From positions 16,871-80,870 of the forward strand of contig JAJDBS010000005.1 in the NCBI GenBank assembly GCA_029261235.1: 64,000 bases of DNA, read 5' to 3'. Numbering within the stretch: the first letter of the stretch is position 1; each line of letters begins with the position of its first letter. Positions 1 through 64,000 of this stretch are shown here, in pieces. Position numbers and translations under genes: made by a program. This stretch comes from Nitrospirales bacterium (GTDB lineage Bacteria > Nitrospirota > Nitrospiria > Nitrospirales > UBA8639). Below the pieces are notes generated by a model. That model did not search any database. It was not told the DNA's origin and saw only the letters and a program-made list of their open reading frames with translations.

Positions 1-525
1 GAGTTCGTCTAGCCAAATTTCTTGCACGGATGTTGGTTCACCATAGCTTTGCTTAATCCATTTTTTTACCGTGTTGAAATCTTGAACAAATTCCACGGCA
101 TCATCATGCTGAGGCTCGAACACATACTTGGCTTGGCCTAAATGATTCTCATAAAAGCTATAGGTTAACGCAGCCTCAATACCTTCGATTTGCGTATGAT
201 ACGCGACTCGCTGTTCGTAATCGGCCAACACCGGAGACTGCAAATCCCATGATGACTTGACGAGTTCATTGTCTTTGACTTCTTGAACACTCATACCCCA
301 ATCAGTGCTCCGCCGCTCAAGTGCTTTGGGTTGAGATGGCATCATCATTTTTTTCATGACTGATGGTTCAGCCTGATGCTGAGTTGGCGCCATGAGCAAA
401 TTGCCATTCGAATCACGATGCCGGGTAAGATGTACATACTCTGAATTACTTGCGGCATAACTTGTCGCCAACAATGATGTCCCTAACACCGCCACCGTGC
501 TCATCAAGAAAAAATGTGTTTTCAT
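1..525 (-). CDS. Exported hypothetical protein, runs off the left edge (not in ORF track)
   Basis: Open frame from ATG 525 (alternative in-frame ATG 546): MKTHFFLMSTVAVLGTSLLATSYAA... signal-peptide-like N-terminus, no stop to base 1. Confidence 0.75.
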   Translation of the reverse strand, partial: MKTHFFLMSTVAVLGTSLLATSYAASNSEYVHLTRHRDSNGNLLMAPTQHQAEPSVMKKMMMPSQPKALERRSTDWGMSVQEVKDNELVKSSWDLQSPVLADYEQRVAYHTQIEGIEAALTYSFYENHLGQAKYVFEPQHDDAVEFVQDFNTVKKWIKQSYGEPTSVQEIWLDEL

Positions 526-635
526 AGCAGTTCTCATTTTCCTCATGGTTCCTAATCGTTTGAATGGTTCGAGTTCGCCAGCATACAGGCAAAAGGCGAG
601 TCTCAACGCTACCTTTCATCAATCTCTATAGAATA

Positions 636-662
636 CTGTCGGTTATTGCTCGGAGAACTTAA
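636..662 (-). promoter_or_regulatory. Sigma28 (FliA)-like promoter
   Basis: TTAAGTTC-N11-ACCGACAG vs consensus TAAAGTTT-N11-GCCGATAA; points at the 525 ORF. Confidence 0.5.
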
Positions 663-691
663 GAGGAAGGACAGGAGATCCTAAAAAATGC

Positions 692-1177
692 TTAGTGCCA
701 GGCCGGTTGACCGCCCCAGTCTTCTCCACCCCTCAACATAGTAGAAGAGAGGATTTCAGCCCAGTGGTCACGGACATTGGCAAACATCTGCAAATATCCG
801 GAATACGTTGGTGGTTTCTGCATGTAACCATTCACACCTAATGTCGCGGTTTGGAAAATATCTCTTGGGGCTTTGGATGTCGTCAACACAACAACAGGGA
901 TACAGGACAGCACTTGATCTTTACTCAATTCTTCCAACACCTCTTGTCCAGTCATGTAGGGCATATTGAGGTCTAACAAAATCACACTCGGCCGAGGAGC
1001 ACTTTCTCGATTCTCATAGACTCCGCGGCGATAGAGGTAATCCAGTAAATCGGTACCGTCAGAGACCATCCGCAAGTGTTCCCCGATGGGCATTTCTTCC
1101 CATGCTTCCCGGACCATCTCACAATCATCGGGATTATCATCCACCAACAATACCGTATGAATCGGACGCTCAACCAT
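692..1177 (-). CDS. Single-domain response regulator (receiver, Rcp-like)
   Basis: LLVDDNPDD, ILLDLNMP (phospho-Asp), VVVLTTS, YMQKP. Confidence 0.9.
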   Translation of the reverse strand: MVERPIHTVLLVDDNPDDCEMVREAWEEMPIGEHLRMVSDGTDLLDYLYRRGVYENRESAPRPSVILLDLNMPYMTGQEVLEELSKDQVLSCIPVVVLTTSKAPRDIFQTATLGVNGYMQKPPTYSGYLQMFANVRDHWAEILSSTMLRGGEDWGGQPAWH

Positions 1178-1358
1178 TCGCTGCTCCTACCTCTTCACAA
1201 AATGGGTTATCAATCCAGGCGTTCAACAAAAACCTTTGATTCGAATCAGACAGCCGTCTTCATACTTATTTCGGCTCATTTTGCAAAAACTTGTGATAAA
1301 GCAGTCGTTCATCAAAGAAGCCAAACAACGTGACGTTGAAATGAGGGAAAGGTCTTAT

Positions 1359-2000
1359 TTATGGAAGGACGGTGAGATGTTTCAATAGCTGTTGAGGCGG
1401 TATCGACTCTTGACGCCTGTCCCAGAGGGAAGAAAGATGTCGGAGATGCCACCATTGTAAGAGCGCATCCCAACCAGTCACTCGAATCACATTCATGTCA
1501 TCAATCTGACGATTCCACGGTTGATCCATAACAAAAACTCGCGCCTCTACCGCTTGATAGCTTAGAAGATGTTCAGGATGATCATCAATCGCCAGAGTAA
1601 TAGATTCGGGAATTTCTGTTTTTTCTTCTGTGTGATACAGAGCATCGAACGGAATTCCGTGCATGGTTAACCATTGCAATGTTTGCGGGCGCGAATACGG
1701 GCGCCGCGCAGTCACAATGATAATACGACAGGTCTGATGAATCAGATCCAGAACATATTTCGCTCCAGGATACACAGACAATCGCGGAATAGACTCTTCA
1801 TGAAAACGCGCAAAAATTTCCTCAAGCACTAACTTCTCAATTTCACTGGAATCCAAACCACCAGCACTGCCATATCTTCCACGCGGCCATGTGTTCCCGG
1901 TGATCACTTGAAACAAGCGCTGAACTTCTGGCTCCGCTTTTCCTAAAACATTATCAATATCAACCGCGAAACATGGCTGAGTCTCAGATTTCATAGACAC
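1359..2000 (-). CDS. HAD-superfamily 5'(3')-deoxyribonucleotidase-like (NT5C) phosphatase
   Basis: Motif I AVDIDNV, motif II IVTAR, motif IV AIDDHP, DQPWN. Confidence 0.75.
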   Translation of the reverse strand: MSMKSETQPCFAVDIDNVLGKAEPEVQRLFQVITGNTWPRGRYGSAGGLDSSEIEKLVLEEIFARFHEESIPRLSVYPGAKYVLDLIHQTCRIIIVTARRPYSRPQTLQWLTMHGIPFDALYHTEEKTEIPESITLAIDDHPEHLLSYQAVEARVFVMDQPWNRQIDDMNVIRVTGWDALLQWWHLRHLSSLWDRRQESIPPQQLLKHLTVLP

Positions 2001-2220
2001 TATATACTCCTAGTTCATTGAGTTAGCGCTTGGTTCAAGTCTAGAGTCAACCAAAGACGCTTCCTTCATACGAGTCCACCATAGAAATATTTCAACAGAA
2101 GAATCAAGCCTCCGGCACGACTCATGATGAACATTTCCCTGAATATGTCGGCATCAGATGTATGGAGGAACAAGAAACAGAAACCAAACGGACGTATGAT
2201 AAGATGGAGAGATTTGCCCG

Positions 2221-3057
2221 TTAAGGGGCCAAACCCGCAGTGAGGGAATGTTGGGCAAGGGAAGTCCGTAGCGGTCGATTCGTCAGAGCCAAATACGCTT
2301 TACTAATAGAACCAACCGGCCGCACCTCCATGAGAAATGGGGTTTCCCAATCTCCATCAGCCACGTCTGGCTCTTCAGGAATTAACACTTTGCGATAATG
2401 TTGTTCATAGGCCGCCAAAATTTTCAACGGCACGCCACCGACCGTACCTAGATGCCCGTCAGCTGTGACCGTCCCCGTCAGAACCGTTGTTACATCCACC
2501 GGCTCATTCTTTGCCAGCGCCACAATATTTAACGCCGCCATCGCTGACAGACTTTCTCCATATAGGGTCACACCTGGATACGGCAGCTGCAACCGAACAG
2601 TCCAAGAATCAGGATTCAAGGCAGCAGCTTTGACGACGAAATGCAAGGCTTCGATGACTGCCTGTTGCGCATACGGAGAGAACTTCCCAGGTACTGATTG
2701 AAATTGAATATCGAGCCCATCGTGATCACGACGTTGAAGAAATTCTAATTGTATTTCGGCCACAATCCCAACTGGCTCCGAATTTTCATCCGTCGTTGTC
2801 CCCAAAATAGGAATTGTCGTCCGAATGTGTTTCAAGTGCCCATCAGCATCGGAAGCGGCGTTGCTCCATGATGGCAGACTCAGTGCAACCAGCCCGACGA
2901 AGACGAGGCTTACAAAAAGCGTAGAAGTCGTGAGAACCTTAACTGTTCTCGCACAGAGAGAAGACTGAGTTAGAGAACCTCTAAAAAACCGACGGGAGCA
3001 TGTGCAGGACGATACCGAAAAACCAACCATCGCAGGCCTCCATAGTGACGTCTTCAT
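2221..3057 (-). CDS. Stand-alone Lon-type (S16) protease domain, probably exported; true start likely downstream of 3057
   Basis: GESLSAMAA (catalytic Ser), LTGTV, VGGVPLKILAA (catalytic Lys), KVLIPE; hydrophobic N-terminal stretch; no AAA+ domain. Confidence 0.8.
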   Translation of the reverse strand: MKTSLWRPAMVGFSVSSCTCSRRFFRGSLTQSSLCARTVKVLTTSTLFVSLVFVGLVALSLPSWSNAASDADGHLKHIRTTIPILGTTTDENSEPVGIVAEIQLEFLQRRDHDGLDIQFQSVPGKFSPYAQQAVIEALHFVVKAAALNPDSWTVRLQLPYPGVTLYGESLSAMAALNIVALAKNEPVDVTTVLTGTVTADGHLGTVGGVPLKILAAYEQHYRKVLIPEEPDVADGDWETPFLMEVRPVGSISKAYLALTNRPLRTSLAQHSLTAGLAP

Positions 3058-3060
3058 TCC

Positions 3061-3088
3061 CCTTCGGTCCTGCGTTAGGGGAACTTAA
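3061..3088 (-). promoter_or_regulatory. Sigma28-like promoter
   Basis: TTAAGTTC-N12-ACCGAAGG. Confidence 0.35.
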
Positions 3089-3258
3089 GTCTTGGAGGCT
3101 GGATACCAATTCATTCGCCTTCTCTTTTCTTAAGTAAGAAAGCTATGGCATCGGTATCGTTCTTTCTCTAAGGAGGGAAAAAGTCCCAACGAATCAAGTC
3201 ATCCGTACAAACTCGCACTTCGTTCCGTTCCGGCCATTCATTACGCTGGCCTCACGCA

Positions 3259-3286
3259 TTAAGAACGATAGAAGGACCACCGATAA
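3259..3286 (+). promoter_or_regulatory. Sigma28-like promoter upstream of HD-GYP gene
   Basis: TTAAGAAC-N12-ACCGATAA, 70 bp before ATG 3356. Confidence 0.55.
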
Positions 3287-3355
3287 TGTCATTGTGCTCA
3301 CTCGATTGATCGACAATGTGCTGTCGATCTGACATTACACGAGGGAATCAACCCA

Positions 3356-4639
3356 ATGGCAAAAAAACGAATTCCCATTACATCCGTCAAAATAGGCATG
3401 TATCTCTGTGGGATTGATGGGTCCTGGTTGAACACGCCATTCCTCAGACATCGATTTTTGATTGGTTCGACTGCCGACATCACCAAACTACAAAAATCTG
3501 GAATCCAAGCAATCACCATAGATACAGAACGCGGACTTGATGACGTATCAACAGCGGAAGTCGATCACCAAGAAGACTCACCTGAATCGATTCCTGAAAC
3601 GCCATTAGACATCACGACCAAGAATTCAATCTCTCCTGAAGCCGAACGAATTCAACATCTTCCAGATGAAGTCCAAGGGAAATCCTTAGGAGGAGAGCTC
3701 ACTGCGATCACTCAAACGCGACAATATATGCTGCAAGGCGTACAAGATATCTTGGAGACGCTATCAAAGACCGGAGGGATTGCGATTGCAGAAGTGAATG
3801 ATATAACCCGATCAATCATGGCTGAAACGTTAGACCATGAAGAAGCCTATATCGCGCTGATTCGCACCAGAGATTTTTCACCTGCACAGTACGAGCACGC
3901 GTTAGCTGTGAGCACATTATCTGTGCTACTTGCACGTTCTATCGGATTAGAAGACTCCGTATGCCAAGACCTGGCCTCGGCTGGCCTCCTTCATGATGCC
4001 GGCCATGCGAAAATTCCAACTGCGATACAACGACCACTCCATGAATTATCTCAATCAGAATTAGCAATCTATCAATCTCATCCCAAACGCGGATTGGACT
4101 TTTTGATGCAGCAGGCTGCATTGCCCGAACAAGTCCAAACATATATTCGTGAACATCATGTCGCCTTAGATGGATCTGGGTATCCGACAGATATTGATCC
4201 GGCCACCATTCAACCAGCCAGCCGCATCCTGCGCCTCGTCGATGAATATGATGAGCTGCTAACTGGTCATCAAAGTGGAAAGCCTCAAACAGTCCGTACA
4301 GCGCTTCAAACCCTCTATCAACAAGGCAAAAAAGGAGCATTAGATGTGGAGTTGGTCGGGAAATTCATTAATCTTATCGGCATCTATCCAACGTACAGCT
4401 TAGTTGAGCTCAGTACAGGTGAACGTGGGATTGTCACGGCCAACTCTCGAGAAAATCTGCTTCAACCGACCATATTGCTCATTCAAGATGCTGCTCACCA
4501 ACCGTTACCCGAACCCATTCCCTTTAATTTCTCCGTGTTGGAAAAGGATACTTCAAGGCCCGAGATTGTCAAAATTTTGATGCCGGACGAAGTCGGTATT
4601 CAGCTCGATATCGCCTTAGAGGATTGGGTAACCTTGTAA
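3356..4639 (+). CDS. DUF3391 + HD-GYP domain protein (c-di-GMP phosphodiesterase family, partly degenerate)
   Basis: N-terminal KIGMY...SWLNTPFLRHRF; LLHDAGH; HHVALDGSGYP; C-terminal GIYPTYSLVELSTGE. Confidence 0.85.
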   Translation: MAKKRIPITSVKIGMYLCGIDGSWLNTPFLRHRFLIGSTADITKLQKSGIQAITIDTERGLDDVSTAEVDHQEDSPESIPETPLDITTKNSISPEAERIQHLPDEVQGKSLGGELTAITQTRQYMLQGVQDILETLSKTGGIAIAEVNDITRSIMAETLDHEEAYIALIRTRDFSPAQYEHALAVSTLSVLLARSIGLEDSVCQDLASAGLLHDAGHAKIPTAIQRPLHELSQSELAIYQSHPKRGLDFLMQQAALPEQVQTYIREHHVALDGSGYPTDIDPATIQPASRILRLVDEYDELLTGHQSGKPQTVRTALQTLYQQGKKGALDVELVGKFINLIGIYPTYSLVELSTGERGIVTANSRENLLQPTILLIQDAAHQPLPEPIPFNFSVLEKDTSRPEIVKILMPDEVGIQLDIALEDWVTL

Positions 4640-4964
4640 AAATCTGCATCGTCAATCTTCAAGCTTCCTTCACCATTTTTCCCCTTACGCGTCAAACTGC
4701 TTCTTCAAACTATCCATAACGACCTTGTCCTTTGGTTCTCTATTGATCAACCGTCCGGCCAGCCACGACACGAGCCAGAGATACCACCGCAGATTTAGGT
4801 ATTTGCATCCGAATATGACTCGTTGCTCAAAGAACGGCTTCGCATAGCCTCACGTTCATGCAGGCGTTCGGATTCTTACAAATCTCGTAAGCGCAACCTA
4901 ACACGGCTTTAAAAAAGTTGAAGGAGACCTGAAAGATGGATCTAGCGCACTGATGGAGAAGATG

Positions 4965-5909
4965 CTAACGGGATACTGAAGGTGAGAGATGAATAGGAGC
5001 CATGCGCTCCAATACTAATAACAGAGCCTGCGTGCCCGAACGCCCATGGCCTTCGGCCTGTACTGCTTGATATAACTTATGAACCACTGAAAGACCCGGG
5101 AGAAGTAAACCCATTCGATTGGCGGCCGCCAACGCCAAGCCCATATCCTTAATGAAATGTTCCACAAAAAATCCTGGAGAAAAATCTTGTTGCAACATTT
5201 TTGGCGCGAGATAATCCAATGTCCAGCACCCGGCAGCCCCCTGGCGAATAGACTCCAACAGCTTTCCCCCATCTAAGCCGGCCTGATGTGCATACAACAA
5301 GGCCTCGCACACCCCAATCATCGTCCCTGCAATCGTTATTTGATTGCACAACTTGGCATGCTGGCCACAACCGGCTGGGCCATGATGAACTAAAACCTTT
5401 CCAAAGGTACGTAGTACGGGCTGCAGAGTTTCAAATGCGGAAGAACTACCACCCACCATAATCGATAAGGTTCCCTGTTTCGCACCCACATCCCCTCCTG
5501 AGACAGGAGCATCCAACGTAAAGATTTGTTGTTCGAGAGCACATTCAGAAATTTCAACGGCTAAGCTTGGATCCGATGTTGTGAAATCCACAAACATTTG
5601 ACCAGGCCGAGATTTTGCTAATAATCCATTCTTGCCTAAATAGATCTGTCGCACATCATTGGGAAATCCCAGCATGGTACACACCACATCAGCCTCGGCA
5701 AGAATATCAGCAGCGGCATCAACCCACTGGGCTCCTTGCTCGAGAAGCCCTGAAGCCTTGGTTTTCGTTCGAGTATGAACAGTGAGCGGAAAATTTGCTC
5801 GAAGCAGATGTTCACACATTGAGGCACCCATCACTCCGGTGCCAATCCATCCTATTCTGATGGGAGAAGGCAGAGAAGCATCCGTAGGGAGAGGGAAAGA
5901 AGTATCCAT
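4965..5909 (-). CDS. NAD(P)-dependent beta-hydroxyacid dehydrogenase (3-hydroxyisobutyrate dehydrogenase/tartronate semialdehyde reductase family)
   Basis: IGWIGTGVMG, DAPVSGGDVGA, GQHAKLCNQ, FIKDM; start moved to ATG 5909. Confidence 0.9.
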   Translation of the reverse strand: MDTSFPLPTDASLPSPIRIGWIGTGVMGASMCEHLLRANFPLTVHTRTKTKASGLLEQGAQWVDAAADILAEADVVCTMLGFPNDVRQIYLGKNGLLAKSRPGQMFVDFTTSDPSLAVEISECALEQQIFTLDAPVSGGDVGAKQGTLSIMVGGSSSAFETLQPVLRTFGKVLVHHGPAGCGQHAKLCNQITIAGTMIGVCEALLYAHQAGLDGGKLLESIRQGAAGCWTLDYLAPKMLQQDFSPGFFVEHFIKDMGLALAAANRMGLLLPGLSVVHKLYQAVQAEGHGRSGTQALLLVLERMAPIHLSPSVSR

Positions 5910-5925
5910 GAAAATTCGTAGAGAT

Positions 5926-7428
5926 CTATGATTGAGAGGAAACCGGTTGTTGTTGTGTGAGGCAATGAAGCGTCCCAAACCCCCACACGAGATCAACAGC
6001 ATGAATGCCCACCACCGTTCGGTCGGGAAATAGATCAGACAGGATGCCGAGTGCCACTCGATCATTCGGATCATTAAACGTGGGGACTATCACGACCGAA
6101 TTACCGATATAAAAGTTCGCATAACTGGCGGGAAGTCGTTGTCCATCAAAATATATTGGGGACGGCATTGGCAAGGGCACAATCCCAATTTTCCGACCGT
6201 CTTCACAACGCATCCCTTCAAGCCGTTCCCGATTCTCCGCAAGCGGCCGATAATTGTCATCAGATGAATTGGCTTCCTGACAGAGAACCACTGTATAGGG
6301 ATCGACGAAACGACAGAGATCATCCGCATGCCCATGCGTATCATCACCCGCAATCCCCTTCCCCAACCACAACACTTGCGAAATTCCTAAATACTCTCGA
6401 AACACGTCTTCATAGTCTTGACGAGAAAATCCCTGATTCCGCACCTGAATACGTTCGTCTAAGAGACATTCTTCAGTGGTCAACAACGTCCCCTGCCCAT
6501 TCACATCGATACTGCCACCCTCCAACACTACCCCGCGCTTTTGGTGCGTTACCGGAACAAGAGGAATTTGAAATTTTGCCGCGACACGTTCGGGAATCCG
6601 ATTGTCTTTTTGCCAATCTGGATAACGGGCCCAAGCATTGAACTGAAATCTGGCAATATTGACCTGAGATTTCGCCTCGTCACTTTTCAGAAAAATAGGA
6701 CCAAAGTCGCGGGTCCACCCACGATTCGTGGGGATCCGGACAAATTCGATGTGGTCAAATTCTACCCCAACACGCGTCAAGACCCGACGAGCTTTTAGCT
6801 CATGTGCTTTATCATTAACCAGAATCCGAACGATTTCGCTTGTGGCTAGTTGACGGACGATTTCTCCATACACCCATTGAATAGCAGCCATTTTCCCAGG
6901 CCAATCCGTCGTATTGTGTGGCCAGCCAATCCACGTCGCCTCATGTCGCTCCCACTCCGCCGGCATCCGCCACTCCAATTTCACTGAAAGTTGCTGGGTA
7001 TCATCTCTCGTCCCTCTTTCTCGACTTTGATTTCCCCTCTCCCTTCCAGGGAGAGGGTTGGGGTGAGGGTCAAGACTCTCACTACCTTCTAACACCCTCA
7101 ATATCTCCTCCAACACAACATCCGTCTTGGTTAACACATCATCATTCCAAAACCGCAGCACCTGAAAACCCACAGAGCTCAAATACTTCGAACGCTCCTC
7201 ATCTGCGTCTACTTGTTCGACATGCTGCCCACCATCCAGCTCAATAATCAACATTCCTTCCAAACAACAATAAGCAACAATATAGCCACCGATGGGATGC
7301 TGACGTCTGAACTTCCAGCCCTTGAGTTGATGGTCACGAATCCTCATCCACAGCTTCTGTTCAGCATCGGTCTGACCACCTCGGAGGCGTTGAGCCAACG
7401 ATCGCAATGTTGGTGGAATTCGTTTCAC
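5926..7428 (-). CDS. aguA: Agmatine deiminase with in-frame N-terminal DUF559 (Vsr-like endonuclease) domain
   Basis: RMPAEWE, WTRDFGP, EGGSID, DDTHGHADD, ASYANF, GTLHCLTQQQP; N-terminal ~113 aa FRRQHPIGGYI...IELDGGQH...VLRFWN; possible internal start ATG 6966. Confidence 0.9.
   Translation of the reverse strand: MKRIPPTLRSLAQRLRGGQTDAEQKLWMRIRDHQLKGWKFRRQHPIGGYIVAYCCLEGMLIIELDGGQHVEQVDADEERSKYLSSVGFQVLRFWNDDVLTKTDVVLEEILRVLEGSESLDPHPNPLPGRERGNQSRERGTRDDTQQLSVKLEWRMPAEWERHEATWIGWPHNTTDWPGKMAAIQWVYGEIVRQLATSEIVRILVNDKAHELKARRVLTRVGVEFDHIEFVRIPTNRGWTRDFGPIFLKSDEAKSQVNIARFQFNAWARYPDWQKDNRIPERVAAKFQIPLVPVTHQKRGVVLEGGSIDVNGQGTLLTTEECLLDERIQVRNQGFSRQDYEDVFREYLGISQVLWLGKGIAGDDTHGHADDLCRFVDPYTVVLCQEANSSDDNYRPLAENRERLEGMRCEDGRKIGIVPLPMPSPIYFDGQRLPASYANFYIGNSVVIVPTFNDPNDRVALGILSDLFPDRTVVGIHAVDLVWGFGTLHCLTQQQPVSSQS
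7034..7069. repeat. Palindromic REP-like repeat copy 1, translated in frame as PHPNPLPGRERG
   Basis: CCCCTCTCCCttccaGGGAGAGGGTTGGGGTGAGGG. Confidence 0.85.
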
Positions 7429-7432
7429 CGTT

Positions 7433-7470
7433 CCCCTCGGCTTAATCCTCTTCCCGGAAGGGAGAGGAAG
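7433..7470. repeat. Palindromic REP-like repeat copy 2 (opposite orientation, degenerate)
   Basis: CCCCTCggcttaatCCTCTTCCCggaaGGGAGAGGAAG. Confidence 0.7.
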
Positions 7471-7534
7471 CTTTCAATCCAAGAAAAATTCAAGACTGAA
7501 GTCATTATTATGTGGAATGCAAACACAACAAAAT

Positions 7535-7570
7535 CCCCTCTCCCTGTTAGGGAGAGGGTTAGGGAGAGGG
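7535..7570. repeat. Palindromic REP-like repeat copy 3
   Basis: CCCCTCTCCCtgttaGGGAGAGGGTTAGGGAGAGGG. Confidence 0.85.
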
Positions 7571-7600
7571 TGAACGCATCAAACGGGTGCAGAGCCCGAA

Positions 7601-8479
7601 CTAATGAGACTCATCCAAAAACCTCTTCGTGATTCCGTCATACGCATCAATGCGTCGATCACGGAGAAAAGGCCAATTTCGGCGAACCTCTTCAATGCGT
7701 GTCAGATCAATATCCACCACCAACGTCTCTTCCTTATCAACTGATGCCTGGGCCAACACCACACCAAATGGATCACACACAAAGGAACTCCCCCAGAATT
7801 CCAAACCATCACCACCAGCTGGAGACTCATGACCCACTCGATTCACGGCAGCCACAAACACACCATTCGCAATCGCATGACTGCGTTGAATGGTTATCCA
7901 GGCATCTCGCTGCGCCTGACCCTCCTCAGCCTTTTCTTGAGGATGCCAGCCGATCGCCGTGGGATAGAACAAAATCTCGGCACCGAGCAACGCCGTCATT
8001 CGTGCCGCTTCGGGATACCATTGATCCCAACAAATCAACGGTCCAACAGTCGCATGAGTCGTCTTGATGGCCTGAAACCCTTTATCCCCAGGAGTGAAAT
8101 AGAACTTTTCGTAATAAGCGGGATCATCAGGAATATGCATCTTCCGATAGAACCCAGCGATCTCTCCCCGCTCATCCAACACAACAAGAGAATTGTGATA
8201 CACGCCAGCCGTCCGTCGCTCAAACACCGACACTAAAAGAGAGATTCCACGGGCCTTCGCAACCTTGCTCAACACCTCGGTTGATGGTCCTGGCACGGAT
8301 TCAGCCATATCAAACAACGCGGCGTCTTCTTGCTGACAAAAATATTGAGACCGAAACAACTCAGGCAGACAAATAATCTGTGCGCCACTGTGAGCCGCCT
8401 CTTCGACTTTTGCCACGCTCCGCTCCAAATTCTCTTCAGAATCGACCGAGCAAGCCATTTGAATCAAACCTATTTTCAT
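7601..8479 (-). CDS. aguB: N-carbamoylputrescine amidohydrolase (carbon-nitrogen hydrolase)
   Basis: CLPELF, YRKMHIPDDP.YYEKFYFTPGD, ICWDQWYPE (E-K-C triad); adjacent to aguA; start ATG 8479. Confidence 0.9.
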   Translation of the reverse strand: MKIGLIQMACSVDSEENLERSVAKVEEAAHSGAQIICLPELFRSQYFCQQEDAALFDMAESVPGPSTEVLSKVAKARGISLLVSVFERRTAGVYHNSLVVLDERGEIAGFYRKMHIPDDPAYYEKFYFTPGDKGFQAIKTTHATVGPLICWDQWYPEAARMTALLGAEILFYPTAIGWHPQEKAEEGQAQRDAWITIQRSHAIANGVFVAAVNRVGHESPAGGDGLEFWGSSFVCDPFGVVLAQASVDKEETLVVDIDLTRIEEVRRNWPFLRDRRIDAYDGITKRFLDESH

Positions 8480-8665
8480 TGTCTTTGAAGAAGTTGCCAC
8501 ATACTCAAGACTACCCAAATACCCACGTAAGAACAACTGAATAAACTGCTTAAGAAAGAAAGAGTCGGCATTATGACGACAGATACCGTCATACGCACGC
8601 AGGCGGGTATCCAGAAATTAAAAAAACTTTAACCTAATGAGTATGATCCACAAAGGTGTGCGAGC

Positions 8666-11600
8666 TTAATCAACTCCCTCGAGACATAAAACATGCACCC
8701 GCCCCGATTGCTCCCCAACTACAATTGTTCGGCCATCTGGTGCAACCACACAACAAGAAATGGGACTTTCTCCGGTAAAGGTGGCCATTTCTTTTGCACT
8801 AGCCAAGTCCCACACTTTACACATGTGATCATCCGCAACAGAGATCACGCAGGACCCCTGCGGGTTCACCAAAACTGTATTCACCGAGTTACTATGTCCG
8901 CTGAAGGTATCGAGTGCCTCGCCCGTGACCAAATCCCAGACCTTGCATGTATGATCAGTCGACCCAGAAATCGCCCACCTCCCATCTGGCGTCACAGCAA
9001 CTCCCCTCACTGAGTCACTATGCCCGCTCAGAATATGCAGTGCCTGCCCACTTACCAGGTCCCACACGATGCATGTGGCATCAGCTGAGGCAGTAATCGC
9101 GCGTGTACTATCCGGCGTCACCAGGACCCCCCTCACCGAGTTACTATGCCCACTGAGGGTATGCATTATCCGCCCAGTAACCAAATTCCACACTTGGCAG
9201 GTTAGATCAGCGGACACCGAAATTGCTCGTTCACCATCTGGAGATACCGCAACGGCCGTCACCCAGCTACTATGACCCCTCAGGGTATACAATGCCTTCC
9301 CATTGGCTAAGTCCCACACGATGCATGTGGCATCAGTCGCTACCGAAATAGCCTGCCTGCCATCTGGGGTTACCGCAATCGCCGTCACCAAATTATGATG
9401 CCCCCTCATGGCATGCAGTACCTGCCTCGTTTCCATATCCCACACGTTACATATAGCATCTTCCCCAGATGAAATTGCACGGGATCCGTCTGGCGTCACA
9501 ACGACCGCGGTTACCGAAAGACTATGTCCGCTAAGGGTAAAAAGTATCTGTCCACTTGCCAGATCCCACACTTTACACGTGCCATCATCCGACCCCGAAA
9601 TGGCCTGCGTCCCGTCTGGGGTTACCGCGACGGCCGTCACCGAATTACTATGCCCATTGAGGGGATAAAGCGCTCCCCCCCCACAACTCAGATCCCATAC
9701 TTTGCACGTGCCATCATCCGACCCCGAAATGGCCTGCGTCCCGTCTGGGGTTACCGCGACGGCCGTCACCGAATTACTATGCCCATTGAGGGAATAGAGT
9801 ATCTGTCCACTAGCCAAATCCCAGACTATACATTTGTCATCATCCGCGGCCGAAATTGTCCGCATTCCATCTGGCGTTACTATAACCGAGGTGACCCTAT
9901 CGCAATGCCCACTGAGAGTATAGAGAATTTGTCCACTAGCCAGATCCCATACTTTGCATGTGGCATCATCCGACGCGGAAATTACCTGCCGGTTATCTGG
10001 GGTCACCGCGACCGCCGTCACCCTGGCACTATGTCCATTAAGAGTATAGAGAATTTGTCCACTAGCCAGATCCCACACTTTGCACGTAAAATCAGTCGAC
10101 GCTGAAATCGCTCGCGTCCCATCTGGCGTAACTCCGACGGCCCTCACCGAATTACTATGCTCCCTTAGGATATGCTGTGCGTGCCCACTGGCCAGATTCC
10201 ACACAATGCATGTGGCATCAGCCGACCCAGAAATAGCGCAGCGCCCATCCGGCGTCACGACCACCGAAGTCACCCTGTCGCTATGTCCTCGAAGAGAATA
10301 CAATGCCTGCCCAATAGCCAGATCCCACACAATACATGTGTCATCATTCGACGCCGAAATGGCCTTCCTGCCATCTGGCGTCACCGCCACCACCGTAACC
10401 CTAGAGGTATGACCACTGAGTGTATAGAGGGTCTGCCCACTAGCCAGGTCCCACAGCTTGCACGCATGATCAACCGAAGCTGAAATCGCACGCGTCCCAT
10501 CTGGCGTCACCGCCACAGCCTTCACCGAGCTATGATGTCCTCTAAGAATCTGAAGTGCCTGCCCTGTAGCTAGGTCCCACACGATGCAAGTGCCATTATC
10601 TGACCCCGAAATGGCGCGACTCCCATACGGCGCAACCGCCACCGCAGTCACTCCACTACGATGCCCACTCAGGGTCCGAATGAGCGGCCCACCTGGTGCA
10701 ATGAGACTACATTGAAGCGGACGGAGCCACGGACTTTTTTGCCATTGCTTGCAATGCTCAACCAATTTCTGAATTTCAAGAGATTTATCCATCTGTAAAC
10801 GACCTAGCAATTGCCCCCACAATTGACTCGGATCTTTCCCCACGATATGACCTGAAAGTCTAATGGCACCCTGGATTAAACTAAAATTTTTCTCGTTTTG
10901 TAGCCAATCAAAATCCGAGAGCAGGGCCGAAATATCTAAGATTTCCAACTTCGCATAGAGCCAATCAATATTGAGCAAGAGTTTCTTCAGCTCCTCCCAC
11001 CACTCGGCTTTCACTAGATGATAGGCTAGATGCCGGCAAAGGTAAGGATCTCCAGCAGCTTTGACTGGATCATTCATCAGACCGAAAACATCGAGGAATT
11101 TCCTATGGACTACTGACAATTGCGAACCAACCCTCCCTTCGAGATAAGTACGCACCACGTCATGCAATTGAATGTGTTGTGTGATGGGATCGTAGCGAAG
11201 AACAAGCGACAATTGACTTAAACGGGTGCAAAGTTCTTCGGTATCAAAATTATCTAGCCCTCCAGTAGCGCCCCAGAGCTTGGTAATCGCACTCAATGGA
11301 ATTTCGATATCTTCTGGGAAAATCGCCAGCTCGTGATACCGAGCCAGTTCATCTTCATTCAAATGCTCAAAGCTGGCCCCAAGCGTCACAGCAACCGCTT
11401 GATTACGATCAATAGGATTTCTGGCGTCGAATGCGGTGAGCCCACGCTTTTCTAAGGCCTTGCGGACATAGATTAGGGCATCTGACAAGTCTTGCCCCCT
11501 CGCTTTCACACAATCTCGCAAAGAGGCATTCACAAGTTTTAACAGAAAGGGCCATTCGCCAAGATCCTTGGCTAAAGACTCAAGTGCCACCTCTTCCTCT

Positions 11601-12574
11601 TTCGGCAGTTCAAATGCGAGGAGTGCCACGGCTTCGCAAAGATGCATGGCATCCACATCGACTCGAAGCTTGGCGCTTGGCGGAAGAGTTCCACTATCTC
11701 GTGTTGTGATAATCCGCGCGCATCGTTTGCCTCCTCGCAAAAAAGGCGTGACATGTGCGGCATTCCAGACATCGTCAATGACCATCACACAATCCTTGCC
11801 CTTCAAGACTTCGGCTAGCTTATTGGATGCATCTTCTTGGTCGATGAAGTTCGGCCGCTCGTCTGTTAATCCTGCATAGAGTTTAGTTAGGCCTGCCATG
11901 ATATTGGGTTCTTCTCCTAGCGTGACCCACAAGATGCCATGATGAAAAACATCTTGTATCCGTTCATCATGACAGAGAGCTTTGGCCAGAGTGGTCTTTC
12001 CATAACCGCCAGCGCCTTTCAGTGCTGCCGTGATGGCGATGGGCTCTTCCAGCTGAGGACCCAGCAAACTTCCAGCCAGTTCTTCAAATTCCTTCACACG
12101 GGGCACAAAGTCGACGGGGAGATCATCAGCCATAAACGGCACCCGCGTGCCTTCATAGGGACTTTCCAACGTACGAATAAAACGAGTCCATTGCTCAGGG
12201 ACATCGGTATTCACCCACTGGACATCCCTCATCCAACTAGGGAGTTGGGTCAAATCCAAGTTGGGTTGTCCAAAAACGGGAATGACGCCCACCCCCTCCT
12301 GACGCGCCTGTCGCCATTCTTTCCTCACCACGGTGGATTCCATTGCTGCCTGGGTCATAACCAGCACCATGTATTCGACAGTTTTAAGCGCTTCAAGAAT
12401 TTGGTCCCACCAATCTTTCCCCCCTTGCATCTCAGTCCGGTCTTGCCATAGGGAAAAATTCTTCCCCAATTTCTGGCGAAGCTCACGTGCAAACTCCTCC
12501 CCATCTTTCCGTGCATAGGAAAGAAATATTCGTGGCTGAGTATTTATTGAAGAAGGATTGTTTCTTGTTGCCAT
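8666..12574 (-). CDS. TIR - NB-ARC (STAND NTPase) - APAF1-like helical - WD40 repeat protein (bacterial NLR-like)
   Basis: IFLSYARKDG...VRKEW TIR; Walker A GAGGYGKTT; Walker B VIDDVW; IITTRD; LHDVV; 15 GH...WD repeats plus one degenerate. Confidence 0.92.
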   Translation of the reverse strand: MATRNNPSSINTQPRIFLSYARKDGEEFARELRQKLGKNFSLWQDRTEMQGGKDWWDQILEALKTVEYMVLVMTQAAMESTVVRKEWRQARQEGVGVIPVFGQPNLDLTQLPSWMRDVQWVNTDVPEQWTRFIRTLESPYEGTRVPFMADDLPVDFVPRVKEFEELAGSLLGPQLEEPIAITAALKGAGGYGKTTLAKALCHDERIQDVFHHGILWVTLGEEPNIMAGLTKLYAGLTDERPNFIDQEDASNKLAEVLKGKDCVMVIDDVWNAAHVTPFLRGGKRCARIITTRDSGTLPPSAKLRVDVDAMHLCEAVALLAFELPKEEEVALESLAKDLGEWPFLLKLVNASLRDCVKARGQDLSDALIYVRKALEKRGLTAFDARNPIDRNQAVAVTLGASFEHLNEDELARYHELAIFPEDIEIPLSAITKLWGATGGLDNFDTEELCTRLSQLSLVLRYDPITQHIQLHDVVRTYLEGRVGSQLSVVHRKFLDVFGLMNDPVKAAGDPYLCRHLAYHLVKAEWWEELKKLLLNIDWLYAKLEILDISALLSDFDWLQNEKNFSLIQGAIRLSGHIVGKDPSQLWGQLLGRLQMDKSLEIQKLVEHCKQWQKSPWLRPLQCSLIAPGGPLIRTLSGHRSGVTAVAVAPYGSRAISGSDNGTCIVWDLATGQALQILRGHHSSVKAVAVTPDGTRAISASVDHACKLWDLASGQTLYTLSGHTSRVTVVAVTPDGRKAISASNDDTCIVWDLAIGQALYSLRGHSDRVTSVVVTPDGRCAISGSADATCIVWNLASGHAQHILREHSNSVRAVGVTPDGTRAISASTDFTCKVWDLASGQILYTLNGHSARVTAVAVTPDNRQVISASDDATCKVWDLASGQILYTLSGHCDRVTSVIVTPDGMRTISAADDDKCIVWDLASGQILYSLNGHSNSVTAVAVTPDGTQAISGSDDGTCKVWDLSCGGGALYPLNGHSNSVTAVAVTPDGTQAISGSDDGTCKVWDLASGQILFTLSGHSLSVTAVVVTPDGSRAISSGEDAICNVWDMETRQVLHAMRGHHNLVTAIAVTPDGRQAISVATDATCIVWDLANGKALYTLRGHSSWVTAVAVSPDGERAISVSADLTCQVWNLVTGRIMHTLSGHSNSVRGVLVTPDSTRAITASADATCIVWDLVSGQALHILSGHSDSVRGVAVTPDGRWAISGSTDHTCKVWDLVTGEALDTFSGHSNSVNTVLVNPQGSCVISVADDHMCKVWDLASAKEMATFTGESPISCCVVAPDGRTIVVGEQSGRVHVLCLEGVD
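9576..9792. repeat. Two adjacent WD40 units sharing an identical ~88 bp block
   Basis: 9576-9663 matches 9705-9792; 129 bp period. Confidence 0.9.
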
Positions 12575-12606
12575 ATTCAGGACTAGGGTTTTGTCTATCT
12601 TTAGAC

Positions 12607-12792
12607 GACGCCTGCCATCGGCTCTTATTGGTGGACGCTCTGATAATTCAACGGCCCTTGTTTGAGAGAAGCGAGTTGGGCCGTCTTCTATTAGCTTGCG
12701 TCCACCAAATTCATTTAGGCCGATTGGGCGTCAATGGTTTTGGCTCCTTTTGCCGAAACAAAAGGAGCTCGGCTGCCGGGCCGAAACCCGGC
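12607..12792. repeat. Highly structured intergenic element (MITE-like repeat or ncRNA)
   Basis: Nested stems GACGCC/GGCGTC, ATCGGC/GCCGAT, TTGGTGGACGC/GCGTCCACCAA, ACGGCCC/GGGCCGT, then hairpins GCTCCTTTTG-ccgaaa-CAAAAGGAGC and GCCGGG-ccgaaa-CCCGGC. Confidence 0.75.
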
Positions 12793-13000
12793 AAATCACG
12801 TACACTTAAATAATACCCAATTAAAGAAACCTGATAATCGTCGTTAGCTATTTTTCGCACAGAACAAAACACAAGTCTATTAATATTATAAGATGATTCT
12901 AGGAGCGCCTATGATGGCCAGAGAGAAGAAAAAAGTAAAGGCTGTGGTGGGAGATAAAGGGGAACGGTTGTCGGAGTGTTAGAGGCTCGTGGTGTCTTCA

Positions 13001-13056
13001 TCCTCACCTCAATTGTTTGTTCCGCTTCGGAACAAACCCCTTGAAGGGAGAGGAAG
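13001..13056. repeat. Degenerate copy of the DUF559-associated palindrome with an inserted hairpin
   Basis: TCCTCACCTCAAT..TTTGTTCCG-ctt-CGGAACAAA-CCCCTTGAAGGGAGAGGAAG; 3' end matches 7460-7470. Confidence 0.55.
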
Positions 13057-13098
13057 TTTCTCAATCATTCATTTTAAAGATGAGAGAGGATCACCCAT

Positions 13099-13884
13099 TT
13101 ATTCGTTTGTACGCAACATGGCGCAGCCTGGGTCTCGCGCAACGTACATGCCTGCGATTTTGCGATTGTCTTCTTTAAAGGCTTTGTGCCACCAGCGGGC
13201 CGCATTCCACAGATGCTCCGGGGCACTGTTGCGCGAGGAGGCTCCTGGTGTCACCCCCATGCCCAAACGCTCAAAAATAAACTCGATATACGCAGACGCG
13301 GCAACTGGCGTGCCTTCGCGCAACGGATTTGTTTTGGCGCCTTGCGACCAGAGGTAGATCTGCCAAGCCCCCAACATATTCCAAAAATTGTATCGCACGC
13401 GATCCGCATTCCAGGCCCTGGCTCTTTTGATTAATTTTTTCGCTTCCTCGTCAGACATGCTCACGGCCACTAAACCCACGTTAGCATCTACAGTCTTATC
13501 GTCATAGAGTCCCAAAGTCCCTTCATTCACACCATTATTCTCTGGTTTAGGAAATTGTCCATTTCGAGGGAAGAGAGGAATTTCTAATATTTCCAGATTA
13601 CTCAACGATGTTCGCGACGTCACCGGTTCTGCCACGACAAAGGCATGTGACCAGTAACTGGGTCGCAAATCCCATCGCAACATGGCCTGCGCCATGCGCA
13701 GACTATGGCCCGGCAAGTCTCGGCTTCCGACCAACCCCACGGTCATGAGACCACGATTGCCTAAATCCTGTTTCCGAAATGAGGCAAAGGCATCATTAAA
13801 AAATTGCAAGTTAGTACGCTTCTCATACTTCTTGGTCCAATCTTTAATATCAGGATTTCTCGTGCTAGTTTGGGAATCACGCAT
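13099..13884 (-). CDS. Hypothetical protein with a permuted NlpC/P60 (YiiX/YebB-like papain) pattern, catalytic Cys apparently absent
   Basis: SYWSHAFVV...ILEI...GV...RYNF...AASAYIEFIF...APEHLW follows the permuted order SH...E...Y...CS...P. Confidence 0.5.
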   Translation of the reverse strand: MRDSQTSTRNPDIKDWTKKYEKRTNLQFFNDAFASFRKQDLGNRGLMTVGLVGSRDLPGHSLRMAQAMLRWDLRPSYWSHAFVVAEPVTSRTSLSNLEILEIPLFPRNGQFPKPENNGVNEGTLGLYDDKTVDANVGLVAVSMSDEEAKKLIKRARAWNADRVRYNFWNMLGAWQIYLWSQGAKTNPLREGTPVAASAYIEFIFERLGMGVTPGASSRNSAPEHLWNAARWWHKAFKEDNRKIAGMYVARDPGCAMLRTNE

Positions 13885-13926
13885 GAGGCCGTCCTTTCTT
13901 CACATTTATATAAACATACTCATTTG

Positions 13927-15390
13927 TTAACGTAGAAGTAATTCTTTTTTGAACAATATTTTCAAGGGTCCGCCTGTGCCCTGTGAGGGTGCATCTTCAT
14001 CCCAGTCTAATTCAATGACTTGTGCGGGAAGACTCCATAATTCCAATTCAAAACGAACACGAGGGACGCCTCCGACTTGGCTTCCAGGAAAGATTTTAAC
14101 AAGCCCTACGTTATTTTTAATGGTCATGATTTCAATATTGGCTTGCGGATCGATTCGCCAGACCGATTTCGCTCCTTGTGCATTGGGATGTATTGTTATT
14201 TTCTCCGGCGGGACTTCAGGCTTATCATTCCCAGGATTGATCATGGCTGCTGGGGAGGCGATAAATTCAGGAACTCCGTAAGGTGCATCAGGAAATGGCC
14301 CATGGGCTTCCGCATACCGACCAGTGTGAATATCTCCAGATAAAATGACGATGTCGTGCGGCAAACCATGTTGATTGGTCCCCGCTAAACTTCGCTCCAA
14401 CACTCGCCACAGACGGGCGTAATCTTTCGGAAAATTAGACAGAGAATGATCCAGAAAATTACCATCTTCCTGAAATAATGGTTGACCTAGAACCAAGACA
14501 CCAGGTCCTTGCAAATTGGCTTGCCAGACCTCTAAAGCCACCCATTGGTCCTCGGACATAAAATGGCTGGTGCCCTTATCACGACAACTCTCTCGCTCAG
14601 AACGGGTATCTGCCACAAAAAAAGACACCGGCTCAATTGTGAAGTCATACCACCGAGTCTGATTGGGGTTAAGACAGACTTGGAATTGATCATATAACTT
14701 ATCAGCCCCATGACCATATTTTTTGCGGTTATTGGCATCCCAGGTTTGTGGCAAATGGATCTGTTTTTCAGGGTAGTCGTTCCAATATTCATGATCGTCA
14801 CACGTAATAAAATTTGGACAAACCTGCAAAGCTTCACGATAGAAGGCATCCCCCCAATATTGGCGATACCGTTTAGCAAATAGTTCAATAGCATTGTCAC
14901 CTAAATCCCAATCATTCGGCCAATCCAGATACACCTGATCACCAAGAAGCATTTTAAACTGAGGATTTGCCAACGACTGTAGGTCTTTGAGCCCAGCACG
15001 GTAATATCCATCTCGGTCATTGTTCTGCCAAAAACAGGAGGCAAAAAGGAACGTGACCCCTTTTTCACTGACTGCATAGGGCAACGTGGACCAGGTAAAA
15101 TCCTGGCTCTTGTTGTTTGCTGACAGGGTGAGACAAAATCGCTCTCCTTCTGGCGGAGCGGGCGTTGTGAGTGTGACAGTCAACAGGCCCATTCGACGTT
15201 TGAGGCCTGGTGCTTTGGGTAGGAGTTCCCAATGAGTTGTACAGGAGACAGAGGAACCGCAACTGTTCACTCTCACTTCTGGCGGAGAGAAATTCTTTTC
15301 CCCTTTACGCGAACACCAAATGACCCACCCCTGGCCATTGGGCAGTGGTGCTCCTGGTACGATCCATAGATTTTTCATGACGTGGATCAA
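13927..15390 (-). CDS. PhoD-like (alkaline phosphatase D) metallophosphoesterase, no export signal
   Basis: FASC, GDQVYLD, DDHEYWND, DTRSER, LSGDIH; likely start ATG 15378. Confidence 0.8.
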   Translation of the reverse strand: MIHVMKNLWIVPGAPLPNGQGWVIWCSRKGEKNFSPPEVRVNSCGSSVSCTTHWELLPKAPGLKRRMGLLTVTLTTPAPPEGERFCLTLSANNKSQDFTWSTLPYAVSEKGVTFLFASCFWQNNDRDGYYRAGLKDLQSLANPQFKMLLGDQVYLDWPNDWDLGDNAIELFAKRYRQYWGDAFYREALQVCPNFITCDDHEYWNDYPEKQIHLPQTWDANNRKKYGHGADKLYDQFQVCLNPNQTRWYDFTIEPVSFFVADTRSERESCRDKGTSHFMSEDQWVALEVWQANLQGPGVLVLGQPLFQEDGNFLDHSLSNFPKDYARLWRVLERSLAGTNQHGLPHDIVILSGDIHTGRYAEAHGPFPDAPYGVPEFIASPAAMINPGNDKPEVPPEKITIHPNAQGAKSVWRIDPQANIEIMTIKNNVGLVKIFPGSQVGGVPRVRFELELWSLPAQVIELDWDEDAPSQGTGGPLKILFKKELLLR

Positions 15391-15457
15391 CTAGATCATG
15401 ATTGAAGTTGGCGCTAAATCCTATCACAAGCGAATATTCGGATCACTAGTCAATTGC

Positions 15458-16891
15458 TCACCCCACAGGGTCGCGAGAAATCCTGGGAAGGAGTTCCTTG
15501 TCTTCTTTTCGATGGCTCTTAACTTCAGCTTCCGTTGATCTGTACCATTCTTCATCAGAAACCGGATCAATCGGTTGATCCTTGACAAGCTGCCGAAGCG
15601 TGATGCCTTCTAACGCGCCCTGTACGGCCGCATCTCGACGTATCAGTAATTGGCTCACCTTATCAGTCCCAACAGCAAAGCCTTGTGGCCCATTATGTAA
15701 TTGATGCTGCACCACCTTCAAGACGTCAGCCACGGCAATCGCTTCAGGTGGGCGCGCCAAGACCACCCCCTTCGGTTTCTCCGTGCGTATCAGCATATTG
15801 GCTTGTATCAGATCACCAATCAATGATTCCACAAACGTGAGAGGGACTCGTTGCACTCGTGCTAATTGTTCTTCTCTCAGCGGTGCTTTGCCTGATAAGA
15901 ATCGGCGCGTAATGTATCGAAGCAGGGACAAAGTCACATACTCGCGAAATAGCGGGGTTTGATGTTTTCGCCTAAGATTTAGCAAGTATGCTGAGGGGTG
16001 TTGATGATAATACGCGACTTGCGCCCCGGCCAGAACAATCAGCCATCCAACATACAACCAAATGAGAAAGAGTATGAGCACGGCAAAGCTGGAATAAATC
16101 GCGCTATACCGGCTTGAGCTTGCCACGAAAGCCGCAAAACCCATCCCCGCGAATTGCCAGCATATGCCCGACGTCAAACCTCCGACGAATGCCGAACTGA
16201 TGTTCACCGGTGTATTTGGCACAAATTTGTACAAGAAGGTGAACAGCATACACATAAATAAGAAGGGCAAGAGATTCGTCAGTACCACAATGAGATAGCC
16301 AAATGGCTGAATCTCCATCGCTCGTTGGACCAACCAATGACTTTGGGAAGAGGCCATCAGACCGAATGCGGTAAACACAAAGACTGGACCAACCAAGACC
16401 ACGCTTAAATAATCGGTGATGCGCCTCGCTAACGGACGACCAATTTCTATGCGCCAAATGGAATTGAGCGCCTCTTCTATTTTTTCAATGAGCGAATAGG
16501 TCGTATAAAAGAGCCCCGCGACACCCACCGCGCCTAAGACTCCAACTTTCAAGTTGTCGACAAACTGGATGATATTCGTGGTAATCTCCACGCCTTTTTC
16601 ACCTAGCGGATCAAAGGCCTGAGACAGAATGGGTTCAATTTGCTGATGAACGCCAAAGGCCTTCAACACAGAAAATGTCACAGCCAGGAAGGGAACCATT
16701 GAGAGCAGCGTGGTATAGACGAGGCTTGTCGCCCGGATACTTAAAAAGCTTTCACGGAATTCTGTCGCTGCGACTAGTCCGAGACGCAAACACTTCACGC
16801 CAAACTGGCGAAAGCCAGTGAGCTCATGAACACGCAACTTCCACACATCATGTTCACAAAAACGTATAATTCGATCGATGGTCGTCATCAT
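15458..16891 (-). CDS. YihY/BrkB family inner-membrane protein with C-terminal Rrf2-like winged helix
   Basis: ATSLVYTTLLSMVP, ALNSIW, LYKFVPN, YSAIYSSFAVLILFLIWLY...GAQ; GVVLARPPEAI. Confidence 0.88.
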   Translation of the reverse strand: MMTTIDRIIRFCEHDVWKLRVHELTGFRQFGVKCLRLGLVAATEFRESFLSIRATSLVYTTLLSMVPFLAVTFSVLKAFGVHQQIEPILSQAFDPLGEKGVEITTNIIQFVDNLKVGVLGAVGVAGLFYTTYSLIEKIEEALNSIWRIEIGRPLARRITDYLSVVLVGPVFVFTAFGLMASSQSHWLVQRAMEIQPFGYLIVVLTNLLPFLFMCMLFTFLYKFVPNTPVNISSAFVGGLTSGICWQFAGMGFAAFVASSSRYSAIYSSFAVLILFLIWLYVGWLIVLAGAQVAYYHQHPSAYLLNLRRKHQTPLFREYVTLSLLRYITRRFLSGKAPLREEQLARVQRVPLTFVESLIGDLIQANMLIRTEKPKGVVLARPPEAIAVADVLKVVQHQLHNGPQGFAVGTDKVSQLLIRRDAAVQGALEGITLRQLVKDQPIDPVSDEEWYRSTEAEVKSHRKEDKELLPRISRDPVG

Positions 16892-17058
16892 TGTCGTATC
16901 ATTCCTTGATCGCTACACTACAAAGAGCTACGAAAAATGTCTAGACAATCATTCGCTTCTTCATGTTGCTTTTCTGAAGCGACTCTTGCGGCACAACAGC
17001 AAGCATACGTCCAACAAGTCATGCCTCTGCAGCTCTTCATGAAACGGATTATTTATTC

Positions 17059-17619
17059 ATGGCCTTCATAAACGACGCATTCTTCTCCAAAACATGGATT
17101 CTTGCTCTCACCCTGTGCGTGTTGACTGGGTGCCCCACCTCTTCAGAATGGGATCAAGAATGGGAGTCGATTCAAAGCAGCCTTCGCGCTGGCGATCTGG
17201 CTAAAGCCCAATCCCGACTCCAGACCATCTTACCATCCATTCGCAAAAATGGTCCCAAAGATCGACGATATGCCAAAATCATCTACCAGCTAGGAGAGAT
17301 TGCTCGTCTTGAAGGAGACGACAATCAAGCCGAATCCTATTACTGGGAGGCCTTGCCCCTCATCGTCCAATCCCTTGGCCCTGAGCACCTCCAGATGGCC
17401 GACCCCCTAGACAAACTCGCCTCCATCTATCAAAAAAAAGGCGAATTGAAGATTGCGTTACCGCTATTCAAACGGGCAGTAGCCATTCGAGAAAAAACAT
17501 GGGGGGCATCGGATCCGAAGTTACTTCCAACATTGAAGCAGTATCATGTCTTGCTGATGCTGGGTGACCGCCATGAAGAAGCGGTAAAAATCCTCACACG
17601 CATCTCACGCCTTGATTGA
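17059..17619 (+). CDS. TPR-repeat lipoprotein
   Basis: Lipobox LTGC; LGPEHL/ALPLFKRAVAIREK TPR pattern. Confidence 0.75.
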   Translation: MAFINDAFFSKTWILALTLCVLTGCPTSSEWDQEWESIQSSLRAGDLAKAQSRLQTILPSIRKNGPKDRRYAKIIYQLGEIARLEGDDNQAESYYWEALPLIVQSLGPEHLQMADPLDKLASIYQKKGELKIALPLFKRAVAIREKTWGASDPKLLPTLKQYHVLLMLGDRHEEAVKILTRISRLD

Positions 17620-17913
17620 GCAAATCCATTCCTCATCAACCCGCCGTATCGTTCCATCTCATCGCTCTCCTCTCGTGGTCATTTAACCGTATCGTACAAA
17701 AACTGCGTAGAATGATTTGGCTTTTTTGCCAGGACCACACCTATTCCTCAAAGTTATTCCCCCCCTGTTCTATTGCTCTTTTACCATAATTACCTTACGA
17801 TATTTATCATTTTTCTCTGTACACATGGCATTGATCATTCTGAACTTTTCCTCTATCTAATTTAGTCGTTACTTTAGGTGCAATTTTCCTCTCCTCTAGC
17901 CACCCCCTTCGCA

Positions 17914-19134
17914 ATGAAAAAACGCATTGCCATTCAAGATTTACGACCCGGTATGTATATCACTGGGATGGATCAGTCCTGGTTTCAAACACCCTTTCTC
18001 CGCCATAAATGGCTCGTGAAACGTGATGATGAAATTGCTCTCTTACGGAGCTATGGAATTCAGGACCTCTTCATCGATACGGAAAAAGGGGCGGATGTCG
18101 CTGCGGATTCCGACGGACCGGAGTACTCTCACACTTCTACAATCGCTGACGAGCCCCTCCCACCTCAACATCTGAGCTTCGGACCAAAACCCGAAGAGAT
18201 TGAATCTGCTCGACTACTCCGTGCAGAAGCCATTTCGACATTAGATGTGTTTTTCCGTCAAATGGAATCTTCATCTCAACAGCATCTTACGAATGTCCGT
18301 GCTGTCGTCAGCACTCTCTTAGATGGCCTCTTGGAATATCAAGACGCGATGGTGTCACTGATCCAGATGCGCCGATTTGATGCCAAGCTGGCGACTCATA
18401 GTGTTGACACTGGTGTTCTCGCGATGGCCATTGGACAAGACTATGGCTGCGATCCACAACAGCTTAAGCTTTTAGGACTTGCGGCCATGGTCCATGATAT
18501 CGGCCAACTGCGTTTGCCTCTCAACCTTTTGCGAAAGGTGCAGCCCTATTCTCCTCAGGATCACAAATTGATTCAGGCTCATTGTGACATGGGCGAAGCC
18601 ATGCTCAATCAATTTCCTGATTTCCCTCGAGAATCGAAACAGATCATGTTGCACCATCATGAACGACTGGATGGGTCTGGATACCCAACAGGTCTACGAG
18701 GACATGATCTTTCTGATTTGACACAAATTTTGAGTATTGCTGATACGTATGATGCTCAGATCAGCGGTCGCTGTAGCCAACCACCCGTCCCTCCTTCACG
18801 AGCCTTATCCGAACTCTATCGGGCAGCTGTTGCGGGACAATACGCCACACAATTAGTCCAGCGACTCATTCATCTCTTAGGCGTGTATCCTATTGGTTCG
18901 CTCGTCAGGTTGAACACGGGGGAACAGGCCGTCGTGATCTGGGTCCATAGCCATTCTCGTCTCACTCCTACGATTAAATTGCTCAAAAATTCGTCGGGAG
19001 AGCCAGTTGAAGAACAAGAAATTATTGACCTGTCTTCTCAAACAACTCGCAAGACGTCACGCACAATTCAAGAATCCGTTGACCCCCATGAAGCCGGATG
19101 GGATATGTCCAAGATCTTAGAATCGTTATGGTAA
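17914..19134 (+). CDS. DUF3391 + HD-GYP c-di-GMP phosphodiesterase
   Basis: LRPGMY...SWFQTPFL; VHDIGQ; HHHERLDGSGYP; IADTYDA; GVYPIGSLVRLNTGE. Confidence 0.9.
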   Translation: MKKRIAIQDLRPGMYITGMDQSWFQTPFLRHKWLVKRDDEIALLRSYGIQDLFIDTEKGADVAADSDGPEYSHTSTIADEPLPPQHLSFGPKPEEIESARLLRAEAISTLDVFFRQMESSSQQHLTNVRAVVSTLLDGLLEYQDAMVSLIQMRRFDAKLATHSVDTGVLAMAIGQDYGCDPQQLKLLGLAAMVHDIGQLRLPLNLLRKVQPYSPQDHKLIQAHCDMGEAMLNQFPDFPRESKQIMLHHHERLDGSGYPTGLRGHDLSDLTQILSIADTYDAQISGRCSQPPVPPSRALSELYRAAVAGQYATQLVQRLIHLLGVYPIGSLVRLNTGEQAVVIWVHSHSRLTPTIKLLKNSSGEPVEEQEIIDLSSQTTRKTSRTIQESVDPHEAGWDMSKILESLW

Positions 19135-19174
19135 AAGGCACGCACCCACTGTCCTTTTCTTTCGCTCTAGATCA

Positions 19175-21871
19175 ATGAACCCACAACATCCCTTTCACGA
19201 AATCAGTCAAATGGATCTCCCAAGCCTGACTCAAGCCCTACGTTCATCCCAAGCATTTGTGCATACGCTATTGGATTCTATCCATATTGGTATTTGCCAG
19301 GTGAATCCACAAGGACACATTCTTTCCCTGAACCTAGAGGGTGCGCGAATTCTTCAGCGAACGGAACAATCATGTCTGGGCCAAAATTTCCATGAACATG
19401 CAGGCTGCCTCCATAGTGACCCTCTTACACAAGAACAAGATTGCCCCATTAGCCGAGTCCTTAAAACAGGGCAAGCTATTTGGACACAAAAATTGCTACT
19501 CCGGCGCCCAAGTGGAGAAACACGTTGGGTGGAATACCAATGTACTCTACTCACAGATCCTTACAACCCAGGAGCCTTGTTACTCTTTCGTGATTTAAGT
19601 CACCAACTTCAACAACACGAAGAACATCAACACTTGGCCTCAATGCCTGAGGAAAGCCCGAATCCTATCGTAGAAGTTGACCCTCACGGACGGTTGACCT
19701 ATGCCAACCCAGCCATGATTGCGCTGCTTGACACCTATCGCTTTCGAGAAGATGGAGTCCCACACGTCTTACCCCCCGCCCTCACGCACATTGCACGAGA
19801 ATGCCTAAAATCCATGGCTCCTCTCAAAGGACTCACTGTCGCCATTGACCATCATCACTTTGATTGGACGTTCTCTCCCATACAGGAAAAAGGCCTAGTC
19901 CGGGGGTATGGCATAGACATCACGCATCATGTCCGCGTCAGACATAACCTGACTGAACTTCAATCACAAGATTCCTCGTTTGTCGACTCGGCACATGAAG
20001 GGATCATTTCGGCTGATCTCCACGGCACTATTGTTTCGTGGAATCCTGCAGCCGAAGCAATATTTGGCTTCCAACAGGAAGAGATCATCGGCCAATCAAT
20101 CCTCATGCTTTTAGAAGAAGGCTATCGAGATATTTATCGAAAAAAGTTGGAAGATATTAGCTATGGAGATCCTGAGTCTCACTCCATTCAGCAGCCTTTG
20201 GAATTAACAGGACTTCGCAACAGCGGTGAATCATTTCCCTTAGAAATTTCATTAACCAACTGGAAAGTCGGACTCGATACATATTATGGGTTTACCCTGA
20301 GAGATATTTCAGATCGAAAAGACATTGAGCTCGCCCTCGTGGCAGAAAAAGATCGCTTGGTCACCACCCTGCAATCACTCGATGAAGGAATCCTGACCAC
20401 CGATCGAGAAGGACGTATTACCTTTTTTAATCCTCTGGCAGAACAAATTACGGAATGGTCACATCAGGAAGCAGTCACTCGACCCTTTCAAGAAGTGTTT
20501 CGCTTAAATAACGAGGCCTCCAAAGAGGAAGATAAGTCGGCGTTACAATTTTCTCCTGCGCCCTCTGCCCTGACAGACCCCAATACCCCAATACAACTTA
20601 TTACCAAACACGGCCTTCAACGAACGATCGCCATGCGAGAAACTCCCATTCGCGACCACAGTGGTCACCTGATGGGCACGGTGATCATGTTCCACGATAC
20701 GATCAATCGACAGCGGCAAGAAGATGAACAACAACGCATCAGCAAGCTCAATTCCCTTGGTGTGTTGGCTGGAGGTCTTGCCCATGACTTCAACAACTTG
20801 CTCACCACTATTCTTGGGAATGTCTTTGTTGTGAAATTGCGGATGAAGCCCCATGACCCCCTAGCTCAAAACCTTGAACAAGCCGAGCATGCTTGTCTTC
20901 GTGCCAAGGAACTCACCCAACAACTCCTCACATTTGCCAAAGGTGGCGCGCCCATCAAAACATCTGTCGCCTTGGGAGATCTCCTTAGGAAAAGTGCTAT
21001 TTTTGCATTATCTGGTTCGTCAATTAGTTGTCATTTCGACATTCCCAACGACCTCTCTCCATTGGATGCCGATGCAAGTCAACTGCGCCAAGTGATCCAA
21101 AATATTACCATTAATGCAAGACAGGCTATGCCTCAGAGCGGTCATTTTTCGATTCACGTTGAAAATACCACACTCCATACTCGACCAAGCCTCTCAACAA
21201 TTTCGTTACCTCCTGGAGACTACGTCAAGATATCATTTACGGATCAGGGAATGGGAATTACCGAGCAGGAATTACCTAACATTTTCGATCCATACTTCAC
21301 CACAAAACCCGGTGCATCTGGATTGGGCCTTGCCGCCGCACATAGCATCATTCAGCAACATCATGGACACATCAGTGTCCATTCTGAACGAGGTAAAGGC
21401 TCAACGTTCACCGTGCACCTGCCTTCGGCATATTCTATTGTTGATATTGACCCTCAAGACATTCCGAAAGGACGTGGCCGAATCTTGGTGATGGACGATG
21501 AACAGAGTATCTGCAGGATGGTCGAAGATGCGCTCACTCAATTCGGCTATGAAGTCACAACGACGCGGGATGGCCAAATGGCCATTGATGTGTTTTCCGA
21601 ATGCTTAACCAGTGGAAAGACTTTTGATGCGGTACTCTTAGATCTTACGATACCTGGTGGCATGGGTGGGAAAGAAGCGATTCTACATCTTCGAAAGTTA
21701 GATCCACACCTTAAAGCCCTTGTAACGAGTGGATATTCTGACGATCCCATCATGTCAGATTTCCAAACATACGGTTTTCAAGGCATCTTGGTTAAACCAT
21801 ACAAAATCATCGATCTTGCCAAGACACTAGAATCCTTATGCGCTCAATCTAATGGCAAGACGATTGATTGA
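19175..21871 (+). CDS. Multi-PAS hybrid sensor histidine kinase with receiver (CckA-like)
   Basis: Several PAS domains; H-box AGGLAHDFNNLL; N/G boxes NARQAM, DQGMG, FTTK, GLGL; receiver MDDE...LLDL...KPY. Confidence 0.92.
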   Translation: MNPQHPFHEISQMDLPSLTQALRSSQAFVHTLLDSIHIGICQVNPQGHILSLNLEGARILQRTEQSCLGQNFHEHAGCLHSDPLTQEQDCPISRVLKTGQAIWTQKLLLRRPSGETRWVEYQCTLLTDPYNPGALLLFRDLSHQLQQHEEHQHLASMPEESPNPIVEVDPHGRLTYANPAMIALLDTYRFREDGVPHVLPPALTHIARECLKSMAPLKGLTVAIDHHHFDWTFSPIQEKGLVRGYGIDITHHVRVRHNLTELQSQDSSFVDSAHEGIISADLHGTIVSWNPAAEAIFGFQQEEIIGQSILMLLEEGYRDIYRKKLEDISYGDPESHSIQQPLELTGLRNSGESFPLEISLTNWKVGLDTYYGFTLRDISDRKDIELALVAEKDRLVTTLQSLDEGILTTDREGRITFFNPLAEQITEWSHQEAVTRPFQEVFRLNNEASKEEDKSALQFSPAPSALTDPNTPIQLITKHGLQRTIAMRETPIRDHSGHLMGTVIMFHDTINRQRQEDEQQRISKLNSLGVLAGGLAHDFNNLLTTILGNVFVVKLRMKPHDPLAQNLEQAEHACLRAKELTQQLLTFAKGGAPIKTSVALGDLLRKSAIFALSGSSISCHFDIPNDLSPLDADASQLRQVIQNITINARQAMPQSGHFSIHVENTTLHTRPSLSTISLPPGDYVKISFTDQGMGITEQELPNIFDPYFTTKPGASGLGLAAAHSIIQQHHGHISVHSERGKGSTFTVHLPSAYSIVDIDPQDIPKGRGRILVMDDEQSICRMVEDALTQFGYEVTTTRDGQMAIDVFSECLTSGKTFDAVLLDLTIPGGMGGKEAILHLRKLDPHLKALVTSGYSDDPIMSDFQTYGFQGILVKPYKIIDLAKTLESLCAQSNGKTID

Positions 21872-22126
21872 AGGTTTGCCCAGTAAAGAGCTACGTGACT
21901 CCTTCAGCTCTTCACTTCCTCTACTTTTCAATCAACGCTAAAATACGTATCAGCAGCAATGAGGCCTATGGAGAGACAAGGAGAAGAAGGGACTCCCGCA
22001 CGGAAAGAGAGAGAATTTCTCTCAAAAACGGCAATCTGACAACTTCAAAAGATCTCATATCTTTGCATTTGAGTGAATTATGGAAACTTTGAATTCGATG
22101 AACCTCTCTTCACGCTTTCTTTTCAT

Positions 22127-23122
22127 TTACAAGCATGCTGGGGATTGTCTGATCAATGTTTGTTGTTGAATCATAGGAAGCCTTTGAAGCATCCGATTAC
22201 TGACAGTTAAATTCTCTTTCGCTTTTTCATAAAACGACGGTTGGACTTCAATCGCTTTTTCAAAACACCGCGATGCTCGTGCAAACTTTCCTTTATCAAG
22301 AAAAGCGACTCCCAAGTTATTGTAGGCCTTCGCCGGATCCATCCCGCGAGCATAGGCATCATAAGCCAAGTCATAATCTCCTAAATTCGTCAAGGCCAAA
22401 CCAAGGTTATTGGCAATCTTCTTGTTCCCCCCCCCAGTCTGCAAGGCCTGCTGAAACGTTCTGACAGCATTGTCATACTGCTGATCAAGATAATAGGCCA
22501 TACCCAAGTTATTCAAAATAGCAGGGTGATTCGCTTCTTGCTCCAAAGCCACGTGATAGATATTAATCGCATCTTTATGAGCATTCCGACGATCAGCAAC
22601 AATTCCTAAATAATTGGTGGACGTCCACAAGTCTGAATCATAGAGTAGAGCCGCTTGAAATTCGCGTTCAGCTTCAACATCTTTTTCCATCTTAAGAAGA
22701 GCTCGACCCATCCCTTCATAGGCTGGAGCAAAATTTAAGTCATATTCTAAGATTTCATGGAAATGATCATAGGCTTCCTGAGTTGACCCTTTTTCTAAAT
22801 AAATAACCGCTAATTTATAACGTGCAGCTATACGTTCTGGCTCCAAGTTCAGCACTTTTTCATATTGTTCCTTGGCTGTTTGAAAATTACCTTGCTGAAA
22901 ATGAGCATCTCCCAATTTCTCGTAATCACTTTGTGTCATTTCTGCTGTTAAATCAACTTCAGGCTGAACCTTCGTATCCACTCCCGCTTTTTGTCTTTCT
23001 AAGATTTGCTGATAATGCTCATCTTGAACAGTAAATTTCGATTGCTCTTTGGTGCCACAGGCATTGGATACCAAGAACAAGCCGATTAGACTGAACATCC
23101 ATATTTTATTCATGATCCCCAC
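22127..23122 (-). CDS. TPR lipoprotein, TadD-like pilotin
   Basis: SNAC lipobox-like, multiple TPRs (ILNNLGMAY, AYNNLGVA); last gene of the tad operon. Confidence 0.75.
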   Translation of the reverse strand: MGIMNKIWMFSLIGLFLVSNACGTKEQSKFTVQDEHYQQILERQKAGVDTKVQPEVDLTAEMTQSDYEKLGDAHFQQGNFQTAKEQYEKVLNLEPERIAARYKLAVIYLEKGSTQEAYDHFHEILEYDLNFAPAYEGMGRALLKMEKDVEAEREFQAALLYDSDLWTSTNYLGIVADRRNAHKDAINIYHVALEQEANHPAILNNLGMAYYLDQQYDNAVRTFQQALQTGGGNKKIANNLGLALTNLGDYDLAYDAYARGMDPAKAYNNLGVAFLDKGKFARASRCFEKAIEVQPSFYEKAKENLTVSNRMLQRLPMIQQQTLIRQSPACL

Positions 23123-23260
23123 TCCCTAAAAATGGTTAACAAATTCTTTACCGTTTTTCCCGATGGCCTAAATCTATTTAAAATACAAACTTCAATTGAC
23201 TCCATTGGAAACATTACTAACATTCTCGTACAAATTCACCCTCAAAAATAAAATGAATCG

Positions 23261-24208
23261 TTAGAAAGCTGAAAAATTTTGCATGAGCCGAATCACTCCA
23301 GGGCCTGCAATTACGATCATTAAACTTGGAAAAATAAATAGAATAAGCGGAATCATGAGCTTCACTGCCAACTGCGCAGCCCTTTCTTCGGCTTTCAAGC
23401 GACGAGTCATTCTCATAGAATCAGAATGCACCCGTAATGCTTGCCCAATACTAGTTCCAAATCTGTCAGTTTGAATCAAAAGAGCAACAAGACTTCGAAT
23501 ATCCTCTAAATCTGTTCGTTGAACAAGATTGCGAAGGGCTTGTTCTCGAGAAAGCCCAGCCCGCAACTCAAGGTTGAGCAGACTAAATTCTTCTCCAAGC
23601 TCTTTATGTCCCGCTTTAATTTCTTGACCAACGCGATTCATAGCCTGGTCCAATCCCAAGCCAGCCTCCACACAGACAACCATAAGATCTAATCCATCGG
23701 GAAACCCATCAACGAGTAGCTCTTTTCGTTTTGTGATGGCAGAACTCAGCCACAATTGTGGAGCATAAAACCCGGCAACCATACAGAGTACTAAAATCCC
23801 AGGAAAGGCATATGGGGAGGACATCCCTTTGGTCGCCTCAGTACCAAAAACAAGAAAACCCACCCCAAGGACAACCGCGAGTATGATCCGGGAACCTAGA
23901 AAATTGATTGGAGCCCGAGCACTTCGGTACCCAGCACTCACAAGCTTCTCACGAATATGGGAAACTTGAGCTTGATCTTTTGGCTGACCAACCTTCCCCA
24001 AATGATCCACCACATACTCAAATGCCTGTTGAAAGACACTCGATTTTTTCTCAGGAGCTTTCCCGCTTGATACCTTAGAGGATTCCCCGCTCACTCGGTC
24101 ACCCCAGTCTGACTTTTGTTGTTTGGATTGATAGAATGTATAGACACTCCAACCCAACATCGACATCATGAAGAACACTAAAATACAGATAAGTAGAAGT
24201 GGTTCCAT
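23261..24208 (-). CDS. tadC: Tad pilus inner-membrane platform protein TadC
   Basis: FPDGLDLMVVCVEAGLGLDQA, LIQTDRFGTS, KLMIPLILFIFP. Confidence 0.93.
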   Translation of the reverse strand: MEPLLLICILVFFMMSMLGWSVYTFYQSKQQKSDWGDRVSGESSKVSSGKAPEKKSSVFQQAFEYVVDHLGKVGQPKDQAQVSHIREKLVSAGYRSARAPINFLGSRIILAVVLGVGFLVFGTEATKGMSSPYAFPGILVLCMVAGFYAPQLWLSSAITKRKELLVDGFPDGLDLMVVCVEAGLGLDQAMNRVGQEIKAGHKELGEEFSLLNLELRAGLSREQALRNLVQRTDLEDIRSLVALLIQTDRFGTSIGQALRVHSDSMRMTRRLKAEERAAQLAVKLMIPLILFIFPSLMIVIAGPGVIRLMQNFSAF

Positions 24209-24214
24209 TGACGT

Positions 24215-25210
24215 TTAGACCTTTATGTGAATCATATTTTTCATGACAAATGCCCCAAGTAACATCATGAGACCTCCACCCGCCATCATCATATGCCCGA
24301 TAGGATCTTCAAACAGTAGGGCCATATAGCCTTCATTAAGAACCCACAAGACTCCCGCCATCACAAACGGCAAGGCAATGAGTATGTACGCGGAGATCTT
24401 TCCTTCAGCAGAAAGTGCTTGAACTCGGCCCAATAATTCATATCGTTGCCGGATCAACCGACTAATGGCTTCAATGATTTCGGCTAAATTTCCTCCCGTT
24501 TCTCGTTGAACAGATAACGCCGTGACAAAAAACTTCAAATCGGCACATTCAACACGAGCCGTCAAATTCCCCAGTGCCTCAGGAGTATCAATGCCAAAGG
24601 AGATTTCTTCAACCGTTCGACCGAATTCAGGACCAACCGGATCAGGAAATTCATCACCTACCATTTTCATGCCAACCGAGAAGGCATGACCTGCTCGAAG
24701 CGCGCGCGCCATCAAATCAAGCGCTTCTGGCAATTGTCGCTGAAATGCCGCAAACCGCTTTTTCCTCTTCATCTTCACCGCCATCCAAGGGAGAAAACAC
24801 GCTGCGAGACCTAAGGCCAAAGCCGCGGGCAATCCCCAATCTCTGTATGCCCCAAACAAACCTCCCACCATCCCAAAACAACCGCTCAACAAAAAGAACA
24901 CACCGAGAGGCATTTTGCTATTGGCTTGCTGCAATAACCGCTCTAGGCCACCAAAGTTACTGGCAGAAGTAAGCAAGGCTTGCATCCAGGGAACATCACT
25001 CAGTTTACGTTTGCGTAAGATTTCTTGTTCTCCAGCCTTATCGTCTGCCTGAGCGCGCTTTGACGATCCCCGTAACCGTCGCTTCATCGTCCGTTGATGG
25101 GGACTAACATATTGGTGGTAAAAGAAATACCCACCTTCAATTAGTAAAATCAACGACAGAAAAATTCCAAGACCTATGACAATTGTCATACGCATTCTCC
25201 TACAACACAA
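24215..25210 (-). CDS. tadB: Tad pilus inner-membrane platform protein TadB
   Basis: QLPEALDLMARALRAGH, QRETGGNLAE, ALSAEGKISA. Confidence 0.93.
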   Translation of the reverse strand: MCCRRMRMTIVIGLGIFLSLILLIEGGYFFYHQYVSPHQRTMKRRLRGSSKRAQADDKAGEQEILRKRKLSDVPWMQALLTSASNFGGLERLLQQANSKMPLGVFFLLSGCFGMVGGLFGAYRDWGLPAALALGLAACFLPWMAVKMKRKKRFAAFQRQLPEALDLMARALRAGHAFSVGMKMVGDEFPDPVGPEFGRTVEEISFGIDTPEALGNLTARVECADLKFFVTALSVQRETGGNLAEIIEAISRLIRQRYELLGRVQALSAEGKISAYILIALPFVMAGVLWVLNEGYMALLFEDPIGHMMMAGGGLMMLLGAFVMKNMIHIKV

Positions 25211-25264
25211 AATTCTCGCCTGAGAATAAAATGAGAAGCCCCAAAGATGACGTGTTGCATCTTC

Positions 25265-26593
25265 TTAGACTTCATAGATTTTCTCCGGATCAAAAATACT
25301 CAGATCGCATTCAATTCCCAAAGCCTTAAACCGCTCAACAAATTTAGGACGAACGCCAGTCGCTCGGAAGATTCCATGTACTTTTCTTTCCGCATCAAGT
25401 CCAGTTTGTTGAAAGTTGAAAATTTCCTGTATCGTAATCGTCTCACCCTCCATGCCGACAATTTCTGATATACTGGTCGTTTTCCGTGATCCATCGGATA
25501 ACCGAGTTTGCTGCAATACCACATCAATGGCGGAGCTAATATAATGACGCAACGCCTTCGTCGCTAAATTGAGACCAGCCATGGCTACGAGGGTTTCCAC
25601 ACGGGTCAAACAATCCCGTGGCGTATTGGCATGAATCGTCGTTAATGATCCATCATGACCAGTATTCATCGCTTGAAGCATATCTAAACATTCCCCACTC
25701 CTCACCTCACCCATGACAATCCGATCAGGACGCATGCGCAAACAGTTTTTAACAAGTTCTCGTTGCGACACTTCCCCTCTTCCCTCAACATTGGGCGGTC
25801 GAGTCTCTAAACGAACAACATGGGCCTGGCGTAACTGCAGCTCAGCTGAATCCTCGATTGTCACAATACGTTCATCATCTGGGATGAATCCAGATAATAT
25901 GTTCAAAATCGTCGTTTTTCCACAACCCGTACCACCGGAAATAATAATATTAAGCCGTGCTTCAACAATTCCCCGGAGCAGTTCCGCAATTTCTGGAGTC
26001 ATAGATTTCTTGTCGACCAGATCTTGAATTTCCAGTTTATCTTTGGAAAATTTCCGAATTGAAATAGAGGACCCATCCAACGCTAGCGGGGGAATAATGG
26101 CGTTTACACGAGATCCATCCAACAAACGCGCGTCACACATTGGAGACGATTCATCAATCCGACGTCCAACAGCCGACACAATTTTTTCGATAATTTTTCG
26201 CAAATGACTTTCATCGCGAAATTTCACATCAGTTAATACAAGCTTTCCAGCCCGCTCCACATAAATCTGATCACATCGATTCACCAAAATATCATTCACA
26301 CTTTGATCTTGGACTAATGGTTCTAACGGTCCAAGCCCCATAACCTCATGTTGAATGTCAGAAATGAGAGACTCTCGCTCCTTCATGCTAAGAGGAACGG
26401 ATTCGCTTTCCAGTAACTCCGTCACGAGCTTGTTTAGCTCGGCTTTTAGGAGATCATCATCCAACGATGCAACAATCGTCAGGTCTAATGCATCAATCAC
26501 TTGCCGATGAAGGCGTTCCTTCAGGGGACTGAGATCCATGACTTCTGGTCCAGCACCACCCTCCCCTACATCACTCCACTCGGATTGAAACAT
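25265..26593 (-). CDS. cpaF: Tad pilus assembly ATPase CpaF/TadA
   Basis: GLGPLEPL, GGTGCGKTT, IEDSAEL, LRMRPDRIVMGEVR, AMNTGHDGSLTTIHAN. Confidence 0.96.
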   Translation of the reverse strand: MFQSEWSDVGEGGAGPEVMDLSPLKERLHRQVIDALDLTIVASLDDDLLKAELNKLVTELLESESVPLSMKERESLISDIQHEVMGLGPLEPLVQDQSVNDILVNRCDQIYVERAGKLVLTDVKFRDESHLRKIIEKIVSAVGRRIDESSPMCDARLLDGSRVNAIIPPLALDGSSISIRKFSKDKLEIQDLVDKKSMTPEIAELLRGIVEARLNIIISGGTGCGKTTILNILSGFIPDDERIVTIEDSAELQLRQAHVVRLETRPPNVEGRGEVSQRELVKNCLRMRPDRIVMGEVRSGECLDMLQAMNTGHDGSLTTIHANTPRDCLTRVETLVAMAGLNLATKALRHYISSAIDVVLQQTRLSDGSRKTTSISEIVGMEGETITIQEIFNFQQTGLDAERKVHGIFRATGVRPKFVERFKALGIECDLSIFDPEKIYEV

Positions 26594-26638
26594 AACGTCT
26601 TATTCCTCCTTACATCACAATATTGATCAAAACAACAT

Positions 26639-27898
26639 TCACGTCGCGGGCTGAGTTTGCTTTGATTTAAAAGGACTCAACCAACCAAAAGTAGAAGCTT
26701 TGGCTTGAGGTTTACTTGCTTGATCATCAAAAGAGTAGGCAAAATCCATATACGACTTACCCACGGCTGTTTTCGGAGCCGTATCAATTAATGGTTTCCC
26801 GCTGTTCACTGAATGACTGACGGACGGATAATCATTGGGAACGAGCCAGTGGGCCTTTTGTTTGAGTATTTCTTCCGTCTCCACTAACACATCCTTTTCT
26901 CCTGATAAATAACGATTCATAATTAACCGCAATTTACTCTGAGGAAAGCCGGATCCACGAAGTAATTCCAATATTCGCTTCGTTCGATGCACAACAGGAA
27001 CCATCAACGTCGAAGTCACCAAAATCAAAGAAGCCAATTCCATGGCCTTCTTCGTCGTCAAATCCAACACGTGACCACAATCAAGCACAACATAGTCAAA
27101 ATTGCTTTGAAGCATACGCAATGTGCTTTCGACACAATCTGGACTTAACCGCCCAGTACTCAAGTCATCATAGCCCGATGCAAGAATCTGCAATCCTGAC
27201 TCACACTTTGTAAGAATTCGGAACAAGAACGCTTGATCCACTCTGGATGGATCGGCGGCGATATCACGAAAACTATGGGTCGGTTGAATATCAAGATACA
27301 GTGGGAGATCTCCTCCATGTTGATTCACATCCACTAACACGACCCTAGGTTCACTAGGTAATTTCATCAAGGCTGCCGCCGTATTGACCGCCATGCTAGT
27401 CGTCCCCACACCACCCTTTCCTCCAAAGAATGCCAAGACCTTTCCGTCTTTTTTTATTGGCGCATCGTTCGCAACCGTTGCAGTAGCACGCTCCTGAAAG
27501 CGAGAGAACGCGTCTTCGACTTCCTGCTTCTGTATGGGTTGAGCAAGAAATTCTTTGGCTCCCGAGCGCATCGCCTCTAACAGAATGGCTGAATCCAACT
27601 CGGCGGCAGTCAGAAAGATTTCGGTGCCCCTTGCGGCTTTGACTAGATCTCGAATGACCGAAAACGTCTCCTCCGGATTTTCGTCTAACTCTAGAATCAG
27701 AAGTGAGGGAGGAGTCGTTTCTTTATTATCCTTGAGTTGGAATCCATCTTTTTCTACAACAATCTCTTCAAGAGCCTTCTTGATCTCGGCACTTTGAATG
27801 GACAATTCAACATTAAAGGTCGACTTAGTGGAATCGGCCGTACCAGCAGATGCACGCTTAGGTTTCCAGCTTGACTCGGCCATCCTATTGTCCTCCAC
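26639..27898 (-). CDS. cpaE: CpaE/TadZ receiver-like + MinD/ParA ATPase
   Basis: AMRSGAKEFL, KGGVGTT, FDYVVLD, PNDY. Confidence 0.9.
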   Translation of the reverse strand: MEDNRMAESSWKPKRASAGTADSTKSTFNVELSIQSAEIKKALEEIVVEKDGFQLKDNKETTPPSLLILELDENPEETFSVIRDLVKAARGTEIFLTAAELDSAILLEAMRSGAKEFLAQPIQKQEVEDAFSRFQERATATVANDAPIKKDGKVLAFFGGKGGVGTTSMAVNTAAALMKLPSEPRVVLVDVNQHGGDLPLYLDIQPTHSFRDIAADPSRVDQAFLFRILTKCESGLQILASGYDDLSTGRLSPDCVESTLRMLQSNFDYVVLDCGHVLDLTTKKAMELASLILVTSTLMVPVVHRTKRILELLRGSGFPQSKLRLIMNRYLSGEKDVLVETEEILKQKAHWLVPNDYPSVSHSVNSGKPLIDTAPKTAVGKSYMDFAYSFDDQASKPQAKASTFGWLSPFKSKQTQPAT

Positions 27899-28292
27899 TA
27901 AATATTATGTTGCCACCTCCGCCTTTTTTTTCCTCAAATGGTCCCTTTTCAAATATTTTATGATACCGATTGACAGTATGTTGAGCTGGCAGACCGCCCA
28001 TTCCTTCAAGTGGTTCTAAAGAATTCCCTGCTTGAGGATTTAGTATTTGGCTTTCCTTGGCATAACGGTAGGAATTGCCAAAACCTTCCGTTAAATGGAC
28101 AGGCTGAGTGGCCCAAGGGGAGAGCACTTGATCGCTTTTACCCATGGCTAAAGGGTAACGACCGTTGTCTTCTGTCATACTGGGCCACACACCACAACCA
28201 GTCATTCCTAAACATACAATGCCAATCAACACAACAGCATTCACATAATTTTTCCGTCGCATGAGATTCTCCTTTTTTCTCTTATCACTCAT
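27885..28292 (-). CDS. Small pilus-associated lipoprotein
   Basis: Lipobox MTGC; overlaps both cpaC and cpaE; QILNPQAG motif. Confidence 0.7.
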   Translation of the reverse strand: MSDKRKKENLMRRKNYVNAVVLIGIVCLGMTGCGVWPSMTEDNGRYPLAMGKSDQVLSPWATQPVHLTEGFGNSYRYAKESQILNPQAGNSLEPLEGMGGLPAQHTVNRYHKIFEKGPFEEKKGGGGNIIFSGGQ

Positions 28293-29746
28293 CAGGGGGC
28301 CAGATGACCAAATACACCTTCGATTCCGCCATTACCATAAGGCGTGCGAGTCGCTATCCGTGGCTCTCCCATCTGATAAGCTTCATCAGGTCGCGGCACG
28401 TGATTCTCGGGATACACACCTTGTAGATATCCCATCAACATGAACTCAAAATCATTCGGCTCCAAATAATGATCGGTCGGCAACGTCTGTTTCACCAGAT
28501 TGAGTGGTTTCACCAAATGTGGCGTCACGATCACAATCAACTCAGTTTCATTCTTTTCAAATGAGGTACTCCTGAATAAGGCCCCGAGGATTGGAATTTC
28601 ACCTAATACAGGATATTTCGCGATGGTTTCACGAATATTTTCTTGAAGCATTCCAGCAATGGCGAAACTTTGGCCATCCCCCAATTCCACCACAGTTTTC
28701 ACTCGACGGGTTATCAAAGCCGGGACTTGGAATCCGCCCAATTGGATTCCATTCGCAAAATCCAATTCTGAAACCTCAGGATTCACAACGATAGAAATCC
28801 GTTCATTCGAAAGAACAGTTGGAGTAAATTTCAAGCCAACACCAAACTCCTTAAATGTAATACTGAGTGTATTAAAGGTTTGGGGGATGGGGACAGGAAA
28901 CTCCCCTCCCACAAGAAATGACGCTGCCTGACCACTCTCAGTAATCAACGTCGGTTCAGCCAACGATTTTGACAACCCATGTTCTTTCAACATATCAAGG
29001 GTAAGTGTCCAGGCATCGTTACCGATGTTAAATCCCAAAAATGCATTCGCGGCAGCAGAGGCCAAAATACTAAATGTTCCATCATCGTTTTGTTCTATCT
29101 GACTTAACTCGTTCAACGTTCCGATGGAAAAATCACGATCGCCTGTTTGAGATCGTGTAAAGTTAACTCCGAGTCTTTTCAACAACCCGCGTTGCATCTC
29201 TGCAATCTTGACTTCCATCATCACTTGTTGAACACCCCCAACCTGCATCATATTGATGATGTTCTTCGGCGCGAATGGTTCGGCAATAACCAAGGCTCTG
29301 CTCAATGCCTCCACATTAGTGATATTACCTGCGACGGTAATATGTTCATTGCTCGCCATCACTTTCAAGTCTGGTTCTCCTGGCAACAAGATATGCAGTT
29401 GTTCTTTCAATCGTGTCACATCAGGCGTGACTCGAACCTCAAGCACATTGGAAACTTTGCCATCCTGACTCCACAAAGTTAGCGTGGTCGTTCCAATTTT
29501 TTTTGCCGTCACATAAACTTGCTTAGTCGAGAGAACAATGGTGTCGGCTATCTCAGGCTCTGCGAGAGACGCACGCTTGAACCTGTTGGGAGTTTCAACA
29601 ATTTTTGATGTTCCCACCGTCAAGTCCAATGACTGAGGAGAATCAATTTGAGTAGTCTGGTACGTCAAGCCTTCTCCCCAGACCGGACTACTCAACAAGA
29701 GACTCATCGCTATCATGATCAATGGTTGTTTAAAAAAACATGGCAT
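28292..29746 (-). CDS. cpaC: Tad secretin CpaC/RcpA
   Basis: QVMMEVKIAEM, LAEPTL..SGQAASFLVGGEFPVP, VNPEVSELD, PILGALFRS..ETELIVIVTP. Confidence 0.95.
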   Translation of the reverse strand: MPCFFKQPLIMIAMSLLLSSPVWGEGLTYQTTQIDSPQSLDLTVGTSKIVETPNRFKRASLAEPEIADTIVLSTKQVYVTAKKIGTTTLTLWSQDGKVSNVLEVRVTPDVTRLKEQLHILLPGEPDLKVMASNEHITVAGNITNVEALSRALVIAEPFAPKNIINMMQVGGVQQVMMEVKIAEMQRGLLKRLGVNFTRSQTGDRDFSIGTLNELSQIEQNDDGTFSILASAAANAFLGFNIGNDAWTLTLDMLKEHGLSKSLAEPTLITESGQAASFLVGGEFPVPIPQTFNTLSITFKEFGVGLKFTPTVLSNERISIVVNPEVSELDFANGIQLGGFQVPALITRRVKTVVELGDGQSFAIAGMLQENIRETIAKYPVLGEIPILGALFRSTSFEKNETELIVIVTPHLVKPLNLVKQTLPTDHYLEPNDFEFMLMGYLQGVYPENHVPRPDEAYQMGEPRIATRTPYGNGGIEGVFGHLAP

Positions 29747-29825
29747 AATTGTACCTACTTATGGTTAACGTGAGTGGAAACCTCATGATCCCCTGCTATT
29801 TAATAGTCGTGGATACTATTCTTCT

Positions 29826-30641
29826 TTAAAAACGTCGAACCGCTTTATCTTTCCCTTTGATGACTTCTACCCTAACGCCGTTGCCTCTTTTCGGAGCCAG
29901 TTGATATGACGTCATCAGATCAGAAAATTTTGCCCCTCTGGTCTTCTCAATTTCAGGATTGAGCGGACTGCGAAGAGCCAGTCGAATTTTTCCACCATTT
30001 TCTGCCATAGCCAGTTTTTCCGCCTCTTGCAAGGACACCTCAAGGGTAATAACTTTCACTGCTTGAGGCTCTCCCTCATCGACCCGTTCCATTTGTGTGC
30101 CGGTAGCTAAAACCAGAGCGTTTTCCAATACCACTTTGGTGATCTGTGGATCGCTGGTCCGACCGGGACGAGCAAATGTCACCATTACATCCACATGATC
30201 TCCAGGTTTCACAAATCCGGGTAGCCCCACCACTTCATTGACCTTCACGGCCATGGCACGTTTTTGAGGGTCCATCACCGCACTCACTCCACCAGTCGTG
30301 ACATCAATAGGCGCCAGCTTCGATTCCATAATCGGTTCGTTCTTTTTCAAATTTGCTAAGACCACTCGACCTTTCAGATCTTCCGCTTTTGTGAAGTGTC
30401 CAACGGGAAGTGTGTCGTCTGGATAGGTGACTAACCGAATAAACTCGTCTGTGAGTGGCGTTCCCCACGGCACATCGGCACTCGCTATCGCAATTTGCGA
30501 TCCTACAATTTCCACGACCGGTACGGCCTCCGGTTCGCTTACCTGCTGTCCCGCGAGCCATTGATAAATCAAGACCGTGGTTACTAAGGCGATTCCGATC
30601 GCAGCACCTAAAAATAGCAGTGGACGATTTTGCCCCATCAC
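29826..30641 (-). CDS. cpaB: Flp pilus assembly protein CpaB/RcpC
   Basis: SAF domain; KRAMAVKVNEVVGLPGFVKPGDHVDV; IRLALRS. Confidence 0.93.
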   Translation of the reverse strand: MMGQNRPLLFLGAAIGIALVTTVLIYQWLAGQQVSEPEAVPVVEIVGSQIAIASADVPWGTPLTDEFIRLVTYPDDTLPVGHFTKAEDLKGRVVLANLKKNEPIMESKLAPIDVTTGGVSAVMDPQKRAMAVKVNEVVGLPGFVKPGDHVDVMVTFARPGRTSDPQITKVVLENALVLATGTQMERVDEGEPQAVKVITLEVSLQEAEKLAMAENGGKIRLALRSPLNPEIEKTRGAKFSDLMTSYQLAPKRGNGVRVEVIKGKDKAVRRF

Positions 30642-30802
30642 GCTTCCTCCTCGTTATATCTCTGTTTGCTCTTCAATTTTCAACGTTCCTCATCGTTGCC
30701 AGCGAAACTATTTGAACAGTAATTTTTTTTGCGCCTTCAATGCCAATATCGGATTCCTCATCCTCTTTCTTGAGTTTTTCCCTCGTCGCACACTCAATAA
30801 TA

Positions 30803-31333
30803 TTAGACAACCTGATACCACTGATACCCTTGCCCAATGAGAGTCCCAAGACCAATGACAAGTGCATATCGCAGTTTTGGCAAAGAGGTTTCTTCCAAAG
30901 AAGCCGCCACATTTGCCTTCATAAACACCAGAGTCACAAACAAGATCATTATTCTTTCGGCTGTACGAGACAAACCTAAATGCCAAATCATCACAGCCAC
31001 GGCATATAGACCACCGAGCAAGGTCGCAATAAGAAATCCGACGAAAACGTTAAAAGGGCCAACGATTGCTCCAACGGCAGCAAGCAGCTTCACGTCACCC
31101 GCGCCCATTCCACCATACAGATAAAAACCCAGAAGAAGGACAAGACCCAAGCCCAACCCTGACAAACTAAATACAATCCCAGCACCAGAATCCGAAAAAG
31201 CATGAAACCCAAGTCCGATAAGAGCCAAAGGAAACGTGAGGTAATTTGGAACCCGGCTAGAACGAACATCTGTAATGCCCGCGACTAGAAGCCCAAAGAG
31301 CAGGACACCATAGATAACGAGTTGAGTAGTCAT
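30803..31333 (-). CDS. cpaA: Prepilin peptidase CpaA/TadV (A24)
   Basis: TDVRSSRVPN and MGAGDVKL catalytic Asp motifs; start ATG 31333. Confidence 0.92.
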   Translation of the reverse strand: MTTQLVIYGVLLFGLLVAGITDVRSSRVPNYLTFPLALIGLGFHAFSDSGAGIVFSLSGLGLGLVLLLGFYLYGGMGAGDVKLLAAVGAIVGPFNVFVGFLIATLLGGLYAVAVMIWHLGLSRTAERIMILFVTLVFMKANVAASLEETSLPKLRYALVIGLGTLIGQGYQWYQVV

Positions 31334-31418
31334 AGTCGTCTTTTTTTTGCAGTTTTCTTGTAATTTTTGGAATGAGCGACCCAATCTGCGCAGGAATCAG
31401 CAACGCTCAACAGGATAT

Positions 31419-31445
31419 TGATCGGCGACTTTCTAGCAATCTGTA
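31419..31445 (-). promoter_or_regulatory. Sigma28-like promoter upstream of cpaA
   Basis: TACAGATT-N11-GCCGATCA. Confidence 0.45.
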
Positions 31446-31762
31446 GGAAACAAGGTGAATGATTGGTGAAGGCAAGAACAAAAAGTCATGCGTGATCGAT
31501 CGAAACGTCAGGCATAAAGTAAGTCTTCAATGCCTAAATGTATTGAGGCGGAGAGAGAAATGTGAATCCTAATTCCCGAAGGACAGACGGTAGGTTAATA
31601 CAAGGGAAAAGCTGGAAAAGGTTCGCATCAATGACAGATGCCAAACAATCAACAAAGCTCGGAAACGAAAAAACTCTCTGCATCGAAGAGACGTACCGCG
31701 TTCACCCAGTAAGGAACACCTCAATCATACATTGATGCTCCTTGCTAGAATCACGCGTTGGT

Positions 31763-32338
31763 TCAATAGATGGCAGTGGCGACCATGACAGGATCCGGAT
31801 CTATCCCTCCTCCTCCTCCTCCTCCTCCAAAAAGATCATTATCCAGCAACCCAGCAAGAGGCGTCAGAGGAGTATGCTTATAATAGATTCGAACCACCGA
31901 GAATTGTTGCATTTGAGCAATGCCAGCACCATCTTGCTGGAGATACGCCAATAATGCCGGAGTTAAGCCGCAATTCGTAGCAGTGTCAGGGGCGACGACT
32001 TCAGGCTCCGCTAACGTTCCACCGCCACCTGTCGAGACACACACAGGAGGGTTGCCAGCCGTTGCTCTCGCCACAAAAAGAGCATAATCTGTGGGCTTAT
32101 TCTCAAAATCCAAAGAATAGCTTGCATCTTTTATGATAGCGACGACGGCAGTGGCAGTATCAATATCACGAGAGTAGAGACTGGCCCCTTCTCTGGCCAA
32201 ATGCGTAATCATATTTCGTTCATGAATGCGAGCCCCAAACTCGACAACACCGAAGGCCAGGACCGAGAAGATCAAGAACATCATCAAAAATTCCAGAGCA
32301 ACCACACCCTGATTTGATTGAAGAATTGGTCGTTTCAT
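31763..32338 (-). CDS. TadE/TadF-like pseudopilin
   Basis: QGVVALEF prepilin site, AREGA; C-terminal Gly8 run. Confidence 0.88.
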   Translation of the reverse strand: MKRPILQSNQGVVALEFLMMFLIFSVLAFGVVEFGARIHERNMITHLAREGASLYSRDIDTATAVVAIIKDASYSLDFENKPTDYALFVARATAGNPPVCVSTGGGGTLAEPEVVAPDTATNCGLTPALLAYLQQDGAGIAQMQQFSVVRIYYKHTPLTPLAGLLDNDLFGGGGGGGGIDPDPVMVATAIY

Positions 32339-32373
32339 AGCTCACGCTCTTTCTCTTGGCTAAAGATAATGGG

Positions 32374-32901
32374 TCATGACCCAGCAGCAGCACCACTACC
32401 ACCACCAAGAAAAGCTTCATTGCGGTACGTACCCTCCGCATGAAGCACAAAATTGTTGGCTGCGCCAAAGAATCCACCGATTAATGGTGTGATAAATTCA
32501 TGAGTGTAATTCACTTGAACTTTCATTAACTGGCCTGCCGTCCCAGCATTTATTGGGACCCCGGCTAGTGCGCCAACAGGATTGATATCAATGTCTGATG
32601 GATCAATGGTGATAAAATAGTTCGAATTATCAACGATCGCTTTTGTAATGGAGTCCGCTCGAGTTAACTGGGTCCCTCCGCTATCTTCAAGTGTCGCTCC
32701 TAAAAGCCCGACTCGCATTCCCTCGTGAGCAGCGAATTGAATGGTATGCTGATGAAAATAATACATCCCCATTTCTATGACTCCAAAGAACGCCAGCATA
32801 AAAGGGAGAATCGTCAGCCCAACTTCCACAGCTGCCGTGCCTCGTGTATTTTTGCACGGGTGAAACGGATGTCTCAAACTATGAAGAATAGTACGCATCA
32901 T
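32374..32901 (-). CDS. tadE: TadE-like pseudopilin
   Basis: RGTAAVEV prepilin site, GVIEMG, AAHEGMR, ITPLIG, RNE. Confidence 0.88.
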   Translation of the reverse strand: MMRTILHSLRHPFHPCKNTRGTAAVEVGLTILPFMLAFFGVIEMGMYYFHQHTIQFAAHEGMRVGLLGATLEDSGGTQLTRADSITKAIVDNSNYFITIDPSDIDINPVGALAGVPINAGTAGQLMKVQVNYTHEFITPLIGGFFGAANNFVLHAEGTYRNEAFLGGGSGAAAGS

Positions 32902-32965
32902 CGTCTTCTACTCCTTCTTCTTTCATTCATTCTCACACGGCTCGTTTCGAGAAATTCCTGAACTC

Positions 32966-34396
32966 TTATTCAATCAAGACCAGTTTAATACTATGGGCAA
33001 TTTCTGAGAACACCGCGCTCAAATCTGTCGAGCTGTTCGCAAAAAACTCATGTTCGGGCGAACTTGCAATTTGACTCAAAAATGCTTTATCCACACTCCC
33101 GAGCCCAACGGTATAGATTTGGTATTCCTTGACGTTTTTGATTTCTGAGGCATGGTCCACCGCCATTTGCTGCGCAACAAGATCCCCATAATTACGGAGC
33201 GTTTGACGGGGAATGCAGTCCTCATGGCCCAATGAATAAACAGGATTGGGCTGGTTATAAATTAGCGGCTCGCTTACCGAAAAGGGATTGGATCCCAGTC
33301 CAAATTCATCGATAGCTTGATCGTAGGTTGGATCAAGTATCCACCATTTCCACGAATTTCTAGTGAGACTTCCGGTACAAGTGGTCGTATACCGTGGCCC
33401 ATTCCCAACCCCAGTTCCGCTTGGTACGGGTTCACCTGAATCACCACCCACCGAGAGTGAACTGTCCTGTTTATCCAGTTCACGCAATGAGAGGGGCTTG
33501 GAACCACTAAACCGCACAGCCGCCTCCACAGGGGCACTTCCATTTGTGGAAAACGGGGCTCTAAAGGCCGTGGGCTGACCATCGGAAAAGAAGATCACGT
33601 ATTGACCAGTTCGTTCATTCGGAGAAACACCGATCTGATTCGACCAACCCATATCCGTACCCTCTGTTCCATCGTCTTGAACCCGATCAAGCGCTTCTTC
33701 CGCATTGGTGTAGCCTCCAACCCCCAAATTAGCGATTGCCGAATCCAAGACAGAAACATACGCATCAGTGAGTGGGAATCTTTTTTGAACCCCAGAGGCA
33801 AAGGTAACGAGAGCCATTTGATTGAGTGGATCGGATTCCATTGATTTGAAACTCTGAACGAACGCTCTCGCTGCGGTCTTTAAATCTCCCATAGCACCGC
33901 TCATCGATCCCGATTGGTCCAAAACTAACGCAATCTCAAACTTCCGCAACTTGGCGACCCCTTTGGACTCAACTTTCGTCTTTTGGTGCGCAGCACCCAT
34001 GACCGATGCAAGGGAATTGACCGCATCAACACTTGCATCAACGGTGATTTTCCCCTTCCCATCATCTGTTACTGTGATATCCAGATTTTCTGTGCTGATC
34101 ATGCCGACAGGAAAGTTGGCTTTTGCTACTTCTGTAACCATTGTCTTTAACGCGTCTCCAGTCAGGCTTCCTGAATTAGCAGCACCCGCAAAGGCCGCTC
34201 CATCGACAGATTTGGAAATTTCCGATTGGATGGCGTACCAGCGGCCGACCTCAATCCCAAGTGCCACAATTCCAAACAATACGAGGATGGTGATCGCGGA
34301 AAAGATAAAATATATTCCTTGTTGATTGGCCAAGGGGCCGCGATTGTTTACACAAGAAGGGATTGGAGCACTGTCATATTTTTGGTGGTTACACAT
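32966..34396 (-). CDS. tadG: TadG-like pseudopilin/adhesin with VWA domain
   Basis: QQG + TM helix, VDGAAFAGA, MIDAS DQSGSM...T...FSDG; start ATG 34396 after GAGGTG. Confidence 0.88.
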   Translation of the reverse strand: MCNHQKYDSAPIPSCVNNRGPLANQQGIYFIFSAITILVLFGIVALGIEVGRWYAIQSEISKSVDGAAFAGAANSGSLTGDALKTMVTEVAKANFPVGMISTENLDITVTDDGKGKITVDASVDAVNSLASVMGAAHQKTKVESKGVAKLRKFEIALVLDQSGSMSGAMGDLKTAARAFVQSFKSMESDPLNQMALVTFASGVQKRFPLTDAYVSVLDSAIANLGVGGYTNAEEALDRVQDDGTEGTDMGWSNQIGVSPNERTGQYVIFFSDGQPTAFRAPFSTNGSAPVEAAVRFSGSKPLSLRELDKQDSSLSVGGDSGEPVPSGTGVGNGPRYTTTCTGSLTRNSWKWWILDPTYDQAIDEFGLGSNPFSVSEPLIYNQPNPVYSLGHEDCIPRQTLRNYGDLVAQQMAVDHASEIKNVKEYQIYTVGLGSVDKAFLSQIASSPEHEFFANSSTDLSAVFSEIAHSIKLVLIE

Positions 34397-34666
34397 ACGC
34401 ACCTCGTCTGTTATTAATAAAAAAATGGATCCATTCGTTTGTGCTTCTGCGCGGTTGGGTTCTTCTTCTCTCGCGGTTATCCCCATACGATTCTCTGACG
34501 CGCAATAATCCGTCTCGCCTACGTAGAACCAGGCTTTCAATCACCTTTGTACGCTTTTGCCGAGAGTGCGATATCGGCTCGTCAGGAAATCAAATTTTGT
34601 CTCTGCCTGGGCAACAACCGAAGAGCCCCTGGCTCAATTTTGACATTCACTTGGCTTGTTATTCAC

Positions 34667-34843
34667 CTACCAAGTCATTTGCCCATACAAGTTGTTAAAT
34701 AAACTCGATAATTGTGTCCCTAATGCCGTCACCGTAGTGATAATCACTCCGGCCAGAAGAGCGGCCAACAATCCATATTCAATAGCCGTGGCGCCTTCGT
34801 CTTCTACCACCAACGCTTTTATCTGTTGTATGGCCCGCTTCAT
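34667..34843 (-). CDS. flp: Flp pilin (58 aa), missed by ORF track
   Basis: MKRAIQQIKALVVEDEG|ATAIEYGLLAALLAGVIITTVTALGTQLSSLFNNLYGQMTW; RBS AGGAG. Confidence 0.95.
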   Translation of the reverse strand: MKRAIQQIKALVVEDEGATAIEYGLLAALLAGVIITTVTALGTQLSSLFNNLYGQMTW

Positions 34844-34917
34844 AATATGTCTTCTCCTACCAGGATTATATGGAATAACGATCCATGTTTGGCTCTTCTC
34901 TCATGAAAAGACTCCGA

Positions 34918-34952
34918 GAGCCTTTTCTGACCAACGCGACCAGAAAAGGCTC
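34918..34952 (-). terminator. Stem-loop between the two flp genes (partial terminator or stabiliser)
   Basis: GAGCCTTTTCTG-N11-CAGAAAAGGCTC 12-bp perfect stem, weak U-tract. Confidence 0.55.
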
Positions 34953-34980
34953 CCGATGCAGAAAGGTACGAAGACTCGTA

Positions 34981-35151
34981 TTAGCTGGCGGCAAGTCCGC
35001 TGTCCACTGCCTTAAACGCAGAATTTAATTTCGTACCAATTGTTGTCACAACCCCAATGATGACAGCCGAGATTAAAGCGGCCAATAAACCATACTCGAT
35101 AGCCGTCGCTCCTTCTTCATCATTGATAAAATTCATGACATGATTCACCAT
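34981..35151 (-). CDS. flp: Flp pilin (56 aa), missed by ORF track; probable major pilin
   Basis: MVNHVMNFINDEEG|ATAIEYGLLAALISAVIIGVVTTIGTKLNSAFKAVDSGLAAS; RBS AAGGAG. Confidence 0.95.
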   Translation of the reverse strand: MVNHVMNFINDEEGATAIEYGLLAALISAVIIGVVTTIGTKLNSAFKAVDSGLAAS

Positions 35152-35240
35152 AGCGTCTCTCCTTGTCGGGCAGAAAAGTGAAATAACGTGATGTCAGTAT
35201 GCCCGGGAACCCTGACACGTACGTCGCCTCTTGAATATTG

Positions 35241-35328
35241 CTTCCTTCGGCAACCCGGCTATCAGAGACCAGCTCTGACCCGTGGCTTTGCGCCCACGCC
35301 TTCCAACGTGTTTGCCTTTATCGGGAAG
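35241..35328 (-). ncRNA. c-di-GMP-I (GEMM-I) riboswitch
   Basis: CUUCCCGAUAAAGGCAAACACGUU-GGAA-GGCGUGGGCGCAAAGCCACGGGUCAGAG...CUCUGAUAGCCGGGUUGCCGAAGGAAG: GGCAAAC, GNRA loop, CGCAAAGCC, GGGUUGCC; 90 nt upstream of flp. Confidence 0.92.
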
Positions 35329-35789
35329 AGGCACCCGACCAATACTATGAAAAGTTGTGATGTGCAGATGTTCTTGCACCCAATTCAATAGGCCACCTGT
35401 TTTCCGATCATTCCTCCTCGAAGGATATAATCGGGGGAGTGGTTGAATTTCACTGATTTGATATTTCATTTTCTATGCTCTCTTTTTTACCCATGTAAAT
35501 GATTTAATCCAGTATCGCCAGACTCATAAAAACCTTGACAAGAAATTTCACCAGTCTCATCTTAGAAAAATTCGCCTAACCATTAAGAAATCAGAAAAAA
35601 GTCTGCCAACGTACGACCAACTCACTTCTAGGAGATTTCCCCACATCTCAATTACTACTATATCTCGCGAAAATCATTGTTTTTCTTGTCACTTTTTTTC
35701 GCAGACCTATCAATGAATCTAATTCGAAGACACTATTTTTGTGCATTGAATACTCTCTTAGTCGATACCTACAGGCTTATGCCTCGTCG

Positions 35790-37062
35790 TCAGTAGTGGA
35801 CCCTATTCATTGGACAGGGATTCTGGATACTGAGTGAAACCTTCTGCTGTATATTTTCGTTCAACAAAAGGAGCAGAAGATGGCACAACGAACGCGACAG
35901 AATCATTCCCCAACGTTTAAAGCTAAAGTCGCCTTAACGGTGATTTGGGAGATCGAACGCTGGCAGAGTTAGTGAAAGAGTTTCATATACATCCCAATCA
36001 GATCCAGGACTAGAAAACAGCTACGTGCAAAAGCTGAGTACGTATTTGATCCAAGACCGCCGATATAGCGACTCACGATCTAGTGCAGTAGAAACTCCAT
36101 GCCAAGAGTGAGCAGCTGTATATGGAGAAGGCGTTTTCAGTCAGCGCTATCGGGTACAGCCAATGCCCGAGAGCAAAGCGATGATCAATGCCAAGCAAGA
36201 ATTCTCTGTTATTCTTCAATGTGGGAAGTTGGCCATCCCACGCTCAAGTGCGTATGCACGCTCACAAGCTGCCTCAGGGTCCAATCTCGAATAGATGAGA
36301 CAACTCGACGCGCTCTATCTCCCAAAGCCGTTCGACGCAAGTCGGCGGCTGTGCGTTGAGCTTCTGCATCAAGGGGATAGAGTGAACCGGAAGCAGATCC
36401 AGCACCTAATGCGGAAAATGGGGTTTCAAGCTATTTGTCCACCCCCCCGCATCAGTCAGCCTGGCAAGGGGCATAAGGTATATCCCTAATTGCTGAGAGG
36501 CCTGAACATTGAACGCTCTAATCAAGTCTGGGTGAATGCCACCTGTTCTATTTTCATGGCCAAAGGGTTCATGTATCTGACGCTCATTATAGACTGGCAC
36601 TCACATCGAGGCTGGCCTGGCGGATCTCGAATACTCTGAAGACTGAAGCCTATGTGGAAGCGTTGGAAGAAGTACTCGACTCTTATGAAGCCCCGCGATT
36701 TCCCCTACCGACCAGAGGACCCAATACACCAGCGAGGCGTTCACGGCAATGCTAAAGATCAGGGGATGCAGATCAGCATGGATGGGAAAGGTCGATGGGT
36801 TAACGATGTCTTTGTTGAATGGGTCTGGTGGAGCGTGAAGTACGAGGATATGTGTATCTCCGAGCCTATGACGCTCCGGCCACGTTCCGAGCGGACCTGA
36901 TACGCTCTTTTCAATTCTATAACAGCGCACGCCATCATCAAGTATTGATCCGACAAGCACCCAATACCGTCTATTTTGCTGCTCTCAAGACAAAGCAAGT
37001 GGCGTAAGGAAAGGCAGAAATTTCACTCAACAGCCTATCCAGGAATGGGGGTCCACTTCTCA
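35790..37062 (+). mobile_element. Decayed IS3-family insertion sequence (~1.27 kb)
   Basis: Imperfect terminal IRs tcagtAGTGGACCCtattcattGGAcAGG / tgagaAGTGGACCCccattcctGGAtAGG; orfA MAQRTRQNHSPTFKAKVAL; orfB pieces VNRKQIQHLMRKMG, MDGKGRWVNDVFVE..W.SVKYE; many stops and frameshifts. Confidence 0.9.
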
Positions 37063-37149
37063 AGCAACAATCATCTGGACGACCTATCATAAAATAGGAG
37101 ATAAGGATTGGTTGAAGAAAACAGACCATTGATAAAAGAATAATTTCCA

Positions 37150-37599
37150 CTCGATCCAACCTCTCCTTCCTTAAAGAAAATATCCCAGTAAAGGCAACCA
37201 CTCGTCACATAAGACGAATCACGACTCCTCAGACATGAACGCCTTTTGAGAAAAGCATGAACACAGCCAAGAGGGTTCCTCCAGCTAAGAGCAACACATC
37301 CATGGAATTCGTCCAGTGGATAGTATCTCCATATGGAACGTTGCTTCTTGGAGAGATGGATTGATTCCATTGCCTCCCTCATACACAAACAGCACTCGAT
37401 TTAATCGGGTATAACTATCGGTGTCCAGAAGTTCTCCCTCAAATACATTTATCGGCCCAAGCACGGCTACGAACAGATGAAACACACAGAATATTCCAAT
37501 CAAGAGAAATCTAGGAGTTGCCTTACTGCGTTCTTTTACTTCCAATTTTTCTAAAATTGACATCATCCTGTTTTCTCTTGAAGCTTGTGCATTATCCAC
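37150..37599 (-). pseudogene. 5' fragment of a GT-C (STT3/AglB-like) membrane glycosyltransferase, frameshifted and truncated next to the IS3
   Basis: TM + LLDTDSYTRLNRV, then after a frameshift near 37373 QWNQSISPRSNVPYGDTIHWTNSMDVLLL...HV* (TGA at 37231). Confidence 0.6.
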
Positions 37600-37953
37600 G
37601 ATTCTTCGTCTAAGCCTTTAACACCTCAACCCTATTCCAGAGATGCTGTGCATGCACTCTCAAACCATCATCCTATTATTGATTTCCTCAACGACAAAGG
37701 GAATAATGCAGGTGACTTGAAGTATTTACCATCTTGCATGAAATTCCCTCAGCAAGCATCAATGAGTACATAAGGTTTCAAAGCATGACTTCCTTCTTTT
37801 CTCCCCGAGAAACTCATCTCATGAACAAGGCAATTTTTTCCACAATTTCGGCAGATCCTACCTAACCGACACCACCGACCCATGCATCACAACGTAGCAA
37901 TCTACGCCATGGATTCTGCTCTCCGCACTGCTTTATAGCCTCAAACAATCTCT

Positions 37954-37969
37954 TGGCACATTGGTTGCT
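37954..37969 (+). promoter_or_regulatory. Sigma54 -24/-12 promoter
   Basis: TGGCACATTGGTTGCT, exact match to TGGCAC-N5-TTGCW, 55 bp before ATG 38024. Confidence 0.8.
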
Positions 37970-38023
37970 TTTCATTTGTCAGTTTATTGCCACAGTTATA
38001 CAGATAGCCCCTTTTTTTAAGGA

Positions 38024-40372
38024 ATGCTCCCTATGCCTCACGTTGAAGTACCCACAACCCATTCGGGAACGGCAACCGAAGCAAGGAATCCAGCCATTGA
38101 AGTTCCGTTACCAAACTCTGGCCCCCTTCATCGCCACTCACATTCTTCATACCCGACCAGAGATGATGGTCTCGTGCTACCCCTCTTTATCTCGACCATT
38201 TTCCTCAGCTCACTACTAGTGTTTTCTGTGCAGCCCATGTTTGCGAAAATGGTTCTTCCTCTACTCGGCGGTTCCCCTGGTGTATGGAACACCGCCATGC
38301 TGTTCTTTCAAATAATGTTATTACTCGGTTATATCTACGCTCATCTCACTAACAAATTTTTAGGTGTACGATGGCAAGCCGGATTGCATCTCTGTCTCAT
38401 GGCTTTGATCTTTTTCTTCTTGCCAATCAGTGTTGCTCAGGGCTGGACCCCACCGCTTGAAGAAGCGCCGGTTTCTTGGCTGATCGGGTTGTTTGCCGTC
38501 TCCGTCGGCTTACCTTTTTTTGCCGTCGCCGCCAATGCTCCTTTGCTCCAACGATGGTTCTCACATACCGGACACAGTACAGCAGCTGACCCTTATTTTC
38601 TGTATGGCGCCAGTAACCTTGGGAGTCTTCTGGCTCTGTTGAGTTACCCTCTGGTCGTTGAGCCCCTTCTGACGAGTCACCAGCAAAGTCTCGCCTGGGG
38701 ATGGGCATACGCCGTCCTTGTCGGCTTACTTGCCATCTGTGCCGTCTCGCTGTGGCGACGTTGCAGCCTCGCGACGACCTCCGGCTCTAGACAACCCTCG
38801 ACAACCTCGATCGCTACCTCAGCTCTCCCCATGTCTCAACGCTTGCATTGGTTGATACTGGCCTTTGTGCCGTCGAGTTTATTATTGGGTGTCACCATGC
38901 ACATCACCACCGATGTCGCCGCCGCGCCTCTCCTCTGGGTTCTGCCTCTAATGCTCTATCTATTGACTTTCGTCATCGTCTTTGCTCGCCGCCCATGGCT
39001 CCCCCATACCTGGATGGTATTAGCCCAACCCTTCTTCTTAATACCAATTGGGGTCCATCGATTCAATGGCGTGCTCTTGAACATTGTCTTACCCCTGGCA
39101 GTCTTTTTTGTGACCACAATGGTGTGTCATGGAGAACTCGTCAAGCGGCGCCCGCAGGCTAGCCATCTCACCGAATTCTATTTATGGATGTCGTTAGGTG
39201 GGATGCTCGGCGGAGTCTTTAATGTTCTTGTCGCGCCGCTGCTATTCAATTCAGTCATTGAATATCCATTAATGTTGGTCTTGGCATGTTTTCTACGCCC
39301 CTGGCCTAACATAACGAGCAAATGGATTAACCCTGCTGACGTGCTCTGGCCTACCCTGCTCTTCGCTGCATTGGGTGGACTGCTATTAGTGGCTGGGCAC
39401 CCTAGTGATTGGGGTATTGCCGGTATTCTGATTTTTTGTTTAGTGCTAGGCCTCGGCACGTATAGTTTTCGCCAACGGCCCGTTCGATTTGGGTTGGGGA
39501 TTGGAGTCGTGCTTATTTTGACGACTTTCTTAGGCCCTCAGGAAACCACGCTAACAAGAGAACGAAGTTTTTTTGGAGTAAATACTGTGCAAGTGACCGA
39601 GGAGGGTGATTTTCACTTGTTAGTTCATGGAAGGACCATCCATGGCGCACAACACACGGACCCAACTCGATGGAAAGAGCCTCTCACCTATTACCATCGG
39701 AACGGACCACTGGGACAGTTGTTCTCAATAGTTCAACAGCAAGGGACGCTCTTTCATCGCATTGCGGCCATTGGATTAGGCACTGGCACCGCAGCATGTT
39801 ATCAAACGTCCGGGCAACATTGGACATTTCATGAAATCGACCCAAAGGTAGCGCAGATCGCTCAAGATACCCGTTTTTTTCACTACCTCTCTGAATGTGG
39901 AGGAAATTATGACATTGTCTATGGCGACGCTCGGCTCTCATTAAGTGCAGCTCCCGATCGGCATTATGATTTACTCATCTTGGATGCCTTCAGCTCTGAT
40001 GCTATTCCCGTCCATCTCCTTACTCGTGAAGCGTTGGCTCTTTATTTACGAAAAATAAATCCCAACGGGATCCTCCTCTTCCACATTTCCAACAATAATC
40101 TTGATCTCAGCCCTGTTATGGGAAATTTAGCAACGGATGCTGATCTTGTTGGCTGGATACAACGATATCGGGTCACTAGTGAAGAACAACTAGCCCAATA
40201 TGAGCCGGCCTCTGATTGGGTCGTGATGACCAGGTCAGCAACGGATCTCCGCCTCCTTGACGAAGATTCCCGTTGGCAACGACTCACGCCAGACCCAAAT
40301 GCGCGAGTGTGGACAGACGATTATTCTAATATTTTGGGCGTCTTCAAATTTTGGACGACCATAGGATATTAG
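38024..40372 (+). CDS. Fused multi-TM (MFS-like) / spermidine-synthase-like SAM-dependent transferase
   Basis: ~13 TM helices, then RSFFGV, HGRTIHGAQ, IGLGTGT, EIDP, GDARLSL, LDAFSSDAIPVHLLTREA, WTDDYSN. Confidence 0.88.
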   Translation: MLPMPHVEVPTTHSGTATEARNPAIEVPLPNSGPLHRHSHSSYPTRDDGLVLPLFISTIFLSSLLVFSVQPMFAKMVLPLLGGSPGVWNTAMLFFQIMLLLGYIYAHLTNKFLGVRWQAGLHLCLMALIFFFLPISVAQGWTPPLEEAPVSWLIGLFAVSVGLPFFAVAANAPLLQRWFSHTGHSTAADPYFLYGASNLGSLLALLSYPLVVEPLLTSHQQSLAWGWAYAVLVGLLAICAVSLWRRCSLATTSGSRQPSTTSIATSALPMSQRLHWLILAFVPSSLLLGVTMHITTDVAAAPLLWVLPLMLYLLTFVIVFARRPWLPHTWMVLAQPFFLIPIGVHRFNGVLLNIVLPLAVFFVTTMVCHGELVKRRPQASHLTEFYLWMSLGGMLGGVFNVLVAPLLFNSVIEYPLMLVLACFLRPWPNITSKWINPADVLWPTLLFAALGGLLLVAGHPSDWGIAGILIFCLVLGLGTYSFRQRPVRFGLGIGVVLILTTFLGPQETTLTRERSFFGVNTVQVTEEGDFHLLVHGRTIHGAQHTDPTRWKEPLTYYHRNGPLGQLFSIVQQQGTLFHRIAAIGLGTGTAACYQTSGQHWTFHEIDPKVAQIAQDTRFFHYLSECGGNYDIVYGDARLSLSAAPDRHYDLLILDAFSSDAIPVHLLTREALALYLRKINPNGILLFHISNNNLDLSPVMGNLATDADLVGWIQRYRVTSEEQLAQYEPASDWVVMTRSATDLRLLDEDSRWQRLTPDPNARVWTDDYSNILGVFKFWTTIGY

Positions 40373-40667
40373 CGATGGCCTTACTCAATAAGTCCCTACA
40401 AATACTAGACAACGATGTCAGATCTTCCGTTTACGAATTAAGGAAGATTTCCAACTCAGCCTATTGCATGAAATAATATTATCTCTACTGAAAAATTGCT
40501 CAAGAAAAAATTACTCAAATAAGGCGTAAAAGCACTAATCTTCCAAGCAGGTGGCTCTCTTCAATCTGTGATTAGCTCTCTAAGTACAGTGACAAATTAC
40601 CCAAAAAAAATTTGGTAACCAGCTCAGATTTTTGATCCTTAAGTCAAAATCCACCAACGTAAAAAAT

Positions 40668-41606
40668 ATGTCTCCCAAAAAGTCCAATGTCCTCCACGCA
40701 ATCTCCACAACAATTAGTCAACTTCAACTGCCAAGTGGAGGATTTCCTTATCAGGTTGGAAACGAAGCTCGTCCTGATTCTACTGCATGGGCGGTTATTG
40801 GACTTTCGATGGTTGACACTCCTGAATTTGTTTGTGAGCAGGGACGAGCATATCTACAGCAACACCAAGACACGATGGGTCGTGTCTGCATCTCCCCTAG
40901 CCATCCCCAAGCCTCTTGGCCGACTCCACTCGCCATGCTTGCCTGGCATAGTTCTCCCAAGTATGAACTTTATGAAAAACACGCCAGTGAATTTCTTCTA
41001 GCTTTTACAGGAAATCATTTTCCGAAGTCCGACCCATCAATCATCGGACATGACCCAACCATTATAGGATGGCCATGGATTGCAGATACACATAGTTGGA
41101 TCATCCCAACAGGAATGGCCATTCTCGCATTACAAGTAGCAGGGCTGGGTGCCCACTCCAGAGTCAAAGAGGGGCAAGCGATGATCCTGGACCGCCAGCT
41201 CCCTCATGGCGGCTGGAATTATGGGAATACGTCTGTGTTTGGAAAAGAACTCCACCCTCTACCAGAATGTACGGGAATTGCCCTGCAAGCCTTGGCAAAC
41301 GACACAGACAGACAAGACGTCGAAGAAAGTCTTGACTATCTCCTCAAGAAACTTCCCACTCTTCACACGCCAATTTCACTTGGATGGGCCTTATTGGGCT
41401 TGGGGACATGGGGGCTTCGACCATCACAATCAGAAGAGCTGATCTTGAAGAGCCTCGAGCTTCAAGAACGCTACGGCCCCTATCCCCTACCCTCATTAGC
41501 GTTGCTCTCGTGTGCTGCCAATGCTTCAGCAGGCCTGAGATCTTTATTTGAATTGTCGCCCGTTCCCCACCACCTCTCTCTACCCCAGAGAGAATCATTC
41601 GTCTGA
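40668..41606 (+). CDS. Prenyltransferase/squalene-cyclase-like alpha/alpha-barrel repeat protein
   Basis: QLPSGGFPY, GWPWIADTHSWIIPT, DRQLPHGGWNYGN, PECTGIALQAL. Confidence 0.75.
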   Translation: MSPKKSNVLHAISTTISQLQLPSGGFPYQVGNEARPDSTAWAVIGLSMVDTPEFVCEQGRAYLQQHQDTMGRVCISPSHPQASWPTPLAMLAWHSSPKYELYEKHASEFLLAFTGNHFPKSDPSIIGHDPTIIGWPWIADTHSWIIPTGMAILALQVAGLGAHSRVKEGQAMILDRQLPHGGWNYGNTSVFGKELHPLPECTGIALQALANDTDRQDVEESLDYLLKKLPTLHTPISLGWALLGLGTWGLRPSQSEELILKSLELQERYGPYPLPSLALLSCAANASAGLRSLFELSPVPHHLSLPQRESFV

Positions 41607-41607
41607 C

Positions 41608-42633
41608 GTGTCTGATCTAGCTCACCAATCCAAGCAATTTGGGATTTCGCGACGAGAGTTTCTTGTGGCATCTGCCATTGGAGGGGGACTCACCCTTTCA
41701 GGGTTTTCCCTGTTCCAGTGGCTCAAAGGCCCTCCTTTGGCTGCACAAACATTTATTGGAAAAGCCACTGATTATCAGGGAGATTTGGCAGGGTTAATGC
41801 GAAGAGGTTTCATGGAACTAGGAATCCATGAATCTGCGGTAAAAGGAAAACGTATTCTGTTAAAACCAAACTTGGTTGAACCACACCAATTTAGTGCTCA
41901 TATCAACACTCATCCTCTGGTCGTGCGTGGGGCGGCCGAGGCCTTCCTCTCCCTAGGTGCAGCATCGGTAATTGTTGCCGAAGGCCCTGGGCACCGGCAT
42001 GACACCTTGTTAGTCCTAGAAGACTCAGGGTTGGGAGATGTGCTGTATGAAGACCGAATCGCCTTTCATGATTTGAACACCATTGACGGTTTCACCATTC
42101 CTAATGCAGGTGGCTATACGAACTTATCCACGCTCACCTTTCCTCGATTGTTTCAAGAAGTCGACTGGATTGTGTCCATGGCCAAGATGAAAACTCATCA
42201 TTGGGCCGGAGCCACACTATCCATGAAAAATTTGTTTGGCGTCATGCCGGGCATCTATTATGGCTGGCCAAAAAATGTCTTACACAGTGAAGGCATTATT
42301 CAATCAATCTTGGACATCAACGCAACCCTTAAGCCTCATTTTTCCATAATTGATGGCATCACAGGGATGGAAGGCGATGGCCCAATTATGGGCACTCCCA
42401 TTCAAGCAGGCGTTCTCGTCATGGGCAAGAACCTTCCAGCTGTTGATGCCACTTGCTGTCGTATCATGGGCATTGATCCACATCAAATCCCCTATCTTGA
42501 CCAGGCAGACCAATGGCTAGGACCAATTCGAGATTCTTTGATAGAACAACGAGGCGAAACTTGGCATTCGGTCCAAGCACCCTTCCAATTAATTCCTGAA
42601 ATCCCTGCCCATCAAAACATACGACTTGGGTAA
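41608..42633 (+). CDS. DUF362 domain protein with Tat signal
   Basis: SRREFL twin-Arg; ILLKPNLVE, THP, AEGPG, KMKTHHWAGATLSMKNLFG, DGITGMEGDGP, AVDA; GTG 41608 directly after upstream stop. Confidence 0.88.
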   Translation: MSDLAHQSKQFGISRREFLVASAIGGGLTLSGFSLFQWLKGPPLAAQTFIGKATDYQGDLAGLMRRGFMELGIHESAVKGKRILLKPNLVEPHQFSAHINTHPLVVRGAAEAFLSLGAASVIVAEGPGHRHDTLLVLEDSGLGDVLYEDRIAFHDLNTIDGFTIPNAGGYTNLSTLTFPRLFQEVDWIVSMAKMKTHHWAGATLSMKNLFGVMPGIYYGWPKNVLHSEGIIQSILDINATLKPHFSIIDGITGMEGDGPIMGTPIQAGVLVMGKNLPAVDATCCRIMGIDPHQIPYLDQADQWLGPIRDSLIEQRGETWHSVQAPFQLIPEIPAHQNIRLG

Positions 42634-43004
42634 ACCCTCAGCCCCCGTTGCATTGGCACATTGAACCCGCGAATCCCTGCATACTACGCAGCTCAACACC
42701 GCTATCTCCTAACTCTTTTTAAAGCCAGCTTCGACTTCCATCACCAGTGCATGACTGCTTCCTCCATTTCCCCCTACCCTTTGCATGCCGTCGCATCCTA
42801 ATACACTTTTTGTCGTTCGATACCAATTCCTCTCATAACGATGCTAACTGAATAACTCACATCTGTTGAACTCCCCCCACTAGGCAGAATTAGCCTCAAG
42901 GTTACACCAGCATAACTCCGATACATATACCGTAGGGTATTGTGCATCTAGGACAAACTCTGTCTGCTCGAATTTTATCGTCCAGAGAACCCTAATTTCA
43001 GTAC

Positions 43005-44555
43005 TTGATGATCTTTCTGAGAAGAGGAATAGGGGAAGTGCAACAGAAAATTCTCATTTTCATTGTTAGCTATAATGCAGAGACGACGATATCTCATGTC
43101 TTATCCAGGATTCCGACGGAGCTGTTCGACGATCAGGATATTCAGGTTGATGTTCTCATTATCGATGACGGTTCAACGGACAACACCATCACCGAATGTC
43201 ATTTCTACAGCCAAGATCACCCTGACGTGCCATTGACCATCCTGGTCAATCCTCAAAATTTGGGTTATGGCGCCAATCAAAAACTAGGGTATCAGTACGC
43301 GATTAGTCGAGACTTCGATGTGGTCTGCTTGATTCATGGAGACGGGCAATATGCACCAGAAGAGTTACCACAATTGCTACGCCCCCTGCTCAATGAAGAA
43401 TGTGAGGCCGTCTTTGGTTCAAGAATGATGGAATCGGGCACTGCAATTAAAGGCGGGATGCCCCTCTACAAATACTACGGTAATAAAACTCTGACTTGGC
43501 TCCAGAACAAAATAGTCGGCACAGTTCTCTCAGAGTACCACAGCGGGTATCGCCTGTATTCCGTCTCCGCCTTGAAAAGGCTTCCTTTCGAATATAACTC
43601 AAATGTGTTTGATTTCGACACAGATATCATTATCCAGCTGCACAACGCTGGTTGTCGCATTCGGGAGATCCCGATTCCCACTTTTTATGGCGATGAAGTC
43701 TGTAATGTAAACGGCATTCCTTACGCCTTCAATATTCTATCCGCATGCATCGCAAGCCGAATACAGTCATTAAGTCTGTTCTACAATCGAAAATTCGACC
43801 TTCAAGTCGACAATGAACAGTATCAATCTAAATTTGATTTCTATTCCTCGCACTCTGTCGCACTTAATGCCGTGAAAGCTGATGAACGGCTACTTGTCCT
43901 TGGGTGCGGTTCCGCTGCACTCGTCGCTCCATTTGTGAAAAAAGGCTGTCGACTGAGTGTCATTGATCAATATATTTCCCTCGAACTCGAAGCCCTGAGT
44001 GAGCATTGTGCCGAGATGAATCTTAACGAATTTAACTCCAGGAACCTTCCCGATGCTCCCCCCTACGACACGGTCTTGGCGTTAGACATCATTGAGCATC
44101 TCGCATCCCCGGAGAGTTTCCTTGAAGACCTGCGCCAAACATTGTGTCTGCGTGGAAGCCGTCTCATTATCACGACGCCCAACGTCACCTATCTGCCTCT
44201 CAGAATTATGTTTCTCTTTGGTTTCTTTAACTATGGAAAAAGAGGGATTCTTGATCGAACTCATACTAGGCTGTTTACCTTCGGTTCAATGCGTCGTCTA
44301 CTTCAACAGGCTGGCTTCGATCTCATCTCAATGCAAGGTATCCCTGCACCATTTCCACTCGCATTTGGGCGAACATCATGGATCGGCAAAGCGCTTTTAA
44401 ATATCAATAAAATCATGGCCCTGATCTGGCCAGGTGCCTTTTCGTATCAAATTTACTGTGAGGCCACTCCCTCGCCAACCGTTGAAGAATTGCTCGAACG
44501 AACCATCAAGCATTCACTCGAAACCGTCCCTTCCCAAGAAAACGCTCGATGTTGA
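43005..44555 (+). CDS. GT2 (polyprenol-phosphate glycosyltransferase-like) fused to class I SAM methyltransferase domain
   Basis: SYNAE, IDDGSTD, NLGYG, HGDGQY, SGYRLY, EIPIPTFY; C-terminal LGCG, LDIIEHL, TPN, DRTHTRLFT. Confidence 0.88.
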   Translation: MMIFLRRGIGEVQQKILIFIVSYNAETTISHVLSRIPTELFDDQDIQVDVLIIDDGSTDNTITECHFYSQDHPDVPLTILVNPQNLGYGANQKLGYQYAISRDFDVVCLIHGDGQYAPEELPQLLRPLLNEECEAVFGSRMMESGTAIKGGMPLYKYYGNKTLTWLQNKIVGTVLSEYHSGYRLYSVSALKRLPFEYNSNVFDFDTDIIIQLHNAGCRIREIPIPTFYGDEVCNVNGIPYAFNILSACIASRIQSLSLFYNRKFDLQVDNEQYQSKFDFYSSHSVALNAVKADERLLVLGCGSAALVAPFVKKGCRLSVIDQYISLELEALSEHCAEMNLNEFNSRNLPDAPPYDTVLALDIIEHLASPESFLEDLRQTLCLRGSRLIITTPNVTYLPLRIMFLFGFFNYGKRGILDRTHTRLFTFGSMRRLLQQAGFDLISMQGIPAPFPLAFGRTSWIGKALLNINKIMALIWPGAFSYQIYCEATPSPTVEELLERTIKHSLETVPSQENARC

Positions 44556-46330
44556 TACAGGAATTTCGAACAAAATCACTCCCATGGATTTCAATTTTCG
44601 TCGCAGTGACTCTCATCAATGGAGGAATCCTCTGGTGGTACCATGACCGGACATGGTTGGGACCGGATGATGGTCAACTCGCACACATCGCGGAGCGTAT
44701 CTTGGGTGGCGAGGTGCTTCATCAAGATATACAGGACGTTCGACCTGGATATGTAAACTTTATCAATGCTGCGGCACTGTACGTTTTTGGGCCGAGCCTA
44801 CTCAGCTTGCGTTACCCCCTGGCGTTCATAGTCCTTGTGCAGTCGATTCTGCTGTTCTTTCTCTTCCGTTCATACGGAGCAATGATGGCTGGAGCCCTTT
44901 CTCTGAGCTCCGTGGCTCTGGGCGTACTCCACTACATCAATCCTAACCACCACTGGTACGCATTGTTCTTTACTATTCTGCTCATCTGTCACTTGATATG
45001 GACACCGAGGACCAGCCGCTGGTACGTGCCTCTTGCGGGGTTGCTTATCGTCACCATTGGATTCATGCGACACCTTACTGGCGCATTCATAGGTATGGGC
45101 ACTCTCTCGTACCTTCTCTTTGAGGAATCGAGGAATCTGAAATCTTCCTATCCGTGGCAAGAACAATGGATGAGTCGAATAATTTGTGCTTCAATGCTGA
45201 TCCTGCTTGGACTGTATCTCTTGCGATCAACAGATGTCGTCGCCTTCGTCATGTTTGGCCTTTGGCCGTTGGCCTTCTTATTTTGGCAACTCACAGCACC
45301 CACAATACCCAACAGCAAGGCTATTAGCCTCTGCAAAGAACTGTGCCTGGGTATGTCTATCGGTGCATTACCTCTTCTCGCCTATCACGTCGTGAATGGC
45401 TCCCTTGCCGCTATGATAGACGACAACTTCGTTCGAGCCCTTGATGTACTCAATTGGAACTACACCAAGAAATTAGAGTATTGGATGCTCCCCTTAGCCG
45501 GGATGATCGAATTCAGCAACAACCCGAAATTGTCCTCATTCCTCAGCGCCGTGTATTTTCTGATCCTGCCGTTCTTCGCAGCTCTCAACGGATTCTTATT
45601 ACTTGTCGCTATTCGTCGCAGGACGTTAACCATATCGCTAACGTTGCCTGTGCTTGCAGCATTCTACGGCTTGGTGTCACTCATATTTCAAGTCCCTGTC
45701 TATCTGCATTTAACTTCCATATTATCAATTGGAGGATCAATGTGGCTGCTTCTGGCAATGAAGCCTCGATGGCAAGCACCAATGATTGTCATGCTCCTTT
45801 TTCTCTCAGGAATGAGTCTCACCTTCCAGGTAGGCCAGCCTATTATTCGAACGTTTATGGATCACGTTCGCACGGCAAAGACTGAGCTCTTCGATAGCCG
45901 CGGACAATTACCCAAAGTGGATCTATGGATCGATGAAAACTCACTGAAAGCCTATGGAAAGGTTGTTCGCATCATCGAAGAGGAGACAAACCCAGGGGAT
46001 TATATCTTCGCCCTCCCGAATAATGCTGAGCTCTATTTCATGACGGGACGGCGCAATCCTTTTCGATTCTTCAGTACGGATCACGGAGTCCTAAATACGT
46101 CTGAGGTACAAAGCGTCATACAACGCTTGGAGATACTCCGTCCTCGCATCATCACCTTTTCACCAAACGACGATCGAAACACGAGCCACTCGTTAGCCAT
46201 CATGGAGTACATCCGTAGACACTACGTATTGCTCTCGAAAGACAAGTCTTTCGAAGTCTACCTTTATCGTGAGCAAAGCAGTTCAACGGAGCAAAATATT
46301 GACGGACAAGTCGGGATGGCCAAGCATTGA
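44549..46330 (+). CDS. GT-C type (ArnT/PMT-like) polytopic membrane glycosyltransferase
   Basis: TM1 then GPDDG acidic loop, ERILGGEVLHQD..RPG, ~12 TMs, periplasmic PGDYIF...LYFMTGRRNP domain; overlaps the GT2 stop. Confidence 0.7.
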   Translation: MLIQEFRTKSLPWISIFVAVTLINGGILWWYHDRTWLGPDDGQLAHIAERILGGEVLHQDIQDVRPGYVNFINAAALYVFGPSLLSLRYPLAFIVLVQSILLFFLFRSYGAMMAGALSLSSVALGVLHYINPNHHWYALFFTILLICHLIWTPRTSRWYVPLAGLLIVTIGFMRHLTGAFIGMGTLSYLLFEESRNLKSSYPWQEQWMSRIICASMLILLGLYLLRSTDVVAFVMFGLWPLAFLFWQLTAPTIPNSKAISLCKELCLGMSIGALPLLAYHVVNGSLAAMIDDNFVRALDVLNWNYTKKLEYWMLPLAGMIEFSNNPKLSSFLSAVYFLILPFFAALNGFLLLVAIRRRTLTISLTLPVLAAFYGLVSLIFQVPVYLHLTSILSIGGSMWLLLAMKPRWQAPMIVMLLFLSGMSLTFQVGQPIIRTFMDHVRTAKTELFDSRGQLPKVDLWIDENSLKAYGKVVRIIEEETNPGDYIFALPNNAELYFMTGRRNPFRFFSTDHGVLNTSEVQSVIQRLEILRPRIITFSPNDDRNTSHSLAIMEYIRRHYVLLSKDKSFEVYLYREQSSSTEQNIDGQVGMAKH

Positions 46331-46422
46331 TCCGAAAAATCCCAATTTCTAGAATAAAAAACCACATATGTTTTGACAAATTCAACGACGCAGTCCCTAG
46401 GACTAGGAAAACGGGCAAAGAA

Positions 46423-46590
46423 TTACGAAGGATTGTGGAGGAAAGCGTTGCCTTCTTGTATGCGCCCCTGGGCTGTAATGGCTACTTGGCTTTGCGGATC
46501 AGCTACGAACACGTTGTTGAAAGACCTAACGCGCCATGGAGAACTGTTGCCGTTCTTGATGGGAATATCTAATTTTGAGCAACATAGCTA
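46423..46590 (-). pseudogene. Decayed second copy of the cpoB 3' end
   Basis: AMLLKIRYSHQERQQFSMAR*VFQQRVRS/PQSQVAITAQGRIQEGNAFLHNPS* vs intact ASLLKIGYAHLELKHPSIARSVFQQLVRTHPQSSEAIKAHGRLQEVNALLHNPS* at 54136. Confidence 0.85.
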
Positions 46591-46632
46591 GGACGTTGTT
46601 GATTGAAAGGCCGGATCTATTTCTCCTAAACC

Positions 46633-47300
46633 TTATTGGCTGACAGCATAAGGAACTTTTATGTCTAACGGATTTGGGTCATCTGACTTGGGATACACAT
46701 ACGGCACGGCATGTTGGACAAGCTCTTGAGTGTTGGACAGCTTATTCAAAACGTTCATGTGCAATGGATACTCGAGAGGATACGCGATCGGATCATACAC
46801 CCCTTTCTGATTTGGCCCCTTCACAGCAAAAAAAATCAAATAGCCATGAAGCATATCTCTTTCTGAAAGTTGGGCTTCATTTCGGATTGTTTGCTATGTC
46901 TGGATAGTTCTGGATCCATGATCCCCATGGATAATGATGACCGAATCTTCCCAAATACCGGAGCTCTGCATACGCTCAAAGAAATCTTCTAATCTTGTAT
47001 ACAGACATTGCACTTGATTGAAATACTGTTGATAGTGCTCTTCACGATAATCCGCCGTATTGGGATCTTTGGGACCATATAGAGCCTGAGGGTTAAAGAT
47101 TAGGTTTTCATATTTCCATTCGTCTATAGATATTTAAATTGAGCAATCCGCATTGGCAAGGAATGGGCATGTGGAATGAGTAACAGCATATTCCTCGCTG
47201 GTAGTTCCACAATAGTGCCCCAAAGCAGATCGAGAGCATGTCAATAAAGAAGAGTACGTGACCTTGAGTCTATCCCAAGAACCTGAAGGCAAAACTATCC
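46633..47300 (-). pseudogene. Relic of a sulfatase-like / alkaline-phosphatase-superfamily transferase
   Basis: LLIPH fragment and YFNQVQCLYTRLEDFFERMQSSGIWEDSVIIIHGDHGSR, interrupted by stops and frameshifts. Confidence 0.6.
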
Positions 47301-47595
47301 CGTATGCCCATAACTGATACTGCTATCGTAAATAGTAATCTTTGGCATATGTATAGACGGATGAACGACTGTGATAGGCCGCCAAGATCAGCTGGACTCG
47401 ATCCAAAGTCTTCATCTGTACGTCTTACGTAAGTTGAAGGCCTTTAGAAAGAATTTCAAGTTAAAAATCGAGAACATGAAATACATGAAGGGAAATTATC
47501 ATAATCACTGCCTGAGCTTTTGGCTCAAAACAAAAGCACAAGGATATCTATAGCATTTCCAAATAAGTTCCATGTGGTGAATGCTATTGACCACT

Positions 47596-47895
47596 ATGGC
47601 CTACAGCATCGTTTTACGACGACGGGTGGTGGGATTTATCGTGGATAGGTCCAGCAAGGGCAAAGCCGTGCGGCGTTTCAGCATCAGCATCTGGTGTGTA
47701 CACAATTGGTACAGGCGAGCTGACTTAGCCCTCATTTTCCTCGAACCCGGCGCCGGAAGTTAGATTACATGGCACTGCGACGGCATGTGGCGCAGCATCC
47801 TGAGGCAACCCTCCAGGAACGGGCCTGCCATTTTGTGGTCCGAATAACGCGATCTGGTATGCACTCCTTCAGGGCCATATGACTCGTAAAAAACT
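47596..47895 (+). mobile_element. IS630-family transposase N-terminal (HTH) relic
   Basis: MAYSIVLRRRVV...AVRRFSIS...W, then frameshifted KLDYMALRRHVAQHPEATLQERACHF...TRKK. Confidence 0.75.
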
Positions 47896-48077
47896 CTTCA
47901 TTTATAGGAGAACACCACCAGTTTTGCCTCGGCGCATTCCCCACACATCAAGCACAGAAACCCATGGGCGAGAATGCCGCACTCCAGAAATGCTTCGAAC
48001 TAATTTTTGAAAAACTGAGACAGGCTGGCCCCTATTTCCTCTTCATTCATTTTATTTCTGAATTCTTGGCATCAAGG

Positions 48078-48432
48078 GGCTCGCCAGCGAAGGATAAAAC
48101 TGGAAGATCTTACTGATGAAACAGTCCTATGGCACAAACGTGGATCATCAGCACATGCTGCATTTGGGGAAATATTAAAGCTGGGCAAAGTTACTCTCAA
48201 AAACACATTGAAACCTGGCAGACACGAGGCCATGCAGAAAGCTGTTGCTGAAGGTTTGGGCGTTGGTATTGTGAATGAAGGAGAAATGGGCCGCGATAGC
48301 TGGCTGTATAAGCTGGCCGTGCGTGATACTTTCCTAACAGTGGGAGAAAATGCCGCTTGTTTGGCAGATGGCAAAGAGCAGTCAACCGTCTCTGCGTTCA
48401 TGGAATTAGCCGTGGAAACAGCAACGCTTTAG
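48078..48432 (+). pseudogene. C-terminal fragment of a LysR-type substrate-binding domain
   Basis: IKLEDLTDETVLWHKRGSS...EAMQKAVAEGLGVGIV...VSAFMELA; no HTH. Confidence 0.7.
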
Positions 48433-48453
48433 CTCTGATCACCTCATCTATAG

Positions 48454-49866
48454 TCAGCTCTTTGGAACATGCACGACAGCAACGTCATCACGATATAACT
48501 CAACCCAGTCAGGCTCTTTATTTAAAATCCTGACAGCGTTCTCATTAGCGCCAAAAATAGTCCATTCGATCTTATATTCCTGAAGTAAATCGCTCAGGTT
48601 CGGAGATGCATCCGCGAGGTTTGATGCCGAAAAAGTCTTATCCATGAACGCGTCACCATAGAGATCTGCACGGCTATCAAAAAATACTGGAACTTTTTCA
48701 AAGATCAAATAGCCACCAAAGTCATAAGAATTGAGAACTGGCTTGTTGGAAAGGCCCGCTTTTTGTACAGCAGCAAGAGCTGCCACAGGGCTCGTGAGTC
48801 TTGATGGAGCAACGTCTCGTGCTGCAAGCATTGCGATAGAGCCGATGAATGCGAAACCGCAAATTGTAGCAATTTTGACGTGCACGTTTATCCGAGACGA
48901 ACCAGAAGAGGCTGGACATGGCGCATCAGACCATTGTTTTGCGATCACCGGGACCACCAACATTGAGGCAATAAACAAGAGGTATTCCGCCATACGAAGA
49001 TGTAACAACGTAAGATATAACAACCCTAGAAAGATGAGTAGACGAAAGAATGGAAGCTGAATTCCTCGGAACAAAAGGACAGCTAATACACACATCACCC
49101 AGCTTTCAACTACGCCTGGCTTGCTAAAATTCAAAGGCTGCCATTCAGTGATCCAGGGTAAGGTCCTTTCCATGCCGCCAAGCTGGAATGGGTAGAAAAA
49201 ACCTTGAATGCCATAAGGTGTGGCGAGAGAGGCCAGCGTGGCCACAGCCAAAAACAGTCCCCATCTTTTCACAACGACGAAACGGCCCGCGTTATCTTGC
49301 TCATCAAAGAAAGCCTCCGCAGCCAACAAACCTGCGACGCCCAACCCGATGGGAAAACTGCCATGCATATTTGCCCAGGGAATCATTAATAAAGCGACTA
49401 AGAAACTGGGCGCCTTACGCGCACTTCGCGCAAACGTAACCAGCACTACCCAGAGCATCAAAACCGGCATAACCAATACATGAGGCCGGGCGAGGATATG
49501 TGGGCTAAAGGCAACAAGAGCTGCAAGTGAAATTACGATAACGTAGAAATTTCTGAGATATTTCGACGATCCCCATGCGAGAATACCAACCGTAAGGCCA
49601 ATCATTGCACTCGTAAAAATGACGACACCTTTCCACCCCCATACAGCGTGCAATAGTGCAAGCATCACACCGGACAACCATTCATGGGCATGCCAATCAG
49701 CTCCGAGAATCGTGTGGGAAAACGGGTCCGAACTGGGCACGCTACCGTGTTCCAGCACCCAACGTCCTGTTGCGATATGCCAGTATGTATCGGGATCATT
49801 TAATAGCTCCCCGCCGAGCAGTGCTAACAACACAAAAACCGAGGCGCCGATGATTACGGGTATCAA
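48454..49866 (-). CDS. Uncharacterised GT-C-like polytopic membrane protein (DPDTxWH family)
   Basis: NDPDTYWHIATGRW, DPFSHT..WHAHEWL, ARPH, WANMHGSF, ITEWQP, NSYDFGGYL..VFFDSRADLY. Confidence 0.7.
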   Translation of the reverse strand: MIPVIIGASVFVLLALLGGELLNDPDTYWHIATGRWVLEHGSVPSSDPFSHTILGADWHAHEWLSGVMLALLHAVWGWKGVVIFTSAMIGLTVGILAWGSSKYLRNFYVIVISLAALVAFSPHILARPHVLVMPVLMLWVVLVTFARSARKAPSFLVALLMIPWANMHGSFPIGLGVAGLLAAEAFFDEQDNAGRFVVVKRWGLFLAVATLASLATPYGIQGFFYPFQLGGMERTLPWITEWQPLNFSKPGVVESWVMCVLAVLLFRGIQLPFFRLLIFLGLLYLTLLHLRMAEYLLFIASMLVVPVIAKQWSDAPCPASSGSSRINVHVKIATICGFAFIGSIAMLAARDVAPSRLTSPVAALAAVQKAGLSNKPVLNSYDFGGYLIFEKVPVFFDSRADLYGDAFMDKTFSASNLADASPNLSDLLQEYKIEWTIFGANENAVRILNKEPDWVELYRDDVAVVHVPKS

Positions 49867-50134
49867 TTGTGATTGTTTCTGGAAGATAGATTGTTGATGA
49901 ATCTTGGCAACTTTAACGTAGGCGTTTTGCTTGTCAACTCGGGCTTACGGTGCACCAGGGTCTATGAACCGATCTCATCAATCTGCTGTGCAGCTGCCCT
50001 CATTAACTGGAATGACTGACGCGCCTCCATCCTCTTGGAAAAGAAGTAAATTCAGGATGATTATTACGCCAAGGATGATCAAAGGTGACTACCAAGAAAT
50101 CTCACGCATAGCTCACAACAGCGGAGTAGCCATT

Positions 50135-50869
50135 TTAAGAAGATCGTCGCGCCAGAAGAAGAAGGGAAAGCCCCACTGGAAGGGGACAGTTTTTGATAAC
50201 GTGCCGTTCGGAAGAAAACGAGCATGTCAATAATTGATTAATAGGTCCAGGTAAGGCCATTTGCTCATTCAATTCATTAAGTCCGAGGATATTTTTCATC
50301 AGCCGTATACTGGCTGCCAACGGAAACAAAAGAGTGTTGAAGTACGTGACGATAACACGAGAGAATCCTGCTTCTTGAACGATTCGTTGAAGTTGTGTTT
50401 TGTTATATCGTCTTTTGTGATGATGGTCCTCATCATGAGTACTCCAGAGAAAGGAGAAGGCTGGGACGGTAATGAGTAGCCACCCCTTCGGCCGTAGAAA
50501 ATTGCGAAGAGAATGGAGACTCGTAAGATCATCAGATACATGTTCAAGGATATCGAGAGCTGAAATAAGATCAAACGTTTGAGGATCAAAGGGAATGTCG
50601 TGAGGCAGGCTTCCCCTACGTATTTCAAAGTCACCCTTCTGACTGGCTAGCTGTCGAGCTTGATCATTAGGTTCTATTGCAGAAACCCGTCCAAATTGTG
50701 AAAGCATTGATAAATTGCCGCCAGTGCCACATCCAACTTCCAGAATCTGACATTTGCTTGGAAGATCCGCATAAGTCATGAGTACTTCCGTGAGTATCCG
50801 CCGTCGACCGACAAACCACCAGTGGTTTGTTTCCATCGCCGCCATTTGAGTGTAGATGTGAGACTTCAT
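50135..50869 (-). CDS. Class I SAM-dependent methyltransferase
   Basis: HWWFVGRR, LEVGCGTG, LDILEH, TVPAF..LWSTHD...HKRRY; overlaps the GT2 stop. Confidence 0.88.
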   Translation of the reverse strand: MKSHIYTQMAAMETNHWWFVGRRRILTEVLMTYADLPSKCQILEVGCGTGGNLSMLSQFGRVSAIEPNDQARQLASQKGDFEIRRGSLPHDIPFDPQTFDLISALDILEHVSDDLTSLHSLRNFLRPKGWLLITVPAFSFLWSTHDEDHHHKRRYNKTQLQRIVQEAGFSRVIVTYFNTLLFPLAASIRLMKNILGLNELNEQMALPGPINQLLTCSFSSERHVIKNCPLPVGLSLLLLARRSS

Positions 50870-51951
50870 TGCATGTGTTTCTGTACAGTAGATTGAATCC
50901 CATACGTGTCGCGAAGCACATACAATGGCCGCCCTTTCACTTCCATGAACATTCTTCCTAAATATTCCCCGAGTACTCCTAAAGTAAAAAGATTCAATCC
51001 TCCCAGAAACAGCATGGTCACCATGAGTGAGGCATAGCCGGGTACATCAATGCCTGCAACGACCGTGCGAATCGTCAGGAACACACCATAGCTCAGGGCC
51101 AAGAAAGAAACCGCGAGACCGACATATGTCCACACTCGAAGTGGAACGATGCTAAAGGATGTGATGCCATCCAACGCGAGTTTCCACAGCCCTCGAATAT
51201 TCCATTTCGTTTTTCCTTTAGCCCGCGAGTGGCGATCATAGTCTACGCCGATTTGACGAAATCCCACCCATGTGAATAATCCTTTCATAAAACGAGTTCG
51301 TTCTGGGAGTTCGTCAAGTGCGTGTATGACTCGTCGATCCATGAGACGAAAATCTCCGGTATCCTTGGGAATTTTTGTTTCCGCGAGTTGGTTAAATAAT
51401 CGAAAAAAACCAAATGCGGTCAGCCGCTTCATCCACGGATCTGCGTGTCGATCGCGTCGGATGCCATAGACAACATCATACCCTTCTAGCCATTTCTGGA
51501 ACAGATCTGGCAAGAGTTCTGGAGGATCTTGGAGATCGACATCCATGGGGACCACTGCCGCTCCAGTCGAATAATGTAGGCCAGCACACATGGCACTTTC
51601 CTTGCCAAAATTCCTAGAGAGGCTAATGATCTTTATCCGAGGATTGCGATCTCGGTGTTGAAGAAGTCTATCAACCGTATCATCTGAGCTTCCGTCATCG
51701 ACAAAAATGAATTCATAACTCCCCCCCAAGGGGCTAATAAGATCCTGCAGGACCCGTTCTGTTCGATCAAGGAAAACATCAATGTTCTCAGCCTCGTTAT
51801 ATAAGGGCACGACAATCGATAGGGTAACTCCATAGTCCTGGTTCAATATACATGCACGCCCAGATTGGAATGCAGGCAACGGCTTTAAGGTAGAGTCAAC
51901 GGAATGATCGCTGGCAATAGACATAACGACTCTGGGGCGTGCGTAGAGCAA
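50866..51951 (-). CDS. GtrB/YfdH-like bactoprenol-phosphate glycosyltransferase (GT2)
   Basis: SIVVPLYNE, VDDGSSD, LSRNFGKE, MDVDLQDPP, GDFRLMDR, two C-terminal TMs, GEYLGR...RPLY. Confidence 0.92.
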   Translation of the reverse strand: MLYARPRVVMSIASDHSVDSTLKPLPAFQSGRACILNQDYGVTLSIVVPLYNEAENIDVFLDRTERVLQDLISPLGGSYEFIFVDDGSSDDTVDRLLQHRDRNPRIKIISLSRNFGKESAMCAGLHYSTGAAVVPMDVDLQDPPELLPDLFQKWLEGYDVVYGIRRDRHADPWMKRLTAFGFFRLFNQLAETKIPKDTGDFRLMDRRVIHALDELPERTRFMKGLFTWVGFRQIGVDYDRHSRAKGKTKWNIRGLWKLALDGITSFSIVPLRVWTYVGLAVSFLALSYGVFLTIRTVVAGIDVPGYASLMVTMLFLGGLNLFTLGVLGEYLGRMFMEVKGRPLYVLRDTYGIQSTVQKHMQ

Positions 51952-51980
51952 GTCTAAGGAAATAATACTATTATGAACTA

Positions 51981-52007
51981 TCTTCGGAAAATACTGGGAG
52001 TTCTTAA
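51981..52007 (-). promoter_or_regulatory. Sigma28-like promoter for the GT2-methyltransferase unit
   Basis: TTAAGAAC-N11-TCCGAAGA. Confidence 0.45.
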
Positions 52008-52110
52008 GAGATACTCTCGTTTATAAAAAGCTGCGGAATGATTCCGGCTGTTTCTCAAAATTGATAACCATCTTTCATAATCTTGAGTGAATGGTTCTCA
52101 AGGTTAGTTT

Positions 52111-52137
52111 TTAAGTATTGGCCTGGAGAACCGAACA
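52111..52137 (+). promoter_or_regulatory. Sigma28-like promoter (divergent partner)
   Basis: TTAAGTAT-N11-ACCGAACA. Confidence 0.45.
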
Positions 52138-52222
52138 GCATTGATAGGTCTATTTTATGGGAAACGGCAATCCAATCGTGAATCTCTTCAAGGAATTCTT
52201 GTGACACGAAAAATACGATTTA

Positions 52223-52612
52223 AGCATCGTGCAGGTCATCAACAGCGACCATTCCACCGTTGTGAGCAAACAAGTCTGATTGACGCATGCCGAGACCAGC
52301 GCGCTGCCCGCCCCATCTGGTCGATTTAAGTTATCTGAATAACTGATCGTGAATGAGGATCTTTTTGGAACTCGACCCTCTAAGATGATCTCAGATGGAT
52401 TGAGGGACCATTCATAGTTCCTCGGAGTGCGGCACATTGTCACCAACCTCCTCACGAAATACGTAATCCTGGCAAGCTCTCTCCACCCTCAGGAGGTAGG
52501 ATTCGTGGCCGAAGATAACCGATCCCTGGGAGCTCGATCCGAACAGGTCTCTGGAGTCGAACCCAACGCGGAAGCCTGTCGGCTTACCGTTCAAAAAGAT
52601 CGATTTATCATG
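52223..52612 (+). pseudogene. Decayed inverted paralogue of the GT2-methyltransferase unit
   Basis: DHS*FLGVRHIVTNLLTKYVILASSLHPQEVGFVAEDNRSLGARSEQVSGVEPNAEACRLTVQKDRF aligns to NHWWFVGRRRILTEVLMTYADLPSKCQILEVGCGTGGNLSMLSQFGRVSAIEPNDQARQLASQKGDF. Confidence 0.75.
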
Positions 52613-52629
52613 AACTCGAAGTTACAAGA

Positions 52630-53832
52630 TTGGCGAAGAACATGCATCAGTCTACTCAACGTTTAATGGGATTCGTCGTGGTCATCCTGCTCGCGACTCC
52701 CAGCTTGATCTACAGCTATTACGGATACGGTGTGCTGTTTCCGGTCGAAGGTGAATTCATTAATCGCAACGGAGATATCGCTGGCGGAGACTTTCTGGTT
52801 TTTTACAACGCGGCCGTCATGACGCTGGAAGGCGCAGCTTCAGCTGTGTGGGACCATTCCGCCTTTGAAGCAAGTCTTCTCAACATCTACGGAGAAAAGA
52901 TCAATCAGCTGCACTTTTTCAATCCCCCGGTCGCACTCTTGATGTGGGCACCATTCGGCCTCCTGCATCACATCCATGCTCTTTGGCTGTGGACCGCTTT
53001 GCCGCTCATCATATTGGGCTGGCTCATTTTCAGACTTACCGACAGCTGGCTCGCAGCCGGCCTGACTGTGCTCTCACCATTAACGACCTATACGGCCGTG
53101 GCCGGGCAAACCGGCATTATCTATGCCGCACTGATGGCTGGTTTCATGTTGACCTATGAGCGCCATCCGACAAAGGCCGGGAGCATTGCAGTATTGGTTG
53201 CCATCAAGCCGCATCTAGCTCTAGCAATGCCATTCTGTTTATTGATCGATCGAAACTGGCGCGCTCTTACAGCCATGGCAGCCACCGCCATTATGCTGTC
53301 GACAATTGTCAGTCTCGTCTTCGGATTCGACATTTGGCTCTCGTTCGTCGAGGGAATTCGCTATCACTCCGACTCTTTCTTCCAGGCAGCTAACCCGATA
53401 TTTGATCGCGCACCATCCTTCCTGATGTTGGCCTTGAAGTTTGGCGCAAGTAATGTGGTTGCCTGGAGCATTCAAATCCTGTGTTGCCTTGCGACTCTTC
53501 TCATGCTCACACTTACGTGGCGTTCGACTGATGATTCTTTGTACCGGGCGTTTGCACTCGCACTGTCCATTTGCCTGCTAACACCAAAAATCATGCACTA
53601 TGATGCAATGGTCCTCTTAGTCCCCATCGCCATGTTGATCCCGCGCATTGAGCGTGGCACTAGCGAGATAAGCTTGATGCTACTTGCAGTCCTGATCTGG
53701 TATCTTCCGTTTTTCGAACCAACTTTCAAGGCCCTTGACTACCATCCCGGTGCACTAGTGTTCTTTACCGGTTTGATAGTCATTACTGTAAGGTCACTGC
53801 CAGGTACCTTTGCAAAACAGTCGACCACCTAA
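52630..53832 (+). CDS. GT87 / DUF2029 membrane glycosyltransferase (GT-C)
   Basis: GGDFLVFYNAA, FFNPP..LL..PFGLL, GQTG, IKPHL, MHYD. Confidence 0.85.
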   Translation: MAKNMHQSTQRLMGFVVVILLATPSLIYSYYGYGVLFPVEGEFINRNGDIAGGDFLVFYNAAVMTLEGAASAVWDHSAFEASLLNIYGEKINQLHFFNPPVALLMWAPFGLLHHIHALWLWTALPLIILGWLIFRLTDSWLAAGLTVLSPLTTYTAVAGQTGIIYAALMAGFMLTYERHPTKAGSIAVLVAIKPHLALAMPFCLLIDRNWRALTAMAATAIMLSTIVSLVFGFDIWLSFVEGIRYHSDSFFQAANPIFDRAPSFLMLALKFGASNVVAWSIQILCCLATLLMLTLTWRSTDDSLYRAFALALSICLLTPKIMHYDAMVLLVPIAMLIPRIERGTSEISLMLLAVLIWYLPFFEPTFKALDYHPGALVFFTGLIVITVRSLPGTFAKQSTT

Positions 53833-54135
53833 TCAACATCATTCTGTCAGTCGCATCTAAATCTTCAGACAGAGATTACTCATCCAAGGGGATCGCCCAC
53901 ATCTCTTCAAACAGACTTAGCTACCAAGTCTTCACCATGTGTGCCAGAAATCGTCAAGAAAAAATGAACGAGCGAATAATATTGGAAACCGAGAAAAATG
54001 AGCTTACCTTTGCAAAGGAGTAGGCCACAAAGGACTTAGCAAGTTTACTCAGTGGCTCTCGATCAAGATGCAGCCAAATCTAAACTCACTTGGCTAATAA
54101 ATTCGAACCGGAAAATTGATACTTCGCAAGAAATG

Positions 54136-55575
54136 CTATGAAGGATTGTGGAGGAGAGCGTTGACTTCTTGGAGACGACCGTGGGCTTTAATGGCTTCGG
54201 AACTTTGTGGATGGGTGCGAACGAGTTGTTGAAAGACTGAGCGCGCAATGGAAGGATGCTTGAGTTCGAGATGCGCGTAACCAATTTTGAGAAGTGAGGC
54301 GGGCACTTTGCGACTGGAAGGATGAAACGTAAAGACTCGTTCATATTCATCAATGGCTTCTTGAAAACGTCGTTGACCGTAGTAACATTCACCCAGCCAG
54401 TACTGGCTATTGCCTGCGAGCGATGAGTCAGGGTATGTACGGAGAAATCTTGAAAAGCTTCTTGCCGCTCCCCCATAATTTTTTGCTCGCAATAACTTGA
54501 AGGCCTCTTGATAGGCTGCCCGATCATCCTGGACTTTGCTATGAATATGAGGAGGCGGCGTCACTCGAAATTTTGGTTGCGCGGCATAAGCCACGGCTGC
54601 CCCCGAAACTCCTTTCGTCACAGATCGATTGGATCCAAGCAAAGCCTCTGGGCTTCGCTTTGGAGAAGAGTCAATATTCTTTGGTAGACCAGATTGATGG
54701 AGCTTTCCTATTTGTCGTGATGACGTAGAGGTCGAAGACACCTGAGAGGATAAAGAACCCTCCGTGCTTGTTCGTTGAGAAACCGATGTGCGCTCTTGCT
54801 CGTAAGCATCCAACCGTCCACTAAATTTTGCGCTGATCTGTTCCAATGTTCCAATCACAGATTGAATATGTACTTGGACATCTTTGACGTCCGACTGCAC
54901 TTGTTGAAAATTCGAGTTATGTCGCTGTCCCAACTGATCAACATCTTGATTCAGCTTAGCCACCTGCTGATCCTGCTGAGCGACATTCTGTTGAAGCTCG
55001 GTCAAGACCTGTTGATAATCTACCATCGACGTACGAAATTCTCCGAGCTTCCCACCTTGAGCTGTCAGGAGTTGTTCTTCCGCACTGACTTGCTGCCGAA
55101 GCTCCTGCACAAGAGGTTCAAGTGCGTCATGTGAGTGCTGCACAGATGTTTCTACGGTCTGTACTTTCGTATCGAGCCTAGCCATTTTTTGATCCAGCTC
55201 ACTCACAAGATGCTGATTCTGCTCTATCGCACCACGCACCTGCGATAAATCGGTGTCCTTCAATGTCGCGACCTGGTCCATGACTTCAGCACGGGCATGT
55301 AAGAGCTCTTGAATTTCCTCACGCTGACTCGCAATCAGCGTGTTCGCTTTATCCAAAGACGTGTTGGCATCACTCACGGCCTCTTGAAGAGAGGTTTTAC
55401 TTTTGTCGAGCTGACGGATCTTCGCATCTAATTCTCGCTTAATTCTGACGACATCAGCCTGTTGCGCGACACACCCCATAACAATGGTGCTCAGACTTAA
55501 AATGATCATCATTGCACAGCAGCGCACAAACACTGTTGAAATATTTCTCATAAAGATAGTATTGCCCTTTGACAT
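54136..55575 (-). CDS. cpoB: CpoB/YbgF-like Tol-Pal protein with long coiled coil
   Basis: VMGC lipobox, coiled coil, TPRs YPDSSLAGNSQYWLGECYY, KVPASLLKIG. Confidence 0.85.
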   Translation of the reverse strand: MSKGNTIFMRNISTVFVRCCAMMIILSLSTIVMGCVAQQADVVRIKRELDAKIRQLDKSKTSLQEAVSDANTSLDKANTLIASQREEIQELLHARAEVMDQVATLKDTDLSQVRGAIEQNQHLVSELDQKMARLDTKVQTVETSVQHSHDALEPLVQELRQQVSAEEQLLTAQGGKLGEFRTSMVDYQQVLTELQQNVAQQDQQVAKLNQDVDQLGQRHNSNFQQVQSDVKDVQVHIQSVIGTLEQISAKFSGRLDAYEQERTSVSQRTSTEGSLSSQVSSTSTSSRQIGKLHQSGLPKNIDSSPKRSPEALLGSNRSVTKGVSGAAVAYAAQPKFRVTPPPHIHSKVQDDRAAYQEAFKLLRAKNYGGAARSFSRFLRTYPDSSLAGNSQYWLGECYYGQRRFQEAIDEYERVFTFHPSSRKVPASLLKIGYAHLELKHPSIARSVFQQLVRTHPQSSEAIKAHGRLQEVNALLHNPS

Positions 55576-55624
55576 TTCAACGACACCCCAAAAGAAAAAT
55601 CACACTTCACCAGATCATTCATCA

Positions 55625-56344
55625 CTAGCGCATAGCCGTAGCCGCATACGTCATCCCTAAAACCAAATGAGCTCGACGATTTTTTTGATAACAAGGTTCC
55701 GTCGAAGCCCTACAGGCGGGATTGTCTTTTCCAAATGACATAACCTGCAGCTGTTCGCCTGACACACCTAAACTCGTGAGATAGTTTTTTGTTCGAAGCG
55801 CTCGTTTCTCACCCAACACATAGTTATACGAGGACGTCCCCCGACCATCACAATGGCCTTCGATCGTGACAGCGGCCTCAGGATGAGCTTTTAACCATTC
55901 CGCATTCGCGATCAAAATGATTTTAGCCCGCTCATCTAGTTGAATACTATTAAATCCAAAGAGGACATCTTCCAACCCACTTTGTGCGGTGAATTGTTCA
56001 GCACGAGTACGATTAACCCAGTAGTCATTTGGAGCAACTTCACCTCTGCCGTCAATATTGAACTGCGGATCCTCTTGAATCACCGCTTCTTCCAGCAGAT
56101 CGGAAAATGCACCAGATTCATCAGGAAAATAACCTTCACCACCCGTTATATTTCCAGATGCACCGTTTGCAGATGCAAGACCTAAGGATGTCGGTTGCTG
56201 CATGACCATTCGAGCTTTAGTAGATTTTTTCGAATGACCTTGGCTCCCATGCGAGGTCCGGTGCCCACACCCCATTGCCAGAGTGATCATCACAAGAATA
56301 ACACCAGCAGCAAAAATTTTCATCGGTTGTAAGCAAACAATCAT
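55625..56344 (-). CDS. pal: Pal-like OmpA-family peptidoglycan-associated lipoprotein
   Basis: LAMGC lipobox; IEGHCDGRGTSSYNYVLGEKRA, SFGKDNP, KNRRA. Confidence 0.82.
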   Translation of the reverse strand: MIVCLQPMKIFAAGVILVMITLAMGCGHRTSHGSQGHSKKSTKARMVMQQPTSLGLASANGASGNITGGEGYFPDESGAFSDLLEEAVIQEDPQFNIDGRGEVAPNDYWVNRTRAEQFTAQSGLEDVLFGFNSIQLDERAKIILIANAEWLKAHPEAAVTIEGHCDGRGTSSYNYVLGEKRALRTKNYLTSLGVSGEQLQVMSFGKDNPACRASTEPCYQKNRRAHLVLGMTYAATAMR

Positions 56345-56428
56345 GGATCAATACTCCTTTTTTCCGCACAAACGTATGATCTCAACAGGATAAAACCACT
56401 AGCATCCCTATATCTTGGTGATCAAAGT

Positions 56429-56444
56429 AGCAAAAACAAGGCCA
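56429..56444 (-). promoter_or_regulatory. Sigma54-like promoter upstream of pal
   Basis: TGGCCTTGTTTTTGCT with correct GG/GC spacing. Confidence 0.55.
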
Positions 56445-56845
56445 GAATATTTCTCGCAACATTTCAACAATGATAGCCACGAAGATCAATCAACAAATAA
56501 TCCAAAAATTCCGCTCGATTGCGATGAGATTTCCAACTCACTCTGCTAAGAATTCCGTGTTGTCCCGCGTAGTTACGATGACATACGCTCTATTGTCTGT
56601 AAAAAATTACAGAAGCAGGCACGACAGAAATCACTAACTTTTCGCTATGGAATGAGGCAAATGAGAGGGAACAGAAGATGAATCATGTCCATTTCATTTG
56701 TAAGGGAGCACGCAGCATTTTCTCAACAAACGTGGCTTTTCCTCAACGTTAGAGAAAGCGTAAGGGTTGTAAAACCTGAACCTGATAATGAAATATGAAA
56801 AAACGAAATGAAGAAGAAATCTGAGAAGAGGATGGCAGGTCTGTT

Positions 56846-58834
56846 CTATTCACTATTCCATGCTGCCGTAGCAAATGACCAACGCTGGCCACCAAGATCC
56901 TTCGCTCGATACATGGCCTGATCAGCCATGGCCAACAGACTGCGTGAGTCCGTTGAATCGTTTGGGGACACAGCAATACCGATGCTAATCTGCACCGGAA
57001 CATCTTGCCCACCTAGCTGAATCGGCGGCGTGAGACAGTCGAGGATTTTTTTTGCCACTTGTCGAACATCTTGAATGCGCTCAAGCCCTTGTAAAACAAT
57101 GGTAAATTCATCACCACTCAAACGGGAAACCGTGTCTGTGGTACGCACACACGTCACTAGTCGTTTTGCCACTACTCGCAACAAACGATCTCCCATTTGA
57201 TGCCCATGTTGATCATTGATCGATTTAAAATTATCCAAGTCTAAAAACAAGAGAGCTAACAAGGTGCCATCACGCCTGGCCTGAGCCAAACCCAACTGTA
57301 AACGATCTTCAAACATGATCCGATTGGGCAAATCCGTTAGAGAATCATGGTACACTTGATGCTTCATTTGCATTTCAGCAACCGCTCGAGCCGTCACGTC
57401 ATGAAGACTCACCACAAAATGTGGCGTGAGGCCCTGTGCATCAACTAATGGAGTCACCATCTGCTCAAAGACGAGCGAATCACCATTGCTCCCTTTTTCC
57501 ATGATTTCTGTTTTGACACAACCTATCGCCTTCGTGGTTGGTTCGAACGTTGACCAGGGCTCCTGAAATTGCGCATGTGGAAACGAACGAAGCGGAGCGC
57601 CTATTTCATGATCAGGTGTACCGCCGAACACTTTAGAAAAGGCTTGATTCGCCCATTCTATTCGACCACTCGGATCAGTCACACACACGGCATCATGCAC
57701 AATACTGAGGGCAGCACTATGAAGGCGAAATTGCTCAATCTCCATTCCTCGGACCAGCACATTCTTGATCTGGTGGCCCAAAGCTTCTAACGATTGTTGT
57801 GCAGCAAAATCGAACACCTTCGGCATCTTCGAGCACACAACCAGTAGACCTGAAATATCACCCGATCCCAAAGGGATGCAATACGCTTCCTGAAGATGAA
57901 AGGCAGTCGGAAACCAAGAAAATTCACCAGTATGTGGAGTATCCCGAGAGACCAACGAGCCATCAGCCTCTGCACAGGCCTGCATTAACTCATCCTGCTG
58001 AGAAATCGACGACCACCACGACAATCCATGCGCATCCCAATCTAAAGCAGGCATAGACGCATGCGCGCGCAAGTGAATCCGTTGACCATTCCGCACGGTC
58101 GCCATCCAGACAAACGGATACTCAAACGTCTGGACTAACCCTTCGCAAATTCTCTTCAAACAACAATCAAGACTTTGTCCATTCAACAGTTCTGCCTCAA
58201 GACCTAGCATCAAGTTGGCAAAGGGATGTGAATGAGGAGATTCCTGATGCATGTGCAATTCCCAATGCCACGCTGTGATGTTCCTCGATTGATCCTGCAT
58301 CGGGACGACAGAACACATCATCCGTTGCAAGTCATTTCCTGACAGAGCCATGTTAACAACCCAGGACACAGACCCTCGCGACGGTTCACAAGTCTTCAAC
58401 TGATGTCGAATCAAACGCCATTCCTCGTAAGGAATCCACTCAGCTAATTCGACCGTCCCGATGTTGGCCACATCCATCTTCAAGGCAGCAACAGCTGCAT
58501 CATTGGCCATCAGCACCACACCTTCACAGGACGTCATCAAATGGATGGGACCGTGAGGAACAGGAGCATCGCCTAAGCCTGAAACCGCTCCGGCATCGGC
58601 ACTATTCAAGTCTGTCAATTCCTCGAGTATATGATGAAGACGTCCGGTTAAGCGTTGCAAGGACTGACTCAGCTCTTGTTCTTGCGCAGATTCCAGATCA
58701 CTCGACTCGGCGTGAAGATCTCGTAGAGATTGTTGTAGTAATCGTTGGAGTTGGTGAAAAGTCGCCACGGATCGAATTACCTCTGAGGAAGAAGGAGAAA
58801 AACTCCTTGCTATATTTGAGATCCGAACACTCAA
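56846..58834 (-). CDS. PAS/GAF/PAS diguanylate cyclase (SGDEF variant)
   Basis: HDSLTDLPNR, DLDNFKSINDQHGHQMGD, I-site RTTD, RLSGDEF, ADQAMYRAK. Confidence 0.9.
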   Translation of the reverse strand: MSVRISNIARSFSPSSSEVIRSVATFHQLQRLLQQSLRDLHAESSDLESAQEQELSQSLQRLTGRLHHILEELTDLNSADAGAVSGLGDAPVPHGPIHLMTSCEGVVLMANDAAVAALKMDVANIGTVELAEWIPYEEWRLIRHQLKTCEPSRGSVSWVVNMALSGNDLQRMMCSVVPMQDQSRNITAWHWELHMHQESPHSHPFANLMLGLEAELLNGQSLDCCLKRICEGLVQTFEYPFVWMATVRNGQRIHLRAHASMPALDWDAHGLSWWSSISQQDELMQACAEADGSLVSRDTPHTGEFSWFPTAFHLQEAYCIPLGSGDISGLLVVCSKMPKVFDFAAQQSLEALGHQIKNVLVRGMEIEQFRLHSAALSIVHDAVCVTDPSGRIEWANQAFSKVFGGTPDHEIGAPLRSFPHAQFQEPWSTFEPTTKAIGCVKTEIMEKGSNGDSLVFEQMVTPLVDAQGLTPHFVVSLHDVTARAVAEMQMKHQVYHDSLTDLPNRIMFEDRLQLGLAQARRDGTLLALLFLDLDNFKSINDQHGHQMGDRLLRVVAKRLVTCVRTTDTVSRLSGDEFTIVLQGLERIQDVRQVAKKILDCLTPPIQLGGQDVPVQISIGIAVSPNDSTDSRSLLAMADQAMYRAKDLGGQRWSFATAAWNSE

Positions 58835-58984
58835 TATTCGTTATCCTTTGTGACAGACGATTGAACATCAACCCATCAAAAGAAGGAGTCTCTTCAATGT
58901 AAGGGATCGATCGTATAATTTCAAATAAAATTTCAACGCTCGTATAGGTGATACCATGGAATGCGGAAAATAGCAGTCTCTCTG

Positions 58985-59719
58985 TTATGACGCAAGAGTC
59001 AGTAAACCAGCCTCTACGTCATCCTTCGCTTGTGCATAGCGTTGCACAGTGCCAATATCTGACCAATAACCAGCTTGAACGAAGCCTAACAGGCGAGAAC
59101 CCTCAGTAAGCGCACGGGTATAGGAATCAATAATCGAAAAGAACGTCCCCGTTGGTGCAGCATCCATGATAGATGGGTGGAGAATATGCACACCCGCAAA
59201 CATCCGAGACGTCATCACAGACGTTGACGCATCCTCGGGAAGACCTTGGCCATTAATTCTCAGAATAGAATCCTGGTCATCAGATTCAACCGCACCCCAC
59301 TGTACGGCTTGGGGATCATCACGTAAGACCAAAGTGGCCACTCCCCCATGGGTATGATGAAAATCGAGAAGAGACGGCAAATCTAAATCAATCAGAGTAT
59401 CACTATTCATGACGAGGAAGGGCTGTCCGTCAAAAAACCATTCAGCAGCTTTCAGACCTCCACCCGTGCCTAACAACTCCGGTTCATGCGAATACTGAAT
59501 CTGCATATCCCAACGTGAGCCATCACCCAAAACCTCTTCAATCATCGACCCTAAATAATGCAGATTAATGATGACCTCTCGAATGCCACCGGCACGCAGC
59601 AATAAAAGGTTCCATACAATCAACGGGGTCCCGCCAACTGGCAACAACGGCTTGGGGATGGAGTCAGTCAGCGGACGAAGACGAGTCCCTAACCCCGCCG
59701 CGAGAATCATCGCTTTCAT
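58985..59719 (-). CDS. murU: MurNAc-1-phosphate uridylyltransferase-like nucleotidyltransferase
   Basis: MKAMILAAGLGTRLRPLT..PKPL, LLGTGGG, WSDIGT; downstream of amgK-like gene. Confidence 0.8.
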   Translation of the reverse strand: MKAMILAAGLGTRLRPLTDSIPKPLLPVGGTPLIVWNLLLLRAGGIREVIINLHYLGSMIEEVLGDGSRWDMQIQYSHEPELLGTGGGLKAAEWFFDGQPFLVMNSDTLIDLDLPSLLDFHHTHGGVATLVLRDDPQAVQWGAVESDDQDSILRINGQGLPEDASTSVMTSRMFAGVHILHPSIMDAAPTGTFFSIIDSYTRALTEGSRLLGFVQAGYWSDIGTVQRYAQAKDDVEAGLLTLAS

Positions 59720-59769
59720 GTTGTGCCTATTGAGTATTTTTTAAAATTCACGATTCTTCCCAGTATTTG

Positions 59770-59973
59770 GGATTGTTTAAAAAAAGGCATACCCTGAGCA
59801 TTGCTGAAGGGTCCGCCCAGTTCCTTCCTGAGCCTTGTCGAAGGAAAGACCTCAGCTTTTCCCGGCCTTCGTAACTCACTTCGGCGAAGTAGGCTTGACG
59901 CGTGAAACTTACAACCTACGCATGAGCACAGCAAAATGGCGAAAACGCCGTTGGCGGCTTGTTTCAGCAATTC
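59770..59973. repeat. Composite REP/MITE-like intergenic element between amgK and murU
   Basis: Tandem palindromes ACCCTGAGCATTGCTGAAGGGT and TTCCTGAGCCTTGTCGAAGGAA; imperfect inverted ends ATTGCTGAA..CCGCC / GGCGG..TTCAGCAAT. Confidence 0.55.
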
Positions 59974-59975
59974 AA

Positions 59976-61088
59976 CTATTGCCATTCAGGAACGTAGGGA
60001 GAGAGGTGTTTGAGCAAACGATGCAATTGGGGGTATTTGATGAGATTGGCATGCACGTTCTGTAACGTTCGAGGAATCGATGCAAGAAAATTCGGATTCC
60101 CTTTTACTTGATCAATATACACAAAGCGCCCAGCAGCTTTCAGATTGCGCTGAATGCTAGTAAAATCAAAGAGACGGCGGAACGTATCGACGTCATCTAC
60201 ATGCATCGCGGTGCATTGTGCTGAAGGAAGCGCCTGCCGCATCTTCTCAAGATAATACTCGATTAATTCATCGATTAATGATTCTTCTAGCGCAATATAG
60301 GAATCACGAAGAAGTGAGGCTAAGTCATAGGTGGCTGGCCCCATTAACGCATCCTGAAAATCAATGACGCCCAATCGTTCGCCATCCACCATCAAATTTC
60401 GAGAATGATAATCCCGATGCGTGAACACCATCGATTGCTCAGCCAACCATGTGGCGATCTTGTTGAATTCCTCCTGGACAGGCAGCGAGTCTTCTGAACG
60501 CATAGCATTACCCTGACGCGCCACGACCCCATATTCCAGGAAATGTTCGAACTCCCACAAATACAATGGCGCATCAAAGGAACGAGAAAACGCAAGGCAA
60601 GGGGTATTAGATGGAACAGAGGCCTGCACATGAATCTGGACAAGCACACCAACCGCCTGCCGATAGTGTGATTCAAGAGTTTCATTTGATACACCTTGGC
60701 AGGCCTGGGCCAACGTCACATCACCAAAATCTTCTAGAAATAACAGCCCCGCAGCCTCATCAAAAAAATGTAAACGAGGAACAGCCACATCCACAGCCTG
60801 AAGATGATGCAAGACATTCAGAAACGGAAGCTCTGAAACATCCTCACCAGACCCACTCACCGCTTCTTCCGAAGCCTTAAACCCTTCGGGATCTGCCAAT
60901 TGCATCAGAATGAGAGAGGAAACTGGGGCCTCGGAAAGATGAAGGCGAAAATACCGCCGGTTGGAGGCATCCCCAGTCAATGGTACACATTGGTCAAGGT
61001 TGGCTGAAAACGGAAGAGAATTGCGGAGCGTGAAAGAAAGACGGGATAAATCGAAAGAAGAAATTGCCGCGGTGTTCTCAGAAGTCAT
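59976..61088 (-). CDS. amgK: Anomeric MurNAc/GlcNAc kinase (aminoglycoside phosphotransferase fold)
   Basis: GDASNRRYFR, LEDFGD, HRDYHSRNLM, IDFQDALMGP..YDLASLLRD, QRNLKAAG. Confidence 0.85.
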   Translation of the reverse strand: MTSENTAAISSFDLSRLSFTLRNSLPFSANLDQCVPLTGDASNRRYFRLHLSEAPVSSLILMQLADPEGFKASEEAVSGSGEDVSELPFLNVLHHLQAVDVAVPRLHFFDEAAGLLFLEDFGDVTLAQACQGVSNETLESHYRQAVGVLVQIHVQASVPSNTPCLAFSRSFDAPLYLWEFEHFLEYGVVARQGNAMRSEDSLPVQEEFNKIATWLAEQSMVFTHRDYHSRNLMVDGERLGVIDFQDALMGPATYDLASLLRDSYIALEESLIDELIEYYLEKMRQALPSAQCTAMHVDDVDTFRRLFDFTSIQRNLKAAGRFVYIDQVKGNPNFLASIPRTLQNVHANLIKYPQLHRLLKHLSPYVPEWQ

Positions 61089-61359
61089 CTTAGGCGATTA
61101 TACGACCACCTCCACTTCTTGTCATCTCGGGAATCTTCATGATCGAGCCCCTTTGAACAGTATTGTTGTTCCTTTTTCGACTTCGTGTGCTCTGACCTCA
61201 ATTATTACTCCATATGGTTAAATAACTAGAAAGGACAAGGGACTTTGAAAAAAAAACTGCCAAAAATTAAAGATTTAAGAAATTTTGACGAAAAGTATTA
61301 AGAAGAGAGAAAAAAGGCTAGAACAGCTGGCAACCACCTACAACCCATATAGGTGTCTT

Positions 61360-61560
61360 ATGGAGATCAATAATCTTCCTTCTCACTCAGCCATTACTCC
61401 CCTTCGTACCACCACAGCCGTTGATGATGGCGATGCCGGACCCAATAGCCCCTATTATCGTCAACAACGGAAGAAGAAAAAGGGTTCTCAGCAAGAGCAG
61501 CTCGAAGACCGGGCGCCTCGCTTAGATGGTTCAACCGCACACATTGATATCCGTGTATAG
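61360..61560 (+). CDS. Small hypothetical protein (66 aa) ending HIDIRV
   Basis: ATG 61360 after AGGTG; low-complexity charged middle, C-terminal IDIRV. Confidence 0.6.
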   Translation: MEINNLPSHSAITPLRTTTAVDDGDAGPNSPYYRQQRKKKKGSQQEQLEDRAPRLDGSTAHIDIRV

Positions 61561-61897
61561 CTGACCTGTCTGAGTGTGAGCAGACAAAACCTGAGACGTA
61601 CTGAGGAACAAAGGATTAATCTTTTCGCCTTGTCCCTGCCCCCTTTGCACGTCTGACCTCTGAATTTTTCATACAGCCCATCTTTCTCGATTCCGATAGA
61701 TCTTAGAAAGAATCACGACTTCGTTTATTGCATGAAGAAGTACCGTTAGGCGAATGACCGGGCCATTATGGTGCGCCGCCGGAACATCTAGACGGCAATG
61801 AATAAATATAACGCTACATATAGTATTACGTGCATTTCTTGGGTATTATTAATGAAACACTCGCCCTCTCTCATTCATTGACCCCTGTAGGAGCTTC

Positions 61898-63760
61898 ATG
61901 AGTTATACAAATATTGGTGATTACGGAATTATTGGTGATTTACATACCGTCGCCCTTGTCAGTATTGATGGGTCCATCGACTGGTGTTGCCTTCCTCGGT
62001 TTGATTCCCCAAGCATTTTCGGATCTATTCTCGACGACAAAATTGGTGGGCATTTTAAAATTGCGCCTATCCAAAAAGGCAATACCCGACAAATGTATTT
62101 ACCAGAAACCAACATTCTTCTCACCCGTTTCCTTCAACATGATGGTGTGGGCGAACTGACTGATTTCATGCCGGTAGAATCAGATGAAGCTGGCTACCGC
62201 CCACGCCGCCACCAAATTATTCGGACGCTGTCTGTCGTCCGTGGAACCGTGACGTTTCGTTTGGAATGTTCTCCTGGATTTAACTTTGGCCGTGATGCGC
62301 ATGAGGTTGATGTCCGCCCTAAAGGCATCATCTTTCAATCTGGAGATCAATCTGTTGGCTTGGTCAGTCCCATTCCACTCCAAACGCGCGAAGGGATGGC
62401 CTTTCAAGAATTCACCCTTCAACAGGGTGAGACACTGACCTTCTTTTTAGAGTACTTGGAAACCAAGAATGGTGAGCCTTTGCTTTCAACTCCTGAATCT
62501 GGCGAAGAAGCCTTTCGCAATACCTCCGCCTTTTGGCAACGCTGGCTCTCGCAGTGTCAATACGATGGTCGCTGGCGAGAGGTGGTCCACCGCTCGGCCC
62601 TCACGCTCAAACTCCTGACCTACGCGCCTACTGGCGCGATTGTGGCCGCGCCCACAACCAGTTTACCGGAACATATCGGCGGCCCACGGAATTGGGATTA
62701 TCGCTATACCTGGATTCGCGATTCGGCTTTCGCACTCTATGGCCTTTTACGTTTAGGCTTTACGGTCGAAGCGGGACGCTTCATGGAATGGATTAATGCT
62801 CGCTGCCACGACTTGAATCCGGATGGCTCGCTTCAACTGATGTATGGCATTGATGGCCGTCGCGATTTAGAAGAACAAGAACTCTCCCATTTAGATGGAC
62901 ACCGCAGTTCACGTCCTGTCCGCATTGGGAACGGCGCTGCCTCACAATTACAAATGGATATGTATGGCGCGCTCATGGATGCCGTCTATCTCTACAATAA
63001 ACATGGGGCCTCCATTTCCTATGACCTCTGGGTCAACCTGTGCCGGCTCTTGGATTTTGTGTGCGACAACTGGGAACAGCCGGATGAAGGGATCTGGGAA
63101 GTTCGCGGCGGACGCAAACATTTTGTCTATTCTAAAGTGATGTGCTGGGTGGCCTTGGATCGTGGGATTCGCCTGGCCGACAAACGGGGATTTCCTGGCA
63201 ACCGCGCACGATGGATGACGGAGCGCGACCGAATCTACCGTGAAATCATGGATCGTGGCTGGAACCCCAAAGTTGGCGCGTTCGTGCAATCCTATGACTC
63301 AGAATCCTTAGACGCCGCCAACCTGATCATGCCACTGGTCTTTTTTGTGTCTCCTACCGACCCCCGTATGCTCTCCACCCTCGATCGCACGTTGGAACAA
63401 TTGGCTCTGGGGAGCTTAGTCTATCGCTATGATACCAACACCGCCGCCGACGACGGCTTAGAGGGCGAAGAAGGCACCTTTAGCATGTGTACCTTTTGGT
63501 TGGTCGAGGCCCTCACCAAAGCCGGTCGCCTGACAGAGGCACGACTGATCTTTGAAAAGATGTTAACCTATGCGAATCATCTCCGATTATATGCAGAAGA
63601 GGTTTCACATTCCGGCGAGCAATTGGGCAACTTCCCCCAGGCCTTCACGCATTTTGGACTCATCACTGCGGCCTGTAACTTAGACGTCGCCCTCAATACC
63701 AAACGCGCATCCCACACGGTGGCACGCCGAAATCGACCAGCTTCCCATTCATCGCCCTAA
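61898..63760 (+). CDS. Glycoside hydrolase family 15 (glucoamylase/trehalase-like)
   Basis: IGDYGIIGD, AAPTTSLPE, RNWDYRYTWIRD, PDEGIWEVRG, YAEE, GNFPQAFTH. Confidence 0.93.
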   Translation: MSYTNIGDYGIIGDLHTVALVSIDGSIDWCCLPRFDSPSIFGSILDDKIGGHFKIAPIQKGNTRQMYLPETNILLTRFLQHDGVGELTDFMPVESDEAGYRPRRHQIIRTLSVVRGTVTFRLECSPGFNFGRDAHEVDVRPKGIIFQSGDQSVGLVSPIPLQTREGMAFQEFTLQQGETLTFFLEYLETKNGEPLLSTPESGEEAFRNTSAFWQRWLSQCQYDGRWREVVHRSALTLKLLTYAPTGAIVAAPTTSLPEHIGGPRNWDYRYTWIRDSAFALYGLLRLGFTVEAGRFMEWINARCHDLNPDGSLQLMYGIDGRRDLEEQELSHLDGHRSSRPVRIGNGAASQLQMDMYGALMDAVYLYNKHGASISYDLWVNLCRLLDFVCDNWEQPDEGIWEVRGGRKHFVYSKVMCWVALDRGIRLADKRGFPGNRARWMTERDRIYREIMDRGWNPKVGAFVQSYDSESLDAANLIMPLVFFVSPTDPRMLSTLDRTLEQLALGSLVYRYDTNTAADDGLEGEEGTFSMCTFWLVEALTKAGRLTEARLIFEKMLTYANHLRLYAEEVSHSGEQLGNFPQAFTHFGLITAACNLDVALNTKRASHTVARRNRPASHSSP

Positions 63761-63819
63761 TCTTTCGTTGTTCACCGACCGAAGAGTTATCAGAATGATT
63801 TAACCCAAGGAGGGGCGCG

Positions 63820-64000
63820 ATGGATATTGGATTTATTGGACTCGGAAAAATGGGCATGAATATGGTGACGCGTCTGACCCAAGGCGGACATCGGGTCGTC
63901 GCCTTCGATCGCTCGACTGATCTCATCACACAAGCTGAGTCGGTAGGCGCCACTGGCGCTACGTCACTTGAAGATCTCATCTCGAAACTCCCTAAACCTA
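63820..64000 (+). CDS. gnd: Decarboxylating 6-phosphogluconate dehydrogenase, 5' part (runs off the right edge)
   Basis: RBS AAGGAGG; MDIGFIGLGKMGMNMVTRLTQGGHRVVAFDRS...SLEDLISKLPKP. Confidence 0.8.
   Translation, partial: MDIGFIGLGKMGMNMVTRLTQGGHRVVAFDRSTDLITQAESVGATGATSLEDLISKLPKP

Follow-up and report, generated by a model that had tools for sequence, protein, structure and literature searches.

An accessory Nitrospirales gene encodes a TIR/NB-ARC/WD40 STAND protein with an Apaf-1-like predicted fold

Introduction

Apaf-1 combines a CARD adaptor with an NBD-HD1-WHD-HD2 switch bearing Walker A, Walker B, TTR and LHD motifs, followed by tandem WD40 propellers (PDB 1z6t, 3sfz and 5juy), and its ligand is cytochrome c. 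The bacterial protein described here has the same switch and tandem propellers, but it carries a TIR enzyme where Apaf-1 has its adaptor, so that no caspase recruitment would be needed. Plant TIR-NLRs (RPP1, ROQ1) and TNP proteins (TIR-NB-ARC-like-WD40/TPR) similarly place a TIR with a catalytic glutamate ahead of the NB-ARC, and in the plant TIR-NLRs oligomerisation on ligand makes the TIR NADase sites, a logic that may be expected here too; they differ in having an LRR sensor with a C-JID and an EDS1-type pathway, whereas the present protein has WD40 repeats and a TIR_2-type TIR. Among bacterial STAND defence proteins whose function has been tested, Avs1-5/Avs7, bNACHT and the TIR-NLR of PADLOC (TIR-NB-ARC-TPR) are likewise immune receptors that combine effector, NOD and sensor in one polypeptide, but with TPR-like rather than WD40 sensors. 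The fungal HET-E/HET-D/NWD proteins share with it a STAND NTPase followed by a WD40 sensor array, a repeat number that differs between orthologues, and variable residues that include the post-GH positions and the SxDxT turn; they differ in having a NACHT NOD and in having units that are 80-90% identical, with concerted evolution and positive selection. A chain from Nostoc punctiforme (2ymu) has the same VTPDG...SxSxDxTxKVWD repeat scaffold, but it is a propeller-only chain of 577 residues and is uninformative on function.

TIR has been described as an N-terminal domain of bacterial NLRs (bioRxiv 10.1101/2020.01.06.895854; PMC7159879). In its accessible text, a 2026 survey of STAND proteins (PMC13581612) reports bacterial Apaf-1 orthologues with beta-propeller sensors and classifies 198 of 589 prokaryotic STAND clades as defence-associated; that text does not state the class of the Apaf-1-like clade, and it highlights caspase-like heads and names no TIR-headed form. 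Here we analyse one such gene within a 64,000-nucleotide stretch of a Nitrospirales genome (the window).

Results

The gene and its domain layout

The gene occupies 8666..12574 on the minus strand of the window and encodes a STAND protein of 1302 aa with a TIR, an NB-ARC, an HD2 and a 16-blade WD40 array; the frame runs without interruption over 3909 nt to a stop codon at 8666-8668. The TIR/NB-ARC/WD40 architecture of the original prediction proved right, with the N-terminal domains recovered by Pfam (residues 1-640) and 15 WD40 stretches found on the full-length protein (E 4e-136). The TIR domain (residues 14-140; 12155..12535, minus strand) is delimited by Pfam TIR_2 (residues 16-124, E 9e-19), by TIR matches in the PDB and by the AF2 model. 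It is followed by an NB-ARC module of NBD, HD1 and winged helix (residues 153-485; 11120..12118, minus strand), placed by Pfam (residues 182-294, E 4e-15), phmmer, Foldseek and invariant motifs, and then by an HD2/APAF1_C domain that joins the switch to the propellers (residues 489-610; 10745..11110, minus strand), which matches APAF1_C (PF17908) at residues 489-582 (E 2.7e-9), aligns with the HD2 of Apaf-1 and is helical in the AF2 model.

The public gene call begins at M49 and truncates the TIR. A 30-member family alignment is conserved from residue 14 onward, and since residues 14-48 are conserved across phyla the long start at 12574 is the real one. Because automatic calling removes part of the TIR in this way, surveys may undercount the TIR heads of the family. 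No strong Shine-Dalgarno sequence is visible before the ATG at 12574, and scans for promoters and terminators gave signals at or below shuffle expectation.

The NB-ARC switch resembles that of Apaf-1

As had been predicted, the nucleotide-binding and switch motifs are intact, and all can be read directly on the minus strand: Walker A (GAGGYGKTT, residues 187-195; 11990-12016), Walker B (VMVIDDVW; 11765-11791), TTR (RIITTR; 11699-11716) and LHD (L470 H471 D472, residues 470-472; 11153-11173), the last of which lines up with the LHD of Apaf-1. In the alignment of 30 family members each is either invariant or conserved at 90% or more. Apaf-1 (1z6t) is the best match both by sequence (phmmer, E 1e-21 over residues 153-585, identity ~22%) and by fold (Foldseek, E 5e-19, TMq 0.57-0.60, TMt 0.62-0.64), and RPP1 and ROQ1 are among the other Foldseek matches. 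The AF2 model of residues 1-640 (pLDDT 85.8) superimposes on ADP-bound Apaf-1 (1z6t/3sfz) with an rmsd of ~4.4 A over ~500 columns, compared with ~24 A for open apoptosome chains; in the model these 640 residues resemble closed, ADP-bound Apaf-1 best. P-loop NBD motifs, a winged helix with HD2, and C-terminal tandem WD40 propellers, the features of an Apaf-1-type STAND protein, are all found.

The TIR retains the catalytic glutamate

Strands and helices alternate along the TIR in the AF2 model (pLDDT ~80-90), which together with the TIR_2 match indicates a flavodoxin-like fold. PDB matches of the domain include 9m0n, SPARTA TIR-APAZ, SARM1 and AbTIR; it aligns best, catalytic glutamate motif included, with the TIR of 9m0n, for which we found no paper in the literature. 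This structure is, we presume, probably the PADLOC 'TIR-NLR' (TIR-NB-ARC-TPR). Glu86 of the VRKEW motif (codon 12317..12319, minus strand), the predicted catalytic glutamate of a TIR NADase, aligns without gaps with the glutamate of VKKEI in 9m0n and lies 12 residues past the end of strand C, presumably the same offset as in AbTIR and SPARTA TIR. We take it to be the counterpart of SARM1 E642, AbTIR E208 and SPARTA E77, going by published motif spacing rather than by superposition. With V83, R84, K85, W87 and R88 it is at least 90% conserved in the 30-member alignment, and this conservation and the alignment to 9m0n place a catalytic glutamate where helix C begins; the prediction that the TIR keeps the NADase glutamate is thus borne out at this position. 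No published NAD+ cleavage or phage protection by any TIR/NB-ARC/WD40 family member was found in the literature.

The WD40 sensor varies on both faces

Fifteen canonical WD40 units (residues 626-1256; 8807..10699, minus strand) repeat with a period of 42 aa, one of them having 43, and are followed by a degenerate 46-aa blade that forms a C-terminal cap ending ...DGRTIVVGEQSGRVHVLCLEGVD (8669..8806, minus strand), giving 16 blades where Apaf-1 has 15 and agreeing with the 15 to 16 units that had been counted. The AF2 model of the sensor is all-beta (pLDDT 87.8), with a pTM of 0.46 at which neither a 7+9 versus 8+8 blade split nor the inter-propeller geometry can be read. Its best fold match is 2ymu, a highly repetitive Nostoc double propeller, at 38% identity, and the Apaf-1 propellers match as well.

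The repeat units have a mean pairwise nucleotide identity of 66% (range 50-88%), well apart from the 80-90% of the fungal units. Only units 8 and 9 (9563..9817, minus strand) share a long identical tract, of ~100 consecutive nucleotides; they are 88% identical overall, differ only in the first nine codons, and are the only place in the array where a recent duplication or conversion has left its trace. The GH+3 triplets are exactly those given in the original prediction, with SNS occurring five times, but the variation is not peculiar to these positions: the bottom-face loops vary equally, with a mean entropy of 1.94 bits against 1.91 bits at top-face positions. Diversifying selection on a recognition face is therefore not demonstrated. 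Codons 3, 8, 16, 34 and 35 of the unit have pN above pS, but synonymous sites among the units are saturated (mean pS 0.61), which makes per-codon pN/pS uninformative, and codon 35 (pN 0.05, pS 0) carries no weight. The array gives no clear indication of an arms race, and the suggested parallel with HET-E/NWD proteins is too weak to hold, given an NB-ARC rather than a NACHT NOD, repeats at 66% identity, saturated synonymous sites and two equally variable faces.

The gene is accessory within the genus

Orthologues occur in 10 of 49 other species of the same, Nitrospira-like genus, in every case flanked by a 261-aa gene and aguB; of 30 high-quality genomes, its own among them, 5 have the gene. 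Comparison with the closest relative (G016) defines a 4.6-kb presence/absence segment (8480..13098) that contains the receptor gene, a 524-bp upstream spacer, a downstream spacer of ~187 bp and nothing else. In its place G016 has just 29 bp separating aguB from the 261-aa gene, with flanks that are 84.5% and 93.4% identical at the nucleotide level. The empty site is seen also in G045, G006, G021, G041 and G013; aguB itself is present in 27 of 31 genomes. Inspection of the indel borders revealed neither a target-site duplication nor an inverted repeat. The gene is accessory in the genus, and its distribution is not that of a conserved core gene.

Where present, the gene is under constraint. Compared with three orthologues it has a pN of 0.10-0.16 and a pS of 0.67-0.77, and strong purifying selection acts on its TIR and NOD. 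Congeneric orthologues range from 840 to 1254 aa and differ in repeat number, the cap blade being retained regardless, and that of G052 is split by an internal TAG.

Neighbours, upstream repeat and spread of the family

The adjoining genes are housekeeping ones (aguB, aguA and a PhoD-like phosphatase), and there is no defence island. The PhoD-like gene and the upstream 261-aa gene were considered as partners and rejected, both staying together in genomes that lack the NLR. For 80 related loci on genome contigs, drawn from over 12 phyla and also from archaea, the 925 flanking ORFs were clustered all against all, which yielded only lineage-specific synteny and antisense artefacts and no conserved partner. 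As no neighbour is conserved across the 80 loci, the receptor is a stand-alone module; some family loci adjoin other NLR-like genes (CHAT-TPR, TIR-NACHT-TPR and a second WD40 giant).

The family numbers more than 1300 homologues at ~40-55% identity, in Nitrospirota, Acidobacteriota, Chloroflexota, Proteobacteria, Cyanobacteriota, Planctomycetota and ANME/Methanosarcinales archaea, with plasmid-borne relatives at 30-34% identity. This broad occurrence across phyla, together with the plasmid-borne relatives, suggests that the family has spread horizontally. The phage collection contained no homologue.

A dispersed MITE-like repeat of ~190 bp (12606..12794) lies 33 bp upstream of the start codon, within the strain-specific insert. 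There is no Rfam match in 12400-13200 at E <= 1, so that this 'structured element' is not a known RNA family; it proved to be a dispersed repeat, present in its own genome as 45 copies that are 120 bp or longer (72-82% identity) and an 80%-identical copy upstream of the G044 orthologue. The genes next to its other copies are generic (glucokinase, esterase, YCII, an IS fragment, hypotheticals), so that an NLR-specific regulatory role is unlikely.

Matches to catalogued defence systems

The receptor had been predicted to be an anti-phage or non-self sensor, and the defence catalogue does not recognise it as a system: PADLOC v2 returned no full-length model or system call, only TIR-level matches (E 1e-5 to 5e-9). 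Its TIR-NLR model (PDLC03015) covers residues 16-91 only (E 2.6e-7), the match to its HEAT-ARM_XIII model is restricted to the WD repeats, and its Avs/AVAST models gave no match. The TIR also matches, below threshold, the PADLOC SAVED-TIR and pAgo-TIR models and the NCBIfam model of Thoeris type III ThcB4 (42.9 bits, cutoff 220), and no Thoeris-type (ThsA-like) reader is conserved beside the TIR gene in the 80 loci. Other TIR proteins are encoded in the same genome, including a TIR-CHAT-NACHT-like-TPR giant, and a true TIR-NB-ARC-TPR gene lies on contig C36. At the level of the family, the receptor is a typical member of one already well catalogued.

Discussion

We favour the view, with a probability of about 0.6, that the product of this gene is a bacterial Apaf-1 orthologue that stands alone and has a TIR NADase in place of the CARD, acting as a ligand-triggered, oligomerising receptor in defence or cell death. 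The ligand, the oligomerisation step, the NADase activity and the protection are all proposed on the model of Apaf-1, the plant TNL resistosomes and bacterial Avs/bNACHT proteins. At rest the protein would be a closed, ADP-bound monomer, its NB-ARC held shut by the WD40 propellers and HD2. The tandem propellers would bind a protein ligand, most likely from a phage or other mobile element, releasing the lock and allowing ADP/ATP exchange and NOD-mediated oligomerisation; the N-terminal TIRs could then join into composite active sites that use Glu86 and cleave NAD+, so that the infected cell would be arrested or killed (abortive infection). The accessory distribution, stand-alone status and purifying selection fit a single-gene immune or cell-death sensor.

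Several observations count against this reading, namely the housekeeping neighbours, the lack of a homologue in the phage collection, repeats with no clear sign of an arms race and the lack of a full-length PADLOC model.

Other explanations differ in what the TIR does or in what is sensed. The TIR might, as in Thoeris, make a signalling nucleotide, such as a cADPR isomer, for a separate distal effector instead of depleting NAD+ in bulk, as the sub-threshold ThcB4, SAVED-TIR and pAgo-TIR matches and the further TIR proteins of the genome, its TIR-CHAT-NACHT-like-TPR giant among them, would allow; signalling TIR systems normally have an adjacent reader gene, however, and with no effector gene linked here or in the 80 loci across phyla we consider this unlikely, bearing in mind that, the MAG being 83% complete, a distal reader could exist. 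We are similarly doubtful of a receptor for regulated cell death or for self/non-self discrimination (allorecognition or kin discrimination) in aggregate-forming Nitrospira, comparable to HET-E/NWD or to the 'bacterial apoptosis' that has been suggested in multicellular bacteria, and not an anti-phage sensor; the literature contains this idea (Koonin and Aravind 2002, cited in 10.1101/2020.01.06.895854; PMC7159879). Presence/absence polymorphism within the genus, orthologues of 840 to 1254 aa that change repeat number and conserve the cap, and a family rich in filamentous or aggregate-forming lineages (Chloroflexota, Acidobacteriota, cyanobacteria) would all suit such a role, but the repeats are only 66% identical with saturated pS, the top face has no excess variability, the gene is not linked to a partner allele or to a polymorphic ligand gene, and the NOD is NB-ARC where that of HET-E is NACHT.

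That the protein is a non-immune STAND transducer of an endogenous stress or metabolic cue, its TIR a mere protein-protein scaffold, seems very improbable. Many bacterial STANDs, MalT and AfsR for example, act as regulators, the NOD has AfsR among its sequence matches, and metabolic genes surround the locus; yet the catalytic glutamate and its motif hardly vary across the family, the protein lacks a DNA-binding or other output domain, and the distribution is patchy and accessory. A decaying or non-functional remnant, kept by chance in the MAG, is scarcely credible: the split G052 orthologue, the public call at M49 and the missing strong Shine-Dalgarno sequence would be in keeping with decay, but the 3909-nt frame is uninterrupted, every motif is intact, comparison with three orthologues gives a pN/pS well below 1, and residues 14-48 are conserved across phyla. 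As a variant on the ligand, the propellers might clamp a host danger signal instead of a phage protein, much as Apaf-1 clamps cytochrome c; one example would be a c-type cytochrome or another protein of the periplasm that would enter the cytoplasm upon envelope breach in this nitrite oxidiser. We regard this as a long shot; if true, it would be a real bacterial 'apoptosome' with a TIR executioner.

For the favoured reading, that of an Apaf-1-like receptor with a TIR NADase, G000 (gene) and G016 (empty site) form a clean natural presence/absence pair, and the congeneric orthologues with differing blade numbers could help in selecting constructs; beyond these the present copy adds little to the general case. 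If the mechanism were shown for any member of the family, a bacterial WD40-sensor NLR would for the first time have a known ligand, and the animal apoptosome, plant TIR resistosomes and bacterial immunity would be connected through a single protein.

Gene model, motifs and predicted fold

The NLR is encoded at window positions 8666..12574 on the minus strand by a single uninterrupted ORF of 1302 codons. Pfam searches with residues 1-640 identify a TIR_2 domain (residues 16-124, E 9e-19), an NB-ARC domain (residues 182-294, E 4e-15), and APAF1_C, the Apaf-1 helical domain (residues 489-582, E 2.7e-9), and the whole protein contains 15 WD40 stretches (E 4e-136) together with many beta-propeller family matches. 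The closest solved structures by sequence are Apaf-1 chains (1z6t, E 1e-21 over residues 153-585), followed by AfsR and plant NLRs. The intact ORF, the order of the Pfam domains, and the Apaf-1 matches thus bear out the coordinates, strand and domain order of the original prediction.

A public call for this gene on the same contig (P0003, 1254 aa) begins at M49 and leaves out window positions 12431-12574, and a start at M49 would cost the TIR domain its first strand and first helix. Residues F17, S19, D24, G25, L32, L36 and D45 do not vary in the family alignment (A1, 30 members), and the congeneric orthologues align from residue 1, which shows the ATG at 12574 to be the true start.

Catalytic and switch motifs were read directly from the protein, and their conservation from the same 30 family members, which share 48-77% identity. 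The TIR motif STVVRKEWRQA includes Glu86, and positions V83-R88, with E86 among them, are at least 90% conserved. Walker A (GAGGYGKTT) and Walker B (CVMVIDDVW) are present together with RIITTR and IQLHDVV motifs, and G187-T194, D267, D268, T290-R292 and L470-D472 are invariant. E86 aligns without gaps with the glutamate of ESEWVKKEI in the TIR domain of PDB 9m0n, the best TIR match; in the HMMER alignment to the SPARTA TIR-APAZ protein a 5-residue gap is placed differently. Counted from the end of strand C, E86 is at +12, the same offset as that of the catalytic glutamates of SPARTA and AbTIR.

Residues 1-640 were modelled with AlphaFold2 on A1, giving a mean pLDDT of 85.8. In a Foldseek search of the PDB the top matches are to ADP-bound Apaf-1 (1z6t, 3sfz and 3shf; E about 5e-19 to 3e-18), with TMq 0.57-0.60 and an rmsd of ~4.4 Å over ~500 columns, whereas the chains of the active, open apoptosome are at ~24 Å, and the model therefore looks like a closed, autoinhibited state. 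Plant NRC/ZAR1/RPP1/ROQ1, CED-4 and Dark rank lower. The model of residues 620-1302 (pLDDT 87.8, pTM 0.46) is best matched by 2ymu, the Nostoc 'highly repetitive propeller' (38% identity), and then by proteins with two propellers, among them the WD region of Apaf-1. Two propellers in the sensor are well supported by modelling, and a particular division of the 16 blades between them is not supported at this pTM.

The WD40 repeat array

The array comprises 15 units of 42 aa (43 in unit 9) at residues 626-1256, and a degenerate final blade of 46 aa follows, conserved in all orthologues. The triplets of residues originally listed after GH in each unit match the array exactly. Compared pairwise at the nucleotide level, the units are on average 66% identical (range 50-88%). 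Synonymous differences are saturated (mean pS 0.61), and mean pN is 0.25. A long stretch of identity (~100 nt) is confined to units 8 and 9 and marks a single recent duplication or conversion. Variable columns lie in the C-D loop (2, 3, 5, 6), strand D (8, 9, 11), the D-A loop after GH (14-16), the A-B loop (27, 28) and the B-C turn (34, 36), and they are the columns marked 'x' in the consensus of the whole family. Entropy averages 1.91 bits at top-face positions and 1.94 bits at bottom-face loop positions. The scaffold is thus held by purifying selection, and every exposed loop on it varies.

In HET-E/NWD proteins, by contrast, units are 80-90% identical and one face is under positive selection (10.1101/2020.01.06.895854), a regime that is not that of the NLR, whose units are on average 66% identical and variable on both faces. 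The TIR-NB-ARC-WD40 observation in the original prediction stands, but HET-E-like hypervariability is unsupported. Blade number varies among orthologues and across the family, and part of this spread may come from metagenome assembly.

Occurrence in the genus and chromosomal site

The MAG holding the window is 4.17 Mb in 264 contigs and 83% complete, and the named homologues and syntenic records are from Nitrospira or Nitrospirota. Orthologues with 75-84% identity are present in 9 of the genus's 49 other species representatives, and a 46%-identical relative, the only one in G063, raises the count to 10/49 at E <= 1e-40; five of 30 high-quality genomes have matches, this one counted. In G052 (C481:2097-4046) the orthologue is split in two, with a TAG inside it. 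The split could come from an assembly error or make this copy a pseudogene, and it fits turnover of the NLR within the genus.

In all carriers examined (G000, the genome of the window, and G019, G002 and G044) the NLR lies between a 261-aa gene with no Pfam match and aguB (CN_hydrolase), its downstream neighbour, which is present in 27 of 31 genomes. The same two genes are adjacent without the NLR in G016, G045, G006, G021, G041 and G013. In G016, the closest relative, the flanking proteins are up to 97% identical, and 29 bp stand in place of window positions 8480-13098. A conserved core-genome distribution, which was to count against an immune sensor, is thus not what is seen. Because the NLR diverges from its orthologues about as much as the flanking genes do (77% versus 68-83%, with G019), a gene present in the ancestor and lost repeatedly is as likely as one gained through homologous recombination. 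The insert flanks differ in similarity to G016 (L047), with 84.5% nucleotide identity on the aguB/aguA side (5938-8479) and 93.4% on the other (13099-17000), and this could mean that the NLR site is a breakpoint of recombination.

Several other features of the locus and genome were noted. The mechanical aguB ORF begins at TTG 8536, and its orthologues, including that of G016 (MKTGLIQ...), begin at the MKIGLIQ methionine near 8479, which makes the spacer from the NLR stop ~187 bp and not 130 bp. The agmatine deiminase ORF (5926-7428) has an N-terminal DUF559 (Vsr-like endonuclease) domain in frame; it aligns from residue 1-3 in 11 of 12 congeneric loci by tblastn, so that this arrangement occurs widely in the genus, and in G004, which is without it, the match begins at residue 149. 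A MITE-like dispersed repeat of ~190 bp (12606-12794), with no Rfam match, is part of the strain-specific insert, 33 bp upstream of the NLR start codon. The genome has 45 copies of at least 120 bp with 72-82% identity (e.g. C59:9454-9642, C253:12698-12886, and three each on C94 and C46), and an 80%-identical copy is upstream of the G044 orthologue. The repeat is within ~330 bp of three of the four TIR-encoding loci of the genome, the remaining neighbours being generic genes. Two further TIR-headed STAND giants are encoded in the genome (C189:4148-8551, L063; C36:6198-8819, L064:1199-3820), one a 1467-aa TIR / CHAT (caspase-like) / NACHT-like AAA / TPR protein and the other an 873-aa TIR / NB-ARC / TPR protein of the PADLOC 'TIR-NLR' type; contig C80 carries a TIR fragment with an internal TGA.

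The family beyond the genus

The N-terminal 640 residues have matches in more than 1300 database proteins. Eighty fetched loci with 36-55% identity represent Nitrospirota, Acidobacteriota, Chloroflexota, Gemmatimonadota, Planctomycetota, Cyanobacteriota, Actinomycetota, Firmicutes, Zixibacteria, Alpha-, Beta-, Gamma- and Deltaproteobacteria, and ANME/Methanosarcinales archaea. More distant relatives (30-34%) are carried on plasmids of Rhizobium, Acaryochloris and Streptomyces, and none was found in the phage genomes searched. A Geobacter MAG (L114, CAYQTC010000002.1, 715-14784) has three NLR-like conflict genes clustered, with the family member flanked by a 1874-aa DUF7379 / LCAT / CHAT / TPR-S protein and a 1019-aa TIR / NACHT / TPR protein, and in a Caldilineaceae MAG the family member adjoins a second WD40 giant. 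Clustering of 925 flanking ORFs from the 80 loci gave no neighbour common across phyla. The NLR is a self-contained module, and it appears to move horizontally.

Proposed function

If it works like Apaf-1, plant TNL resistosomes and bacterial Avs/bNACHT receptors, the propellers would capture a ligand and release the closed NB-ARC, with nucleotide exchange and oligomerisation; the gathered TIR domains would then cleave NAD+ via E86, and the cell would be arrested or die. This ligand-triggered TIR NADase mechanism is the likeliest, and we infer all of it beyond the closed NB-ARC. The broader reading as an immune sensor is reasonable but unproven.

The TIR domain might instead produce a signal for a reader lying distally in the genome; no effector gene is linked to the NLR here or in the 80 loci, and we consider this unlikely, and a role as an allorecognition or developmental death receptor unlikely to the same degree. 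A non-enzymatic regulator, in which the TIR would be a scaffold only, is improbable. Against three orthologues the TIR domain and NB-ARC switch module have pN 0.10-0.16 and pS 0.67-0.77, indicative of strong purifying selection, and a decaying gene is the least probable reading.

Sequence surveys have long recorded the TIR/NB-ARC/WD40 architecture (Koonin and Aravind 2002, as cited in 10.1101/2020.01.06.895854; PMC7159879), and our literature search returned no report of activity, ligand or protection phenotype for a member. The PADLOC 'TIR-NLR' model describes the TPR-sensor type, and only its TIR component matched here. The NLR belongs to a catalogued, already known family with a predicted function, and surveys of it built on gene calls such as P0003 may miss or mis-score the TIR head.
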